From: the human T2T-CHM13v2.0 reference genome, Homo sapiens
Strand: one strand, 5' to 3'
Assembly (NCBI RefSeq): GCF_009914755.1
Contig: NC_060937.1
DNA length: 64,000 nucleotides
This document shows positions 1 through 64,000 of the stretch, piece by piece; position 1 is the first letter of the stretch, and each line of letters starts with the position of its first letter. A model generated the notes under the pieces. It made no database searches, had not been told where the DNA came from, and was given only the letters and a program-made list of their open reading frames with translations. The position numbers and the translations under genes were made by a program.

Positions 1-130
1 GTGGTGGCGGTGGGCGCCTGTAGTCCCAGCTACTTGGGAGGCTGAGCCAGGAGAATCACTTGAAACTGGGAGAAACCCCACTGCCCTCCAGCCTGGGCGA
101 CAGAGTGAGACTCTGTCTAAAAAAAAAAAA
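1..130 (+). mobile_element. Alu right arm (truncated by window edge, internal deletion)
   Basis: cctgtagtcccagctacttgggaggctgag...gacagagtgagactctgtct + A tail. Confidence 0.9.
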
Positions 131-137
131 AGAAGAA

Positions 138-625
<488 letters not shown>

Positions 626-1563
626 GTCTGTTAACAATAGTGAATTTCACTTGCATATCTGGGAGTGGAGATTCGCTGACATCCAGAAAACCATGGTCTC
701 AGTCCAGTATACCATTTTCCCCCCAGAAACCAGCAAGTGGCTCAAAATCCCCAAAGAATCTTCCCTTCTCAAAAGGCAAATAGATGGGATGAGAAGTTCC
801 TCTGCTGTTTACATGGTATTTGACATACAGTCATGAGACACATAATATTCTTAAAATCTTCCGATATGTGTAAGGCCCCATTTCTGCATTTTTAAGTATC
901 CCATGCACTCAGTCATGAAAGGAGGCATTTCATAGAGTCTTCTGTGGATTGTGTCGTGATTTCAATTATTGGTGATTATTGGTAAGGTATAAGGGGTCAA
1001 GTCATCTCCCTTTGGCAGAAACTATATTACCCCTAATGGAAAATTATCTCTGGTAAGCTGATGTTCATCTTGTCCGTCTCTATACACACAATCTGCTGTC
1101 GTCTTATTTTCCTCCCTTCTTTGGCTTGAATGCATAGAGTCTTTAAGATAGTCTGTATTTTTTCATTTGTTCCTCCGTCACTGGCCTTGCATCTTCCCTG
1201 CAGTATTTTGAACTTAATTTTCTCTAATTTATTTTGGATTGACTAAGAAGGACAAGCTGATGAAGAGAAGAATCAGCTACTAGTTGGCCCTGATGTAAAG
1301 AGCACACGTGGGCAGCATGGAGGCGAGGCAGGGCTGCGTTTGTGCAGGTCGTGTGGTCCTTGCTCTGAGGGTTCCGCGTGGTAAGGCAGGTTTGTCCACG
1401 CCTGTCCTCTGGGGAAGTTGCATCCATTTATTAAAATCACAGGATTTTGGTTTGCTGCTGTTTTTCCTATTAATTACTTTGCTGAGTAGACTGCTAAGGA
1501 ATATAGTATATGCATAAGCTGATGTGACACTTTCAGCATAAAACATTTAAAAAATAGGAAGTC

Positions 1564-1930
1564 AGCTGGGTGCGGTGGCTCATGTCTGTAATCCCAGCGC
1601 TTTGGGAGACCCAGGCAGGAGGATCTCTGGAGGCCAGGAGTTCAAGACCAGCCTAGGCAACATAGTGAGACCTCGTCTGTACAAAAACAAAATTAGCTTG
1701 AGGCCAAGAGTTCAAGACTAGCCTGGGCAACATAGTGAGAGCCTGTCTCTACTCAAAATAAAAAAAAAAAATAGCCAGGTGTGGTGGTATGTGGCGGTAG
1801 CCCCAGGTACTTGGGAAGCTGAGGTGGGAGGGTCACTTGAACCCTGAAGTCAAGGCTGCAGTGAGCCGTGATCGCTCCACCGCACCCCAGCCTGGGTGAC
1901 AGAGCGAGACCCTGTCTTGGAAAAAATAAA
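1564..1930 (+). mobile_element. Alu (J-like) with internal duplication of the left-arm 3' half
   Basis: gaggccaggagttcaagaccagcctaggcaacatagtgagac occurs twice (about 1630-1680 and 1697-1752). Confidence 0.9.
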
Positions 1931-2258
1931 AGGAAGTCAGATTTTGAGTATGTGTCTGTTTTCAAATTCCAGAAATTTAAGGAGCAGCCTATTTCCACAT
2001 TTCAAAGAGGAGAAATGTGGGGAGCGAATGAGTTTCATAGTCATGTCACTATGGCGTGACAGGAGGGCAAGAAAAGACAAGCGACCCAGAAGAAAAGAGA
2101 ATTAGACGTCTCCACCCTGATGCCAAAGGAAAAACTGGACCATTCGGCTCTCTTTATATGGAATGATGGGAAAGAGTGTGTTCTAAGATTCATAGGAATT
2201 AAGAAGCCCAAACATAAAGCTCACAAGACATTTCGGATTTAAGGAATTCCTCCATAGA

Positions 2259-2869
2259 TAGTCAGGGCTCATTATTCTCAGATTCTGTCTGAAAATTCGC
2301 TTATTTACTTGTAACCCCCAAATCAACACTCATGCGCTTTCACGGTCATTTGTGGATGGCGAAAATTTGGAGTCACCTGATGTGCATTCCCAGTGGAGGT
2401 CAAACGAGGCAAAGCTCTGCCTTCTGTTTTTTTTTTCTCGTACTGTTAATAAGTATCCTTTTCATGGTCTATTTAGTGCCACGCTTTTCGCATTTTTGTG
2501 CATGTTTTTGGTGATTTCACTGTTTAAAGCAGTCCCCAGGCGTTGTGCTGAAGCGCTGTCTGTCTTGTGTCCCCGCGTGCAGTGCTATCTGCCTGATAGA
2601 GCAAATGTGTGTTAGGTAAGCATCGTTCAGGCATGAGTTCAGCTGCTGTTGGCCATGAGCTCAATGTGAAGAAATTGGCAAAGTATATTTAAGATGGCTT
2701 TCAACAGAAACACACATAAGATACGGCCAGTTAACTAAAATGTTGTTTCAAGACTACTCTAGGAACCTCACCCCGTATTTCCCCTAGGAGAAATGATTCA
2801 GGAATGGCTAATTCAGTGTTTATGGTAACCTTGTAGATCATAACTGCCTCGAATAATGAGCATCAACTG
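2259..2869. mobile_element. MER82-like TcMar-Tigger DNA transposon
   Basis: Degenerate terminal inverted repeats (ctcattattc...gaataatgag) and internal tgtaaccccaaatcaac...ggtctatttagtgccacg...aggaacctcaccccgtatttcccctaggag. Confidence 0.75.
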
Positions 2870-3790
2870 CATTTCCTTGAGAACCAGATAGAAGGAATTG
2901 CAGAGAAGCCAGGCCCTCTATTGTCAAGGCAACATATAACGATGGCAGTATGACCAGGCGTGCCCCCATTTCTGTGCCATTTTCTGTGATGGAGCGTGGC
3001 AATTTTACTCTATTTAGGAAGGGAGAAATCAGTCCAGAAAAGGCAATTAGGAAATAGTGTTGTTGGTCTTTCGGATGATGAGGAAGCGAGGGAGGGAGGG
3101 GTTCTTCCAGTGCACCGGCTGCTGCCAGGTGAGTTGGCATGGCTTTGTGCAGAACAGATATCCTCAGTGGGTGTGATTGATGGCAACATCCAGGCCATGT
3201 CCTGCTTGATTGCTGGAGTGCATTGCCCTAAGTGTGACAAGCTGCTTCATGTGACAGAATGAAAGGTGAGTTTCATAGCAACAGTTCCCTTGGTTTTTAT
3301 CAAAACAGCTGGGCTCTGGTCATTAGGCTATTTTTTATGAAGCTTGTTATACAGTATATGTGATACAAAGAAAAAGGTGTGCTGTCTCAGAGGTGTAACA
3401 ATTGGTGTACATTGACCTTGAACTAGTGTTGTTAAGGCGCAAGTCTGATTTTAAAGCTCTATCCTTTAACTTTCCACATTCCAGCAGTATTGAGGACTGT
3501 CTTGAGGTTATGTGAGAATCATATTTCTCACAGATAAAAACGTGTAAGACTTTGCAATCTGATCTGTTATTTCTGACAAGACTACGAAAAGTTTAATAAA
3601 CTCATAATTTTTTTAAGCATTAGATTATCTACCTTTGCACCCACTGACGTTCCTCTTTTCTCTGCATGATAAAGCATTTGCGTTTTGCACTAGTCATTGC
3701 TAATATATAAGAGTTTCACTTTGATGTTTATAAAGTCCTGAAGTTTTAGGGCTTTTTAGGAGGTCATACGGTTGTCACCCACATGTGTAG

Positions 3791-4183
<393 letters not shown>

Positions 4184-4422
4184 CCTTGAAGCTTCTTTCT
4201 GACTGATAGAGATGAGGAGGGGAGAAAACTGTCTTCTCACATCACCACAATTGATAAATGTATCCTGGCATCCCGTCTCTGAGATCTGGCCCTTCTGATG
4301 TTCCCCACCAACTGGGCTCACCTTATGTTGTCTGCTAGCTTCTGTTTGGCTCACTGGGGAATATTGACAAACTGGGAAGTGTCATTCCTACGTGACCTGT
4401 TTTTCTTTCTGTTTCTTTTTAG

Positions 4423-4537
4423 CTGAGATTGGGGATTTTGATGAAGCCTTGGACAGAGAGCACTTAGCAAAAAATAAATACATACCTCAGCAAGACGCAC
4501 TAGAGGACAAAATCGTGGAATTTCACCATAACCACAT
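4423..4537 (+). CDS. FARP1: FARP1 coding exon 7 (FERM domain)
   Basis: Polypyrimidine tract + AG at 4421-4422, GTAAGT at 4538; 115 nt; translates (S)EIGDFDEALDREHLAKNKYIPQQDALEDKIVEFHHNH(I), recognised FARP1 FERM sequence. Confidence 0.97.
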
Positions 4538-5359
4538 GTAAGTCTCATTCTTGGCTTCATATTCCCTCTGAGCCGGTTCTCTCTGCCTCCAACCTACATG
4601 GGTGTACATCCCTCCACCCCCCACACAAACTATTGTGGAGAACAACACAAAGCGTGAGGAAAGAAGATCACAGAGGCTCATTGGGATGTGGTGATTCATC
4701 CTGGGCTCTCAGAAGCACAGGTCACCCACTGAAGCCTGGAGTTTAAGGATGCCCATGCTTTGGAACAAAAGAGAAAGTAAGAGCAAAGGACCATCCAGTC
4801 ATCAAGCTAATGACAAATTGGGAAAGGGACGTGGTCACCTAGGGACAAGGTCAGAGTATCGTGAAAATCCAGAACCTTCATAGCATCTGCATTTTTGTTT
4901 TTGTTTGGATTAATATTTTCAAAGGACTCATGGTACTTTTGGTTGTTGTTTTAAGGAAGCATTGGAGCCTGACGGCCATGTGAAAAAGTGTTCTCTTGAA
5001 CTTTGCTTGCAGGTTTAGGTTATTGAAAGCAACTAAAATCTTGTTTTAACCCAGTGGTGTTTTGCTTTTATATGAGCTTAAAGGAAACTCTTTGAGATTC
5101 CAAAAAAAACAAAAAAAACAAAAACTGGCTGAGTTTGGAGACTTTTGGGGTTTTATGTTCCATGAGCAGTGGAGGTTTTGTCCTAGCTGCTAGACTTTGG
5201 GTTACAGTGAATGGGAGATTGGGTGTCATCTGATCGGGTAGCCCCAGTGTTTGTGATGAAATGCCTTTGTATTTCCCAGGAGAAGCTTCTTAATCTCAAA
5301 TTAATAGATACAGGGAATTCAAATCTCCTGGCCTTTCTGTTTAATTTTTGTTTTGTCAG

Positions 5360-5507
5360 TGGACAAACACCAGCAGAATCAGATTTCCAGCTCCTAGAGA
5401 TTGCCCGTCGGCTAGAGATGTATGGAATCCGGTTGCACCCGGCCAAGGACAGGGAAGGCACGAAGATCAATCTGGCCGTTGCCAACACGGGAATTCTAGT
5501 GTTTCAG
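5360..5507 (+). CDS. FARP1: FARP1 coding exon 8 (FERM domain)
   Basis: ttttgtcAG|T...TTTCAG|GTGAGA; 148 nt; [49 protein letters not shown] (FERM LEMYG motif); phase matches exon 7. Confidence 0.98.
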
Positions 5508-6642
5508 GTGAGAGCCTTGAGAACACGGCCTGGTTCCCTTGGTGACAGAGAGAGAAGAGCTGGCCCTTCAACTCTGATTCATATTCAGTGGGCTAAGACC
5601 TCTGATGGTTATTTTTCGGCGAACAAAGAAAAATTAACCTCATCTCAGGCTTTCTGTTTCCCAGGCCCTCAGCTCCCAGATTCTATTTCACTTACCTTTG
5701 CCCTGTTTGGGGAATCCACATTACAGATTTGTTTGGTTTTATTGACTTTGTAGCATCACAGAAACATGTAGCTCTCCATGGACCTACACTTAGAACACAG
5801 TCTAATGGAATCGAGATTTTAGGTCCCCGAATAAACACCTTTTTCACACTTACAGATGATACTTTGCTGTAATGTGATCCTTTTTTTTTTTTTTTTTTTT
5901 TTCAAACACAGTTTGGCTTGAGCCAGCTTATTTGGTCGGGACTTCAGATATACTTAAAGAGTGTTAGGCACACTTTTAAGATACAGCAGTTTTATAAATT
6001 CATAAAAGCCACATTCTTGCAATTTTGTAGCAAAACACATACTGCACTTGAATTCTTACTTGTATTCTACTTAAAGACATAATGATTCTCTGCACTCTAA
6101 AATGTGTGCTCTATTGATCATTCTGCTATTGGACTGTTTCATTGATCAATGCTTCTCTCTTAGTAGCCTTATTGAAGTATTGTTGACGTACAATAAAGTG
6201 CACACACTTGAAGTGCATAGTTTGATAGGTTTTTATTATATATATGTATATCCTGTAAAATTCCCCACAAAACCAACAGAATGAACGTATTCATCACCCC
6301 CAAAAGGCTGTTCAGTACATTCCTTTTCAACACAAGTGGGTAACCTGTGCTTTTAGTTTCAAAGGGATATAGAGAAAGCACCCGCCTTTCTCATGAAATA
6401 GGATCAGATTTCACCCAGTTAGGAAGTTGTAAATATGTTCAGGACCTAAAACCCTTTATTGAGCTCTTCCAGGTTTGCTTATATTTCCCCCTTATCTTTT
6501 ATCAAAAGAGTTCCAGTGATTCTCTATTCATGCACCAGAAGTTTATGACAGCATAATTATTACAAATCACATCCCAAGAAGAGTTAAGTTGGCTTCCTGC
6601 CAGGTAGTAGGGAGTGACATTGTGAGAGCAGTGTGGTATTCA

Positions 6643-7030
<388 letters not shown>

Positions 7031-8076
7031 CTATCATTAAATTTCAAATCACAATCCTGAACCATTTCTAAAAAGTATTAAGAAGGAAAAGAAGTGTCTC
7101 ACAATTGAATTAATGTGCTTTGATTGTGTTTGACACAATCCCTAAGTATTGGGAATACCTGGGTAATGTAGTCACGTGCAAAGCCTGTGTCTCGGAACCC
7201 ACCTTCTTGCCAGTGCCCTATTGCTTCATTCTTGCCACGTTAAATGAACAGGCCTGGTGTTCCAGTGGGCTCCAGAGGAATTCTAATTTCAGCTGAGACT
7301 GGGCAGATGGGAGTTGGTATCCGGCAGCTCCCCGTTGTTTCTCCACCTTGGATGGAGACAATGACTCCCTGGCTGCCAAAGACAATGAAGACATGTGAAT
7401 CCGGCCCAGAGACTGTGCTGGCCTTGAAGACACACAGCAGGCCTGGCCTCCCATCCTCAGTTCTACCGGTGCTGTTGGAAGCTTGATGGGCCCAGGAGCC
7501 AGACCAGCGTGGATGAAGCAGGGAGTTGATTGCAAACCTGCTGAATGTTAACCATAGCTGCCAGGAAGGCGTGTGCTTGGAAGTCTCTTTCTGCCACATT
7601 AAACGTGTCATTTGCAGCAAATTAAAATAAATCCACGTTGCAGTTTCCATGTGTATAAAATGAAAATAGTAAGTCCATCTTGCTGGGTTTTATCATATCA
7701 GGGTTGTTAAGATACAGTATATAAAGCCCTCAGGATGGTACCTGGCGCTTCCTAAGTCCTGGCAGCTAATGATTGTGGTGGTTGTCATGGTTTTTATTTC
7801 TATTTATCTTTCTTTTCATCATTATCTTGGCTAGTTTCTTCTCTCCCTAGAGGCAGACTTAGTTTGTATGCCAAAATCCTATAATTAGTGAGAAATAATG
7901 ATCCAGGAACAGGTATCATCCGATAGCCACAGATCCTGTGAGTTCTCTGCAAAAGTCATCTCTACTGAGCAGTCGCCTGCCAGCCCTCTTCCTTTAGCTC
8001 CCATAAGCAAAACAGACCAACTCCCAAGTTGCTTGTTATGCATTTCCTGGCTCACTGCTACTGTCTTTCTTTTTAG

Positions 8077-8172
8077 GGTTTCACTAAGATCAATGCCTTC
8101 AACTGGGCCAAGGTGCGGAAGCTGAGCTTCAAGAGGAAGCGCTTTCTCATCAAGCTCCGGCCAGATGCCAAT
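8077..8172 (+). CDS. FARP1: FARP1 coding exon 9 (FERM F3 lobe)
   Basis: tttttAG|GGT...AAT|GTAAGT; 96 nt; [32 protein letters not shown]. Confidence 0.98.
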
Positions 8173-9650
8173 GTAAGTGGTCCTGGCGGGAAAGGGGACC
8201 CGTTGAGCCATGGGATGGCGTGTGTCCTGCAAGGGGTGGAGGTCTGCTTGGCAGGGCTTCTGCTGAACCTCTGGCCAGTGCTACCCAGGTGCTTTTGTCC
8301 ACATGAACGCCGAGCGTCTCTAGGACAGATGTATCCAAATGGTCGGTAACTCTACGGCTGTCATCGTTGGTAAACAGAGAGCGTAAAGGAGGTACATGAA
8401 CATGTACCTGGGGAGAGGGTCATTTCCCTGCGCAGATTCAGGCAGCCCCTCCTGATAAACAACCTGAGCTGTGCTATTGCTGTGCATCCAGCCCCAGGCT
8501 ACACCTGGAGACCCCATTCAGTATCCTGCCCTACCCCAGGCATAGACTGACTTCCCCAATCCCTGCTGGAGGCCCTGAGCCCCCAGTGGAACTCATTTTC
8601 ATGGGCTAATTAGGTTCCCTTCCCCACTTACTTCCCACAACACGCCTAACACTGTGGCCCACGCCAGGACTGGGACGGGAAGGGAGGAGAAGCCTCTTCT
8701 TTGTCTGCCAGAAATGGCGACGGAGGAGGTGGGTGATGTGTCCTGGGCGTCTGTCCCCAACCAGCGTGTAGAGTTCTTTTTCCCATGGCAAAGAAGATGA
8801 TAAATGGCAATTAGGCTTATAGTGTAGCTACAGTCTGGGTTCAGTAGGTTTTCATGGCCCGACCTGGGAAGCATATACCCATTTTAAATGGTTTTCCATG
8901 GAAAAATTCACTGGAGTTCCAAAAAGCTGCCTTATAGATAAAGAACTGCAGCACAGCTTGTTTGTAAGTTGGGTCCACCCAAAACTGTGAGATCCCCCAA
9001 AATAGTTAGAACTGCTGGGAATGCTAAGGACAGTAGTAACTTTTGTTTATATAATATGGCCACTTCAATTGGGAGCAGAAAATTTCTATATCCCCTTTCC
9101 AGAATCAAAGGGCATGATTTTTTTCAGCCAAGAGTGACACTTTGTGCTCCAGAAAAAAAAATTCATTTCCTGTGTAGTTCCTGGGGTGGCCTGGAGCCCG
9201 GAGCCGTGGGCGACTTCACAGAGAAACGACGTAAGAGCCAACATTGACACGAAGTATGAGGAAGAGGATGAACGTTGCGTTTCAGTGATTTTAAGGAGGC
9301 AGGAAGGGACTTTCAGTATCTGGGTTTTGTTTTTCAAGGAAATGTAAGCCAAATAAACATAATTTGTATATGAAATCTGTCAAAAAATGGTGTCACTTCC
9401 ATTGAAGCCACGTGGCTGTTTCTGTTACCCGTCTAAGAGATTCTGTGGGGAAGAAAATGATGGACTAGGGACCACATCTTGTCCTTAAGAATAACTAGAG
9501 TTTAGTAAGTCTTTGCACTGATGGTCATGCTATAATAAAATACACAGCGAAAACTTTATCGGACAAAGCTATCTTCTGCCCCTTTTCTCCTATTTCAGTG
9601 GTGTATCTATGGGTAATGGAAAAAACCACCGTTGTATTTTCCCTTTTTAG

Positions 9651-9814
9651 AGTGCGTACCAGGATACCTTGGAATTCCTGATGGCCAGTCGGGATTTCTG
9701 CAAGTCCTTCTGGAAAATCTGTGTTGAACATCATGCCTTCTTTAGACTTTTTGAAGAGCCCAAACCAAAGCCCAAGCCCGTCCTCTTTAGCCGGGGGTCA
9801 TCATTTCGGTTCAG
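9651..9814 (+). CDS. FARP1: FARP1 coding exon 10 (FERM F3 end / FERM-adjacent)
   Basis: ccctttttAG|AGT...TTCAG|GTGAGG; 164 nt; [54 protein letters not shown](S). Confidence 0.98.
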
Positions 9815-10505
9815 GTGAGGTCGCCACTTTGTGCCTCTGTTTGCTGGGTGCACGTTTTTCCTCCCGCCTCTCACAGCCGCTGTGACACACAGCAGGTCAG
9901 GGAGGTGAACGCTCATTGGCCTCCAGGAGCTATGGCCAAGCGGGGGCGCTTGTATCTTAATCCCAGTGGGCTCTGTTTGAACAGCAGAGGCACCAGGCAA
10001 AGCCACCCAGTCATGGTAAACGCCTAGCGGGAGTCTCTAACTCAGAAAGGATTTCTCTCTCAGTAGAAGTACAGTGTCTTACTAACATTTGGTGTTGCTT
10101 CATAGAATATGTGGACTTGGATGTTATTGGTGAACTTTTCCATTCATTTTTAACAAATCATTGTCTGCCATGTGTCAAATACTGTTCCAGGCACTGAGCC
10201 CAGTGATCCCTGCCTTCACTAAAGGCACAGGCTCTTGGGATGGTTGCTTAGTAACCAAACACAGTTATCAAGTGGGCTTAGTTAATTGAACATTTTTTCT
10301 GTATATTCAAGGAAAATATCAAGAGACTGAGTGGACCCAAAAATACAGAGTCTGTCAGGATTGCTTTTAGTCCTGGCTAGCCAAGCAACCCTGCATCTCT
10401 CCCAGTTAGGGAAGGAGGGGAAGTGAAGCCCTGAAGCATCATTTGTGTGTTTAAATGAGAATGCCTTGGTATTTCTCCCCTTCCCTGTTGTGGTCTCTGT
10501 TTCAG

Positions 10506-10574
10506 TGGTCGGACTCAGAAGCAGGTTCTCGACTATGTTAAAGAAGGAGGACATAAGAAGGTGCAGTTTGAAAG
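10506..10574 (+). CDS. FARP1: FARP1 coding exon 11 (FERM-adjacent)
   Basis: ctgtttcAG|T...GAAAG|GTAAGA; 69 nt; GRTQKQVLDYVKEGGHKKVQFE(R). Confidence 0.97.
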
Positions 10575-10942
10575 GTAAGAGAAGCTTCAATGCTACTTCC
10601 AGTCTGAGAAGGCTCAGACTCGCCAGGTAACAGTTTGTTGCTGCTAAATATTTCTTTACCCAGACTTCAGACTTGATGTCCCTTGAGTTGTAAATGATAG
10701 TCTCAGTCATCCTCAGCAAGTCCAGTGTTAGAGAGGAAGGTTTTAGAGCCCAGGGGCACACCCTCGAGAGTGAGATGAGAACAGACAGAAAGGACTAGGG
10801 GAGGCGGGAGAGGACATACTGGGGAAGGAGAGAAGGGCTTAGGACATCACAGTGGGGGATGAAGCATGATAAAAACTAGCTCACTGGTGAGTCCTTCAAT
10901 ATTTTGGGATTTGTATTGAAAGCATGTCTATGAACATTTTAA

Positions 10943-11480
<538 letters not shown>

Positions 11481-11838
11481 AGTTTCTGGCCAGCCAGCCA
11501 GCTCCCAAGCCCAATGCTCCAAGGAGGAGCAGCAGAACCCAAGGAGGGTAAAGGAGCGGAGGATAGGCCTCAAGAACTAGTTACTGCATGTAGCGTTTTT
11601 AAAAAACTTTTTTCATTTTCATACATTTAAAAATTACAATAAAGTACAGGGAAGTCAGCAAACACCCAGATTCCTACTACTTAGAATTAACGGCCATTAA
11701 CAGTTGGACACATTTGTTTCTGGGGTTGTTTTTTCTTCTTTTATTTGCAGCTCTCGTTACAGACATGGTAAAACCCCCTTGAACCACCAGCTCTGGTAAT
11801 TTCCCTTCTCCCCTCCCCAGAGGCAGCTGCCACATTTA

Positions 11839-12315
<477 letters not shown>

Positions 12316-13337
12316 TTAAGGGCCATACAGTAGTATGAAGATACTACACTGTATTTCTCTGATTGCCTATTGAGAACCATCCAGATTATTTCAGTATTTT
12401 GTTTTGATTTTGCTGAAATAAACCTGCTTCTGTGGCCATCCCTGCATCTTCCTTCTACCACAAATCTGTGGTGCTTTCTCATGCCCTGTCTCTATAAATG
12501 TCATGTTCAGGAGGTTTTTTTCAGGAGGTTTTTTTTTTTGGAGATGAATCCCATAATTTTCCTGGACAGTCAATGGTTAGTATTTGAAAACCATGTAAGA
12601 AATAGCCCAGTTCTCTCTCTGATTCAGAATGTGGATCTCTAGAGCTTTTCTGTGCTAACCTGGAGTATTTTGAAGAAGAGCTGGATGTGCCTGGGAATAG
12701 AATCTATATTTACACAGTCTCATGAATTTCAGGACCTGAGCATTTCAGTGCCTGTTTGATGGGGAAAAGGGGAATAGGCAGACTGAGAGGGAAGAGATGA
12801 AAGAGACGTGTCAAGATGCTGTTAAAGTCAGTTCCTTCTACTGTTGAGGGCAGGCCTTTTCCTCTGAACTTACCGCTTTGATAGAGTGAGCGGATGAGTG
12901 GTAATTGCCTCTGTTATAGAACTGATCCAGAAAATAATTACCTAAAGTACATGAATTGATTTCATATTGTCAGACCATAGCTTGCTATTCAGAGCATGGG
13001 AGGGCGCAGCCACATCCTCCCTCCTCTGTGACTTTCCCCTTAACTAGAAAGGTCCTGCTCAGTTGCTAAATGTTTCTTCACGAGCTGCACCGTGAGAACT
13101 ACAACAAGGGCTTCTGAGAATTTCTCCAAGATTTAAGTAACCCTTGAACCATGCAAGTGCTATCAAAGGATGACTGCGTATGTTTCCAAGTAGCATTTGT
13201 AAAGGCGGCTCTGGGTACCATCATTATTGAGGAAGGCACTAATACGTCCAACAAAAGGACTTTTGTTTCATTTAAAACCAAGGAAAAAGAAACAAAAACC
13301 TCACCTAACTTTAATGATCTTGTGTGATTTTTCCCAG

Positions 13338-13413
13338 GAAGCACAGCAAGATTCATTCTATCCGGAGCCTTGCTTCACAGCCTACAGAACTGAATTCGGA
13401 AGTGCTGGAGCAG
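13338..13413 (+). CDS. FARP1: FARP1 coding exon 12
   Basis: tttttcccAG|G...GAGCAG|GTCAGT; 76 nt; KHSKIHSIRSLASQPTELNSEVLEQ; phases fit both neighbours. Confidence 0.95.
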
Positions 13414-14201
13414 GTCAGTGATGGCGCTGTCCTATGATAACTCTGCTTTTCCCCACACTTCCTCCACGGAGCCCTGGGCTTCAGAGCGGGCTTTCTTGTT
13501 CTCTGTCCTTTCCTTTGGGGTTTTTAGCAGATGAGAATCTGATTATGGGCCTTGGCTTTGACCAGATATAGGCTTTGTGCCATGTGCCGGCAGCCTGGGC
13601 TCAGAGGCCGTGGAGTGTGTTGTGTTTTCAGCTGCCTTCTCATCTCCCATGCGGTGCTCTAAGCCACTGAGAACTCAGCTCAGCGGCGGAACCATCGCGG
13701 CAGTGGGCAGAGCTGAGACTGACTCTCCAGCTAAATGGGTCCACTTGGGAAGAGATGGGGACCCGCTTTGTAACCAATGGGTGTAACTCCTGCCTGGTGC
13801 CAAGGCCAGAAGCCTTTGCTGGCACAGAACTGGTCGGCGAGTTCCCAGAGCTTGTATTACAGGGCAGTGACCACAATTGGCAGTAAGAGACATTATCACT
13901 CTTGCTCTGAGGGTGGCAAAAGCTCGTTTTCCCTGGAGTTGGTCTCTGGGTAAGTTCTCAGGGCTTTCTCTAAAAGAGAAAAAGAAACTTGGGGAAGAAT
14001 ATAAAGGAGGTTTCATCGTGTGAATCCAAAAAAACCCCTTTCCCCGTCCAGGCTGCCCTGAGAAGTATAAGCAAACATGTCCTTTGTCGTTTTTCTGATG
14101 ACTGTGTCAACTTGCCTTCAGGGGTCCCTGATGTGCCTGCCCATCCTTCCCTGGAGACCCCCTGTGGGCTGGAAGGGCCGTCTTGTTCCGTAGAAGCTTT
14201 A

Positions 14202-14645
<444 letters not shown>

Positions 14646-14649
14646 AACC

Positions 14650-15500
14650 CCAGCATGAGTCGGCGGGTCCTGGAAAGCAGAGACCGGGCCGGGCTTGTGC
14701 TGCCGGGAACAGTGCTGTCAGCCGCCACGCCCTGAAGGAACCTTCTGGATCATGCCCAGATGTGCCTCCGTGATTGCTGCTAGGCCAGAGAGCTCCGGGG
14801 CAGTTCTCCCGCCGCAGAGGCCTCGGGTGTTCTTGCCTGGCTCTCCTTTTCTGTTTTCAGCCTTGGAATAACAGTCTCCCTCTTCTCTATCTCTCCGCAC
14901 CTTTTTCCCCACCCCACCCAGTCTCAGCAGAGCACCAGCCTTACATTTGGAGAAGGTGCCGAATCTCCAGGGGGCCAGAGCTGCCGGCGAGGAAAGGAAC
15001 CGAAGGTTTCCGCCGGGGAGCCGGGGTCGCACCCGAGCCCTGCGCCGAGGAGAAGCCCCGCGGGTAACAAGCAGGCGGACGGAGCCGCCTCGGCGCCCAC
15101 GGAGGAAGAGGAGGAGGTCGTTAAGGATAGGACCCAGCAGAGTAAACCTCAGCCCCCGCAGCCAAGCACAGGTCCAGCATCCCGGGCTGCCAGAGGCAGC
15201 AGTACTTCCATTCCTTTCATTGACTGCAGTGACGTAGATAGCGAATACGACCTTCTTAGAGAACAAGCGTCCCGATCCCGGTCCCGATCCCGGTCCCGGT
15301 CCCAAACAAATGACAATTATGAGGGTGATCTGACCAGCGGTGTCTATCTGCTGTCCAGGGAGGAGGGGCGAAGAGAGGCTGGGCGTAGGGCTTCCCCGCA
15401 CTCTGCGAAGTCCTCCCGGCCTCCTTCCGGAGAATTCCTTGATGACGATTCAGCAGACATCACCTTTGATATGAGCGGGAGCCCTCGACTCCCAAGGCAT
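14650..15500. promoter_or_regulatory. Intragenic CpG-rich island over exon 13 and the start of its extension
   Basis: Visibly dense CG dinucleotides and high GC compared with the flanking introns; not quantified. Confidence 0.55.
14922..15171 (+). CDS. FARP1: FARP1 coding exon 13 (low-complexity linker; canonical form)
   Basis: Long pyrimidine tract + AG at 14920-14921; 250 nt; SQQSTSLTFGEGAESPGG...KPQPPQPST(G); ends in phase 1 at a weak donor CAG|GTCCAG and joins exon 14 as G|GC. Confidence 0.94.
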
Positions 15501-16163
15501 AGCTCTCTCATAGATGAAATGTTCAAGGGCTCGGCTGGTCACAGCCCCCTGGCCACCCCATTGTCTCCCAGCAGCAGCAGTTCAAGTCCAAATATGAGTT
15601 GGGACAGAACTGGGTCTCAAGGCTATGTTTCGGAAAATGGACATGACCATAGAGAGGGGAGTATGGGAGAAGACACTCTCCCGGACCAGGGTCCTCCTTA
15701 TGAACGCTGGTCCCCCACCTCGCCAAGGCCATACATGCGGAATCTTCCTGGTAGATGTAATAAGTCAGAGACAGATCCACTCATCCTTAGCCAGGTAGCA
15801 TTTACCCCGGAGGCCATGGATGGGCTTGGTGGCCGTGGGAAGTGGGGGCAAGCCAGCGCAGCTGCTCCCGAGGGTAGAAGCCTGGCTAATGGCACACCCC
15901 CCATGGGTGCAGCCTCTAAGGTCCCTGCTGTGCAGTCGGTGTGTGCCAGAGGCATGGCGGGGCAGCTGGCACCCCTGCAAGTGACCGAGGGCTCCACCAG
16001 CAGTGGGACTGAGTCCAGTGAGTCAGACTCTGAGATGCTGATCCCCGGGAGTCAGCCCCTCATATTTGGTAACCCCGCAGTGCTGCGTTCCCCGTCCCTG
16101 CTGAGAAGCCGGGGGTCCTTGGGTGGCCTGCGTTTGAGTGAGGAACAGGAGGAGGATGAGTGA
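15172..16163 (+). CDS. FARP1: Putative in-frame extension of exon 13 (alternative terminal coding segment, about 330 aa)
   Basis: Hand translation from 15171 (GPASRAARGSSTSIPFIDCSDVDSEYDLLREQASRSRSRSRSRSQTND...EFLDDDSADITFD) has no stop and runs in frame into track ORF 15471..16163, ending SEEQEEDE-TGA. Confidence 0.7.
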
Positions 16164-17264
16164 GGAGGCCAGGAGCCAAGTCTTCAGCCCGAGCAACCTG
16201 GGGTCACGAGACCAGGGTTTCCCTAAAGATCATCTGTTCTAGTGACTCATTCATTTGTAGTCTACATTTGTTAGAGGAGATTTTGGACAGGCACATGTTT
16301 GAAAGGGTCTGCCTGACTTCTAAAATCGTTAAGAAAAACAAAACTTCACATAAGTGGCTTGCTTTCCAGAAAAGGTGGGCAAGATAAACAGCAAGTCCTA
16401 ATGACAAGTTCTCAGGAGCTTGTTTATTTTGCTGGTTGAAGGCTAGGAAGAAACACTTTATTATGAATCCGATCATGTGTATAGTGTGTTATATTTATAT
16501 GGCAATTTTCTGTGTATGTTCAATTATGCAGCTCACCCTCCTGTTGGTTGAGAGTTTGAACTGAAGCATCCTTGAGATTACAGAAAAAGGTTTCCCATTC
16601 TCCCCTTCTTTAAAAGGAGGGCTGCTTTGTCCATGCCTCATGAAGTGAGGAATTGGCACTATTCAAGGCCAAGTGTAAATTGATAGCTAGTTGAGATTAT
16701 GTTGGTGAAATCTTTCGTCAAGAATAATGAATATTTTAATGGGAAGAATTTGGGGTTATTTCTGCTTCCCAGGCTTCCTGTGAAATACTAGAAAAGTTGT
16801 CAAATCTTCATGAATTGTGATCTACTAGGGATTGCTGGTTTGGTTTAGGTTTGCATTGGTGGATCATATTGTTATGTTTTAAGAAGTACAATTCTGCCTC
16901 TCAGAATCTCTTGGTGAAACTGAAATCCTATTGAGTGTGGATGCAGGGAAGAGCAACACCTTGAAATAGGCACTGTTGTCACCAGTAGGTCAACAAACTA
17001 AATGCCTGCCTTTGAATTGTGTACAGCGCAGAGAAGGACTGTTTTCCAGCATGGTTGCTCTTGGTTGGTGTACAGACACAGTCTTACCATTCACACTCTG
17101 GTGAACAGTGTCCTCTGTTGGGAATAGTGATACTTGGATGTTTCTCTGAGCCAGAAAAAAGAAAATGTAAGGAGAGAGAGATTGACTTCTTTTTAAATCT
17201 TGCCCACCAGTGTCACTGCCTTTCACCCAGCATTCCTGCATTTTAGATTAAAGAGCCTGGTTTT

Positions 17265-17420
17265 CACTTGAAGTTTCTCTGCCTTAGCTGCACGTTGCAA
17301 TTTTCTGAGATATTTTAAAAATTAGTGATGCCGGGACCCTGACCCTAGGGATTTTGATCTCATTGGTCTTGAGTGCTCCTTGGGCTTCCCAGCTGTTTGT
17401 ACTGGGCAGCCAGGGTCACT
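17265..17420. mobile_element. MER5-like hAT element (old)
   Basis: ccttagctgcacgttgcaat...gatgccgggaccctgaccctagggattttgatctcattggtc...gcagccagggt. Confidence 0.5.
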
Positions 17421-18018
17421 TCTTACCCAGGCTGTCTCGAATCTAGTGGAATACAGTAAAAGTGTTAGCTAAATTTTTGGCTTGCTTGCAGAGTAAGAAA
17501 AACATCACAAACAAACTGCTTTTTCTTGATGCCTGTGATTTGTACTTTTCAGCCTTAGGTACTTTTTTTTTTGAAAAAAAAAAAAAAAAAAAAAGAAAGG
17601 ATAAATTGTAGAATAAAATTTTTAGATCCTAAGTAACTACAAAATTATTGAAAAGAGACCTAACAAGGATAGCTCCCTGATGTGCCACCATACCAGGGCC
17701 TCACTGGGCTCATCACGCGACCCGATCACAAGGGAAGCACCAGGCGTGCTTAGGACACTGAGTAGAATTTGGCAGCAGCATAGAAAATGGAGGAGGATCG
17801 GCTCGTCTCATTGACAAATGATATCTGTCCACATGAATGTCCAGAAGTCGGTTTTAAAGAGTCTGAACACTTAATCCATTTTTATACAGACTTTTTTTGT
17901 TTTGTTTTCCTAATCATTTGATTCAGTGCCTGATTGAATCAAGCTGATTGTTGGATCGTTTGAGAGTTGTTCATTGAAGTAGTCTATTTACGCCTTGCTT
18001 TGAATTTATATATTTAAC

Positions 18019-18165
18019 CAGAATCACAGAATTTTTAAACTGGAAGGGACCTCAGAGGTTCTTCTGGGCAAACCTTCATTTCTTCTGAAAAAGTTAAGTG
18101 ACTTTGCATAACTAATACAGCTATTGCATGACAAAGCTGAAACTGTAACCTCGTCTCTAGGCTTC
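18019..18165. mobile_element. MIR-like SINE (old)
   Basis: agaatcacagaatttttaaactggaagggacctcagaggt...gttaagtgactttgc. Confidence 0.55.
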
Positions 18166-20578
18166 ACTTTTTTAATCTCTGTGATATCTTGGTGCAATAG
18201 GAGCTTTTTGATTCAATATTTTAATTTTGGAGAGTCATATGAATTAATAATTCAAATCGGATGTGGAGACTAGTGATCAAGTAGACTTAGGCAATTACAG
18301 GCCATAATAGGTGGGAAGAACTACTTCTTTTTATATGGTGAGGGTTTTGCAGTTATAACACATTTTTGCATAATCTGTTCAGACATAGGAAAAATGTCAA
18401 TTTGCTATGAGTGTTCAGTGAAGTGTGAGTTAAACAGAGCCAAGTGTGGAATCCTGTGGTTTATCTGTGAAAGTGGTTTGTTCAAATGAATTTTCTTTTT
18501 CCCTCTAATTATACAGCAGTCTGGTAATGAAATACGATTGAGCACTAGGTATGAACTTACACAGCGTATGACAGGAATCGTCAAATGTAAGCATCCCAGA
18601 GCAAAACACGCTTCAATCATTATTTTGTTTTGCTTTTTCCTACAGCAGTGATTTTTATCTAAGTATTTTAAGAGCAGTTGATCAATGGCAGTATACTCAG
18701 TTGTGTATTGATGAGATTTTTCACTTTAAGAGTTGCTCATAGAGTTTTTCCCTCACTGGCTTTGTACCAGGCAAGCAACTTAATTTCTGCTTCTTGGCCA
18801 GTATTCACAAAAGCAGCAATCCTGGTGTAATTAATGGTGCTTATAGTTTGTTTAAAGGCTGTTTATCATACATCCTGATGTGCTGCGGAATAGTCACTAC
18901 TTGCCTCAAGAGGAGCTTGTCCTATGCTAATAAAGATTCCATAACATTGGCCAAAGGGTCCGTTTATACATTCTTTGAGCCTGGTGGAGCACGTTTGCTG
19001 AGGTGATGTGGTCTCCTCAGTGTCACTGTGAAGAGCTCAGTCAGGAAAAGCCAGCAGCATCTACCCTGCCACCCTCCAAACCTTCTGACTTTGGGGAGAC
19101 TCCAGTCCCCCAGGTCTTTACCCAGCCTGCAGATCTCATTCTAGCTTAACAAGGGCATGCGTGTGCATGAAGTTGAACTAAGAGTGGAGGAAGGCCAGAG
19201 GTAGGGTTGGGTGTGATACTAGGTAGCAGATATTACAGACTTCTGAATGCATTCAGATTTCCAAAGGGTTTCCTGAGACCTCTCAACCAATCTTTCTAGG
19301 ACAATAGCTAGTGTAGGGGTCTCCTGACTCAATAGGGGACCCAGGCCTTCAGATACCAGCCACTCACTGGCTGCTCTGTGACGTGCTATCTTAAGACCGT
19401 GAATGGAAGACAAGCCCTATGTAAACACAAATCTTAAAGCCACTGTTGGCTACTCCAGGGCCTCCTTGTGCTAATATCTTTTGTTGGATATTATTTCAAA
19501 ATATGTGAATTTTAGACCCTTTTGTGGTTGCCTTTGCTGCCGCTTGTTAAGGGCAAAATAAAAACGCAAGAAATTCTTTTAGCATGAAGAAATACATTTA
19601 ATGAGCTCCAGAACTCAAAATAAATGGCTTCAGCTCCTTGAACAGTCATCTGTATGCCATTGACAATATTTTATTAGATAGGCGTTTAATTAGAGGAAGT
19701 CTGTGGGCCAGATTCTTCCCTGCATGTGTGATTCATATTTGGAAATTTCTGATTTATCTCCCCCCAATTGTGCCATGTGGCCTGCACTTAAAATGTAAGT
19801 AATTCTGATTTTATTCTCAAGAACTTATTTGAAGATTCAAGCCAAGCAATGCTGAAAAAAGCTAGGCCTGCAAAACTAAAACATAGCACGAGCCTCTCAA
19901 AATTTCCACCAAATATACAAAATCCAGTCTGCTCTGAATGCGCATCAGAAACTCAACTTTGGTTATTAGCCCTGGAATTTGGTGCCAAAAACAAAAATTT
20001 GGTTTTGTTGTCAAGCAATTTCTAAAGGAAGAAACAATGTAAATATTAATCTGTCATTTTAAATGTTGTTGAAACTGCCATGAGTGTGCACACAGCTCTC
20101 TGTTTCATACCTGTAATCAGTATTCGCATGCTTTCAGTCCACTGTTTCTACTTAAAGCATTATTCCGTATTTCAGCACAGAATGACTTTGGTGAAACTGT
20201 AGCTGTTAGTGAGTAATTGCGTTACAGGCAGACCCAGTCTTAAATTAACAAATCTGGGTTCCCTTAACTATCAGGTTTATGTTGGTTTTATTTGCTTCTA
20301 TCTGGATCCCTTCTCTTTGCCTGGGACCTTATTCTGATTAGCTAGATTTTTAAGAGCTTTTAAAGTTACATTCCCCAGAAAGACTTTTTTTCTCTGGACT
20401 TTCTCTTTTATGGTCTGTAAACATTTCTCCTCTGATGGTCATGGACTTAGTTCTAAGACTGGCCTTCCTCTAGTGTGATGGTATGAGTCTATTCTATTGC
20501 TGCTAAATTTTACAAATTGAACTGCAGAAGAGTCTTTCTAGGTAATCCCTGTAACAGAGCAAGTTTCTTTGAACCCTA

Positions 20579-20705
20579 GCCATGTATGTGTAGTGTTCCA
20601 TTATTGGAACGCTAAGCATGTGGGAGTTATTTATATCTTACTGCTCACGGTCATCATCAAGGTCTGATTACAAAAATTCAAAAAATTACAACCTCAGGCA
20701 TAAAT
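20579..20705 (+). mobile_element. MER85 (piggyBac/PGBD3-derived MITE)
   Basis: About 127 bp matching the MER85 layout: ccatgtatg..tagtGTTCCATTATTGGAACgctaagcatgtgggagttatttatatc...aaaaattcaaaaaattacaacctcaggcataaat, followed by TTAA at 20706-20709. Confidence 0.88.
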
Positions 20706-21092
20706 TTAAAGAGGTGTCCATTTAAAAATAATCCGTTGCTACCATTTCCACTTAAAATGGTAGCTCTCTGATGAGTTTTATATTGGCTCTCTGTTAGCCA
20801 AGCCCGTAAGAGCATATGGAGAGAAAGGTACGATTGAATGAACTTCTGTGAGCGGCATAAAGACATTTACTCTGACAACATTAAAGAATTTACTGGTACT
20901 GTTTTTTTTCCTTATTAGTTTAATTCCATCTGTTTCTGTTTAATTGAGTGAAACTTAATAAAAATGGTGTCTCTAGTGAGCACATGTACACACCTCTCCC
21001 AGTTGTTGGGATTTAAAATGAAGCTGTGACTTTTAGGCCAAAATTAGCGTGACACTTAATATAACAGTTTTCTTTCTATTAAAAAATAATGA

Positions 21093-21095
<3 letters not shown>

Positions 21096-21132
<37 letters not shown>
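21096..21132. repeat. (CA)n microsatellite, about 18 units
   Basis: Read directly. Confidence 0.97.
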
Positions 21133-21135
<3 letters not shown>

Positions 21136-23690
21136 TGTATGATGATTTGGCCTGGAGTTGTAGACATCACAGATCAAAAGTGGCCTGGTGCTAGCTGTTT
21201 GGGTATATCCTTGAAAAGGGCAACTTTGTCATTTCCTAGAGTAACCTAGAGAGAGATTTCCAAGCATTTCCCCATGAACAGAAGTGGTAAATGCTGATTT
21301 ATTGTGCCATATGTGTGTTTGGGAGGAGGGGAGATAGCGTCTTGTTTTGAAAAAAGTTCTCACTTCATAAAATAAACTGCACACCACTCCAAAAAAAAAA
21401 AAAAAGATGAAACCTCAAGCAGGAGGAACTTTTTTATTTAACCCCTAGTGAAAGCAATTAAACGTCTTGGTAGACGCTAGGGAAGAATTAGAAAATCTTC
21501 TTTTCCTGAAAGCTTTAAACATTGAATAGACTCTGATTTATTCAGGATCATTTCGGTGTAGATTGGCCACTCGACACAGACATCACAGCATGGTAGCCTC
21601 GAAACCAAGCCTTCAGCATCTTCTCGGCGCCCGGTGTTGGAGTGTTACTTGGAGTGGAGGCAGTGCATTTGCATCTTCATGTAGTCTCCAGATCAGGTTA
21701 CTCTGATTTGTCTTGGAGTGGCTTTCTGTTTGAAAGTAGGGAAGATTAAAAATCAACTTGCCACGGGATATCTGATCTCCATGAGTAGTTGAAAGCCAGT
21801 CTAAAAGGTTAACTCTACAGGGCAGGCGCCGCCAGTGCGGTCATGGAAAATCGTGCTGTGAGATACTGGAGTGTGCTGCTGGGGCCAGGTGCAGCAATTG
21901 CAGAATGTTGAGGAGTGAGGAGTAGTTAGAAATCACTGCAACATGGAAAAGCACACAGACCAAGGACGCTAAGGAGGGAGCGAGGACTACCGGGCAGGTG
22001 TGCGTGTGTGGAGTAAAATGCATCGGACAGTGATTGACTCCACTTTTGAGTGAGATGTGGAGGCGGTAGTGGTGTGGGGGTTGTGAGGGAGTGAGTCTGC
22101 TTTATTATGAATCAGGATTGATAGCTGGCCTTAAAGTGGGAAATGATAGAAGGGTCACTTAGGAGCCTGCAGTGGCATGGTGACCAGTCTGTTATTACTC
22201 ATAGATGACCTTTTCTGGCTCTTGAAACCAAGCTAACAACTCCTTTTTCTTCTGGGCCTCAAAGTTTCTTTGTAGGAAGTAAAGCATTTGTCACTTTCCC
22301 TGCAGTGATTTATTGAAAGACTGAAGATAGGTCTTCCTTAGTTAAGGACGCACACTGGCTGCTCGCTCCAGAAGCACCAAGAATGGCTGATGGATAAATC
22401 CCTTACCCATACTCCTGTTTCTGCCTCCTAAGGTTGCTGTGAAAACCTAACTAACCAAACCTCACCAGCTTGGCCTATATTATTAATCAAATTCCCTTCT
22501 GTTCTCTCTGTGTATATTTAATACTGTAGATAATATGTTTTATTTAAAATTTCTAATACACCAAATTAATTTGAAATAGAAAAGGCTGGGGACTTCATTC
22601 TCATTTTTGTCATTTGTTTAATCAGTTTGGGAAAACATTTTCCGTTGTTCCATTGTATGCAGTGTCTTGTCAGCATGTACCTATCTAGGAGAAAACGCTT
22701 TGTTTTCAGCGTTCTGTCTTTACCCTCAAAGCATGGTGTAGCTTCTGTTCTTACACTGTTGGAGCACTGTCTGATGTCTTTTTTTTTTTTTTTTAACACT
22801 GCTGAATACCAATTTGTACTTGGAATACCTCTTTCCTCTAGAATACAGTGATCCTATTCCCCAAAGTGGAAGCTTTCATGTGGAAGCATCCTAAGTGATC
22901 GTCCTGGGTGGTGCCATATTTCACTAAAGTGGGAAAAGAAGAGGTGAACTTTGCTCTTCCAACAAGGCTTGCACTTTATACTTTGGGCAGTGCATGGGAG
23001 AAGGGGGGCCCTTGGAGGTGAGCAGGATCACTGTAGCTAGAGGAGAGGTCTCACTGAAACAGAACGCATCTGTGACTGTAGCTTGCATGGAGAGCCTAGA
23101 CAGCCAACCATGGATTTGCCTTTATGTTTTGAATGGAAACATCTATTTCAATTGGGATAGAAACCTTTACCTATGTCATATCTGTAAGAGAATTTAGCTT
23201 ATAGATATGTAGATACGTGTGTGTGTTGCTGGGTGGGGAAGTGGGTGGGAATGTAGAGAAGGCCTCACCTGACTTGGTCCCAGTTGGCTTCTGATGGCCA
23301 AGGAGCTGTTTTTCATTTTGGTGGGCACCCAACATGTAGGTTCTCACAGATGCTGTCTGGTTTCTTCTTCTCTCCATGGCGGAAGAATGAAGTACGTCAA
23401 TAAAGCATGGACTCATACCACTGGGAAGAATGCTGGCTTCTCCAGTAACAATGAGCTTAGTGGTTCTTTGAGCATGGAAGGCCAAGCTCATGTCACAGTG
23501 TATGCACGGTATTAATATATCTCTTGTTGATCTAAACTGAAGGGGCTTTTACTTGTCCTAACAGGTATCATGCTGTAAAAACTGTCCATTGTAACTGTTC
23601 TTTCCCACTGATGGCTGAAGCTTTGTCCTGAGTACAAGATGGTATTTTTCATTGGTACGAAGCACCATGTTCCCAACCCAAACACTGCCT

Positions 23691-23767
23691 CCACCACCAC
23701 CACCACCACCATCACCACCACCACTACCACTGCTACTACCACCATCACCACCACCATCACCACCACC
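23691..23767. repeat. Imperfect (CAC)n trinucleotide repeat, about 26 units
   Basis: ccaccaccac...accatcacc...ccactaccac, read directly. Confidence 0.95.
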
Positions 23768-24782
23768 GTGTTCAAACAAAGCAGCATTCTCCTGTGTCTT
23801 TTCCTCATAAGTAAGAACAAGGTAGCACATTCATTTTTCCATTAGTGCATTTCAATTCTTTTCCTGCAAGTTGCATTGCTATTGCTTTTCTGAATTGCTT
23901 GATGATGAACTGTGAAGCTGTTGCTTAGCTGCTTGTGAAACTTTTCTTAAAGGAACTGGGTCTAAGAAGCACACATACATTACCCTCAACAACCTCAGGT
24001 ATCAAGAAGAGGACCACACTGCTAACATGGGTAATCCTATAACCTGGCTTTTCTTGTGGAACTTTGTAATTTCTATAAAATACCGCCAGCTTTGCGTATT
24101 CCACTGAGCCCCAACTTAGATATCAGACGCTAGTGAGTCCTGCCTATTCAGGAAGCTACGTATTATTCAGCATAATACTGCCCTTTTTTTTGATAACTGG
24201 CTTTCAAATGGGATAATCTCAAGAGAGGTTTCATTGTATCCTCTTAGAGCGTATGGATTTAAATAGAGCCTTTCAAAAAAATAGATGAAAACCTACATCT
24301 CTAATATATTTCCTACTTGGGCCTTTTGAGCATATTCTGGGCACATAGAGAGAAAATCTCCTATGTTTTAGAACAGAATAAAAGAAGACAAATTATGGTA
24401 GATAAGTGGCACCCAGAAGATTGCAAAATAAATAATTTTATGTGGGGGAATATTGAAGAAAAAGCATAGAAACTTTTTTATAATTGCACTTTAAAATTTT
24501 GGAAAAGAAAAATTGAGAATGCAATCAGTAGTCTCATTTTTGTCAGTATTCTGTCAGATATTAGCTATTCAATAAGCATATCTTGGATTACTATTTTTTT
24601 AGTTGTCAGTTTTTCTAGTTTCCCCCTTTATAGGAAAAAATAATACCTATGTGGTTAAAAACTGAGACCCATTTAAAAAACAGGACAGGTACAGTTAAGT
24701 ACTAGAAATGCCGTTTTTATCACTTGAAAAATAGATTAGAAATGTTTTTCTTTTCCCAGAATTGTGTGAGTTTGTTTTGAAG

Positions 24783-25057
24783 CCTTGAATACCGGTACAT
24801 GGTTAACAGGCAGCTTGTGCCCAATCCCAAAGCGGGAAGAAAGGCCTGGCTTTGGCTCACTGATGATAAAGTCTCCTCCCACTGCCTTTCAGCAGCTCTG
24901 CCGAAGAGCTGATCAAGATGCTGCAAACCCAGCTTCCCCAGACCGGCCAAGAGGGAAGAATGATGAGCGTGTTTTAAATTACAAAGAGAGAGCAGCGCAG
25001 GCAGTTTCTGGTCTGGGTGATAAATTGAAATCCATAAATATAGCAGTGCTAATTTGA
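24783..25057 (+). CDS. Candidate second alternative terminal exon in intron 13 (about 91 aa)
   Basis: gtttgttttgaAG|CC at 24781-24782 gives a phase-1 join G|CC to exon 13, in frame with track ORF 24785..25057 ending KSINIAVLI-TGA. Confidence 0.3.
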
Positions 25058-27167
25058 AGTTCCGTAATTGTTTGTGCCATGAGAATGTGTACGTTTGAAA
25101 GGATTTTATAAAGCAATTACTAGAAATGCCTCCCTTGAGAGCTGTATGACTGGAGGTGTTTTCAGTCTGAGGGGGGCAGCATAAACCCAAACCTCTTCTA
25201 GATGAATGGCAGGGTGGCGGGAGGGGTCATGAAATCATGGGGAAGAGGTGAAGGATTTGAGAGCTACTAACCTGACATCTACCTGAATGCCTAAGAAATT
25301 GCAGGGCAATTTCAGGAAATAGGAAAAATAATTTTGAAAACATTCAAAGCCTCCAGACTTTCGGTGTGTGACTGATCTTTTTTCTAATCTCTTTAAACTT
25401 CTTTCCACCTATTGCCTTAATAGCAGGTGCTTCCTCTTAGGGTCCCCCCAAATTATTTACCTCGAGTTCCCTAATGAAATTACTTTGCATTAATTTGTCA
25501 TAAAGGGAGAAGTGCTAGAAATACCGAGGCATTGATAATTTCATGGAGTAGCAATGAATGTCAGTCACAGTTTCCTCTCCCCGTTGCCCGGGGCTGTGCC
25601 TTCAAAGCAGGTGACAGACTGCAAGGTGTAAACAAGCTTTATAATGCCATATAAATCAAACCGGGCTCATTTTACCTAACAACAGAACCATGTTTGTTTG
25701 CTTTTTTGTAAAATGGACTACTTCAGTGAAAAATTGATTCCACGTAGTTCTAATAACTCTGTGACCTTGGACATTGGCTTTTTATAGACACAGCTCTTCC
25801 CACCTGCTGGTATGGACACCAGTTTGTACAGACTGTTGTCACACACCCTGGCTCAAAGTCAAAAGAGAATTTTAATTACTCATCAAGCTGCCAAATTCTA
25901 CTAATTGCCCCCTTGTCAGCATATTTCATTAATTGCTGAAAGGTAAATGAGTTACATATTTTGTTTGGACCACGTCACCTGTACATTTTCAAAGCCTCGG
26001 ATTGTTTATCTTGCAAGGAGAGAAGGGGCCTCTTCTCCACAGATGCAGCTCAAATTAGCAAAACTGAACTGTAGAGTTTCAGGCCTTTCCCTTCCTTAAA
26101 ATGCTGATAGATTTCTAGACCAGACTTTGATATTTATTGGCTTCTTGGTCTTGCTGTTTAAACACACCCATTGCCCTTTCTTTCTTAGGCCCTGTAAGCA
26201 AAGCTGGAGTAGCGTCTTGGGAAAAGGCCAACTGACCACCCTAATTTTGTCGTTCCAAGTCTGCAGAGCGCACATATTAAGTAGTTGTTAACTGACATCT
26301 TTAGGCTCCGTGAGTGAAATGCAGCAAGCCTGCCCCCAGCAGCCTGTGGGCTAATCCTGAGCTGTTCCTTCGTTTAGGTACACAGGTGACCCTGAAGTTC
26401 CCACTCGGCCCTCTGTTTTCTGAGTCCTGTCTCCTCTGTAGCACAGTGGGGATTGTTCTGAACCGTGGCACGCCTTCTTGGCGAGGCAGGCTCTCTTATG
26501 GAACCATAGTCTGTTACCTCATTTCTTCCAACTGCTCTGTCCCCTAAATGTGTGTTCCCAGGTGCAGTGCAGCAAGGGTGCTCGCTGTTGGCCTTTGAGA
26601 GTGGAGGTGGCTGTATCGGAGTGTGCTCACCCTACTTTTTCCCTTGCCCCGAGTGGCAGTTCTTTTCCTCTCTGTTGCCGGATGCTGTCTAGGGCCTGTT
26701 AGTTGCTATTTCCTTGCCTCCGCTCCCCTTCCCACTAGCCTTCTAACTACCTTTTATTCTCGGCTCCAACTCTTTCAATGATGAGGTGAATGCTTTTTCT
26801 GTTCCACGTCACTGCAAAGTCAAGGTGTCCAGCATGCTCTCACTTATAACTGCCTCACCCGATCTCACGCACAGTGCGAGAGCTGAAGGTAAGCCCCGGA
26901 TGTTGCCAGATTACGGTGGACAAATAAAAAACAACTCTCCAACAGCAACTCACAAATGCATGAAATGTTTTAACCTCTAGACAGACTGCCAGAATTTCTC
27001 TCTTCTAATTCCTACTTGTAGTGATAACATTTTTCTTTTTGTGATTTTTTTTTTTAAATAATAGTGTAGTACCTTGAAACAACTGCAGTTCTAACTCATT
27101 GTCACCATTTCTGTTTGACACGTTCCACTTCCTTTGCAATTATTGTATTTAGTTGTGCACTAGTGTC

Positions 27168-27250
27168 AATAAAATTGACATTTGTGAAGCAATTTCTGGC
27201 CTTTTTCTCCGGGGTTTTCTGGGTCTGGTGGTGTTTTGGGTGATGGGGTC
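27168..27250 (+). terminator. Candidate intronic poly(A) site (AATAAA plus GU/U-rich downstream element)
   Basis: AATAAA 27168-27173, TGTA about 25 nt upstream, then ctttttctccggggttttctgggtctggtggtgttttgggtg. Confidence 0.55.
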
Positions 27251-28020
27251 TTTGTCTAACACAAGGCTTCATGTTAGTGAGGTATATTAAAAAACATGAG
27301 GATTTAAAAGCAGAGGGATTTTAAAAATGCAAGCTTACTGAATCTGCCTTTTCCTCACATTTTCTAATCTTGCTATCCAAGGATCATTGCACTAACCAGT
27401 AGTCCGTGGGCAGGACGTCTGCCTTTTGTCATTCTCCAGGTACAGTGGATCTTCCTCCACTGTGTTGGCGGTGCTGCTGACTGCTCAACCTGGCACCAAG
27501 GGTGGGGGCTGGTGGTGGTTTCTCCAGGGTTCATTTATACTGGGACCAAATTCACCGCCCTTACTTCATCAGCTCCATTCTAGGTAGGCTGTTGTATCTT
27601 GTAATTCCAAAATGCACATGCATGACTCCAGAGGGTGAGAACAGATGACAGGAAAATGGGGGTGCTCCTAGAAAACCGCCCTCCACCTTTTCCCTTAGAG
27701 ATCTTCAGCGTACCAAGTAGCAGCGAGCCTGAAACTGTAGACTGGGAAATTGAGAAAGCGCTGACTTTGTCTTTCCTTATCATGGTAGTAGACAGGACTG
27801 CAGGTTATTTTAACTTTGCTTACCTCATATTAGCTCTAGCAAATCTGCTTTATTAGTATAAATATAAGTGTTAGACAAAAACACTTAGGTTAGAAGTATA
27901 TTCTGAAACATCCCATGTAGCTTCATTGGGTTGAGATACAGATATTTGCAAAAGTGTATTGGCAAAGAGTGTCCTATACATATCATCTCCCTTGGCTGAC
28001 TCATAGCGGGTAATATATAC

Positions 28021-28327
28021 TTTTTTTTTTTTTTTTTTTTTTTTGAGACAGAGTCTCACTTTGTCGCCCAGGCTGGAGTGCAGTGGGGCGATCTCAGTTC
28101 ACCGCAACCTTACCTACCTGGTTCAAGCAATTCCCCTGCCTCAGCCTCCCAAGTAGCTGGGATTGCAGGCACCCGCCACCATGCCCAGCTAATGTTTTTG
28201 TATTTTTGGTAGAGACGGGGTTTCATCATGTTGGCTAGACTGGTCTCAAACTCCTGACCTCAGGCAATCCGCCTGCCTCGGCCTCCCAAAGTGCTGGGAT
28301 TACAGGCGCGAGCCACTGCGCCTGGCC
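28021..28327 (-). mobile_element. Alu (S-like)
   Basis: Poly-T then gagacagagtctcac...ccactgcgcctggcc. Confidence 0.95.
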
Positions 28328-29037
28328 ACATTTTCATATTACTATGGTATCCTTTCTCAAGGACTCATGGTACCCTGTCACTTTTATCTTATAAAGGGAA
28401 ATTGTGATAATATAATGACGTCTGCTTTTGCATGTTGAAGTGATCACATATGCCTGTAATGTGATGCTAGTGTTTCTGTCCCAAACAGTGAGAGACATGG
28501 AATGACATCACCAGGTATAACAAGCTTGCTTCTGTTCTTTGTAGAATGGGGAGTTAGTTGCTTGACCTTTCTGTTAGCTGTGACCCATTGTTACGGGACG
28601 TAGTGTGTCCTAAGTACAGCAGTTGCTTAGATGCCTGTTAGTATAGTTGTATTTTCTAATCATTTCCCCATGTCTCATTGTGACATAGACACTGTGTCTT
28701 TCTTGAGTAATTCTTAGAAGTAAGCAGTAGTTGGGAGATGAAATTCCTATTTCGGGATACACTATGCTTTTAAGCTATTTTAATTGCTATCTAAGCAGAG
28801 TTCTCTATCTTATCATTAATTATGTAATGAGGCTCCATTGAATCCTTCATACTTTGGTATCTTTATTAAGGCAGCTTTGACTTAGGAAAAAAACTAGAAA
28901 ATAAAGAATCGCTTTAGGTTTGCCATGGCGGGGTAGTCAAATCTTACGATTTGAAAAAGGTGAAAGTAGTGAATAGAAATCAGGTCCCAGAAAAAAATTA
29001 CTTTTTTTTTTCTTTAAAACTTCTCATCCCCAAACAG

Positions 29038-29225
29038 GCTCCCTGACTGGCAGTCCTCACCTTTCCGAGCTGTCTGTGAACTCGCAGGGGGGAGTGGCCC
29101 CTGCCAACGTGACCTTGTCTCCCAACCTGAGCCCCGACACCAAGCAGGCCTCTCCCTTGATCAGCCCGCTGCTGAATGACCAGGCCTGCCCCCGGACGGA
29201 CGATGAGGATGAGGGCCGGAGGAAG
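29038..29225 (+). CDS. FARP1: FARP1 coding exon 14
   Basis: caaacAG|GC...AGGAAG|GTACAG; 188 nt; SLTGSPHLSELSVNSQGGVAPANVTLSPNLSPDTKQASPLISPLLNDQACPRTDDEDEGRRK. Confidence 0.96.
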
Positions 29226-29284
29226 GTACAGGGCCGAGGGCTCAAGCGCGTGTGTGGCTGTGTGTGCACGTGTGTTTGTGTGAA

Positions 29285-29815
29285 TTTTAAAAATTGTACT
29301 AAAATATACATAAGAGCAAAGGTACCATGTGAGCCATTTTCAAGTGTACAGCTTGCTGGCATTAAGTACATTCATGTTGTTGTGCCACTGTCCCGACCAT
29401 CCATCTCCAGAACTTATCTTCCCAAACAGAAACTACATCCATTTGTCACTAACTCCTCCTTCCCCCTCCTGCCAGCCACTGGCACCTCATTCTACTTTCT
29501 GTCTCTATGAATTTGCCTACTCTAGGTACCTCATATAAGCAGAATCACCCAGTATTTGCCATTTTGTGACTGGCTTATTTCACTTAGCATTCTGTCTTCA
29601 TGGATCATCCATATGTAGCATGGGTGAGAATTGCCTGCCATTTGAGGGCTGAGTGATGTCCCGCTGTGTGTATAAACCACACTTTGTTATCCATTCTTCT
29701 GTTAATGGACAGTCATGTGGTTCCCACCTTTTGGCTGCTGTGAACATGAGTGTCCAGGTATTTGTTTGAGTCTCTGCTTTGAAGTCTGTTGTGTGTACAC
29801 CCAGCAGTGGAGTCA
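29285..29815 (-). mobile_element. L1MB-like 3' end fragment
   Basis: ccattttcaagtgtacag...attaagtacattc...ctctaggtacctcatataag...tggcttatttcacttagcat. Confidence 0.8.
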
Positions 29816-30433
29816 GGTGGACTCCTATGAGAAGTGGGCAAAATGGCGGACAACAGGCGACCTCCTTGCACTTATTGTTTAAAGAGAAAGCAAGGTTGAA
29901 TGGCCGGCCTCCTCCACGGTGGGGCTGGCTGCCCACCTGACTGACAGCCGCCAAGGGAGTTCAGGCCGATGATGCCACCAGCTGATCTCACCCCTGTCCC
30001 TTTAGACCCAGCTACCATGTGTTCCCACAATGTAACTTCCATGTCATGAACACCAACTCCACCAACGGACATAGGACGAGACAGTTCCTTTTTTATGTAT
30101 TTCCTTTGCCTAATTTGAGTCCTTTTGCTGACGGTAATTTTTACCTGGAAGGAAACCTTCCTAGACTATATTCTCATCATGGAAATCCATTATCTTAGCC
30201 TAGCTCCTCACATGAAACGGAGAGTAATTCATATTTATTCTCTTAACACAAAAAGGAGAATACATTCTTATTTATTCTCCTAACCCAAAAAGGAGAATAA
30301 GAATTTTATTTCTTGTTGATGCCAGCTAACAAAAGATCACAAGTTAGTAACATATCACTTTAATGAGGACATTCTCCGAGACGCATACTCAAAAATGATT
30401 ATTGCGCTTTGTTTCTTTTGCTGGGTTTTGCAG

Positions 30434-30523
30434 AGATTCCCAACTGATAAAGCGTACTTCATAGCTAAGGAAGTGTCTACCACCGAGCGAACATATCTGA
30501 AGGATCTCGAAGTTATCACTTCG
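30434..30523 (+). CDS. FARP1: FARP1 coding exon 15 (DH domain start)
   Basis: ttttgcAG|AGA...TCG|GTATGT; 90 nt; RFPTDKAYFIAKEVSTTERTYLKDLEVITS (DH first conserved region ExxxTExxYxxxL). Confidence 0.98.
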
Positions 30524-31600
30524 GTATGTGCAGTATTTCCCCAAAAGCATTCGATTACATGATTTATCTCAGCTAATACTCAGCTATACGGGGAGGCTGG
30601 AGCTAATTAAATGTTGGATTCGCTGACTTCAGTTGAAAGGATTGTGGTCCTAGGGTATAGAAATTAAATGCTAATAGTATATTTAATTGGGAATATATGC
30701 TATAACATTTTTGATAATGATGATTTTCAAGTGCAAAAGAAGGAAGTTCCTAAGGCAGAGAAAATTAAAATTAAACATTTTACCATCTGTGTGCACCAGT
30801 CCAGAACATGTCGTGTTTTGCCCATTGCCAAGTATAACTGCTGATTTTTGTTCACGGGAGACCTCGGAGGTGAACAGGAGATTCATTTTATCTTTGATAA
30901 TAAATTGAGCCTTGTCCGCAAAATCTGCCAGAAGACCGCCTTTTATTATTTTAATCAGTCCTGCTCAGTCTTGAAAACAAATTCAGGGCATTGCAGATGT
31001 CTTCCTGACCCCTGGATTCTGGGAAAGCACAAGCCAATTGGGAGGGAAATTGGGATCACTGAGTTTCTGATCCTCTGGGCTGTGGATTGTGTTAGGCCCT
31101 TGACAGGTGCTCGCTAAGCGTTGTGAACCCAGCTCACCTCAGCGACAGGAGTGACTTTGTGTGAAGGCTGTGGCTTTATTCCCAGGTTTGGCCACCTTCA
31201 TGCCCAGTGTTTTAACAAAGGAACAGAGATGGAAGTTCTTAAAGGAATGAAGCACAGAATATTCAGTGGTCATAAATTAGTGGTTATCCAGTGAATCGGC
31301 CAGAATGGAGGTTTTGATTCGAGTAGTTCCCCATTTAAGAGATTTCTCCTGGCTTTAACAGTCAATGGGTAGCAAACTGCAGAAAGCAGTAATATACAGA
31401 TGGGTGCTTCTTACCCCGTCTAAGGAAAGAAAGGGGAAGCAGTAAGGCCCGGGCAGCCCCGTGTTCCTGAAATGCCAAGAACCTCGCAGGAAAGCCCTGG
31501 CTCCTCCCAGTGCATTTGGCTGCATGTGACTTCTGGAGAAAACTGCAGACACTCGTCATTGATCTTTCCACCCGTAAGTGCATCGTCTTCTTCTTTCCAG

Positions 31601-31734
31601 TGGTTTCAGAGCACAGTGAGCAAAGAGGACGCCATGCCGGAAGCACTGAAAAGTCTCATATTCCCGAATTTTGAACCTTTGCACAAATTTCATACTAATT
31701 TTCTCAAGGAAATTGAGCAACGACTTGCCCTGTG
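31601..31734 (+). CDS. FARP1: FARP1 coding exon 16 (DH)
   Basis: ttctttccAG|TGG...CTGTG|GTGAGT; 134 nt; WFQSTVSKEDAMPEALKSLIFPNFEPLHKFHTNFLKEIEQRLAL(W). Confidence 0.98.
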
Positions 31735-33077
31735 GTGAGTACATTTCTACTTCCCAGCTACGTTCCTCCCTCCGTCTTGCTTGTGTTATTTTTATGTCGT
31801 CCCTGGGTAGGCAGCAGGCAGGAACAAAGATGAAAGGCAGGAAACTGGCTTACAACAAGTCAGCCTTCAAATGATTTTCAGTTAAATCCTACATGCGTTC
31901 AGATCTCATTTGCAGTTTCTTTCCTCTGGTTTGCAGTTCTTCAAGATGGATTTTTTTCCCTCTCTTATGATGATTATATGATTATCACAAAATAAAGACA
32001 GTCGTTACTTCTGGAGGGGCAATAGGGATTATAAAGAGTAGGGGCTTAGGAAGGCTTTGAGGGGTGCTGGTAATATTTTACTGGTGCTTGCTTTAAGTCT
32101 TTTATGAAGTACATACATGCCTTGTGCAGTTTTCTGTATTCTATTCCAGTGTTTAAAACATGCTTTGAAAAAGAGATGTATGTGGCGTGTGCATGCGCAC
32201 ACACACACTTTTACCTTATCTTGAATTATCATAAGGATCTGTTTTAATACATGAAATGCCATTTAAACAAAGACATCCAATGAATAATTAAAATAATAGA
32301 AATGACCTAAGTGTCCATCAATAGCAGATTGGTTAAAAATTATCTTAAGCCTGTCCATTAAATACCAAATGAAACATTAATGTGAGAGAAGAGGGAGGTA
32401 CAAAAAACCAGGAAAAGCTTTATGGACTGTCACATGCAGAATCCTCTACACCTTTACCTAAAATAGAAGGTTTTGTAGACAAATCCTATGGCAGTTTTTT
32501 AAAGACAATTATATGGAGAGAGACACATGGGGAGTTGATTGTCTACTAAACATGCATTTGAAAAATGCCAGGAGAAAATAGCAAAAAGTTTTTGGCAGAA
32601 ATAGAACCCGTTATGGGCTGTATCCTCACTACCAGTGAGAATTTGGTTTGGAGTGGCCTCAGGGGCCCTCAGTGACTGTAGGGCCTGAAGGAGCCCTATG
32701 TGAGGTTGTCCTGCCTCTGGTGATCCCAGACTGTGGCATTCAAGCGTCGGTTTAACAGCTAAGCAGAGCTGCTTTCTGTGTTGTGAAGCCAATATGCTGG
32801 GGCAGCGGGAGTTCTCTGATCTCCCTAAGTGATGTCCGGCTTTGTACATTTTTTATACCTGGAGGATAATTCATGTGCAATTCTCCTTCCCTTGAGAGAG
32901 GGAGGTGACAGGCATTACTGAGAGGCCCCAGTGGGGAGAGCACAGCCAGAATTGGAGAAATAATAGGTACAAAGTCAGCCTCGCTGGAAATGGGAAAAAT
33001 TGAAAATGCCACGTTAGCAAGAGTCTTGGTATTATGAATATAAGAGAAATGTCACTTTTCAAAATTAAAAATAAAAA

Positions 33078-33378
33078 TGTGGGCACAGTGGCTCATGCCT
33101 GTAAATCCCAGCACTTTGGGAGGCTGAGGCAGGAGGATCACTTGAGGCCAGGAGTTCGAGAGCAGCCTGGGCAACATAGCAAGACCCCATCTCAACAAAA
33201 AAACATTTAATTAGCCAGGCATAGTGATGCAAACATGTGGTCCCAGCTACTGGAGAGGCTGAGGCAGGAGAATCACTTCAACCCAGAAGTTCAGGGCTGC
33301 AGTGAGCTATGACTGTGCCACTGCACTCCAGCCTGGGTGACAGAACAAGACCCTGTCTCCAAAATTAAAATTAAAATT
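33078..33378 (+). mobile_element. Alu (J-like)
   Basis: gggcacagtggctcatgcctgt...ctgggtgacagaacaagaccctgtctc. Confidence 0.92.
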
Positions 33379-36300
33379 CTACCAAATGTAACTTTACCTT
33401 CCCCAGGTTGACCTAGAACCTTTCACGTGTGTTCTGCCTGTGTCTCATCATTCATACAAAGTTGAATGATGCTCTCATAATGGGGTCAAAGACCTTACAA
33501 CTCTGGAGAACCCATTTGGCAGTTTGTTCTCTGGCCAGCGAGACATGTGTTAGTACCGTCTTAGGCAAATCTTCCTGGAGGCTCAGGGCATCTTGAGCTG
33601 ATGTCACTATAGCAGTCTCAGTGCATGTGGCAGTTGATTTAAATAAGGTTGGAGAGGCCACACACAGGAAATGTCATCAGTTTGCAGTACCCTGAAAGCC
33701 CTTCATGGTGGCTTTGGCTGGCTCCCCATTGGAGGGCGCCACCAGAGAGAAATGCAGAGAGCTGTCTAATACGACTCATTTTAGGAGTAAATGCCGTACG
33801 CGTGGATCTTCCATGGCCATAAATCTTTACCTTATCTGTGAAAGAGTAGTGAGTTGCTTAAAAAGCAGTTGATATAATTTGATTCCCAGAGGGTTTTCAG
33901 TAGAGTATCTTTCTAAGATCCATAATGTAACCCATGTTTTACAGAAAGACATCAGAAGCATGTAAAGTTCTCAAAGCTAGAGAGAAAGCAGATAGTCAAC
34001 AAGCAGCTCCATCAGTGGGACCTGCAGTAGCCTTTCAACAATAGACCTAAACCAAATACACGACACTGGTCAGGGATCATTGGAAGGGGCTGCAGTGAAG
34101 TTAAGCTAATCAATTACTCAAGAACATGATGAGGAGGACCTGGTGTGGCAGGAATTCCAAGGGAAAAAGGCTGAGTGTGAATGAGTTTAGTATGAGCCAT
34201 AGACCAACACAGAGAGAAACCAGTGTCTCTCTAGATCTGCACCTCTCAGCATCGGCTCCTCGTTGAAGTTACCTCAAGCAGCCTGATATAACCCAGCCCT
34301 GTTATATCAGAGTCTCTGAGGGGTAGAACCAATGCATTCGTAGGTTCTAAACTTCCCAGGTGATTCCAAAGTGTAGCCAAGGTCAAGAACATTTGCCCTA
34401 AAATGCCTCATTAAAAAGAGCCCAGAGCCTAGAAAAGGATGGCTCCTTCAAAATTCAAGGTTCGGCACTCCTGCAGAGCACTACACCACACTCGGCTTTC
34501 ACGTGTCAAATGGGATGAGAATGCATTCCATTAAAACAAAATGACTGGATGAGAAGAGACTTTCCAAAGCATGATGGCTCCCATCAGGTACCTGCAGTCT
34601 GGTCCTGTGGGAAAGGGCATACGCATCTTCTTAGTGGAACCAGAGGACAAAATTGAAACAATGGAGTGAATTTCCAAAGAAGCACAATGTCTGAACACAG
34701 AAAAGGATTTCTGAAGCCTAAGTGCAGCGTGGCAGTGAGAGTCTGCCTTGTGAGGTCAGGAGCTCCTTCATCTCAGGGGTGCTCCAGCAGAAACTGACTG
34801 TTCATGTCCAGACAGGATTTGTCTGTGGAGCAAAACCCCAAACCTGGCGGTGCCTCAGGGTCACTGGGCTTGGGAACTGGAGGGGGCTTTGAAAAAGGCA
34901 GATTGCCAGGCCCTATCCAGTTCTCTTGAATCAGAGCTTTATTAAGAGTGAGACTCAGGAATCTGTGTGTTTTAAGTACTTCTTGGGGTGATCGTGATGA
35001 ATACCTTTTCTGCAACAACCGACCCTGCAGTGCCTCTGACAGTGCTAACAGTCTATGATTCCTTGGTTTGCATGCCATAGACTGGTTATAACTCTTGTTT
35101 CTTTAGTCTACAAGCAATGCATGAAGGAATATATTAATGAATGAATGAGTGAATGAATGAATGAATGAGTAGGTGAGTGTGTGCGTGGCAGGCTTTGCCC
35201 ATGGGGGACTTGCACTCTCAAAGGAGGAGGCAGGCACATAGGGCACAGAGAGCCGTGTCCTCTCACAGGTGTGGGTGTCACATCCAGGGTGGTCATGGAG
35301 CGTTGCTGCCAGTTCTGTCCCTGAGGACACACATGTACCATCATTGCCTATACAGAACAGGCAACCCTTGGGCTAAATCTGTTCAGTGAGAAGAATGGAT
35401 CACAGGGAAGATTATTAAGAAAGGATTCACCCTGGCTACTGACTGACAGACTGCGCATGTGTGTGTTCAGTGCATGTATGTGTACCCATGCCTTTCCTCA
35501 CGTTGCCGTGATACGGAAGCGCAGGTTGGCTCCTGTCGATTGGGATGGGTAAGATCCGAATTCGAGGTCACACCCCCGCCATGGGGCTGTCTTCAGCTGT
35601 AGGTGTGGGCCTCGTTGAACCGCATTTCCTCCTGGGTGAAATGTGGATGGCATCTCCCATGCAGGGTGTTACGCAAATGGCACAGTGTCTGGAAGGGGCT
35701 TAGTATACTGCGCTGCGCAGAGAAAGCGGGGAAGCTGATCATTTTTTAAAAATTAACTTTTTATTTGGAAATAATTCCAGAGAAAAGTTGCCAAGACAAT
35801 AGTGTTTCTGTATGGTCTGCACCCATCCTCTTCCCGTTAACATCTTATGTCACCATAGGAGAGTCGGCAAAACTAAGAAAACAACGTTGGTATGTTACAT
35901 TAACTAAAGTCCAGATTTTATTCCATGGTAATATTTTCAATGATTATCATTAATGGAAAGAGATCTAAAGTATAATATGCAGCAAAAGTTCCCCAGAATT
36001 TGGTATATAAGTGATCTAGTGAGTGTGACCTTCCCTTCGCAGTCCTGCATGAGACTGCAATATACTTCCATCAACAGTGGGGAAATTACAGGGCAGAGAA
36101 AGTCTCAGGAAGTTTTCCGGAATGATTAGGCTGAAGCTCAGTTCAGCAAACACACCTGCCCCTATCCAAATGTCACCTTCTCCTGAGTAAACACACCTGA
36201 GAAGGAGATGGACGCCCAAGGCCTGCTTCTTGCTGGCAAAGCCACATTACCTGCTTTCTTCAAAAACAAGGAAACTGGTTTGGTGAGTTCTAATAACTTC

Positions 36301-37155
36301 AGGAGTTCTTTTCCTTGTGAAAGCAAGAACAGTTTACTCAGCTGTTCAAATGAGTTCAGAGAAAGCCACTTAACAACCTTTGGCGTGCAGTCAGGACTCC
36401 CAAATGCCAGCCCTGAGGTGACTGGCAGAGGCTGAGTGCAAGGTGGCCAGCTGGGTTCCCCGAGACAGGTGGAAGGCCTGCTTTGCTACAGAGTGCCTTG
36501 GTAGATTCTGCAGGGTACAAAACTCCACTTACGAGCCAGCTGGGAGCTGGGAGACAGCAAGCAGTCAGTCGTACAAAGAGGCCCTCGGAATTGGCTATGG
36601 GGTGCACGCAGTTTTCATGGAGGATCAGCTGCATGTTTTAGGAGAAACTTTGGCCAGAGTCACGTGGAAAGCATGCGGGAGACTGGCTGGGAGGACCAGA
36701 CTGACTGAATGTCGAGATATCACTGAGCAGCCAAGGCTCTGTGAGACAGTGAGGAAGGAGAGGGGAGGCCACCTAGAGTTTTGAACACAGTCAGCTCAGA
36801 GGATGGTCATGAAAATGGGAGGGAAGTCAAAGAAGCCAGGAAGAAAGAAGCATACAAGTACGATAAGGGAAGATGAGCTTGCTTTGGGAATGATAATTTT
36901 GAGGGCCCTGTGATAAAGTGCTCCAAACAGTTGGAAATGTGGGTCCCAGGCTTTGGAAAGAAATGAGGCAGAAAGGTGTAGGTTTGGAAGTTATCCACAA
37001 GAAGAATCAGATCTTCAAGGAAGAGAACATTAAGAGGAAAAGAGAGCTGAGGGCAGAATCTTCTCGACTATACCTTTATGGCAGCTTGCTTTCCATAAAC
37101 GTAGATCATGGCAGCATAAAAACCAGCAAAGGAAACAGAGGCCACCAGAGGTTTG

Positions 37156-37190
<35 letters not shown>

Positions 37191-37737
37191 ACATGGGGGT
37201 GGAGGGTCCAGAAGATAGCCGGTCTTGGAGAATGGCAGCCAGGAGGGCAAGGATGGTTTGAGGAAGGTAGTTCCTGGTGTACAGGAGCAGACTCCGGGCA
37301 GGAGGAAGTCCTGCAGGGGTAAGAGATGTGAGAAGGGTGTCCTGAGGGATTGGAGATCCCTCCAGGGCAGAGAGGGGGCTCTTTCAGGGATGGGACACTC
37401 TCACAGCTGCTGTCAGGAGTTTCACAGAGGGAGCAGCATTGTGTTGCCGTGATGCTAGGTGGCTGAAATGGAGATGACTAAGGTCAGAAAATTGTTTTGC
37501 TGCCCAGAAAAATGGAGCATCTTTATAGAAGCACCAGTGAGCCATCATAGAATAAAAATGAATTAAATACTTTTCTCATCATTCTACTAGCTCTCTGAAG
37601 CTTCAAGTGTTTGTGCTAGGTATCATTAAAAGAAAAATCAGTGTTCATAGCAGCTTTATCCACAGTAGCCAAAAGGAAGAGGTAACCCAAATGTCCATTG
37701 ACATGAGTGGCTAAACAAAATGTGTGATCGAATATCC

Positions 37738-38274
<537 letters not shown>

Positions 38275-38893
38275 TAGATTCCATGTTCTTGAGCATAGCT
38301 TTGAGCTAGTTTTTCTTGGATTTTCTGCCTTAGTCGTGACTATATAGCTCACAGTGCTTTGAGAGCAAGCTGTTTCCCTGAGACGAGTGAAACCGTTTTG
38401 CCAATTGCCAGAATTGCAGGTGGGTTTCTACTAGAAGACACTTGAGAGAAAGCCCTCTCCGGGTCACTAGACGAGTCTGACACAGCTCTTCTCTTCTACT
38501 GTATTTTAATATGTGCCCTGTTGATAACAGGAATGATACCGGGGCTCACCTGGATGCTATCAAACCTGCCTGTGACCGGGTTGTCACTTTGGATCCTCTT
38601 ATTCAATTCGACCTGGTGGTAAACCTCAGGAAGGCAAGAAAGAAGCTATAGCTTTGAGCAACCTAAGAGTGTAATTGACAGACTTGAGGGTGGCTGAGAA
38701 TGGGAGGGCTTCTGTCTTCTGTGTTTCCCGCAGCTGCCAAAGGCGCGGCGTTCCCGGCCCATTGAAGATGCCTCTCGCACAAATGTCATCTTGACAAGTG
38801 GGCATGTGAATTAATGCTAAGACCAATGGGACTTTAATGAAAAATCCACATATATCACATGTGGCTGATACATATGTCATACACAATATGTTA

Positions 38894-39279
<386 letters not shown>

Positions 39280-41277
39280 TTAATGTAGGATCCGTCTGTT
39301 CCCACTTACTCATTTCACACTATGCTTTTCACTTACATAGACACACAAACATACATAATTTCATACTTTTTTCCATTTAGAATCATAGAGACTGCAGGGA
39401 ATAGTGAGGACAATGATGTGGTATTGGTGTTGCAAGTGAAGACTAAGAGGCTTCAAAAAAAGATCTATTTTCGGGGTGGAGCAAGCATCTAGAGATAGAG
39501 CAGGGGGACAAAAATGAACCCTCAAGCTCCAAGCTGCACCGCTGGCATGTGTGCTCTGAGGAGATGGCTCTTCATGTTGTGGCAAGGAGAGAAGGGGAGA
39601 GCTGGGTGATGAGTAAACACACTTGGGTTTACATTGGGCCCATGGGGTATGCAGTGTGCCAGTCACTGCCCTCTTTCATGGTTAAGGAATCTCCCGGGGC
39701 ACTTCACCACAGCCTGGCCAAATGTTACTGCCTTCCAGAAAACACGCCCTCTCAGAGGGAGCCCGCACCCTAGGGCTCGTGATGCTTTAGAGGACAGTTG
39801 GGAGATTTTATTGCCACCAAGGTCACCAGCACACTGTGAACTGTTTATCTGATGTTCTAAATGGGCTTTATGTTGACCCTGAGGTTGGGATGGTGAATAG
39901 GAGGGCAAAGTATTGATTTATCCTGGCTGGCTTTGCCCCTGCCTGCGACGACAGCCCACAAAAGTGTTTCCTGGCAGTTGGAGACAAAACTCGTCATACA
40001 GGCTGTCCTTCTGCCTCCTCTTAGGGGGGTGATGGGCAGAATACTCACAGTCCACCCTTGGAGGCAACCTTGCTGTTGGTCAGCCGCCCACCCACAGTTG
40101 GTCATTTTCATGTCCTTTACTTCTTCCCTGTCCTCAGTCTGCTGCTGAATGACTGACCAGCTCACGTTGTGGTGAACGAAGTTTTGATACGAGGTCAGGA
40201 AGACTTGAAAATTCATGACGTGTGTGGGTGTGTGTTGCGTCCTTTGCTGAGGTGATGTGTAGTTGCTCCTGGGAGTAAGTTAATCACATTGCACAGGTCA
40301 GAATTGAGCAACCAGGCAGCTTCTTAGCAGACTTTACATGGTTTTCCTAAGTGAAATTGTCAAAAGAATTTTCATCTTGGTTGCTGTGTGGTAATTACCC
40401 AGGCAATAAATATGTGGCCCTGCCTTGCAGACAAGGACCCCTTTCTTGTGAGGTTAACATCCAGAGGACGTGGTGGAAGAGTTATAATTACTTTTTCATG
40501 TTCTTGATAATACAGTGACCTTTTAGCCGTTCATAATAGAAGGAACACTTTGGCTTTATAGATTTGGAGGCAGTGACATGTAGAGGAAATAAAACCATGA
40601 GGATGTTTCTAGATGGGCAGCAGGAATTTGGATTTTGTCCCCGGTCCCTGGGGCTGTGTCCTGTGTATTTGGACCCAAGCAGGGCTGGGACTTGCTATGT
40701 GAGCTGGGGTGGGGACAGGATGGGACGAGAAAGACAGATGTGCTTGTGTTTGCAGTGACTTTAGAGGCCTCCAGCCTGTACTCACCACATCGCGTAGAGC
40801 TGACCCTCTTTACAATTAGGGATTTGCATCTTCCAACTGCACAGAGGTCTGATGGTGCCAACCCAGAGCCTTCTCTACCATGAACGATGCTGGGGACTTA
40901 GAGAGATACGGATGTGGGAAGGAAGGTTCTTTTGACTTTGAAGCTTTAACATCAGTAGATAATAAATAGTTGGCAAAAGAATAGAGAAAGTGAAATAGAT
41001 GACATTTGGCTTCCATCTCATTCCCCACCGCCCTCGCCCAGCGTCCTCTTCCCAGCCCTTCATTTTCTCTTGGGTAGGGGTGTGTCTATGAGAGAGAGGA
41101 TATTGCTTGTTACTGATGGAAGCCAGAATCCTCCCCATTTCTTCTCCCGCAATCCAGACTCTCACTAGAATATCTAAATGATGTCCTCTGAACTTAAGTC
41201 CTTTATTTCTGTATGTTCTCAAATGGCAGATCCATTCAAAAAATTCTGGAGCCAATTATTTAAGTTCCAGATAACAA

Positions 41278-41568
41278 GGCCAGGCAATGTGGCTCATACC
41301 TATAATCCCAGCACTTTGAGAGACTGAGGCAGATGGATCGCTTGAGTCCAGGAATTCAAGGCCAGCTTTGACAAAATAGTGAGACCCCATCTTTACAAAA
41401 ACAAACAAATTAGCTGGGATGATGGTGCACACCTCTAGTGGCTACTCAGGAGGCTGAGGCAGGAAGATTGCTTGAGACCAGGAGTTGGAGGCTGCAGTGA
41501 GCTATGATGATACCACCACACTCCACCCTGGGTGACAAAGCAAGACCCCATATCTTTAAAAAAAAAAA
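41278..41568 (+). mobile_element. Alu (J-like)
   Basis: ggccaggcaatgtggctcatacc...A tail. Confidence 0.9.
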
Positions 41569-42564
41569 ATTTTTTTTAAGAAAATGGAGGAAGAGGATTT
41601 GGTGTTGGAAATAAGATCCTAAAATCTGGAACATTTTGTGTTTGAGATAGGAGATATGGGGTCATTCACATGGAGTGCTCTGGATGGTCTAAGAAATGCA
41701 TTACCTGGGTCAGCCGTGGTTTGGCATCATGAACCGAAACCACGGCAAATAGGAGGGCTTGTATAGGAAGAAGTAGAGGGTGAAAAGAGAGGACAACCAA
41801 AGGATTCCCAAAACACACAGATAGCTTGGGAGCAGCCTGAAGGAGGTGGCCACGAGAATTGAAGGGCTGGCCTGAAGATTAATGAGGGAGTCTGGAGAGG
41901 AAAGCTTCCCGTAGCAGATGAGCTTGGAGGGCCACGCAGTGGGGCCGACCAGCCCGGAGAGCCCGAATATAGGAGGAGGGGAGGTGGGCTCTGGTGGTTC
42001 AGAGGTTAACAGCTATCTTCCCAGAACCTTTTCAGGGGAGCAGTGGGGAGAGATTCGTTTAATTAGCAGAGGAGCGGTGCCAATTAAAGCAGCTAAGAGA
42101 ACGCAGAGGACTGAGGATGCTGTGTTGGTGGAAGAGAATGGACCAGGTTGAAGACCACCAGCACACAGGGCAGCAACGAAGACCCAGGAAGGAGCTTGGG
42201 GAGCCTGGGGGTGCTCTCTTTTCTTTGATTTTAGAGAAGCTTTAATTACCTAAAAGGTTTGGGTGCCCTCAGTCTTTCCTGTGATGTAATTTGCACTATA
42301 TGCTTAGTTGGAACCAATAGAATAAATAATGCTGTTGATTGCCTGGAATGTGAAGCCAGGAGCAACCTGTTTCTACTCACGATGACTTTTCTACCTCCTG
42401 GGTTTGCTTAATTAAGCGTGTGCATCCTCCTTGCCCTCTTCTGTTCGTCAGAAGATCCTTGATGTATCGGAGATTGAGTCAACAGTCAGGAAGGCTCTGA
42501 GTGTCCCAGTGGAAGCCATTTCTCGCGTTGCCGGAGGGTTCTTAGCCACCATATCTGTGGGGTG

Positions 42565-43014
42565 TCTATTAGTCAGGGTTCTCTAGAGGGACAGAGCTAA
42601 TAGGATAGATGTATATATGAGAGGAGTTTATTTAGGAGTATTGACTCACACGTTCACAAGGTGAGGTCCCACAATAGGCTGTCTGCAAGCTGAGGAGCAA
42701 GGAGGCCAGTCTGAGTCCCAAAGCTGAAGAACTTGGGGTCTGATGTTTGAGGGCAGGAAGCATCCAGCACAGGAGAAAGATGTAGGCTGGGCAGCTAGGC
42801 CAGTCTAGTCTTTCCATGTTCTTCTGCCTACTTTTATTCTGGCCACGCTGGCAGCCGATTAGGTTGTGCCCACCCAGATTGAGGGTGGGTCTGCCTTTCC
42901 CACTCAACTGACTCAAATGCTAATCTCTTTTGGCAACACCATCACAGACACACCCAGGATTGATACTTTACATCCTTCAATCCAATCAAGTTGACACTTG
43001 ATATTAACCATCAT
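42565..43014. mobile_element. MLT2A-like solo LTR (ERVL)
   Basis: tattagtcagggttctctagagggacag...caatccaatcaagttgacac..tattaaccatca; gggtg on both flanks. Confidence 0.85.
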
Positions 43015-44273
43015 AGGGTGTATGTAGATCCCGGGTCCCTCCTGACTTCAGTTGCCGGGTATTTTTTTCCACTTTGAAGATCTCTCACTTCCTATTAGAA
43101 GCCTAGTGCCAGTTTTGTTTGTTTGTTTGTTTGTTTGTTTAATTCGTTCCTTTCATGTAAGTTGGCTTCTGGTTTTCCTGAACAGTTGGTTTAAAGATAA
43201 TTGCCAGGTTGATTGTTGAAAACCATGTTTTAATTGTCTCTGGGAAATTCCTTTCTCAGTGATGGGAAAGTCAGCAGCTATGCACTGGCACAACGGTTAG
43301 GCGTGTGGCCTGGGAAACTAGAGCTGGCTCCTGTGCGAGTTCACACCTCGTGATAACAGATATCAGAGAAGTTCGTGGTTTCTTCATGCTTCTGTCTCCT
43401 TCACTATAACATGAGGGTGATAGTGGTACCTGCCTCAGACGGTTTCTATGAGGACTAAAAGGGCTCATGACTATAATTAACTTAGCATGGTGTCTGGTAC
43501 ATGGACAGTACTTAGTAAATACTCACTACCATCCATGTTTTTATATTTCTCTCTGCGTTGATCCGTTGAAAGGTGTACGTGTACCCCAAACCTCACTGAA
43601 AGTGCCCACAGCTTTGCTGTCTAGCACCCAATATGTCTGGGGGACCATGGCCCTCCCCTCCACGCCTCTCTCTCTTCCTGGGCCACACACCCTACCCTAT
43701 TCTATGGCATTTACGTCACTCCCACCTTAGGTACCATCTCCTGTCCTTTCTCAGTTATGCATTTCTCTTCCCAAGGGCTATGGACAGCTATTGGTCTGCT
43801 TCAGGCAAGGGCTCTTAGAAGCAGAAACCTTCCTCTGGGGCTGAGTCTTGCTTCCTGCAGGTGTCTAGCAGTACCCATCTCTAGGATGGAATCTGTTTAC
43901 AAGCTACTTATTGCAAATGATCTCTGTGCTGACCTAATGATGCTAAAATCACCCAAGTGTGGATGGAAAAAAATTAATCTAAAATCAAACTCCAGTGTGC
44001 AGATGGGTAGAGTAAAATAATTAAACCAAATTAAAAGGATTGGAAATTGGTTCTCTCTTGTCTCTTTCAAAGCATAAGTGGAATTCTTTGCAGGATGAGT
44101 GGGGTAATTTCCAAGTCTCCTTCCAACGATAACATTCCATGACCCCATAAGAAGTTCAGGAGATGTCCGGGGAGGGGTGATTGGAAAGGAAGCGGTAGGC
44201 TGATATTTGTAACCCAGGGCTGTCATGTCACTACTGATGCTTTGTATTTCCAACCCTTTGCTTTTGCTCTCAG

Positions 44274-44352
44274 GGAAGGCCGCTCAAATGCCCAAATCAG
44301 AGATTACCAAAGAATCGGCGATGTCATGCTGAAGAACATTCAGGGCATGAAG
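44274..44352 (+). CDS. FARP1: FARP1 coding exon 17 (DH)
   Basis: ttttgctctcAG|G...ATGAAG|GTGAGC; 79 nt; EGRSNAQIRDYQRIGDVMLKNIQGMK. Confidence 0.97.
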
Positions 44353-44472
44353 GTGAGCTGGTTGAGATTTGGGTGGAGCAAGGTTCACCAAGGAGAATCG
44401 AGCGGGGCTGCCATGGGCATAGGCTGTAAGCCATTTCCATCAGCATGCATCACCTGATTTGACTCTCTACAC

Positions 44473-44713
44473 CAAGCTTGTCCAACCCACCGCCGAGCAG
44501 CAGCTTACAGCCCAGGACGGCTTTGAATGTGGCCCAACACAAATTCATAAACTTTCTTAAAACATTATGAGATTTTCTTTTTGGTGATTTTGGGGTTTTT
44601 TTTTTTTCTTTGCTCATCAGCTATCGTTAGTGTTAGTGTATTTCATGTGTGACCCAAGACAATTCTTCTTCTTCCAATGTGGTCCACGGAAGCCAAAAGA
44701 TTGGACACCCCGG
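44473..44713. mobile_element. MER30 (hAT-Charlie MITE)
   Basis: tgtccaac...cagcccaggacggctttgaatgtggcccaacacaaattc...gaagccaaaagattggacaccc. Confidence 0.85.
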
Positions 44714-45069
44714 TCTAATCTAAGGCACATCAGGAAGATGGCTGTTCGGCAAACCCTTCTCCAACCTTTCTAGATAATTTTATTTCAAAGCATGAATGAA
44801 AAGCCAATCACTTTAGCGAAAGCATTTTTAGTAGGTTTTTTTGTTTCAAAAGTTTTGCATTATACCCAAAACAAGTGTTTTCTGTGAATGGATGATTCAA
44901 AACTTCAAAAAAAAAAAAGATGTGGACAAACACTGTCTGACTGAACATTTCATTTTCAGTCAGTTGTTTTGGTTTCTTCTAATAACCATGACAAAAATGT
45001 TGGATTCAGAGCTGTGTAGGTATTTCAGTAAATTCTATGACTTTAAATCAGTGTACGAGGCAAATATAG

Positions 45070-45405
<336 letters not shown>

Positions 45406-45907
45406 TAATCATCCAGCAATATCTACAATCAATGACATAAAAGTGAAAGTATATCCAAAGAAGTCAATAAATATTAAATTAATACTCTACCACATTTAAA
45501 AAGTCTGCCCCATCTCTTATATCTGAAATCTTCCTTTTTTTGTTTTCATTTGAATCCATTAATAATTCCTTTAACATAAAATGTTTTAATTCACACAGCG
45601 TCTCTTTTGAATATACCTGTACTCACATTTTAAAGCAATCTTCCTGAATCTTAACTGCCCAGAGCCTGTATGACAACCTTAAAAACTAATAACTGCCCAG
45701 AGAAGCTAGCAACCCCTTAAAGAAGGTGCTCATACTGCCCCCATTTCAATCCATCCATCCACCTGTCCATCCACCCAGTGCTAACTGAGCACCTACTATA
45801 CACAAGACACTCATAGAATGAAATTACCATTAGGGTTTGTCTTAATTCCCATAATCCTAGCTAAGTGGGTTAGCATTTAGTTTTTTCCCATTAAAATGAT
45901 GTATCTC

Positions 45908-46210
45908 AGCCGGGTGTGGTGGCTCATGCCTCTGATCCTAGCAATTTGGGAGGCTAAGGTGGGAGGATTGCTTTGAGCCCAGAAGTTTGAGAGCAGCCTA
46001 GACAACATAGCAAGACTTGTCTCTATGAAAAATAAAAAAACATTAGCTAAGAGTGATGGTAAGTGCCTGTAGTTCCAGCTACTCAGGGGGCTGAGGGGAG
46101 AGGATCACTTGAGCCCAGCAGGTTGATGCTGCAGTGAGCCATGATCGCGCCACTGCACTCAAGCCTGGGCAACAGAGCAAGACCCTGTCTCAAAAATAAA
46201 TAATAAATAA
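45908..46210 (+). mobile_element. Alu (J-like)
   Basis: gccgggtgtggtggctcatgcc...(aata)n tail; inverted relative to the Alu 500 bp upstream. Confidence 0.92.
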
Positions 46211-46594
46211 GCAAAGATGAATCTCGTGAGGGAGAGACAAGAGGAGGATGGTCGGTGAGTAGCACAGAAAAGACAGGATCAATTGCCACTCAAGGGATTT
46301 CCTGTCAATCTCTCTTAACAAAGACCACGGTAACATTGACTGGATCCTGAGGTATTGTTTTGTTTTTTCACTGTGTTCAAACAGCAACCCTTTGCAATTT
46401 GAGGCAATACCAGAGAGAGGCCGTGGAAGTGATCAGGGTTGCAGAATGCTATGCAAAAAAAGAAAAGCAAGAATTACCTAAGATGTTCCATAGCCACAGT
46501 ATTTTGAATGGCATGAGCTATGGCTGAGGCACAACAGATAGAAGGATAACAGACATCTTTTCCACTTTCCATGGGAGTTTCTGAAGTTAACGTA

Positions 46595-47000
46595 TTTTAT
46601 CTTTCAAAGCAATTTTAGCTTTACAGAAAACTTGAGGAGAAAGTACAGAGTTCTCGTATTCTTCCGTCCACCCCTAAACACACAGTTTCCCCTGCTATTA
46701 GCGTTTTGCATTGGCGTGGTGCTCGTGTGGAAACTGATGAACCAATACTGACAAGGTTGACCATTAGGGCCCCCTCTTGGTGGTGTACATTCTCTGGGTG
46801 TTGACAAATATATAATGACAGGGATCCACAGAACAGTTTCCCTGCCCTAAAACTTCCCTGGGCTCCACCTATTCATCCCCCTTAGATGCCCCCCAAATCC
46901 CTGGCAACCACTGACCTTTTCCCATCTCCATAGTTTTATCTTTCCAGATGTCACATAGCTGGGATCAGACAGTATGTAGTCACTGCAGACCGGCTTCGTT
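46595..47000 (-). mobile_element. L1MC-like 3' fragment
   Basis: aaagcaattttagctttacagaaaacttgag...gatgaaccaatactgaca...cctggcaaccactga. Confidence 0.7.
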
Positions 47001-48669
47001 TGCTTTTCAAAAACGTCCTTTTTCCTCTCTCATGTAACAGGACGCTGTTTCTGTTGTTCTCTCCCATCTTTTCCCTCGTTTCACATGCTCTGTACTTTTT
47101 CCAAGGCCGTTCTGGTTTCTCAGCTTTTCTCCCTGTGTTCTTCAATCTGAGATCACAGCTCCCCAGGGAGGCGCCCTCTTCAAGGAGGCTTGGACTCTGG
47201 TGTGGGCCTTTGGGGACAGCAGCAGAGACCTGCCAGGTTCATCTCCACCCGCGGGGACAGTCCCCAGTGTGGTGCTGTTCAGCAAGTGTCCTTCGTGCCT
47301 TCTCCAGGTTGTGTGCCAACTCCCACCACTGCTTTTCCTCAGAGGCTGACATCCCACCCTCCCCTACCCTAACCCAGCGCAGAAGACCACCTAAAAATAC
47401 ACCTGATATCCGCTCCTGGCGTTCTTTCTCCTCGGTCTGGGGAGCTGGCATTTCTGCATTCAGCCAGCTTCCCCTGCTGTGCTGGCATCTCAGGAGTGTG
47501 CTGATGCCATGAGCGTTTATAGCATGGAGCTCTGTGCAAGCAAAATAAAAATAGACGGAGAGGTTGCTGAGAGTCACTGGCAGCCTTTTTGAGAAGTTAG
47601 TTGGGGTTTTTTTTAATTGCTGTTTTTATTGTTTTAAAGAATTTCTATAAAGCATGGAGGGGCACAGCAGAAGTTTCCAGAAATGTGAGAAGCCCAGGCC
47701 AGCACTGTTGTCCAAATGCTTAGAGTGTTCTCGAGCCTGCAGTGTCTTTCCCGCTTCGCTCCCACCCCCGACCCGTGCACTCACCTGCTGTCATCAGTCT
47801 CAGCCTGATTGGCTCTTCCCAGACTCTGCACACAGGAGTGAGGTCACACAACCAAGGGAGGGTAGTCCAGGGTCTTTAACCACCTCCACAGAGTCAGAGA
47901 CACCCAAATCAGGATCTCCAGCCCACGCTGTGAATGTCCACTTGCACACATCCATCCAGACGCACAAAAACGCTTGGAAATCAATGCAAAGAAAGGGCCT
48001 TTCATCCTGACCTTCACCTGCTTGGCAAGTGGGGACCTTCATTCCTTCCTGTATCGCCTGTCTCTCCAAGCTTCTACCACCTGTACCTCTTTCTGACACT
48101 TCTACCACTTTGCTTCTCCTGGCTCTCTGTTTTCTTCCTGCTAGGCGACCAGGCCAGCTTCCCAATGAGTCACCTCCCACCAACCCAGCCTTCCAACCCA
48201 CTACTTATATGATGGCTGGAGTCACTGTTCATACAACACAAAACTGACAGCGCAAAGCCCTCCTGGTTTCTCTATGGTTTGGAGAATGCAGTCCAAACTC
48301 TAAACCTAGTGAAGAAAGCCTCTGCTCTAGTCCTAGGCTGTCTCTCCAGACCCTGCTCCCAACCCTTCACCTTCCACCCTGCCTTCCGGCCACCGTCAAC
48401 TCATGTGTCCTCCCAAGACCTCTGCCTTGGCCTGGGTGTGTGCATTGCTTCGTTGGCTCTTTGGTATATACAGGGAAGACCTTTGGACACCCACTGTGTA
48501 TGCCAGGCCCCCAAGGATGTGACGACATGCCAGGATGTTACAACGTGATGATGCCCTCTCAAAATCAAATAGGGGACCACACGTGTGATAGCATCGCACA
48601 GAGCGACACACACATGCACGCACATGCACGCACACACATGCAAGAGCGTGTATAACTGGTGCAATCTGA

Positions 48670-48830
48670 ATAAGCTCTGTGGGCTGTACCAATGTCAATT
48701 TCCTGGTGTTGATATTGTACTCTAGTTTTGCAGGATGTCACCATTGAGGGAGGCTGGGTGAGGGGTGCACAATCCCTCCCTGTATGTTTCTTTGCAACTT
48801 CCTATGAATGTCTATTTCAAAACAGAAAGT
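48670..48830 (+). mobile_element. Old L1 (MC/MD-like) 3' end
   Basis: gtaccaatgtcaatttcctggt..tgatattgtact...gatgtcaccattg...ttgcaacttcct. Confidence 0.65.
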
Positions 48831-49651
48831 CATGAAATCAACCCAGCAGGGAGGCTGTGTGATAAGGGCTGTTGTGGAAAGACACAGCAGTGAGTGCGGG
48901 AGGATGCAGGAGTACAGAGCAGGGCAGGCCCCGGAGTAACCCCGAGGGATGGGGGGTCCTCAGCAGGGGTCACTGTGTGCAGAGTCTCTGGGTGCGAGAG
49001 TGTGCCGCATTTGGATGCAGGGCGGTCAGTGGGTGGCTCAGGGTGAGTCGCAAGCGTCAATGCCAGAGAGGTCAGAGGGATCCCGGCTTAAGGGGAGTCT
49101 GTTGAGTGGCATTGCAGAAAGTTCATTCAAGGGGCTCAACTCACAGTGAAGTGGAAGGGGCTGGAGACCACACAGCCAGAATGAGAACAGTGACCATGGG
49201 AAAGAAGACAAGGGCAGGTCCCACATTTTCTGGAGGACAAATTGATAGGACTTGGGGACGGGTTCATACAAGGAAAGAATGTGGAGTGTACCCCAGGTTT
49301 TAATGTCGTGAGTACCTGGCTGGTGGTGGTACCCATCCTGAAGTTAGAGAATAAATGCGGGGGCCCCAGCTGAGGCAGGAGGAAGTGGGCATGTGTCTGG
49401 ACAGCTGTGTTTCCAGCTTTTTCTGGGGCGTGGGAGTGGAGAAGCCACTGAGGTTGGGCCATAGCCTGGATGAGAAATCTAGATCTGGTGCCGCATTTTC
49501 CTCTCTGACTTGGGCTACTCGCCTGTGCCAGATACTACCATAGGCTTTTCTACAAAAACAAGTCAATTACAAAACCTTTCATCATTTTGTGCCTTTTATA
49601 TCTATAGACATGTATACAAATATACACCCACATACATGATAGAAGAATCTA

Positions 49652-49966
<315 letters not shown>

Positions 49967-50645
49967 TCAGATTTGGGAGTTACCAGCACATAGAGAGCAA
50001 GCCCACTCTGGGAGGTGATTATCAAGTGAGACTTGAAGAAAGCAAACTCGGTTTTTGTGTCCTGGGGTGTCCCCTGTCCTCTGCTCTCCCCCTATCTGCC
50101 TGGAAGTGTCCTTGCCTTGGGAGTCCTCCCTCCCACCCAGGTGAATTCATTCCTCCTTTAATGCTGTGTCATCCAAGCGCTTACTCTGTCCCCATCCCCA
50201 CCATGACTCCAGGAGAGTCAGGGCGCTGTCTGACTCTCATCCATCTCCCCAGACCTAGCAGAGGAGGGGCTCACATAGCTGCTTAGCTACTGTCTGAGCA
50301 GACGGGGCGAGGAAAGCAGAAATGTGGTTTTAAAACTATGTAATGCTTACTGACGGCCCCTGGGCTGTTTGTTATCTGAAGACATTTAGAAGAAAACCAC
50401 AGCCCTCCTTAAGGAGCTCCTGTTGATATATTTGTCCCCAGTTTTTCCAGGCTCAATTTTAAAGGAACATTTATACCTCTGATGTTATATACATAGCTTA
50501 TATATTTTATGATCCATGTGTATTTTAAACTGCTCAGTACCTTAATAGGCCTTTTTATTTCATCCTGAGAACTTAAGTGAAATAACAAAAAGAGTGAACT
50601 ATGAACAATGTGAAATTTAAGGAAATTAAACAAATCGTGAAATAG

Positions 50646-51461
<816 letters not shown>

Positions 51462-52526
51462 ACATCTTGGTCTTTCCGTAAAGAAGGTGCTGATGATCGT
51501 CAGGACCCCTTTCTTCCTTTGCCTCTTGCATGCATGTTCTCCTTTGGTCCCTGGGTGGTTTTGTGCAAAGATCCCTAGAGAAGCTCCGCTTACAGTTAGC
51601 CCCCACCCAGGAAGCTTGCTTCTACCCACGTGACGGAAACTCATCCCTCTACCGTGGCCACAGAACAGAGCTTGTAACAAATCCTGTTGCTCATTGCTAC
51701 CAGTCATTTGTAATGTGCCCATCAGCATAATGAGCATCTCTCCTGTATTAACTCTTCCCAAGCCTCAGGCACAGGTGAGTTCATCTTACATATGGGGACT
51801 ACGGAGACTAGAGAGGTTAAGGAACCTGCCCAGAGTCACACAGCTTGGAGGGAAATGATTTGGAACCTAAATCTAGAACCCATGGTCACAACCGTCCTGC
51901 CCTTCTATCTCATGGACAGTCCTACCCGCTCGTACTTGCTCAGCCCCAGGCCAGGTGCTGTGTACCTGATACTGTACCAACGTTCACACCATTACTCCTT
52001 TAAGGACCCCTTTAGATCAATTGCATTATCCCATTTTACAGAGCGTGACGCTGAGACTCAGGGGAAGGGACTTGCTGGGTCACTCAGAGGTCAGAGCCGC
52101 ATTCCAGACCTGCTTTTCCCACGGGGCCACGCGTGCTCTTCTGAACGGAAGTCGTTGTGTCTGGTGTCACAGTTGGTCTGTGGGTGTCTGCCCTCCCTGG
52201 CCTAGCATGCGGAGTTGGCCCTGCGTAGGTGGCTCCCGCACAGGTGGCCCGAATCCACACACCCACTAGGAGGGCAAGGCCCTTATTCCTTGCCTGAAAT
52301 GTCAGAAACACCTCCCAACTCTTTAGCCAAAACTGTCATCTTTTTTAAAAATCCATCTTCTTACACCTTGGCTTAAAACCTGGGTGACGGCTGACTGCCT
52401 CAGGCTAAAATCGGAAGTCTTCATGACCTGGCCTGGCCAGCTCTCACACCCCAGCTGCGCAGCGAGCACCTGTACTGGGCGTGTGAGGGAGAAGGAACAG
52501 TGCGGCCCCTGACCTCACAGGACCCA

Positions 52527-52614
52527 CTGGAGGGTCTGCAGGCAGGTACCTGGGTGCTGGAGGGTCTGCAGGCAGGTACCTGGGTGCTGGAGGGTCTGCA
52601 GGCAGGTACCTGGG
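52527..52614. repeat. 30-bp minisatellite, about 2.9 perfect copies
   Basis: Unit ctggagggtctgcaggcaggtacctgggtg. Confidence 0.97.
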
Positions 52615-53147
52615 CAGTGGCAACCCTGCACTAGGGCCGTGAGAGAGAAGTGGACGGTGCAGTTGGAGCCGGGGCGTTAGGGGGTGTTGGGGGGATCTCG
52701 AAGGGAAATGGTGTCTAAGTTCAGAACTAACATGTAAATAGGAGTTTTCCTGGGTGAAAGGAGGGTGTGGAGAATAGAGTTAGAAACAGCACAAGCTCAG
52801 GTTCAGAGGGGACAGAGACCGGAACATTGCCAAAAGCGTGCAGGGCACAGGGAGAGCCACAAAGTGAGGCTGCGACAGAAAGCAGCGGCTACATCCCACT
52901 GCGCCCCATGGACCCCGCAAAGCCGTAACCTAAGAGCAGAGGCCGAACAGGAAGTGTTTTAAGGAGGGAAACAGTGATACCAGGCTTGTTCTAGAAAAAT
53001 CGTTGTTAATATCTAGAATATATGGCGGACTCCTACAAATTAGTTGTTAAAAAAAGGCAACCCAATAGGTAGAAGACTTGGCAAAGTAATTGAGACAGTG
53101 ACAGTTCACAGAAGGGGAACACAGGTGCCTCCTGACATGGTTTGTCA

Positions 53148-53450
<303 letters not shown>

Positions 53451-54444
53451 AAACCATGCTGCCTCTTGCCTCCACACCTTGGTGCATTCCGTTCCTTCTG
53501 CTTAGAGTCCTGGCCACCACCTCCTTGGCCTTTCCTGGCCAGCTCTCTCTCGTCCTTTAAGCCTCAGCTTGTGCCTGGCACCTGATGTTGAGCTGACCTC
53601 CTGTCCGCCTTGTCCTGTCACACTGGCATTGCCTGTGTGTTGGCCGAGCCCGGAGGAAAGGACCCAGGGCCCCTCCTGGCTCTGAGGACTCCTCAGATCT
53701 GTCGCCCATGGGGGTGAGAGCGGTGTGTGGTTTTGAAGGCGCTGTTCTTGGCGGACTCATCCAGTTCCACTCTGCTATTTCTCTAAACAGTACCCAATGG
53801 AGATAGGCTATCCTTGATGATTGAGGAAGAGAGTGCTAGCTAGCTTAAAGCATGAAGTGGCAGCACTGTAGGAGCCTAGGTTTCCAGAGCTAGAGGGACA
53901 CTGAATGCCAAGGGCTGTTCCCAGCACGCCCCTGCCCCTGAGCACCGGGGGCCGGGGTGCCATCATTCCATCATTTTCCTCTCAGAGCTCCCCACTACCC
54001 CCCAGCCCTGCCACTGAGCACTGGATGCCAAGTAAATGTTTATTGGACCAAACTGGGTGGTCATGTCTGAAAATCGAGCAAGGCCTGGGATTTGTCACTA
54101 TGGCTGAGACCGCATTCTCTGATAAGCCTGGGAGAATTTAACTCGCATCCTTGGGGGAAAAAACAAGAAAACTAAATGCTTCCCTTCCAACACTGAAATG
54201 CTGGGGGAAAGCAGTGAAAGAGGTATTTAGAGTTCTGAAGACTGAAGTTCAGTCAACAAGTATTTCTTGCTTTTCTTGACCAAACTACCCAAGTGCTCAG
54301 CCGCTGGGGACTTGAGTGCCACCCAAACTTGTCAGCCACTGGGGACTTGCGTGCCACCCAAGCTTGTATTAATCAGGCACTAGCTTCTTTTAAATATTGG
54401 ATGCCCACCAGTATAGGGGAGCCGTGCCTCTATCGAAAAATAAA

Positions 54445-54750
54445 GGCCTGATGTGGTGGCTCATGCCTGTAATCCCAGCACTTTGGGCGGCCAAGGCGTG
54501 TGGATCGCCTGAGGTCAGGAGTTCGAGACCAGCCTAACCAACATGGTGAAACCTTGTCTCTACTGAAAATACAAAATTAGCCGGGCGTGGTGGCACGCAC
54601 CTGTAATCCCAGCTACTCGGGAGGCTGAGGCAGGACAATCACTTGAACCTGGGGGCAGAGGTTGCAGTGAGCTGAGATTATGCCATTGTACTCCAGCCTG
54701 GGCAACAAGAGCAAAACTCTGTCTCAAACAAATAAAAGAAAAGAAAAAAT
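54445..54750 (+). mobile_element. Alu (S-like)
   Basis: Alu dimer with A-rich tail. Confidence 0.94.
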
Positions 54751-55136
54751 TTGAATTCTACAGCAATTCTTCACAACCATCTTGGTAAACAGTGTAATTT
54801 CCACACAAGACAGAACTGGGGTGTGGTGGAATGTTAGTTACCTGGAATATACTGACACTTCACAATATCAATTACACCTCCTCCCAAGGAGGTGCTGACT
54901 TTGCTCCAGATTTTTCTATGGCCTCTTTGTGCTCACTGTGCCTTGTTCTTTCCGAGTAACAGGAGGGAAAAGAAAAGTCTCTACCCAGGGACAAAATTCA
55001 AGGCAGTCTTCTTCCCCCGTGTCTTTCCCCTCTAAGCCAACAGGTCCGTCTAATTGAAGGACAGCTGTATGCCACGTCACCATGCAGGGGTCACTTAGTT
55101 TTAAGATGCTAAAGTGAAGCAAATAAATACAGAAAA

Positions 55137-55572
55137 TACACCATCAATTTTTATTATAGAGAAATAGCACTGTTTTTGCTCAAAAGACACCTTTGAATAC
55201 TGTGCAGGGACTGGAGTGATTTCCCTGCAGCGTTGAGCTGACAGCTGCTAGGGGAAGACCCCTGCCTGCCTTTCCCGCTGCAGACTGTGTATGTCTTTCC
55301 TTCACAGCCGCTTTGGCAGAGATCACGGAGATGGTGGCACAGCTCCACGGTACGATGATCAAGATGGAGAATTTCCAGAAGCTGCACGAACTCAAGAAAG
55401 ATTTGATTGGCATTGACAATCTTGTGGTTCCGGGAAGGGTAAGCAGCAGTGGCCTCACTATGCACTGCGCGGGGAGCAGAAAGGAGGCATCGGAGGGACT
55501 TACATTTGAACCTTTTGAAGAGAGACCCTTGCAAAGCAAAATGTCCTCTTTCCATCCACCTGGGAGACAACT
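55137..55572 (-). ncRNA. Possible short antisense lncRNA across exon 19 (FARP1-AS1-like)
   Basis: Minus-strand AATAAA (tttatt at 55150-55155). The extent rests on my recollection of an annotated antisense transcript over this exon and cannot be derived from the sequence. Confidence 0.3.
55308..55438 (+). CDS. FARP1: FARP1 coding exon 19 (DH end)
   Basis: ttccttcacAG|CC...GGAAGG|GTAAGC; 131 nt; ALAEITEMVAQLHGTMIKMENFQKLHELKKDLIGIDNLVVPGR. Confidence 0.97.
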
Positions 55573-57107
55573 GGAAAAACACAACAGTGTCGTTAGTTCA
55601 GAATCATTGTGTTCGGAGGAGATAAAGCAATCCTCTGACCTCATATTCTGCTTTTTCTCCTTACGGGGTGATTCGCTTCTTTACCTTTTCCCCTACCATA
55701 TCCCACAGAAGATTTGAGATTGCTTATTTTATTTTTTTTAAATGTACATAAATGAAAATGGAAAATTAAAAAAAAAATTAGGTAAATAGTAATAAAGCCA
55801 GAAAGGTAGTGCATTAAATTATGCTAGAAATTCCCATGCAGGTATGAAGTGTTTTTTTAAAATTCAATCTTCCATATATAATTTAATTTGAGTTCAAAAT
55901 TAAAATACCAAATCTTAGCTGGAAAGCAATTCCAGGAGAGATGCAAGTTCACTGACACTGTCGCCTACCCCTCCCCAGCCCCCTGCCTGAGATGCAGGTG
56001 ATTCCTACTCAACAGGGCTTCCCGCACACACTCCTTCCAGGCCAGTGACAATGTGGAGGACAGGAACAAAGCCTGCCTTCTCCACTTCCCTTCCTAGAAA
56101 GCCATCATCACCCAGGAATCAAACGTATCATTCAGTTGCTGCGTCTCATCAAATCTCTCTCTGGGATCTTTACCCTGTGGCGCCCCCATTTCAAATGCTA
56201 CGTCACCCAGATCGAGAGACAACTCACTGTAGCTGCTTTGATCTGCTGCTGCAGGATCCAGTATCTCAGGGGCTTTTAGTCTTTTTCCAACAAGCAGCTG
56301 CCCTGGAAACTTGACATCTGTAACTCAGGGCAGGGGAAGGAAGCTCTCCTTGTTTTGGAGCATTTCTGTCAGGAAGCCTAATTACAGAACTGACCAGAAG
56401 CCACGTTGTGAGAGATTGTCAGAAGAGCCATGCGGTAAGCGCTGGCAGAAATTAGAGCTGGGATGGCCTCAGCTCTGCTGGTGACAAGATCCTGCCAGGC
56501 CTCGGCACTTAATGACCTTATTTACCCATCCACACGGAACCCTCAGAAAAGCCCTGTGGAATCGATGTAATTTTCTCTCAGCTTTGAAAGTTATAAAATA
56601 TTTAGCATCTCATGCTACATGGTGAACAGACCACTGATAAAGAATTCCTTTTTTTGAGGAAATGTTTTCCACTGCAATGGAAAGAACCTTGGATTGGAGG
56701 AGGTGGCGCTGGGTTCAAAGTCTCGCTCTACCAGAGCCGGGGTGGCGGGGGACCATGCACATGGAGACCATGGCCTCTCCCTCATAGGTCATTAAGATCA
56801 AATGAGATTTGCTCTGTGAAAATGACATAATACATATTAATTATCTTCGTTTTCCCCCACCTACATTTAATTGAAGAGATGAAAGGTAGCCATAGAATAG
56901 TGGCATTAACTACATTGCAGAGCACAACGGGAAGCATTTTGCTCTATCACACACTGGCCGATCAGGTGATGATGGGCAAGTTTCTTAATCATTTGCCCCT
57001 CAGTCTCCTTATCTGAAAAATGGGAATAATGATACTGAAGGTGCAGGCTCACGTCTGGAGCTCCTGTAATCGCTCCGTGTCGCAGGTGATCAGTGATTAT
57101 CTGAGGC

Positions 57108-57529
57108 TGGTGGTGCAGGCGGTAAGAATTATTTACGAAGACAGTTATAGATAAAGAAAGGCAGGCTTATTCGAGAAGTAGGAAAATACATTGCCAGAAA
57201 GCAACAGCAAGAAAGCAACAGCAAGGGAGGAGCTGACTGCAAGGAGACAAAGGCTTGCTGGGGATTTTTACCGGGTGGTGTCTGTGCTGTGTGCCCAGGA
57301 GGGCTTCGTGCAGGGTGATAACGCCGCGGTTGCAGCGAACTCACTTGCGTTTTTCTATCAGCCAAGGCTCTGGTGATAGCTGGGCGCAGGAAGATGGTGA
57401 GTTATCTGTGCAGGAGGGCTGTGTCCTGGACCGTGAAGAAAGGCAGACCTGTATAGCTTCTCCGCTTTGTCTTTTTGCTTTCTCTCGGTCCCACCAGCCT
57501 GGCTCCTTTTCCCTTATTAGGACTCCACA
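57108..57529 (-). mobile_element. Antisense solo LTR (LTR47-like; family uncertain)
   Basis: About 420 bp bounded by tg...ggactccaca; internal gagctgactgcaaggagacaaaggcttgctggggatttta resembles ERV LTR consensus sequences I recall. Confidence 0.6.
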
Positions 57530-57590
57530 CTTAGGACAAGCCAGGCGCATCCCATGTGCTCCAGAGAGGAGGCCATTGTTATTAGTAAAG
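57498..57590 (+). CDS. FARP1: FARP1 alternative in-frame cassette exon (31 aa) between DH and PH1
   Basis: Pyrimidine tract + ccaccAG|CCT...GTAAAG|GTGAAG; 93 nt, phase 0/0; PGSFSLIRTPHLGQARRIPCAPERRPLLLVK; matches my recollection of a FARP1 isoform 31 aa longer than the reference. Confidence 0.75.
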
Positions 57591-58534
57591 GTGAAGATGG
57601 AATTGGGGTACTCCTTCCTAAGCTCAGATGATCCCCTGATTCTTTCACTCATCAGGCCGCCACACATCCACTCATTGTTTCAAATCAACCCTGAGCAGAA
57701 TGGGAAGGTGGGATCGGAGGCGCCTGAGGGAGCACGTTCTGGAAGTAGATGGTGGCGATGGTGGGGCTACCTTGTGAGTCCACCAAGGCCACACATGCTC
57801 AAGTGTTTGTGGATTCTACCACAATTTAAAAATGATCATTTTTTTGTTTTTAAGTGCTTGTGCCCCTGCGATCCATGCCCTCAAGAGTGTACAGCCCCGG
57901 GGAGGATGTCACTCGGGAGGCAGAGGTGCCTTGGACACATCTGCCTCTCACTCCTTTATCCTCAACGCAGTTACTGCTCATTGAGAAGCAGGGTTTTCAA
58001 TCATGGAGAAGCTTCCTCCAGCCACAGTGCTCCCATGTGGCCTCTCGGTCCTCAAGGGTCCCTTGCTGCCACTTTTTATAGCCTCTTTCTTCTTTGAGAA
58101 CTGCTTGGGGTCCTTCTGATCTCCCTCACCGTGGGGAGCCCTGGGGATCCTGGGGTTACACACATGGTCCTCAGAGAGGCCCGGGCACTCTTGAACCCGA
58201 CCGTCCGTATCCTTTGTTGGGGGAGCTGCTGGTGGTACCTGCCCTGTACCTTCCTGGGGAGGAGACAGATGATCCCTAGAGAGGGTTTAGCACAGCACCT
58301 GGGGCAGAGCAATCGTGCAGTGAATCGCAGCTGAGTGCTGTAACTTCCACCATGCAAGGGACCCAGGTGGGAGGAAGCCAGTAGGTTTGCACGCTCGCAG
58401 TCCGTTCTTGGGGTCTGCACGCTCGCAGTCAGCCCTCAGGGGCTACAAATTTAGCCCTCGGGGTCTGCACACTGGCCGTCAGCCCTTGGGGTCCGCACGC
58501 TCGCAGCCAGCCCTCCGGTCTGTCTCCCCTGCAG

Positions 58535-58603
58535 GAGTTCATCCGTCTGGGCAGCCTCAGCAAGCTCTCGGGGAAGGGGCTCCAGCAGCGCATGTTCTTC
58601 CTG
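58535..58603 (+). CDS. FARP1: FARP1 coding exon 20 (PH1 start)
   Basis: ctcccctgcAG|GAG...TTCCTG|GTGAGT; 69 nt; EFIRLGSLSKLSGKGLQQRMFFL. Confidence 0.97.
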
Positions 58604-58837
58604 GTGAGTGGAGAGAGCGGCTTGTCCTCACAAGGATTGTGTCACCTGGGCAAGCAAGGCTCCCAAGGCCGGACCTCGGCCACCCAAGTGAGGGACCTGG
58701 GGTAGAGGAAGAGCAGCCAGAGGTGCCCAGGCCCAAGTTGTTGAGGACAGTGAAGGCACAGTTGAGGACAGGGAATGCTGGAGGGAAGCCTGCTGTCCAA
58801 ACGTGGTCTCACCTCCACACACTTCTGATTCCTCCAG

Positions 58838-58927
58838 TTCAACGACGTCCTGCTATACACGAGCCGGGGGCTGACGGCCTCCAATCAGTTTAAAGTCCAC
58901 GGGCAGCTCCCGCTCTATGGCATGACG
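58838..58927 (+). CDS. FARP1: FARP1 coding exon 21 (PH1)
   Basis: ttcctccAG|TTC...ATGACG|GTGAGT; 90 nt; FNDVLLYTSRGLTASNQFKVHGQLPLYGMT. Confidence 0.97.
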
Positions 58928-59691
58928 GTGAGTACAGCACAGGCTCGTGGCCAGGGCCTGTCCTCGGGGGCAGCAGGTGCGGGCGCTGCTGACCCGGCGA
59001 TGAGGAGGGAAGGAGACTGGATAGGGAGGGAGAGGGTGGCTAGTGGCATCTTGGTTACAAGACATGGGCTCAAAGACCATCGAAGACCATACAACCCTTT
59101 CACCTAAAAGCTCGAGCCTTCTAGGGCTTCTCTAGTGGGGCTCTGGGGACACGGCTCCTTCTCCTGCACATGGGATGTGCAGGTCCATTCCTTATAGAAT
59201 CGAGTGAAAGGGTAAGCTGACAAGGCCGCGTGGCATGAACTCGCCTCCCACAGCCTGTGCCTGGCCCCAGGGGCCCCGACAGTCCTCGCCACACACAAGG
59301 ATGACAGCGCCCGCTCCCTGGAGCTGGGCCAGCCACCTCGTCCTCCCCCGAGTTGGTTTGGGGCTGCCTCCTGTCCCCCTTGGCAGGCAGGTGTAGAGGG
59401 CGCCTGGGCCTGGGATGTGGCCCTTTGGCTGGTGCCCACGCTGTCCTCCGGGATTGGAGAGAGGGAAGTTTGTGGGCTCTGCCAAAAACATTCAGTGTGC
59501 CGCGATCTTCCTGTCGCCTTTCCGATTTGGGTTTTTCCAACTCAGAGTGCCTTCTCCCTCTGTGGGGCTCTGGGTCTCCTGAGCCCTGCTCAGGGGCACC
59601 CCTCCTTTTCCAAGTTGCCTGGCTGCCAGCTCAGGGATGTTTGGAAGTGCATCACGTGCCTCATGGTGACGTTATCTTCTCTTGCCCACAG

Positions 59692-59774
59692 ATTGAGGAG
59701 AGCGAAGACGAGTGGGGGGTGCCCCACTGCCTGACCCTCCGGGGCCAGCGGCAGTCCATCATCGTGGCCGCCAG
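59692..59774 (+). CDS. FARP1: FARP1 coding exon 22 (PH1)
   Basis: cttgcccacAG|ATT...GCCAG|GTAACT; 83 nt; IEESEDEWGVPHCLTLRGQRQSIIVAA(S). Confidence 0.97.
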
Positions 59775-59853
59775 GTAACTCGGGAGCCCGCCCCTTGCCT
59801 GTTTCCCCTTTGATGTGCTGTGGCCTGAACACCTGACGCGTCTCTGTCTCCAG

Positions 59854-59966
59854 TTCTCGGTCCGAGATGGAGAAGTGGGTTGAGGACATCCAGATGGCCA
59901 TTGACCTGGCGGAGAAGAGCAGCAGCCCCGCCCCTGAGTTCCTGGCCAGCAGCCCCCCTGACAACA
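59854..59966 (+). CDS. FARP1: FARP1 coding exon 23 (PH1 C-terminal helix)
   Basis: ctctgtctccAG|T...AACA|GTGAGT; 113 nt, after a 79-nt intron; SRSEMEKWVEDIQMAIDLAEKSSSPAPEFLASSPPDN. Confidence 0.97.
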
Positions 59967-60400
59967 GTGAGTGTGGCCAGGGCAGCTTTCCCATGCAGGG
60001 GTCTGGTTCATGGAGGGACAGCATTTCTGCATCTAAAGCCACCCCATCGGGTAGGCCTCACATCCGTGGTGTACATTTGTGTTTAAAGCCAAAGATCAAG
60101 ACAGTTCTTTTTCCTAAAAGTAAAACCCCTGAAATCGGCATGAGGGAGCTGGGAAGTCACCTTTTCTGGGCCGGCATTTACCCTTGTCCAGGGAGAGAAC
60201 ATCAGGCTGTTTACACACCCGGGAGGGGCTGGGGCTCTGTGACTGGAGCTGCAGGGTCCATCGAGGCCTCATTAGATTCTGGTTGGGCACCACAGGTTGT
60301 GACTGCTGTGAGCCCCCCAACCTTCCAGCACCTCAGAGTGTATCAGGAAGGGGCGCTGGGAGGAAAGATCAGAAGTGCTGCCTTTTGCCCCATCCTGTAG

Positions 60401-60567
60401 AGTCCCCTGATGAAGCCACCGCGGCTGACCAGGAGTCAGAGGATGACCTGAGCGCCTCGCGCACATCGCTGGAGCGCCAGGCCCCGCACCGCGGCAACAC
60501 AATGGTGCACGTGTGCTGGCACCGCAACACCAGCGTCTCCATGGTGGACTTCAGCATCGCAGTGGAG
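60401..60567 (+). CDS. FARP1: FARP1 coding exon 24 (PH1-PH2 linker)
   Basis: catcctgtAG|AG...GTGGAG|GTACGC; 167 nt; SPDEATAADQESEDDLSASRTSLERQAPHRGNTMVHVCWHRNTSVSMVDFSIAVE; the next exon lies beyond the window. Confidence 0.97.
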
Positions 60568-61009
60568 GTACGCAGGGGCAGGGCAGCTCTGGTTCCCAGC
60601 TTGTGCTGGCCCAGGCAGAACCCAGGCAAACTTCTGGGCCAGGGGCTTGAGGGAGGCTGGGACTGTGGGTGGCCCCACCTACCCGCGGTGGCTGAGCAGG
60701 GAAGGATCAACACTGGGCCCCCTTTGGAGCCTGCCGGAGGTATCCCTGCAGGGGTGATGCTGAGTGGGCGCCGACCTCCCACAAATGCAGTCATATCCCT
60801 TGGTGCTCATCAGTCCTATTGCCATCCACAAGGTCGTTTTCTCTCTTTCTTCGCCTGTTTTCTTGCCTCTCATGCAGTTAGCCCAGAACACAGGGCCCAG
60901 GGCACAGCTGCTGGACAGTTCCATGGCTGTCATGTCCTGAACCGCCCCACGGGAATCTGGTGCATGGGAGGGAGGAGAGTCTGCACGATGGCAAGCAGGT
61001 GCCAGCTCC

Positions 61010-61599
61010 TCCCCATCATGAGGGTCACGGCAGACACTCCTGTGACAAAAGACAGGCTAACAAGGGAAAAGCATGACCAGTTTATTTCATCGTCATTTTA
61101 CATGACATGGGAGCCTTCAGAATGAAGACCCAGAGGTCCGGCGAAAACCGTCTGTTTTTATGCTTCGCTTCCGTGAAGAACAGGGCGCCGTGGGGAGCTG
61201 ATGGGACAGGCTGAGAGCTAGTGCCAGGAGGGCGAAAGGAGCCCCGCAGGGCCCCTCCGGGTTTTCTGGGCCTTTCTGAGCAGCGTTCCTTGCTCCGGGG
61301 TATGGTGCGGGACCCTTTCTACAGTGGGGGTCTTAGAACCTCTTCTCACACCAGGTGGGCCAGGGAGTAAGTTTATAGCCAGCTCTTACACAGAACGGTG
61401 GAGAAAGGTTAGGGTGACCGTTTTTGGTTTTGTGGCTGGCTTTGGGGGAAGGAGGTTCTGGTTTCAATGACCCGCCTTAAGGAAGGGGGAGTCCAGTTTC
61501 CGTGGCTCGCCTGGGGAGGAAAGGGGCGAGGCAGGAGGTGGGCAGGGAAGCCTGGCTTCTGAACCTTTCACTTCAGGGTATTGTTTTCTGAGCCCACCA
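61010..61599 (-). mobile_element. ERV1-class LTR (MER31/MER67-like)
   Basis: gacatgggagccttcagaatgaagaccc...gggtattgttttctgagccc, the reverse complement of the GGGCTCAGAAAACaATACCC LTR start. Confidence 0.65.
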
Positions 61600-62799
61600 C
61601 CTGAAAGTTGGCTTTGAAGATGCATCTCTCCCAGATCTTGAATCCTTCCAGACCCTTCCAAATGCCCATTCCCTAAGCATTCTTCAGTCCAGGCCCATAA
61701 GCTGTGTTTCAGAACACTTCAAGCCCGTGAAGGTGTGAAACAGGAAAGCTTTCTTCATCTCTCACTGGCAGTGGAAGCTGCCCTGAGCTGGGGCGAGGCC
61801 ATTCATCATTGTGATTGTGTTTTATGTGAATGCTCACGTTTCACCGCAGAATCTCTGCCCCCGCGCCCTCTGCGGGGCTGCTGCAGTCGAGGCAGGACTC
61901 CCTTCCAAACGCAGAAAGGGCCAGTTCCCACACAGGCCTGGTCCAAAGAGTGTCACATAAGAGACTCAGGCCAGGACAGGAGTTTGCTGGCTCTTGGAAC
62001 CAACAGCAGCAGGAATGAGCCAGCAGTGCTTCATGGAGGGTCTCGAGAGAGTCTCGGAATTTATTCTCGGGAAACGACCTTCCCCGTTGCTCAGACCTGC
62101 CTTTATTGAGTTTCCTGCTACAAGCCGCTTGTTTCTAAGCCCAGGCCTGCTTCTGAAGACATCCTCAAGGGGACACATCCGAGGTGCAGGCCCTGGCTCC
62201 CCCACGGGCACAGCCTTTCTTCCCAGCTCTCCCCACATACGAGGCTCTGTCCCATGGGGTTCCCCTGAGTGTGCAGGTGTGAATATTCCCTCCCCGGGCC
62301 TCCTGACAGCCCAGGTGTGAAGAGCACTAAACATTCTTCCCCAGCTTCACACCTCCACCAGGCCTGTGCGCAAAGCTTGCGGGTCTGAGACTTCTCCCAG
62401 GGGATGGGGATTATGATAGCAGGAAAGGAGACCCCCGACGCGGAGGAGCAGGGAAGAACCCGTGATAGGCTCATGGGAAATGAGGCCTCATCAGATCTCA
62501 CCTGTGGGCGTGTGTCTGAAACGAAGCCAGTCGACGTGTGGCGCCGCCACTGGGGAGGAACCGTCCTGGCCTTGCTTCGTCCTGACCTCAGCAATGTGTG
62601 AATTACGACTCTCAAGGCTGGGGTTTGTCATAGGCCTCAAAGCTTTTTACATACCTGGAGGCACCCAGGCCATTCAACGAGGCAGCAAATACCCAAGTGG
62701 GGTCCAGGTGGCCCAGAGCCACCTGCAGCCCAGCTTTTTTGGATAACAAATCTACACGGTCGCAGCCTTCCGTGTGCATGATCAGGTCAAGGCACTGAG

Positions 62800-62980
62800 T
62801 CAGGGGCACGCTGGCCCCCAGCCAGATCTAGCCCCGGCCTGGTGGCTTACAGCCTGCGAACCAAGAATGGGTTTCACTTTTTTTTAATGGCTGCTACATA
62901 ATGTCTTCAGTTTTGCCCCTTGGCCTGCAAAGCCTGAAATATCTGCCGTCTGCCTTTTGAGGAAAAGTTTGCTGACCCTA
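62800..62980. mobile_element. MER58-like hAT MITE
   Basis: tggcctgcaaagcctgaaatat...gaaaagtttgctgaccct terminus. Confidence 0.7.
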
Positions 62981-63714
62981 GTAGAGAGCAGGAGAGTGAG
63001 CCACTGGCCAGTGGGGTTTGAAGGTGGCAGTGACCACCTAGTACAGTCAGGGACCTGGGCTGCTCTATCACTTTGCAGATGTCCCTCCTTGCCAGAAAGC
63101 CCCCTCCCAAGGCACGTGGCATCAATCTCGTGTCGGTGGCAGGCAGCCCTCGCGTGCCAGACGCCAAATGCTCGCTGACTCGCAGATGAGCCATCCCCAG
63201 GGCCTCCTCCCTGCATGACAGGACAAAGCAGCTCCATCTCCTCCTGACTCAACAGCCTCCTCTCCCCAGTCCCGTGCCCAGCCTCTCCCAGTTCCCACTC
63301 CCGTCTGACTCGTGTAGGCACACTTGAGGAAGGGGCGTATCTGGGGACCGTGTGGCCTCACTGGCCTCTGCTAAAAGTTGTGGGCAAGCCGGCAGGCCTG
63401 GGGGCTCCCACTAGAGGTGGGGTCAGATGTTGGGATGGCCAGAGGGCTGCCCAGCCTGTGGGCACTAGAGCCAGTGAAGGGCCAGAGGCAAAGCAATGCA
63501 AGTTGTCTTTTGAGGCTGGAGTGGCGAGACGGGACAGCAGGGAAGTTGTTCAGCAGACAGAGCGCAGACAGGACTGGGAGGAGGGAAGGGACGGGGTGCA
63601 GACAGGACCAGGAGGAGGGAACGGACAGTGGGGCAGGGGAGGGAAAGGACAGGGTGCAGACAGGACCGGAAGGAGGGAAGGGACAGTGAGGCCAGGGAGT
63701 GGCGGGCACGGGGG

Positions 63715-64000
63715 TTATATTTGTTCCCCGTGGCGTCACTCGGCACCAACCTCAGACTGGGTGAGGCCACAGAAACATCTCCCACAGTGCGGGAAGCCGG
63801 AAGTCCAAAATCAAGCTGCTGGCAGGTGGGTTCCTTTGGGAGGCCTTGAGGGAAAATGTCCCCACCTGACAGCATCTGGTGGCTGCGGCAGTCTTCTTCT
63901 CGGGGGGTCCCCGACTCCACCCATGTTGCAGGGCTCCGGTCTGCCGTGTCACCAGCTGTCCTCCCTGTATCTGCACTCTAATATCCTCTTCTAAGGACAC
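63715..64000. mobile_element. MLT1-type MaLR LTR (runs off the window)
   Basis: cacagt..ggaagccggaagtccaaaatcaag...ggcagg...tcctcttctaaggacac. Confidence 0.7.

What the first reader, a model, noticed from the sequence alone, without database searches (positions are those of the whole stretch)
14922..16163. Hidden ~330-aa alternative C-terminus: exon 13 reads through its donor, giving a GEF-less, FERM-only FARP1
Seen: the exon 13 frame stays open across the splice donor for 992 nt. Hand translation of 15171-15470 has no stop and joins ORF 15471..16163 in frame, 413 codons in total from 14922. The ORF track hides this because it begins at an internal Met. The stretch has no recognisable transposon, stays GC-rich, and turns AT-rich soon after the TGA. 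Rough estimate: at 55-60% GC (assumed, not counted), 330 stop-free codons in one pre-specified frame has a chance of order 1e-5. The peptide looks like a disordered scaffold with short hydrophobic/acidic motifs. Inference: an isoform of about 801 aa that keeps FERM and FA but replaces DH-PH-PH, so it could compete for FERM partners (FARP1 binds SynCAM1/CADM1 and acts in plexin signalling) without GEF domains. I do not recall it among curated FARP1 isoforms, though predicted models may include it.
Basis: partly seen in the sequence, partly recalled or inferred. Interest (0 to 1): 0.88.

Follow-up and report, generated by a model that had tools for sequence, protein, structure and literature searches.

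The report
FARP1 FRMD7-like alternative C-terminal tail
Reading FARP1 exon 13 past its weak splice donor gives a real, shark-to-human conserved 330-residue disordered tail related to the tail of the nystagmus protein FRMD7; it is already in sequence databases but apparently unstudied.

Summary
The frame from 14922 is open for 413 codons to a TGA at 16161-16163. By base composition the chance is about 6e-6, and 0 of 20,000 shuffles stayed open.

It is coding sequence, not a lucky intron frame. The 330-residue tail finds FERM+FA+tail proteins of about 785-800 aa from primates to elephant shark and teleosts. In 20 of 20 orthologue comparisons it is better conserved than the constitutive part of exon 13.

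FARP2 has the same read-through tail (profile match E 6.5e-13). The FARP1 tail's C-terminal block matches the FRMD7 C-terminus (E 7e-8).

The exon 13 donor scores weakest of the window's 18 donors. AlphaFold2 predicts the tail as disordered.

Best reading: a composite terminal exon gives an 801-aa, GEF-less, FRMD7-type FARP1.

It is not new as a model. A 797-aa partial human record and many orthologue models exist, and a mouse "isoform 2" splices most of the tail into the GEF form. I found no paper on it. Function remains inferred.

The parts
14922..15171 (+). Constitutive part of FARP1 exon 13 (residues 389-471, plus the first base of codon 472); a variable linker after the FA domain
   Evidence: Hub annotation; translation; residue numbering from P0002
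15172..15177 (+). Canonical exon 13 splice donor CAG|GTCCAG. It matches the GTRAGT consensus only at the GT and scores lowest of the 18 annotated donors in the window
   Evidence: score -3.2 against 0.97 to 7.1 for the other 17. The scoring matrix is my own approximate recalled consensus, not a curated tool
15172..16160 (+). Read-through coding extension: the 330-residue tail (residues 472-801, counting the split codon that starts at 15171)
   Evidence: Open frame; orthologues from primates to elephant shark and teleosts; more conserved than exon 13 proper in 20 of 20 comparisons; predicted disordered
15171..15263 (+). Best-conserved tail block, GPASRAARGSSTSIPFIDCSDVDSEYDLLRE (residues 472-502)
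   Evidence: mean column identity 0.84-0.92 across 21 FARP1 orthologue rows. FRMD7 has a collinear SSSSFPFIYMD by eye, not statistically significant
15269..15303 (+). In-frame hexamer repeat encoding a Ser-Arg run; longer in the human and orang-utan rows than in the other mammal rows
   Evidence: period 6, 5.8 copies; tails printed
15429..15530 (+). Blocks GEFLDDDSADITF and SGSPRLPRHSSLIDEMFKG, shared with the FARP2 tail (EEFIDDDPADISFF) and with a non-mammalian FRMD7 fragment (PLPRHASLVDDV)
15543..15647 (+). Conserved Ser/Pro-rich block SPLATPLSP...SWDRTGSQGYVSENGHD
   Evidence: column identity 0.76-0.81
15759..15794 (+). Conserved block NKSETDPLILSQ
15874..15879 (+). Candidate distal donor G|GTAGAA, in the same phase as the canonical donor. 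It lies at the exact point where mouse isoform 2 (1278 aa) leaves the tail for exon 14. Use in human would add 234 residues to the GEF isoform
   Evidence: the BLASTP alignment ends at residue 318 of P0001, which is nt 15873-15875. Use in human was not tested
16008..16148 (+). C-terminal acidic-serine cluster and GSL.L.EE block, homologous to the FRMD7 C-terminus
   Evidence: hhalign probability 94.6%, E 7.1e-8, 43 columns; FRMD7 fragment P0062 against elephant-shark FARP1 short form E 2e-9
16161..16163 (+). TGA stop of the tail isoform
17247..17252 (+). First polyadenylation-signal hexamer after the stop (ATTAAA, 1.08 kb downstream); candidate only
   Evidence: there are no 3'-end data in these tools
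17612..17617 (+). First AATAAA after the stop (1.45 kb downstream); candidate only
29038..29225 (+). Exon 14, the acceptor used when exon 13 is spliced; it starts the SLTGSPHLSEL segment that leads to DH-PH-PH
   Evidence: Hub annotation; junction seen in P0018 and P0011

Best explanation
FARP1 exon 13 is a composite exon with two or three fates.

1. If its very weak donor at 15171|15172 is used, the mRNA goes on to exon 14 and encodes the 1045-aa FERM-FA-DH-PH-PH exchange factor.
2. If the donor is bypassed, translation continues for 330 more codons to the TGA at 16161. The transcript most likely ends at a polyadenylation site 1-1.5 kb further on. The product is an 801-aa protein: FERM, FA, then a long disordered, Ser/Pro/acid-rich tail studded with conserved short motifs.
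3. A distal donor at 15873|15874 may also splice the first 234 tail residues into the GEF form, as in mouse isoform 2.

The tail belongs to an old vertebrate family. FARP2 encodes one in the same way, and FRMD7 is the paralogue in which only this form remains. C. elegans frm-3 shows the same two-isoform architecture.

Shown here: the open frame, its conservation, the paralogue homology, the weak donor, and the predicted disorder.

Inferred: polyadenylation inside intron 13, expression in human tissues, and function. The most likely function is FRMD7-like. The protein would be a membrane-targeted scaffold that uses FERM-FA for receptors or CASK-type partners. Its tail motifs, several of which look like basophilic-kinase or CK2 sites, would recruit regulators such as RhoGDI. 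It would therefore act without intrinsic GEF activity.
For: - Open frame of 413 codons, P about 6e-6, 0 of 20,000 shuffles open.
- 34 proteins at E<=0.001. Of these, 22 have FERM (mostly with FA) and no RhoGEF and are 607-811 aa; they include a 100%-identical 797-aa human record. Tail identity is 58% in Tasmanian devil, about 55% in birds, 41-44% in frogs, 41% in elephant shark and sturgeon, and 28-36% in teleosts.
- an exhaustive HMMER search of 1.84 billion representatives gave 27 hits at E<=0.001.
- the tail is more conserved than the constitutive exon 13 residues in 20 of 20 orthologue rows (for example X. tropicalis 42% against 28%).
- P0009 (793 aa) lies on a 3,695-bp contig and P0017 (786 aa) on a 2,974-bp contig. 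These are too short to hold introns, so they are transcript-derived.
- FARP2: a 476-aa open frame across the equivalent donor, with 146 homologues including a 795-aa mouse UniProt entry. hhalign FARP1 tail against FARP2 tail: 97.9%, E 6.5e-13, 259 columns.
- FRMD7: hhalign 94.6%, E 7.1e-8. The bridging fragment P0062 matches human FRMD7 at E 1e-26, elephant-shark FARP1 short form at E 2e-9 and 2e-5, and the human tail at E 7.2e-4 library-wide.
- Same exon logic: FARP1 exon 13 and FRMD7 exon 12 both start in phase 0 just after FA. The FARP1 and FARP2 donors are both phase 1.
- Weakest donor of 18 in the window. G+C falls after the stop.
- Literature, passages read: frm-3 makes FRM-3A (FERM-FA plus a domain-less C-terminus) and FRM-3B (GEF plus 2 PH) (PMC7260190). 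Full-length FRMD7, needing both FERM and the C-terminus, binds RhoGDI-alpha and activates Rac1 (PMC3742540).
Against: - None of my tools gives direct human RNA, ribosome or peptide evidence. The human record P0002 is labelled partial and stops 4 residues before the TGA.
- RefSeq's three curated human transcripts do not include the extension (hub table).
- The polyadenylation hexamers are bare consensus matches.
- G+C at codon position 3 is not raised (0.57 against 0.59 at positions 1 and 2), so there is no compositional coding signal.
- The orthologue rows were found through the tail itself, so they cannot show in how many species the frame is broken.
- FRMD7 homology is significant only over the last 43 columns. 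FARP2 against FRMD7 is not significant. The whole-genome search with the tail found neither paralogue.
- 12 of the 34 hits carry tail sequence inside GEF-containing models, so part of the conservation could serve an insert isoform.
- The donor score rests on an approximate matrix that I recalled.
Confidence: 0.8

Rival explanations
1. The tail sequence is used mainly as an internal insert. A distal donor inside the read-through (human candidate 15873|15874) joins about 234 extra residues to exon 14, giving a GEF isoform of about 1279 aa. On this view the GEF-less terminal form is a minor by-product.
For: Mouse protein P0018, named isoform 2 (1278 aa), carries tail residues up to the homologue of human nt 15873 and then exon 14. 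Human keeps a GT in the same phase at that spot. In one search, 12 of 34 hits combine tail sequence with RhoGEF and PH.
Against: Conservation continues beyond the distal donor. The last ~50 residues (acidic-serine cluster, FGNP, GSL.L.EE) are conserved to elephant shark and are the part homologous to FRMD7. These residues are translated only if the frame is read to its stop. 22 of 34 hits are GEF-less models, and two lie on transcript-sized contigs. The long models leave the tail at different points in different species, which is typical of automated prediction. The two uses are not exclusive.
Confidence: 0.1
2. Ancestral FRMD7-like terminal exon that is decaying in mammals or humans: still open by descent, but no longer expressed or selected.
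For: Mammalian tails end about 20 residues earlier than those of bird, reptile, frog and fish, which run on to ...DEDG..VFSC. Curated human RefSeq lacks the form. Only 2 transcript-sized FARP1 contigs turned up, against 18 such rows (source lgn only) for FARP2.
Against: Human, orang-utan, squirrel monkey, lemur, bats, pig and hamster all keep the frame at 72-95% identity to human, never below the adjacent constitutive exon 13 residues. A 990-nt frame at 58% G+C would not stay open by chance.
Confidence: 0.06
3. Chance open frame, or a conserved non-coding intronic element, with no protein product.
For: GC-rich sequence has few stops. The reverse-strand frames also carry only 4-11 stops. No Pfam family matches and there is no solved structure.
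Against: P is about 6e-6 for the pre-specified frame. Similarity at the amino-acid level reaches cartilaginous fish, with many length changes that all preserve the frame (tails of 311-390 aa). Two paralogues encode homologous tails.
Confidence: 0.02

Closest known systems
FRMD7 (FERM domain-containing 7, X-linked infantile nystagmus gene), 714 aa
   Same: FERM plus FA followed by a long domain-less tail. That tail is encoded by one large terminal exon starting in phase 0 just after FA. The C-terminal acidic-serine / GSLQLDEE block is homologous (94.6%, E 7e-8; via P0062). Two further collinear motif matches (SS.S.PFI; P..RWSP) are seen by eye or in non-significant BLAST pieces.
   Different: FRMD7 has no downstream DH-PH-PH exons, so the tail form is its only form. 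Most of the tail is too diverged for significance. FRMD7's nuclear export signal at the exon 11/12 junction (PMC10830384) was not looked for in FARP1. [quoted passage not shown]
FARP2 read-through isoform (about 795 aa; mouse UniProt D3Z4C0 as named)
   Same: Same gene logic: the exon after FA, a phase-1 donor CAG|GT, and a 325-residue in-frame extension to a stop. The tail is homologous over 259 columns and is conserved from mammals to elephant shark and teleosts.
   Different: About 25% identity to the FARP1 tail, with a different C-terminal end (no GSL.L.EE block) and no significant match to FRMD7. It has many more transcript-sized contigs in the database than FARP1.
C. elegans FRM-3A / FRM-3B
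   Same: One gene gives FERM-FA plus a C-terminus without recognisable domains (FRM-3A), or FERM-FA plus GEF plus 2 PH (FRM-3B). Either isoform, or FERM-FA alone, rescues GABA-A receptor clustering (PMC7260190, passages read).
   Different: The match is in architecture only. I had no FRM-3A sequence to compare, and no invertebrate protein appeared among the hits.
Mouse Farp1 isoform 2 (P0018, 1278 aa)
   Same: Contains exon 13 plus the first ~233 tail residues, 70% identical to human.
   Different: It leaves the tail at a distal donor and keeps DH-PH-PH, so it is an insert isoform and not a GEF-less one.
Composite terminal exons / intronic polyadenylation (textbook case: immunoglobulin mu secreted versus membrane mRNA; recalled)
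   Same: A weak internal 5' splice site competes with a downstream polyA site, so that one exon is either internal or terminal.
   Different: Use of a polyA site in FARP1 intron 13 is inferred from hexamers only.

Membership tests
Composite terminal exon (splice-or-polyadenylate alternative last exon) | Reading frame continues in phase past the internal 5' splice site to an in-frame stop | tested here: met
   413 codons open from 14922 to the TGA at 16161
Composite terminal exon (splice-or-polyadenylate alternative last exon) | Sub-optimal internal 5' splice site | tested here: met
   CAG|GTCCAG scores lowest of 18 donors in the window (approximate recalled matrix). It matches GTRAGT only at the GT (direct reading)
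Composite terminal exon (splice-or-polyadenylate alternative last exon) | Functional cleavage/polyadenylation site downstream of the stop, inside the intron | tested here: inconclusive
   ATTAAA at 17247 and AATAAA at 17612 are consensus matches only; no 3'-end data
Composite terminal exon (splice-or-polyadenylate alternative last exon) | Transcripts that join upstream exons to the extension and end there | not testable with these tools
   Indirect only: human 797-aa partial record P0002, and orthologues encoded whole on contigs of 2,974 and 3,695 bp
FARP/FRMD7 C-terminal tail (no Pfam family exists) | Lies directly after FERM-FA, in a large exon entered in phase 0 | tested here: met
   FARP1 acceptor ...cccag|TCT at 14922; FRMD7 ...tcaag|GTG; FARP2 ...cccag|AGC
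FARP/FRMD7 C-terminal tail (no Pfam family exists) | Sequence homology to the FARP2 tail | tested here: met
   hhalign 97.9%, E 6.5e-13, 259 columns; BLASTP E 2e-4
FARP/FRMD7 C-terminal tail (no Pfam family exists) | Sequence homology to the FRMD7 C-terminal domain | tested here: met
   Met for the last 43 columns only: hhalign 94.6%, E 7.1e-8, with P0062 as bridge. Human-human BLASTP alone gives E 0.67. The rest of the tail is not significant
FARP/FRMD7 C-terminal tail (no Pfam family exists) | Intrinsically disordered with conserved short motifs | tested here: met
   AlphaFold2 on 47 rows: every 10-residue block mean from residue 321 to the end is under 50, and no helix or strand is called after residue 353. 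The FERM domain is confident, mostly 80-96. Motif blocks
FRMD7-like function (CASK binding, RhoGDI-alpha binding, Rac1 activation) | Physical interaction with CASK or RhoGDI-alpha; GEF-independent Rac1 activation | not tested
   Known for FRMD7 only (PMC3633374; PMC3742540)
Dbl-family RhoGEF (canonical FARP1) | DH and PH domains present | tested here: not met
   No Pfam family on exon 13 plus tail. The 22 GEF-less models carry only FERM (mostly with FA) families. The stop at 16161 precedes all DH-PH exons

The most novel reading that the evidence does not exclude
FARP1 and FARP2 each encode, beside the exchange factor, a full FRMD7-type protein. On this reading the three tails form one ancient vertebrate family of disordered motif scaffolds, and the split into a GEF form and a tail form goes back to the bilaterian ancestor (compare FRM-3A/B).

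The FARP tail isoforms would then supply FRMD7-like, GEF-independent signalling (CASK or RhoGDI-linked Rac1 activation) throughout the brain. That would explain why loss of FRMD7 affects little beyond oculomotor and direction-selective circuits.

Published FARP1 work would also have missed or conflated this form. The key Farp1 antibody recognises only the C-terminus of the GEF form (PMC3518221), while knock-downs or deletions of 5' exons remove both forms.
Probability: 0.3. Interest if true: 0.7.

Novelty: already known. Interest (0 to 1): 0.5.

Why it matters
FARP1 is studied as a Rac/Rho exchange factor in synapse and dendrite development and in cancer cell migration. If a substantial share of its output is a GEF-less, FRMD7-like scaffold, three things follow.

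- Phenotypes from whole-gene knock-downs, and FERM-dependent interactions such as SynCAM1 and plexin-A, cannot be assigned to GEF activity alone.
- Antibodies to the canonical C-terminus under-report the gene's products.
- FRMD7's supposedly unique C-terminal domain gains two paralogous relatives. That gives conserved motifs to mutate, and a concrete candidate for the redundancy that FRMD7 researchers have proposed.

The same applies to FARP2. This is still an annotation-level insight. The protein model already exists in databases, and nothing here shows how much of the isoform is made in human tissue.

Tried and rejected
- **Pfam on exon 13 plus tail:** no family.
- **PDB sequence search with the tail:** only a chance hit, E 0.5.
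- **Rfam on 14500-18000:** nothing.
- **Six-frame search of the window's own genome with the tail, and with exon 13:** only self-hits; the rest had E >= 0.0126 with internal stops. The paralogue tails were therefore not found this way. I located FARP2 and FRMD7 through the conserved FERM exon 9651-9812 instead. The 25-residue exon 12 query found only itself.
- **Direct human-human BLASTP, FARP1 tail against the FRMD7 terminal exon:** not significant, E 0.53-0.67. FARP2 against FRMD7 is not significant by BLASTP or by profile.
- **Codon-position G+C:** no coding signal.
- **Literature searches** that found no description of the tail isoform:
  - FARP1 + intronic polyadenylation: 0 papers.
  - FARP1/FARP2 + short or truncated isoform terms: 20 of 436 listed, none relevant.
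  - FARP1 + splice, APA or intron-retention terms.
  - FRMD7 + FARP1 + FARP2 + phylogen: 2 papers, neither on this.
  - Six tail peptides as text: 0 papers.
- **Other FARP1 isoforms in print are different events.** The "short isoform of FARP1" in PMC7507005 uses an alternative exon 3. The short isoform in PMC11477271 is of ANKK1. The FARP1 splicing SNP in PMC11876696 concerns exon 20.
- **UniProt accession C9JME2:** I recalled it as a FARP1 entry, and it is listed as FARP1 in two proteomics tables. I could not check whether it is the tail form, so it carries no weight.
- **Complex prediction:** I did not run a FERM-tail job, because the full-length AlphaFold2 model gave no confident tail segment that would suggest docking.
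- **Supplementary tables** of proteomics papers were not searched; they could hold tail peptides.
Full report
**1. Observation**

Translating window 14922-16163 on the + strand gives 413 residues and then a TGA, with no internal stop. The frame's previous stop is at 14781, inside intron 12.

The annotated exon 13 ends at 15171. The codon at 15171-15173 straddles the donor, and 330 codons lie beyond it.

Over the same stretch the other two forward frames hold 10 and 29 stops, and the three reverse frames hold 4, 7 and 11. The stretch is 58% G+C. From its composition a codon is a stop with p = 0.0356, so 330 open codons in a pre-specified frame has P = 6.4e-6. None of 20,000 shuffles stayed open (a first run timed out).

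G+C falls to 0.41 in the kilobase after the stop. The only repeat is a 35-nt in-frame hexamer array at 15269-15303, which encodes a Ser-Arg run. No Rfam family matches.

**2. It is coding sequence**

The tail alone was searched against 5.8 billion proteins, restricted to the longer proteins. It returned 34 proteins at E <= 0.001 out of 8,000 scored candidates.

- 22 of the 34 have FERM (mostly with FA) domains, no RhoGEF domain, and lengths of 607-811 aa.
[quoted passage not shown] It is 100% identical to the window and ends four residues before the TGA.
- They also include models from orang-utan, squirrel monkey, lemur, bats, pig, hamster, Tasmanian devil (58% tail identity), birds (54-55%), a gecko (50%), frogs (41-44%), elephant shark (41%), sturgeon (41%) and a teleost (31%).

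An exhaustive HMMER scan of 1.84 billion cluster representatives gave 27 hits at E <= 0.001, 19 of them at <= 1e-10. Of these, 22 carry no Pfam domain and are mostly tail-only fragments. The other five carry FERM domains.

I aligned the human record with 20 FARP1 orthologue rows. The tail (residues 472-797) was more conserved than the constitutive exon 13 residues (389-471) in 20 of 20 rows. Examples are Tasmanian devil 60% against 56%, X. tropicalis 42% against 28%, and elephant shark 43% against 32%.

Conservation is blocky. The main blocks are GPASRAARGSSTSIPFIDCSDVDSEYDLL, SQTNDNYEGD, EFLDDDSADITF, SPRLPRHSSLIDEMF, SWDRTGSQGYVSENGHD, NKSETDPLILSQ, EGSTSSGTESS.SDSE, FGNP and GSL.L.EE. Tail lengths range from 311 to 390 residues across species, with the frame kept.

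One caveat applies. These rows were retrieved through the tail itself, so they do not show how often the frame is lost.

Two orthologues are encoded whole on contigs of 3,695 bp (793 aa) and 2,974 bp (786 aa). By the hub table, the coding exons up to exon 13 span more than 250 kb in human. Such contigs must therefore be spliced transcripts. This step is an inference.

**3. Surroundings and regulation**

The exon 13 donor is CAG|GTCCAG and agrees with the GTRAGT consensus only at the GT. With an approximate consensus matrix that I recalled, it scores -3.2. The other 17 annotated donors in the window score 0.97 to 7.1.

The first polyadenylation hexamers after the stop are ATTAAA at 17247 and AATAAA at 17612. 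These are bare consensus matches. A weak internal donor followed by an in-frame stop and polyA signals is the anatomy of a composite terminal exon.

There is also a third possible fate. A mouse protein named isoform 2 (1278 aa) contains exon 13 and the first ~233 tail residues, then continues with exon 14 and DH-PH-PH. Its alignment to the human frame ends exactly at the glycine codon 15873-15875. There the human sequence reads G|GTAGAA, in the same phase as the canonical donor. Whether human uses this site was not testable.

In one search, 12 of the 34 hits combine tail sequence with RhoGEF. They leave the tail at different points in different species, so many are probably automated artefacts.

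**4. Paralogues**

A six-frame search of the window's own genome with the tail, or with exon 13, found only the locus itself. Using the conserved FERM exon 9651-9812, I located FARP2 on contig 2 and FRMD7 on contig 23 and fetched the flanking DNA.

*FARP2.* It has a 476-aa stop-to-stop frame that contains its post-FA exon. The frame crosses a donor CAG|GTGTCG in phase 1 and runs for 325 more codons. This FARP2 tail found 146 proteins at E <= 0.001, again mostly FERM+FA+tail models of about 770-800 aa from mammals to cartilaginous fish and teleosts. They include a 795-aa mouse UniProt entry and a 100%-identical 795-aa protein on a 2,546-bp contig.

*FRMD7.* Its last exon gives a 408-aa frame, of which 364 aa follow the acceptor. 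The query retrieved human FRMD7 (714 aa) at 100% identity. A published nuclear export signal ending ...VEDLRL (PMC10830384) fits my exon start.

*Profile comparisons.* I built the alignments locally.
- FARP1 set: 30 rows. That is 22 of the 23 cut tails, plus 8 tail-only fragments. P0035 was dropped because its C-terminus diverges. GEF-containing models were left out.
- FARP2 set: 26 rows.
- FRMD7 set: 15 rows. That is 14 of the 120 listed mammalian proteins, plus the fragment P0062.
- FARP1 tail against FARP2 tail: probability 97.9%, E 6.5e-13, 259 columns.
- FARP1 tail against FRMD7 C-terminus: 94.6%, E 7.1e-8, 43 columns (TESSDSDSE...GSLQLDEE).
- FARP2 against FRMD7: not significant.

*Independent bridge.* P0062 is a 251-aa fragment that matches human FRMD7 at E 1e-26. 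It also hits the human FARP1 tail at E 7.2e-4 library-wide. It aligns to the elephant-shark FARP1 short form in two collinear blocks, E 2e-9 and 2e-5; the second block is the LPRH.SL.D motif.

Human-human BLASTP alone is weak: E 2e-4 for FARP2 and 0.67 for FRMD7.

*Reading.* All three paralogues carry one family of tails, placed in the same exon position. FRMD7 is the member that has only this form. No Pfam family covers any of these tails, and no solved structure matches.

**5. Structure**

AlphaFold2 was run on the 797-aa human record with 46 aligned FARP1, FARP2 and FRMD7 rows. The FERM domain is confident, with blocks mostly at 80-96. Every 10-residue block mean from residue 321 to the end is below 50, and no helix or strand is called after residue 353.

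The tail is 17.6% Ser, 10.3% Gly, 8.8% Pro and 8.8% Arg. It is best described as an intrinsically disordered region carrying conserved short linear motifs. By my own reading, several look like basophilic-kinase sites (RHSS, RTGS) or acidic casein-kinase-type clusters. I did not run complex prediction, because nothing in the model suggested that the tail docks on FERM.

**6. How it most likely works**

*Shown:* the frame, its selection, the paralogy, the weak donor and the predicted disorder.

*Inferred:* when the donor is not used, cleavage and polyadenylation in intron 13 produces an mRNA for an 801-aa FERM-FA-tail protein. Its stop lies in the last exon, so it should escape nonsense-mediated decay.

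By analogy, the protein would be an FRMD7-like scaffold. FERM-FA would bind membrane partners and CASK-type proteins, and the tail motifs would recruit regulators. The analogy rests on passages I read in three papers.
- C. elegans frm-3 makes FRM-3A (FERM-FA plus a domain-less C-terminus) and FRM-3B (GEF plus 2 PH). Either isoform, or FERM-FA alone, rescues receptor clustering (PMC7260190).
- FRMD7 binds CASK. The authors suggest that FARP1 and FARP2 are redundant partners elsewhere in the brain (PMC3633374).
- Only full-length FRMD7, with both FERM and the C-terminus, binds RhoGDI-alpha and activates Rac1 (PMC3742540).

**7. Known or new**

The protein model is on record, as the human partial entry, many orthologue entries and the mouse insert isoform. 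The finding as stated is therefore already known at database level. It is absent from the three curated RefSeq transcripts in the hub table.

I found no paper describing it. The isoform papers that did surface concern other events.

[quoted passage not shown] The FARP1-FRMD7 tail homology shown here therefore seems not to be in print within the library I searched. Subscription journals and supplementary tables were not covered.

The antibody of the main Farp1 synapse study was raised against the extreme C-terminus of the GEF form (PMC3518221). It cannot detect the tail isoform.

**8. Verdict**

The feature is a real, ancient and apparently unstudied alternative C-terminus of a known kind.

- Confidence that it is genuine coding sequence of a GEF-less FARP1 isoform: 0.8.
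- Interest: 0.5. It would rise if human expression and FRMD7-like function are shown.

Noticed in passing
L025:7155-8384 (G000 contig 2, FARP2 locus): FARP2 has the same hidden feature. Its post-FA exon reads through the donor CAG|GTGTCG (intron starts at L025:7408) for 325 codons to a stop. The tail is conserved from mammals to elephant shark and teleosts (146 hits) and is homologous to the FARP1 tail.
   Followed up: yes
window 15873-15879: G|GTAGAA lies in the same phase as the canonical donor, at the exact point where mouse Farp1 isoform 2 (1278 aa) leaves the tail for exon 14. Human may therefore also make a GEF isoform of about 1279 aa with a 234-residue insert.
   Followed up: partly
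window 15269-15303: An in-frame (GTCCCG)n repeat encodes SRSRSRSRSRS. It is longer in the human and orang-utan rows than in the other mammal rows (which have SQSRSQ-type sequence). This looks like a recent coding repeat expansion that keeps the frame.
   Followed up: partly
window 16107-16163, compared with P0019, P0026, P0030, P0031, P0047: Mammalian FARP1 tails stop at ...EEDE. Bird, reptile, frog, sturgeon and teleost tails run about 20 residues further and end in a conserved ...DEDG..VFSC, with a C-terminal Cys (elephant shark ends ...GVITC). The mammalian lineage seems to have lost this end.
   Followed up: no
P0024 (Xenopus laevis model, 1290 aa): This model reads the whole tail, with no stop, straight into exon 14 and DH-PH-PH, whereas the X. 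tropicalis model ends at ...VFGC. It is either a prediction artefact or a frog-specific full-insert isoform.
   Followed up: no
P0002 (human 797-aa record): The human database protein ends at ...LSEEQ, four residues before the TGA, and is labelled partial. The underlying transcript model appears to be 3'-incomplete, so the true 3' end of the human mRNA seems not to be on record.
   Followed up: partly
PMC3518221, Antibodies section: The Farp1 immunoblot antibody used in the main synapse study targets the extreme C-terminus of the GEF isoform. The tail isoform would have been invisible in that work.
   Followed up: partly
window 13414-13419: The exon 12 donor CAG|GTCAGT also has a C at intron position +3, which is unusual. 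The two exons that flank the FA-linker region therefore both have non-standard donors.
   Followed up: no
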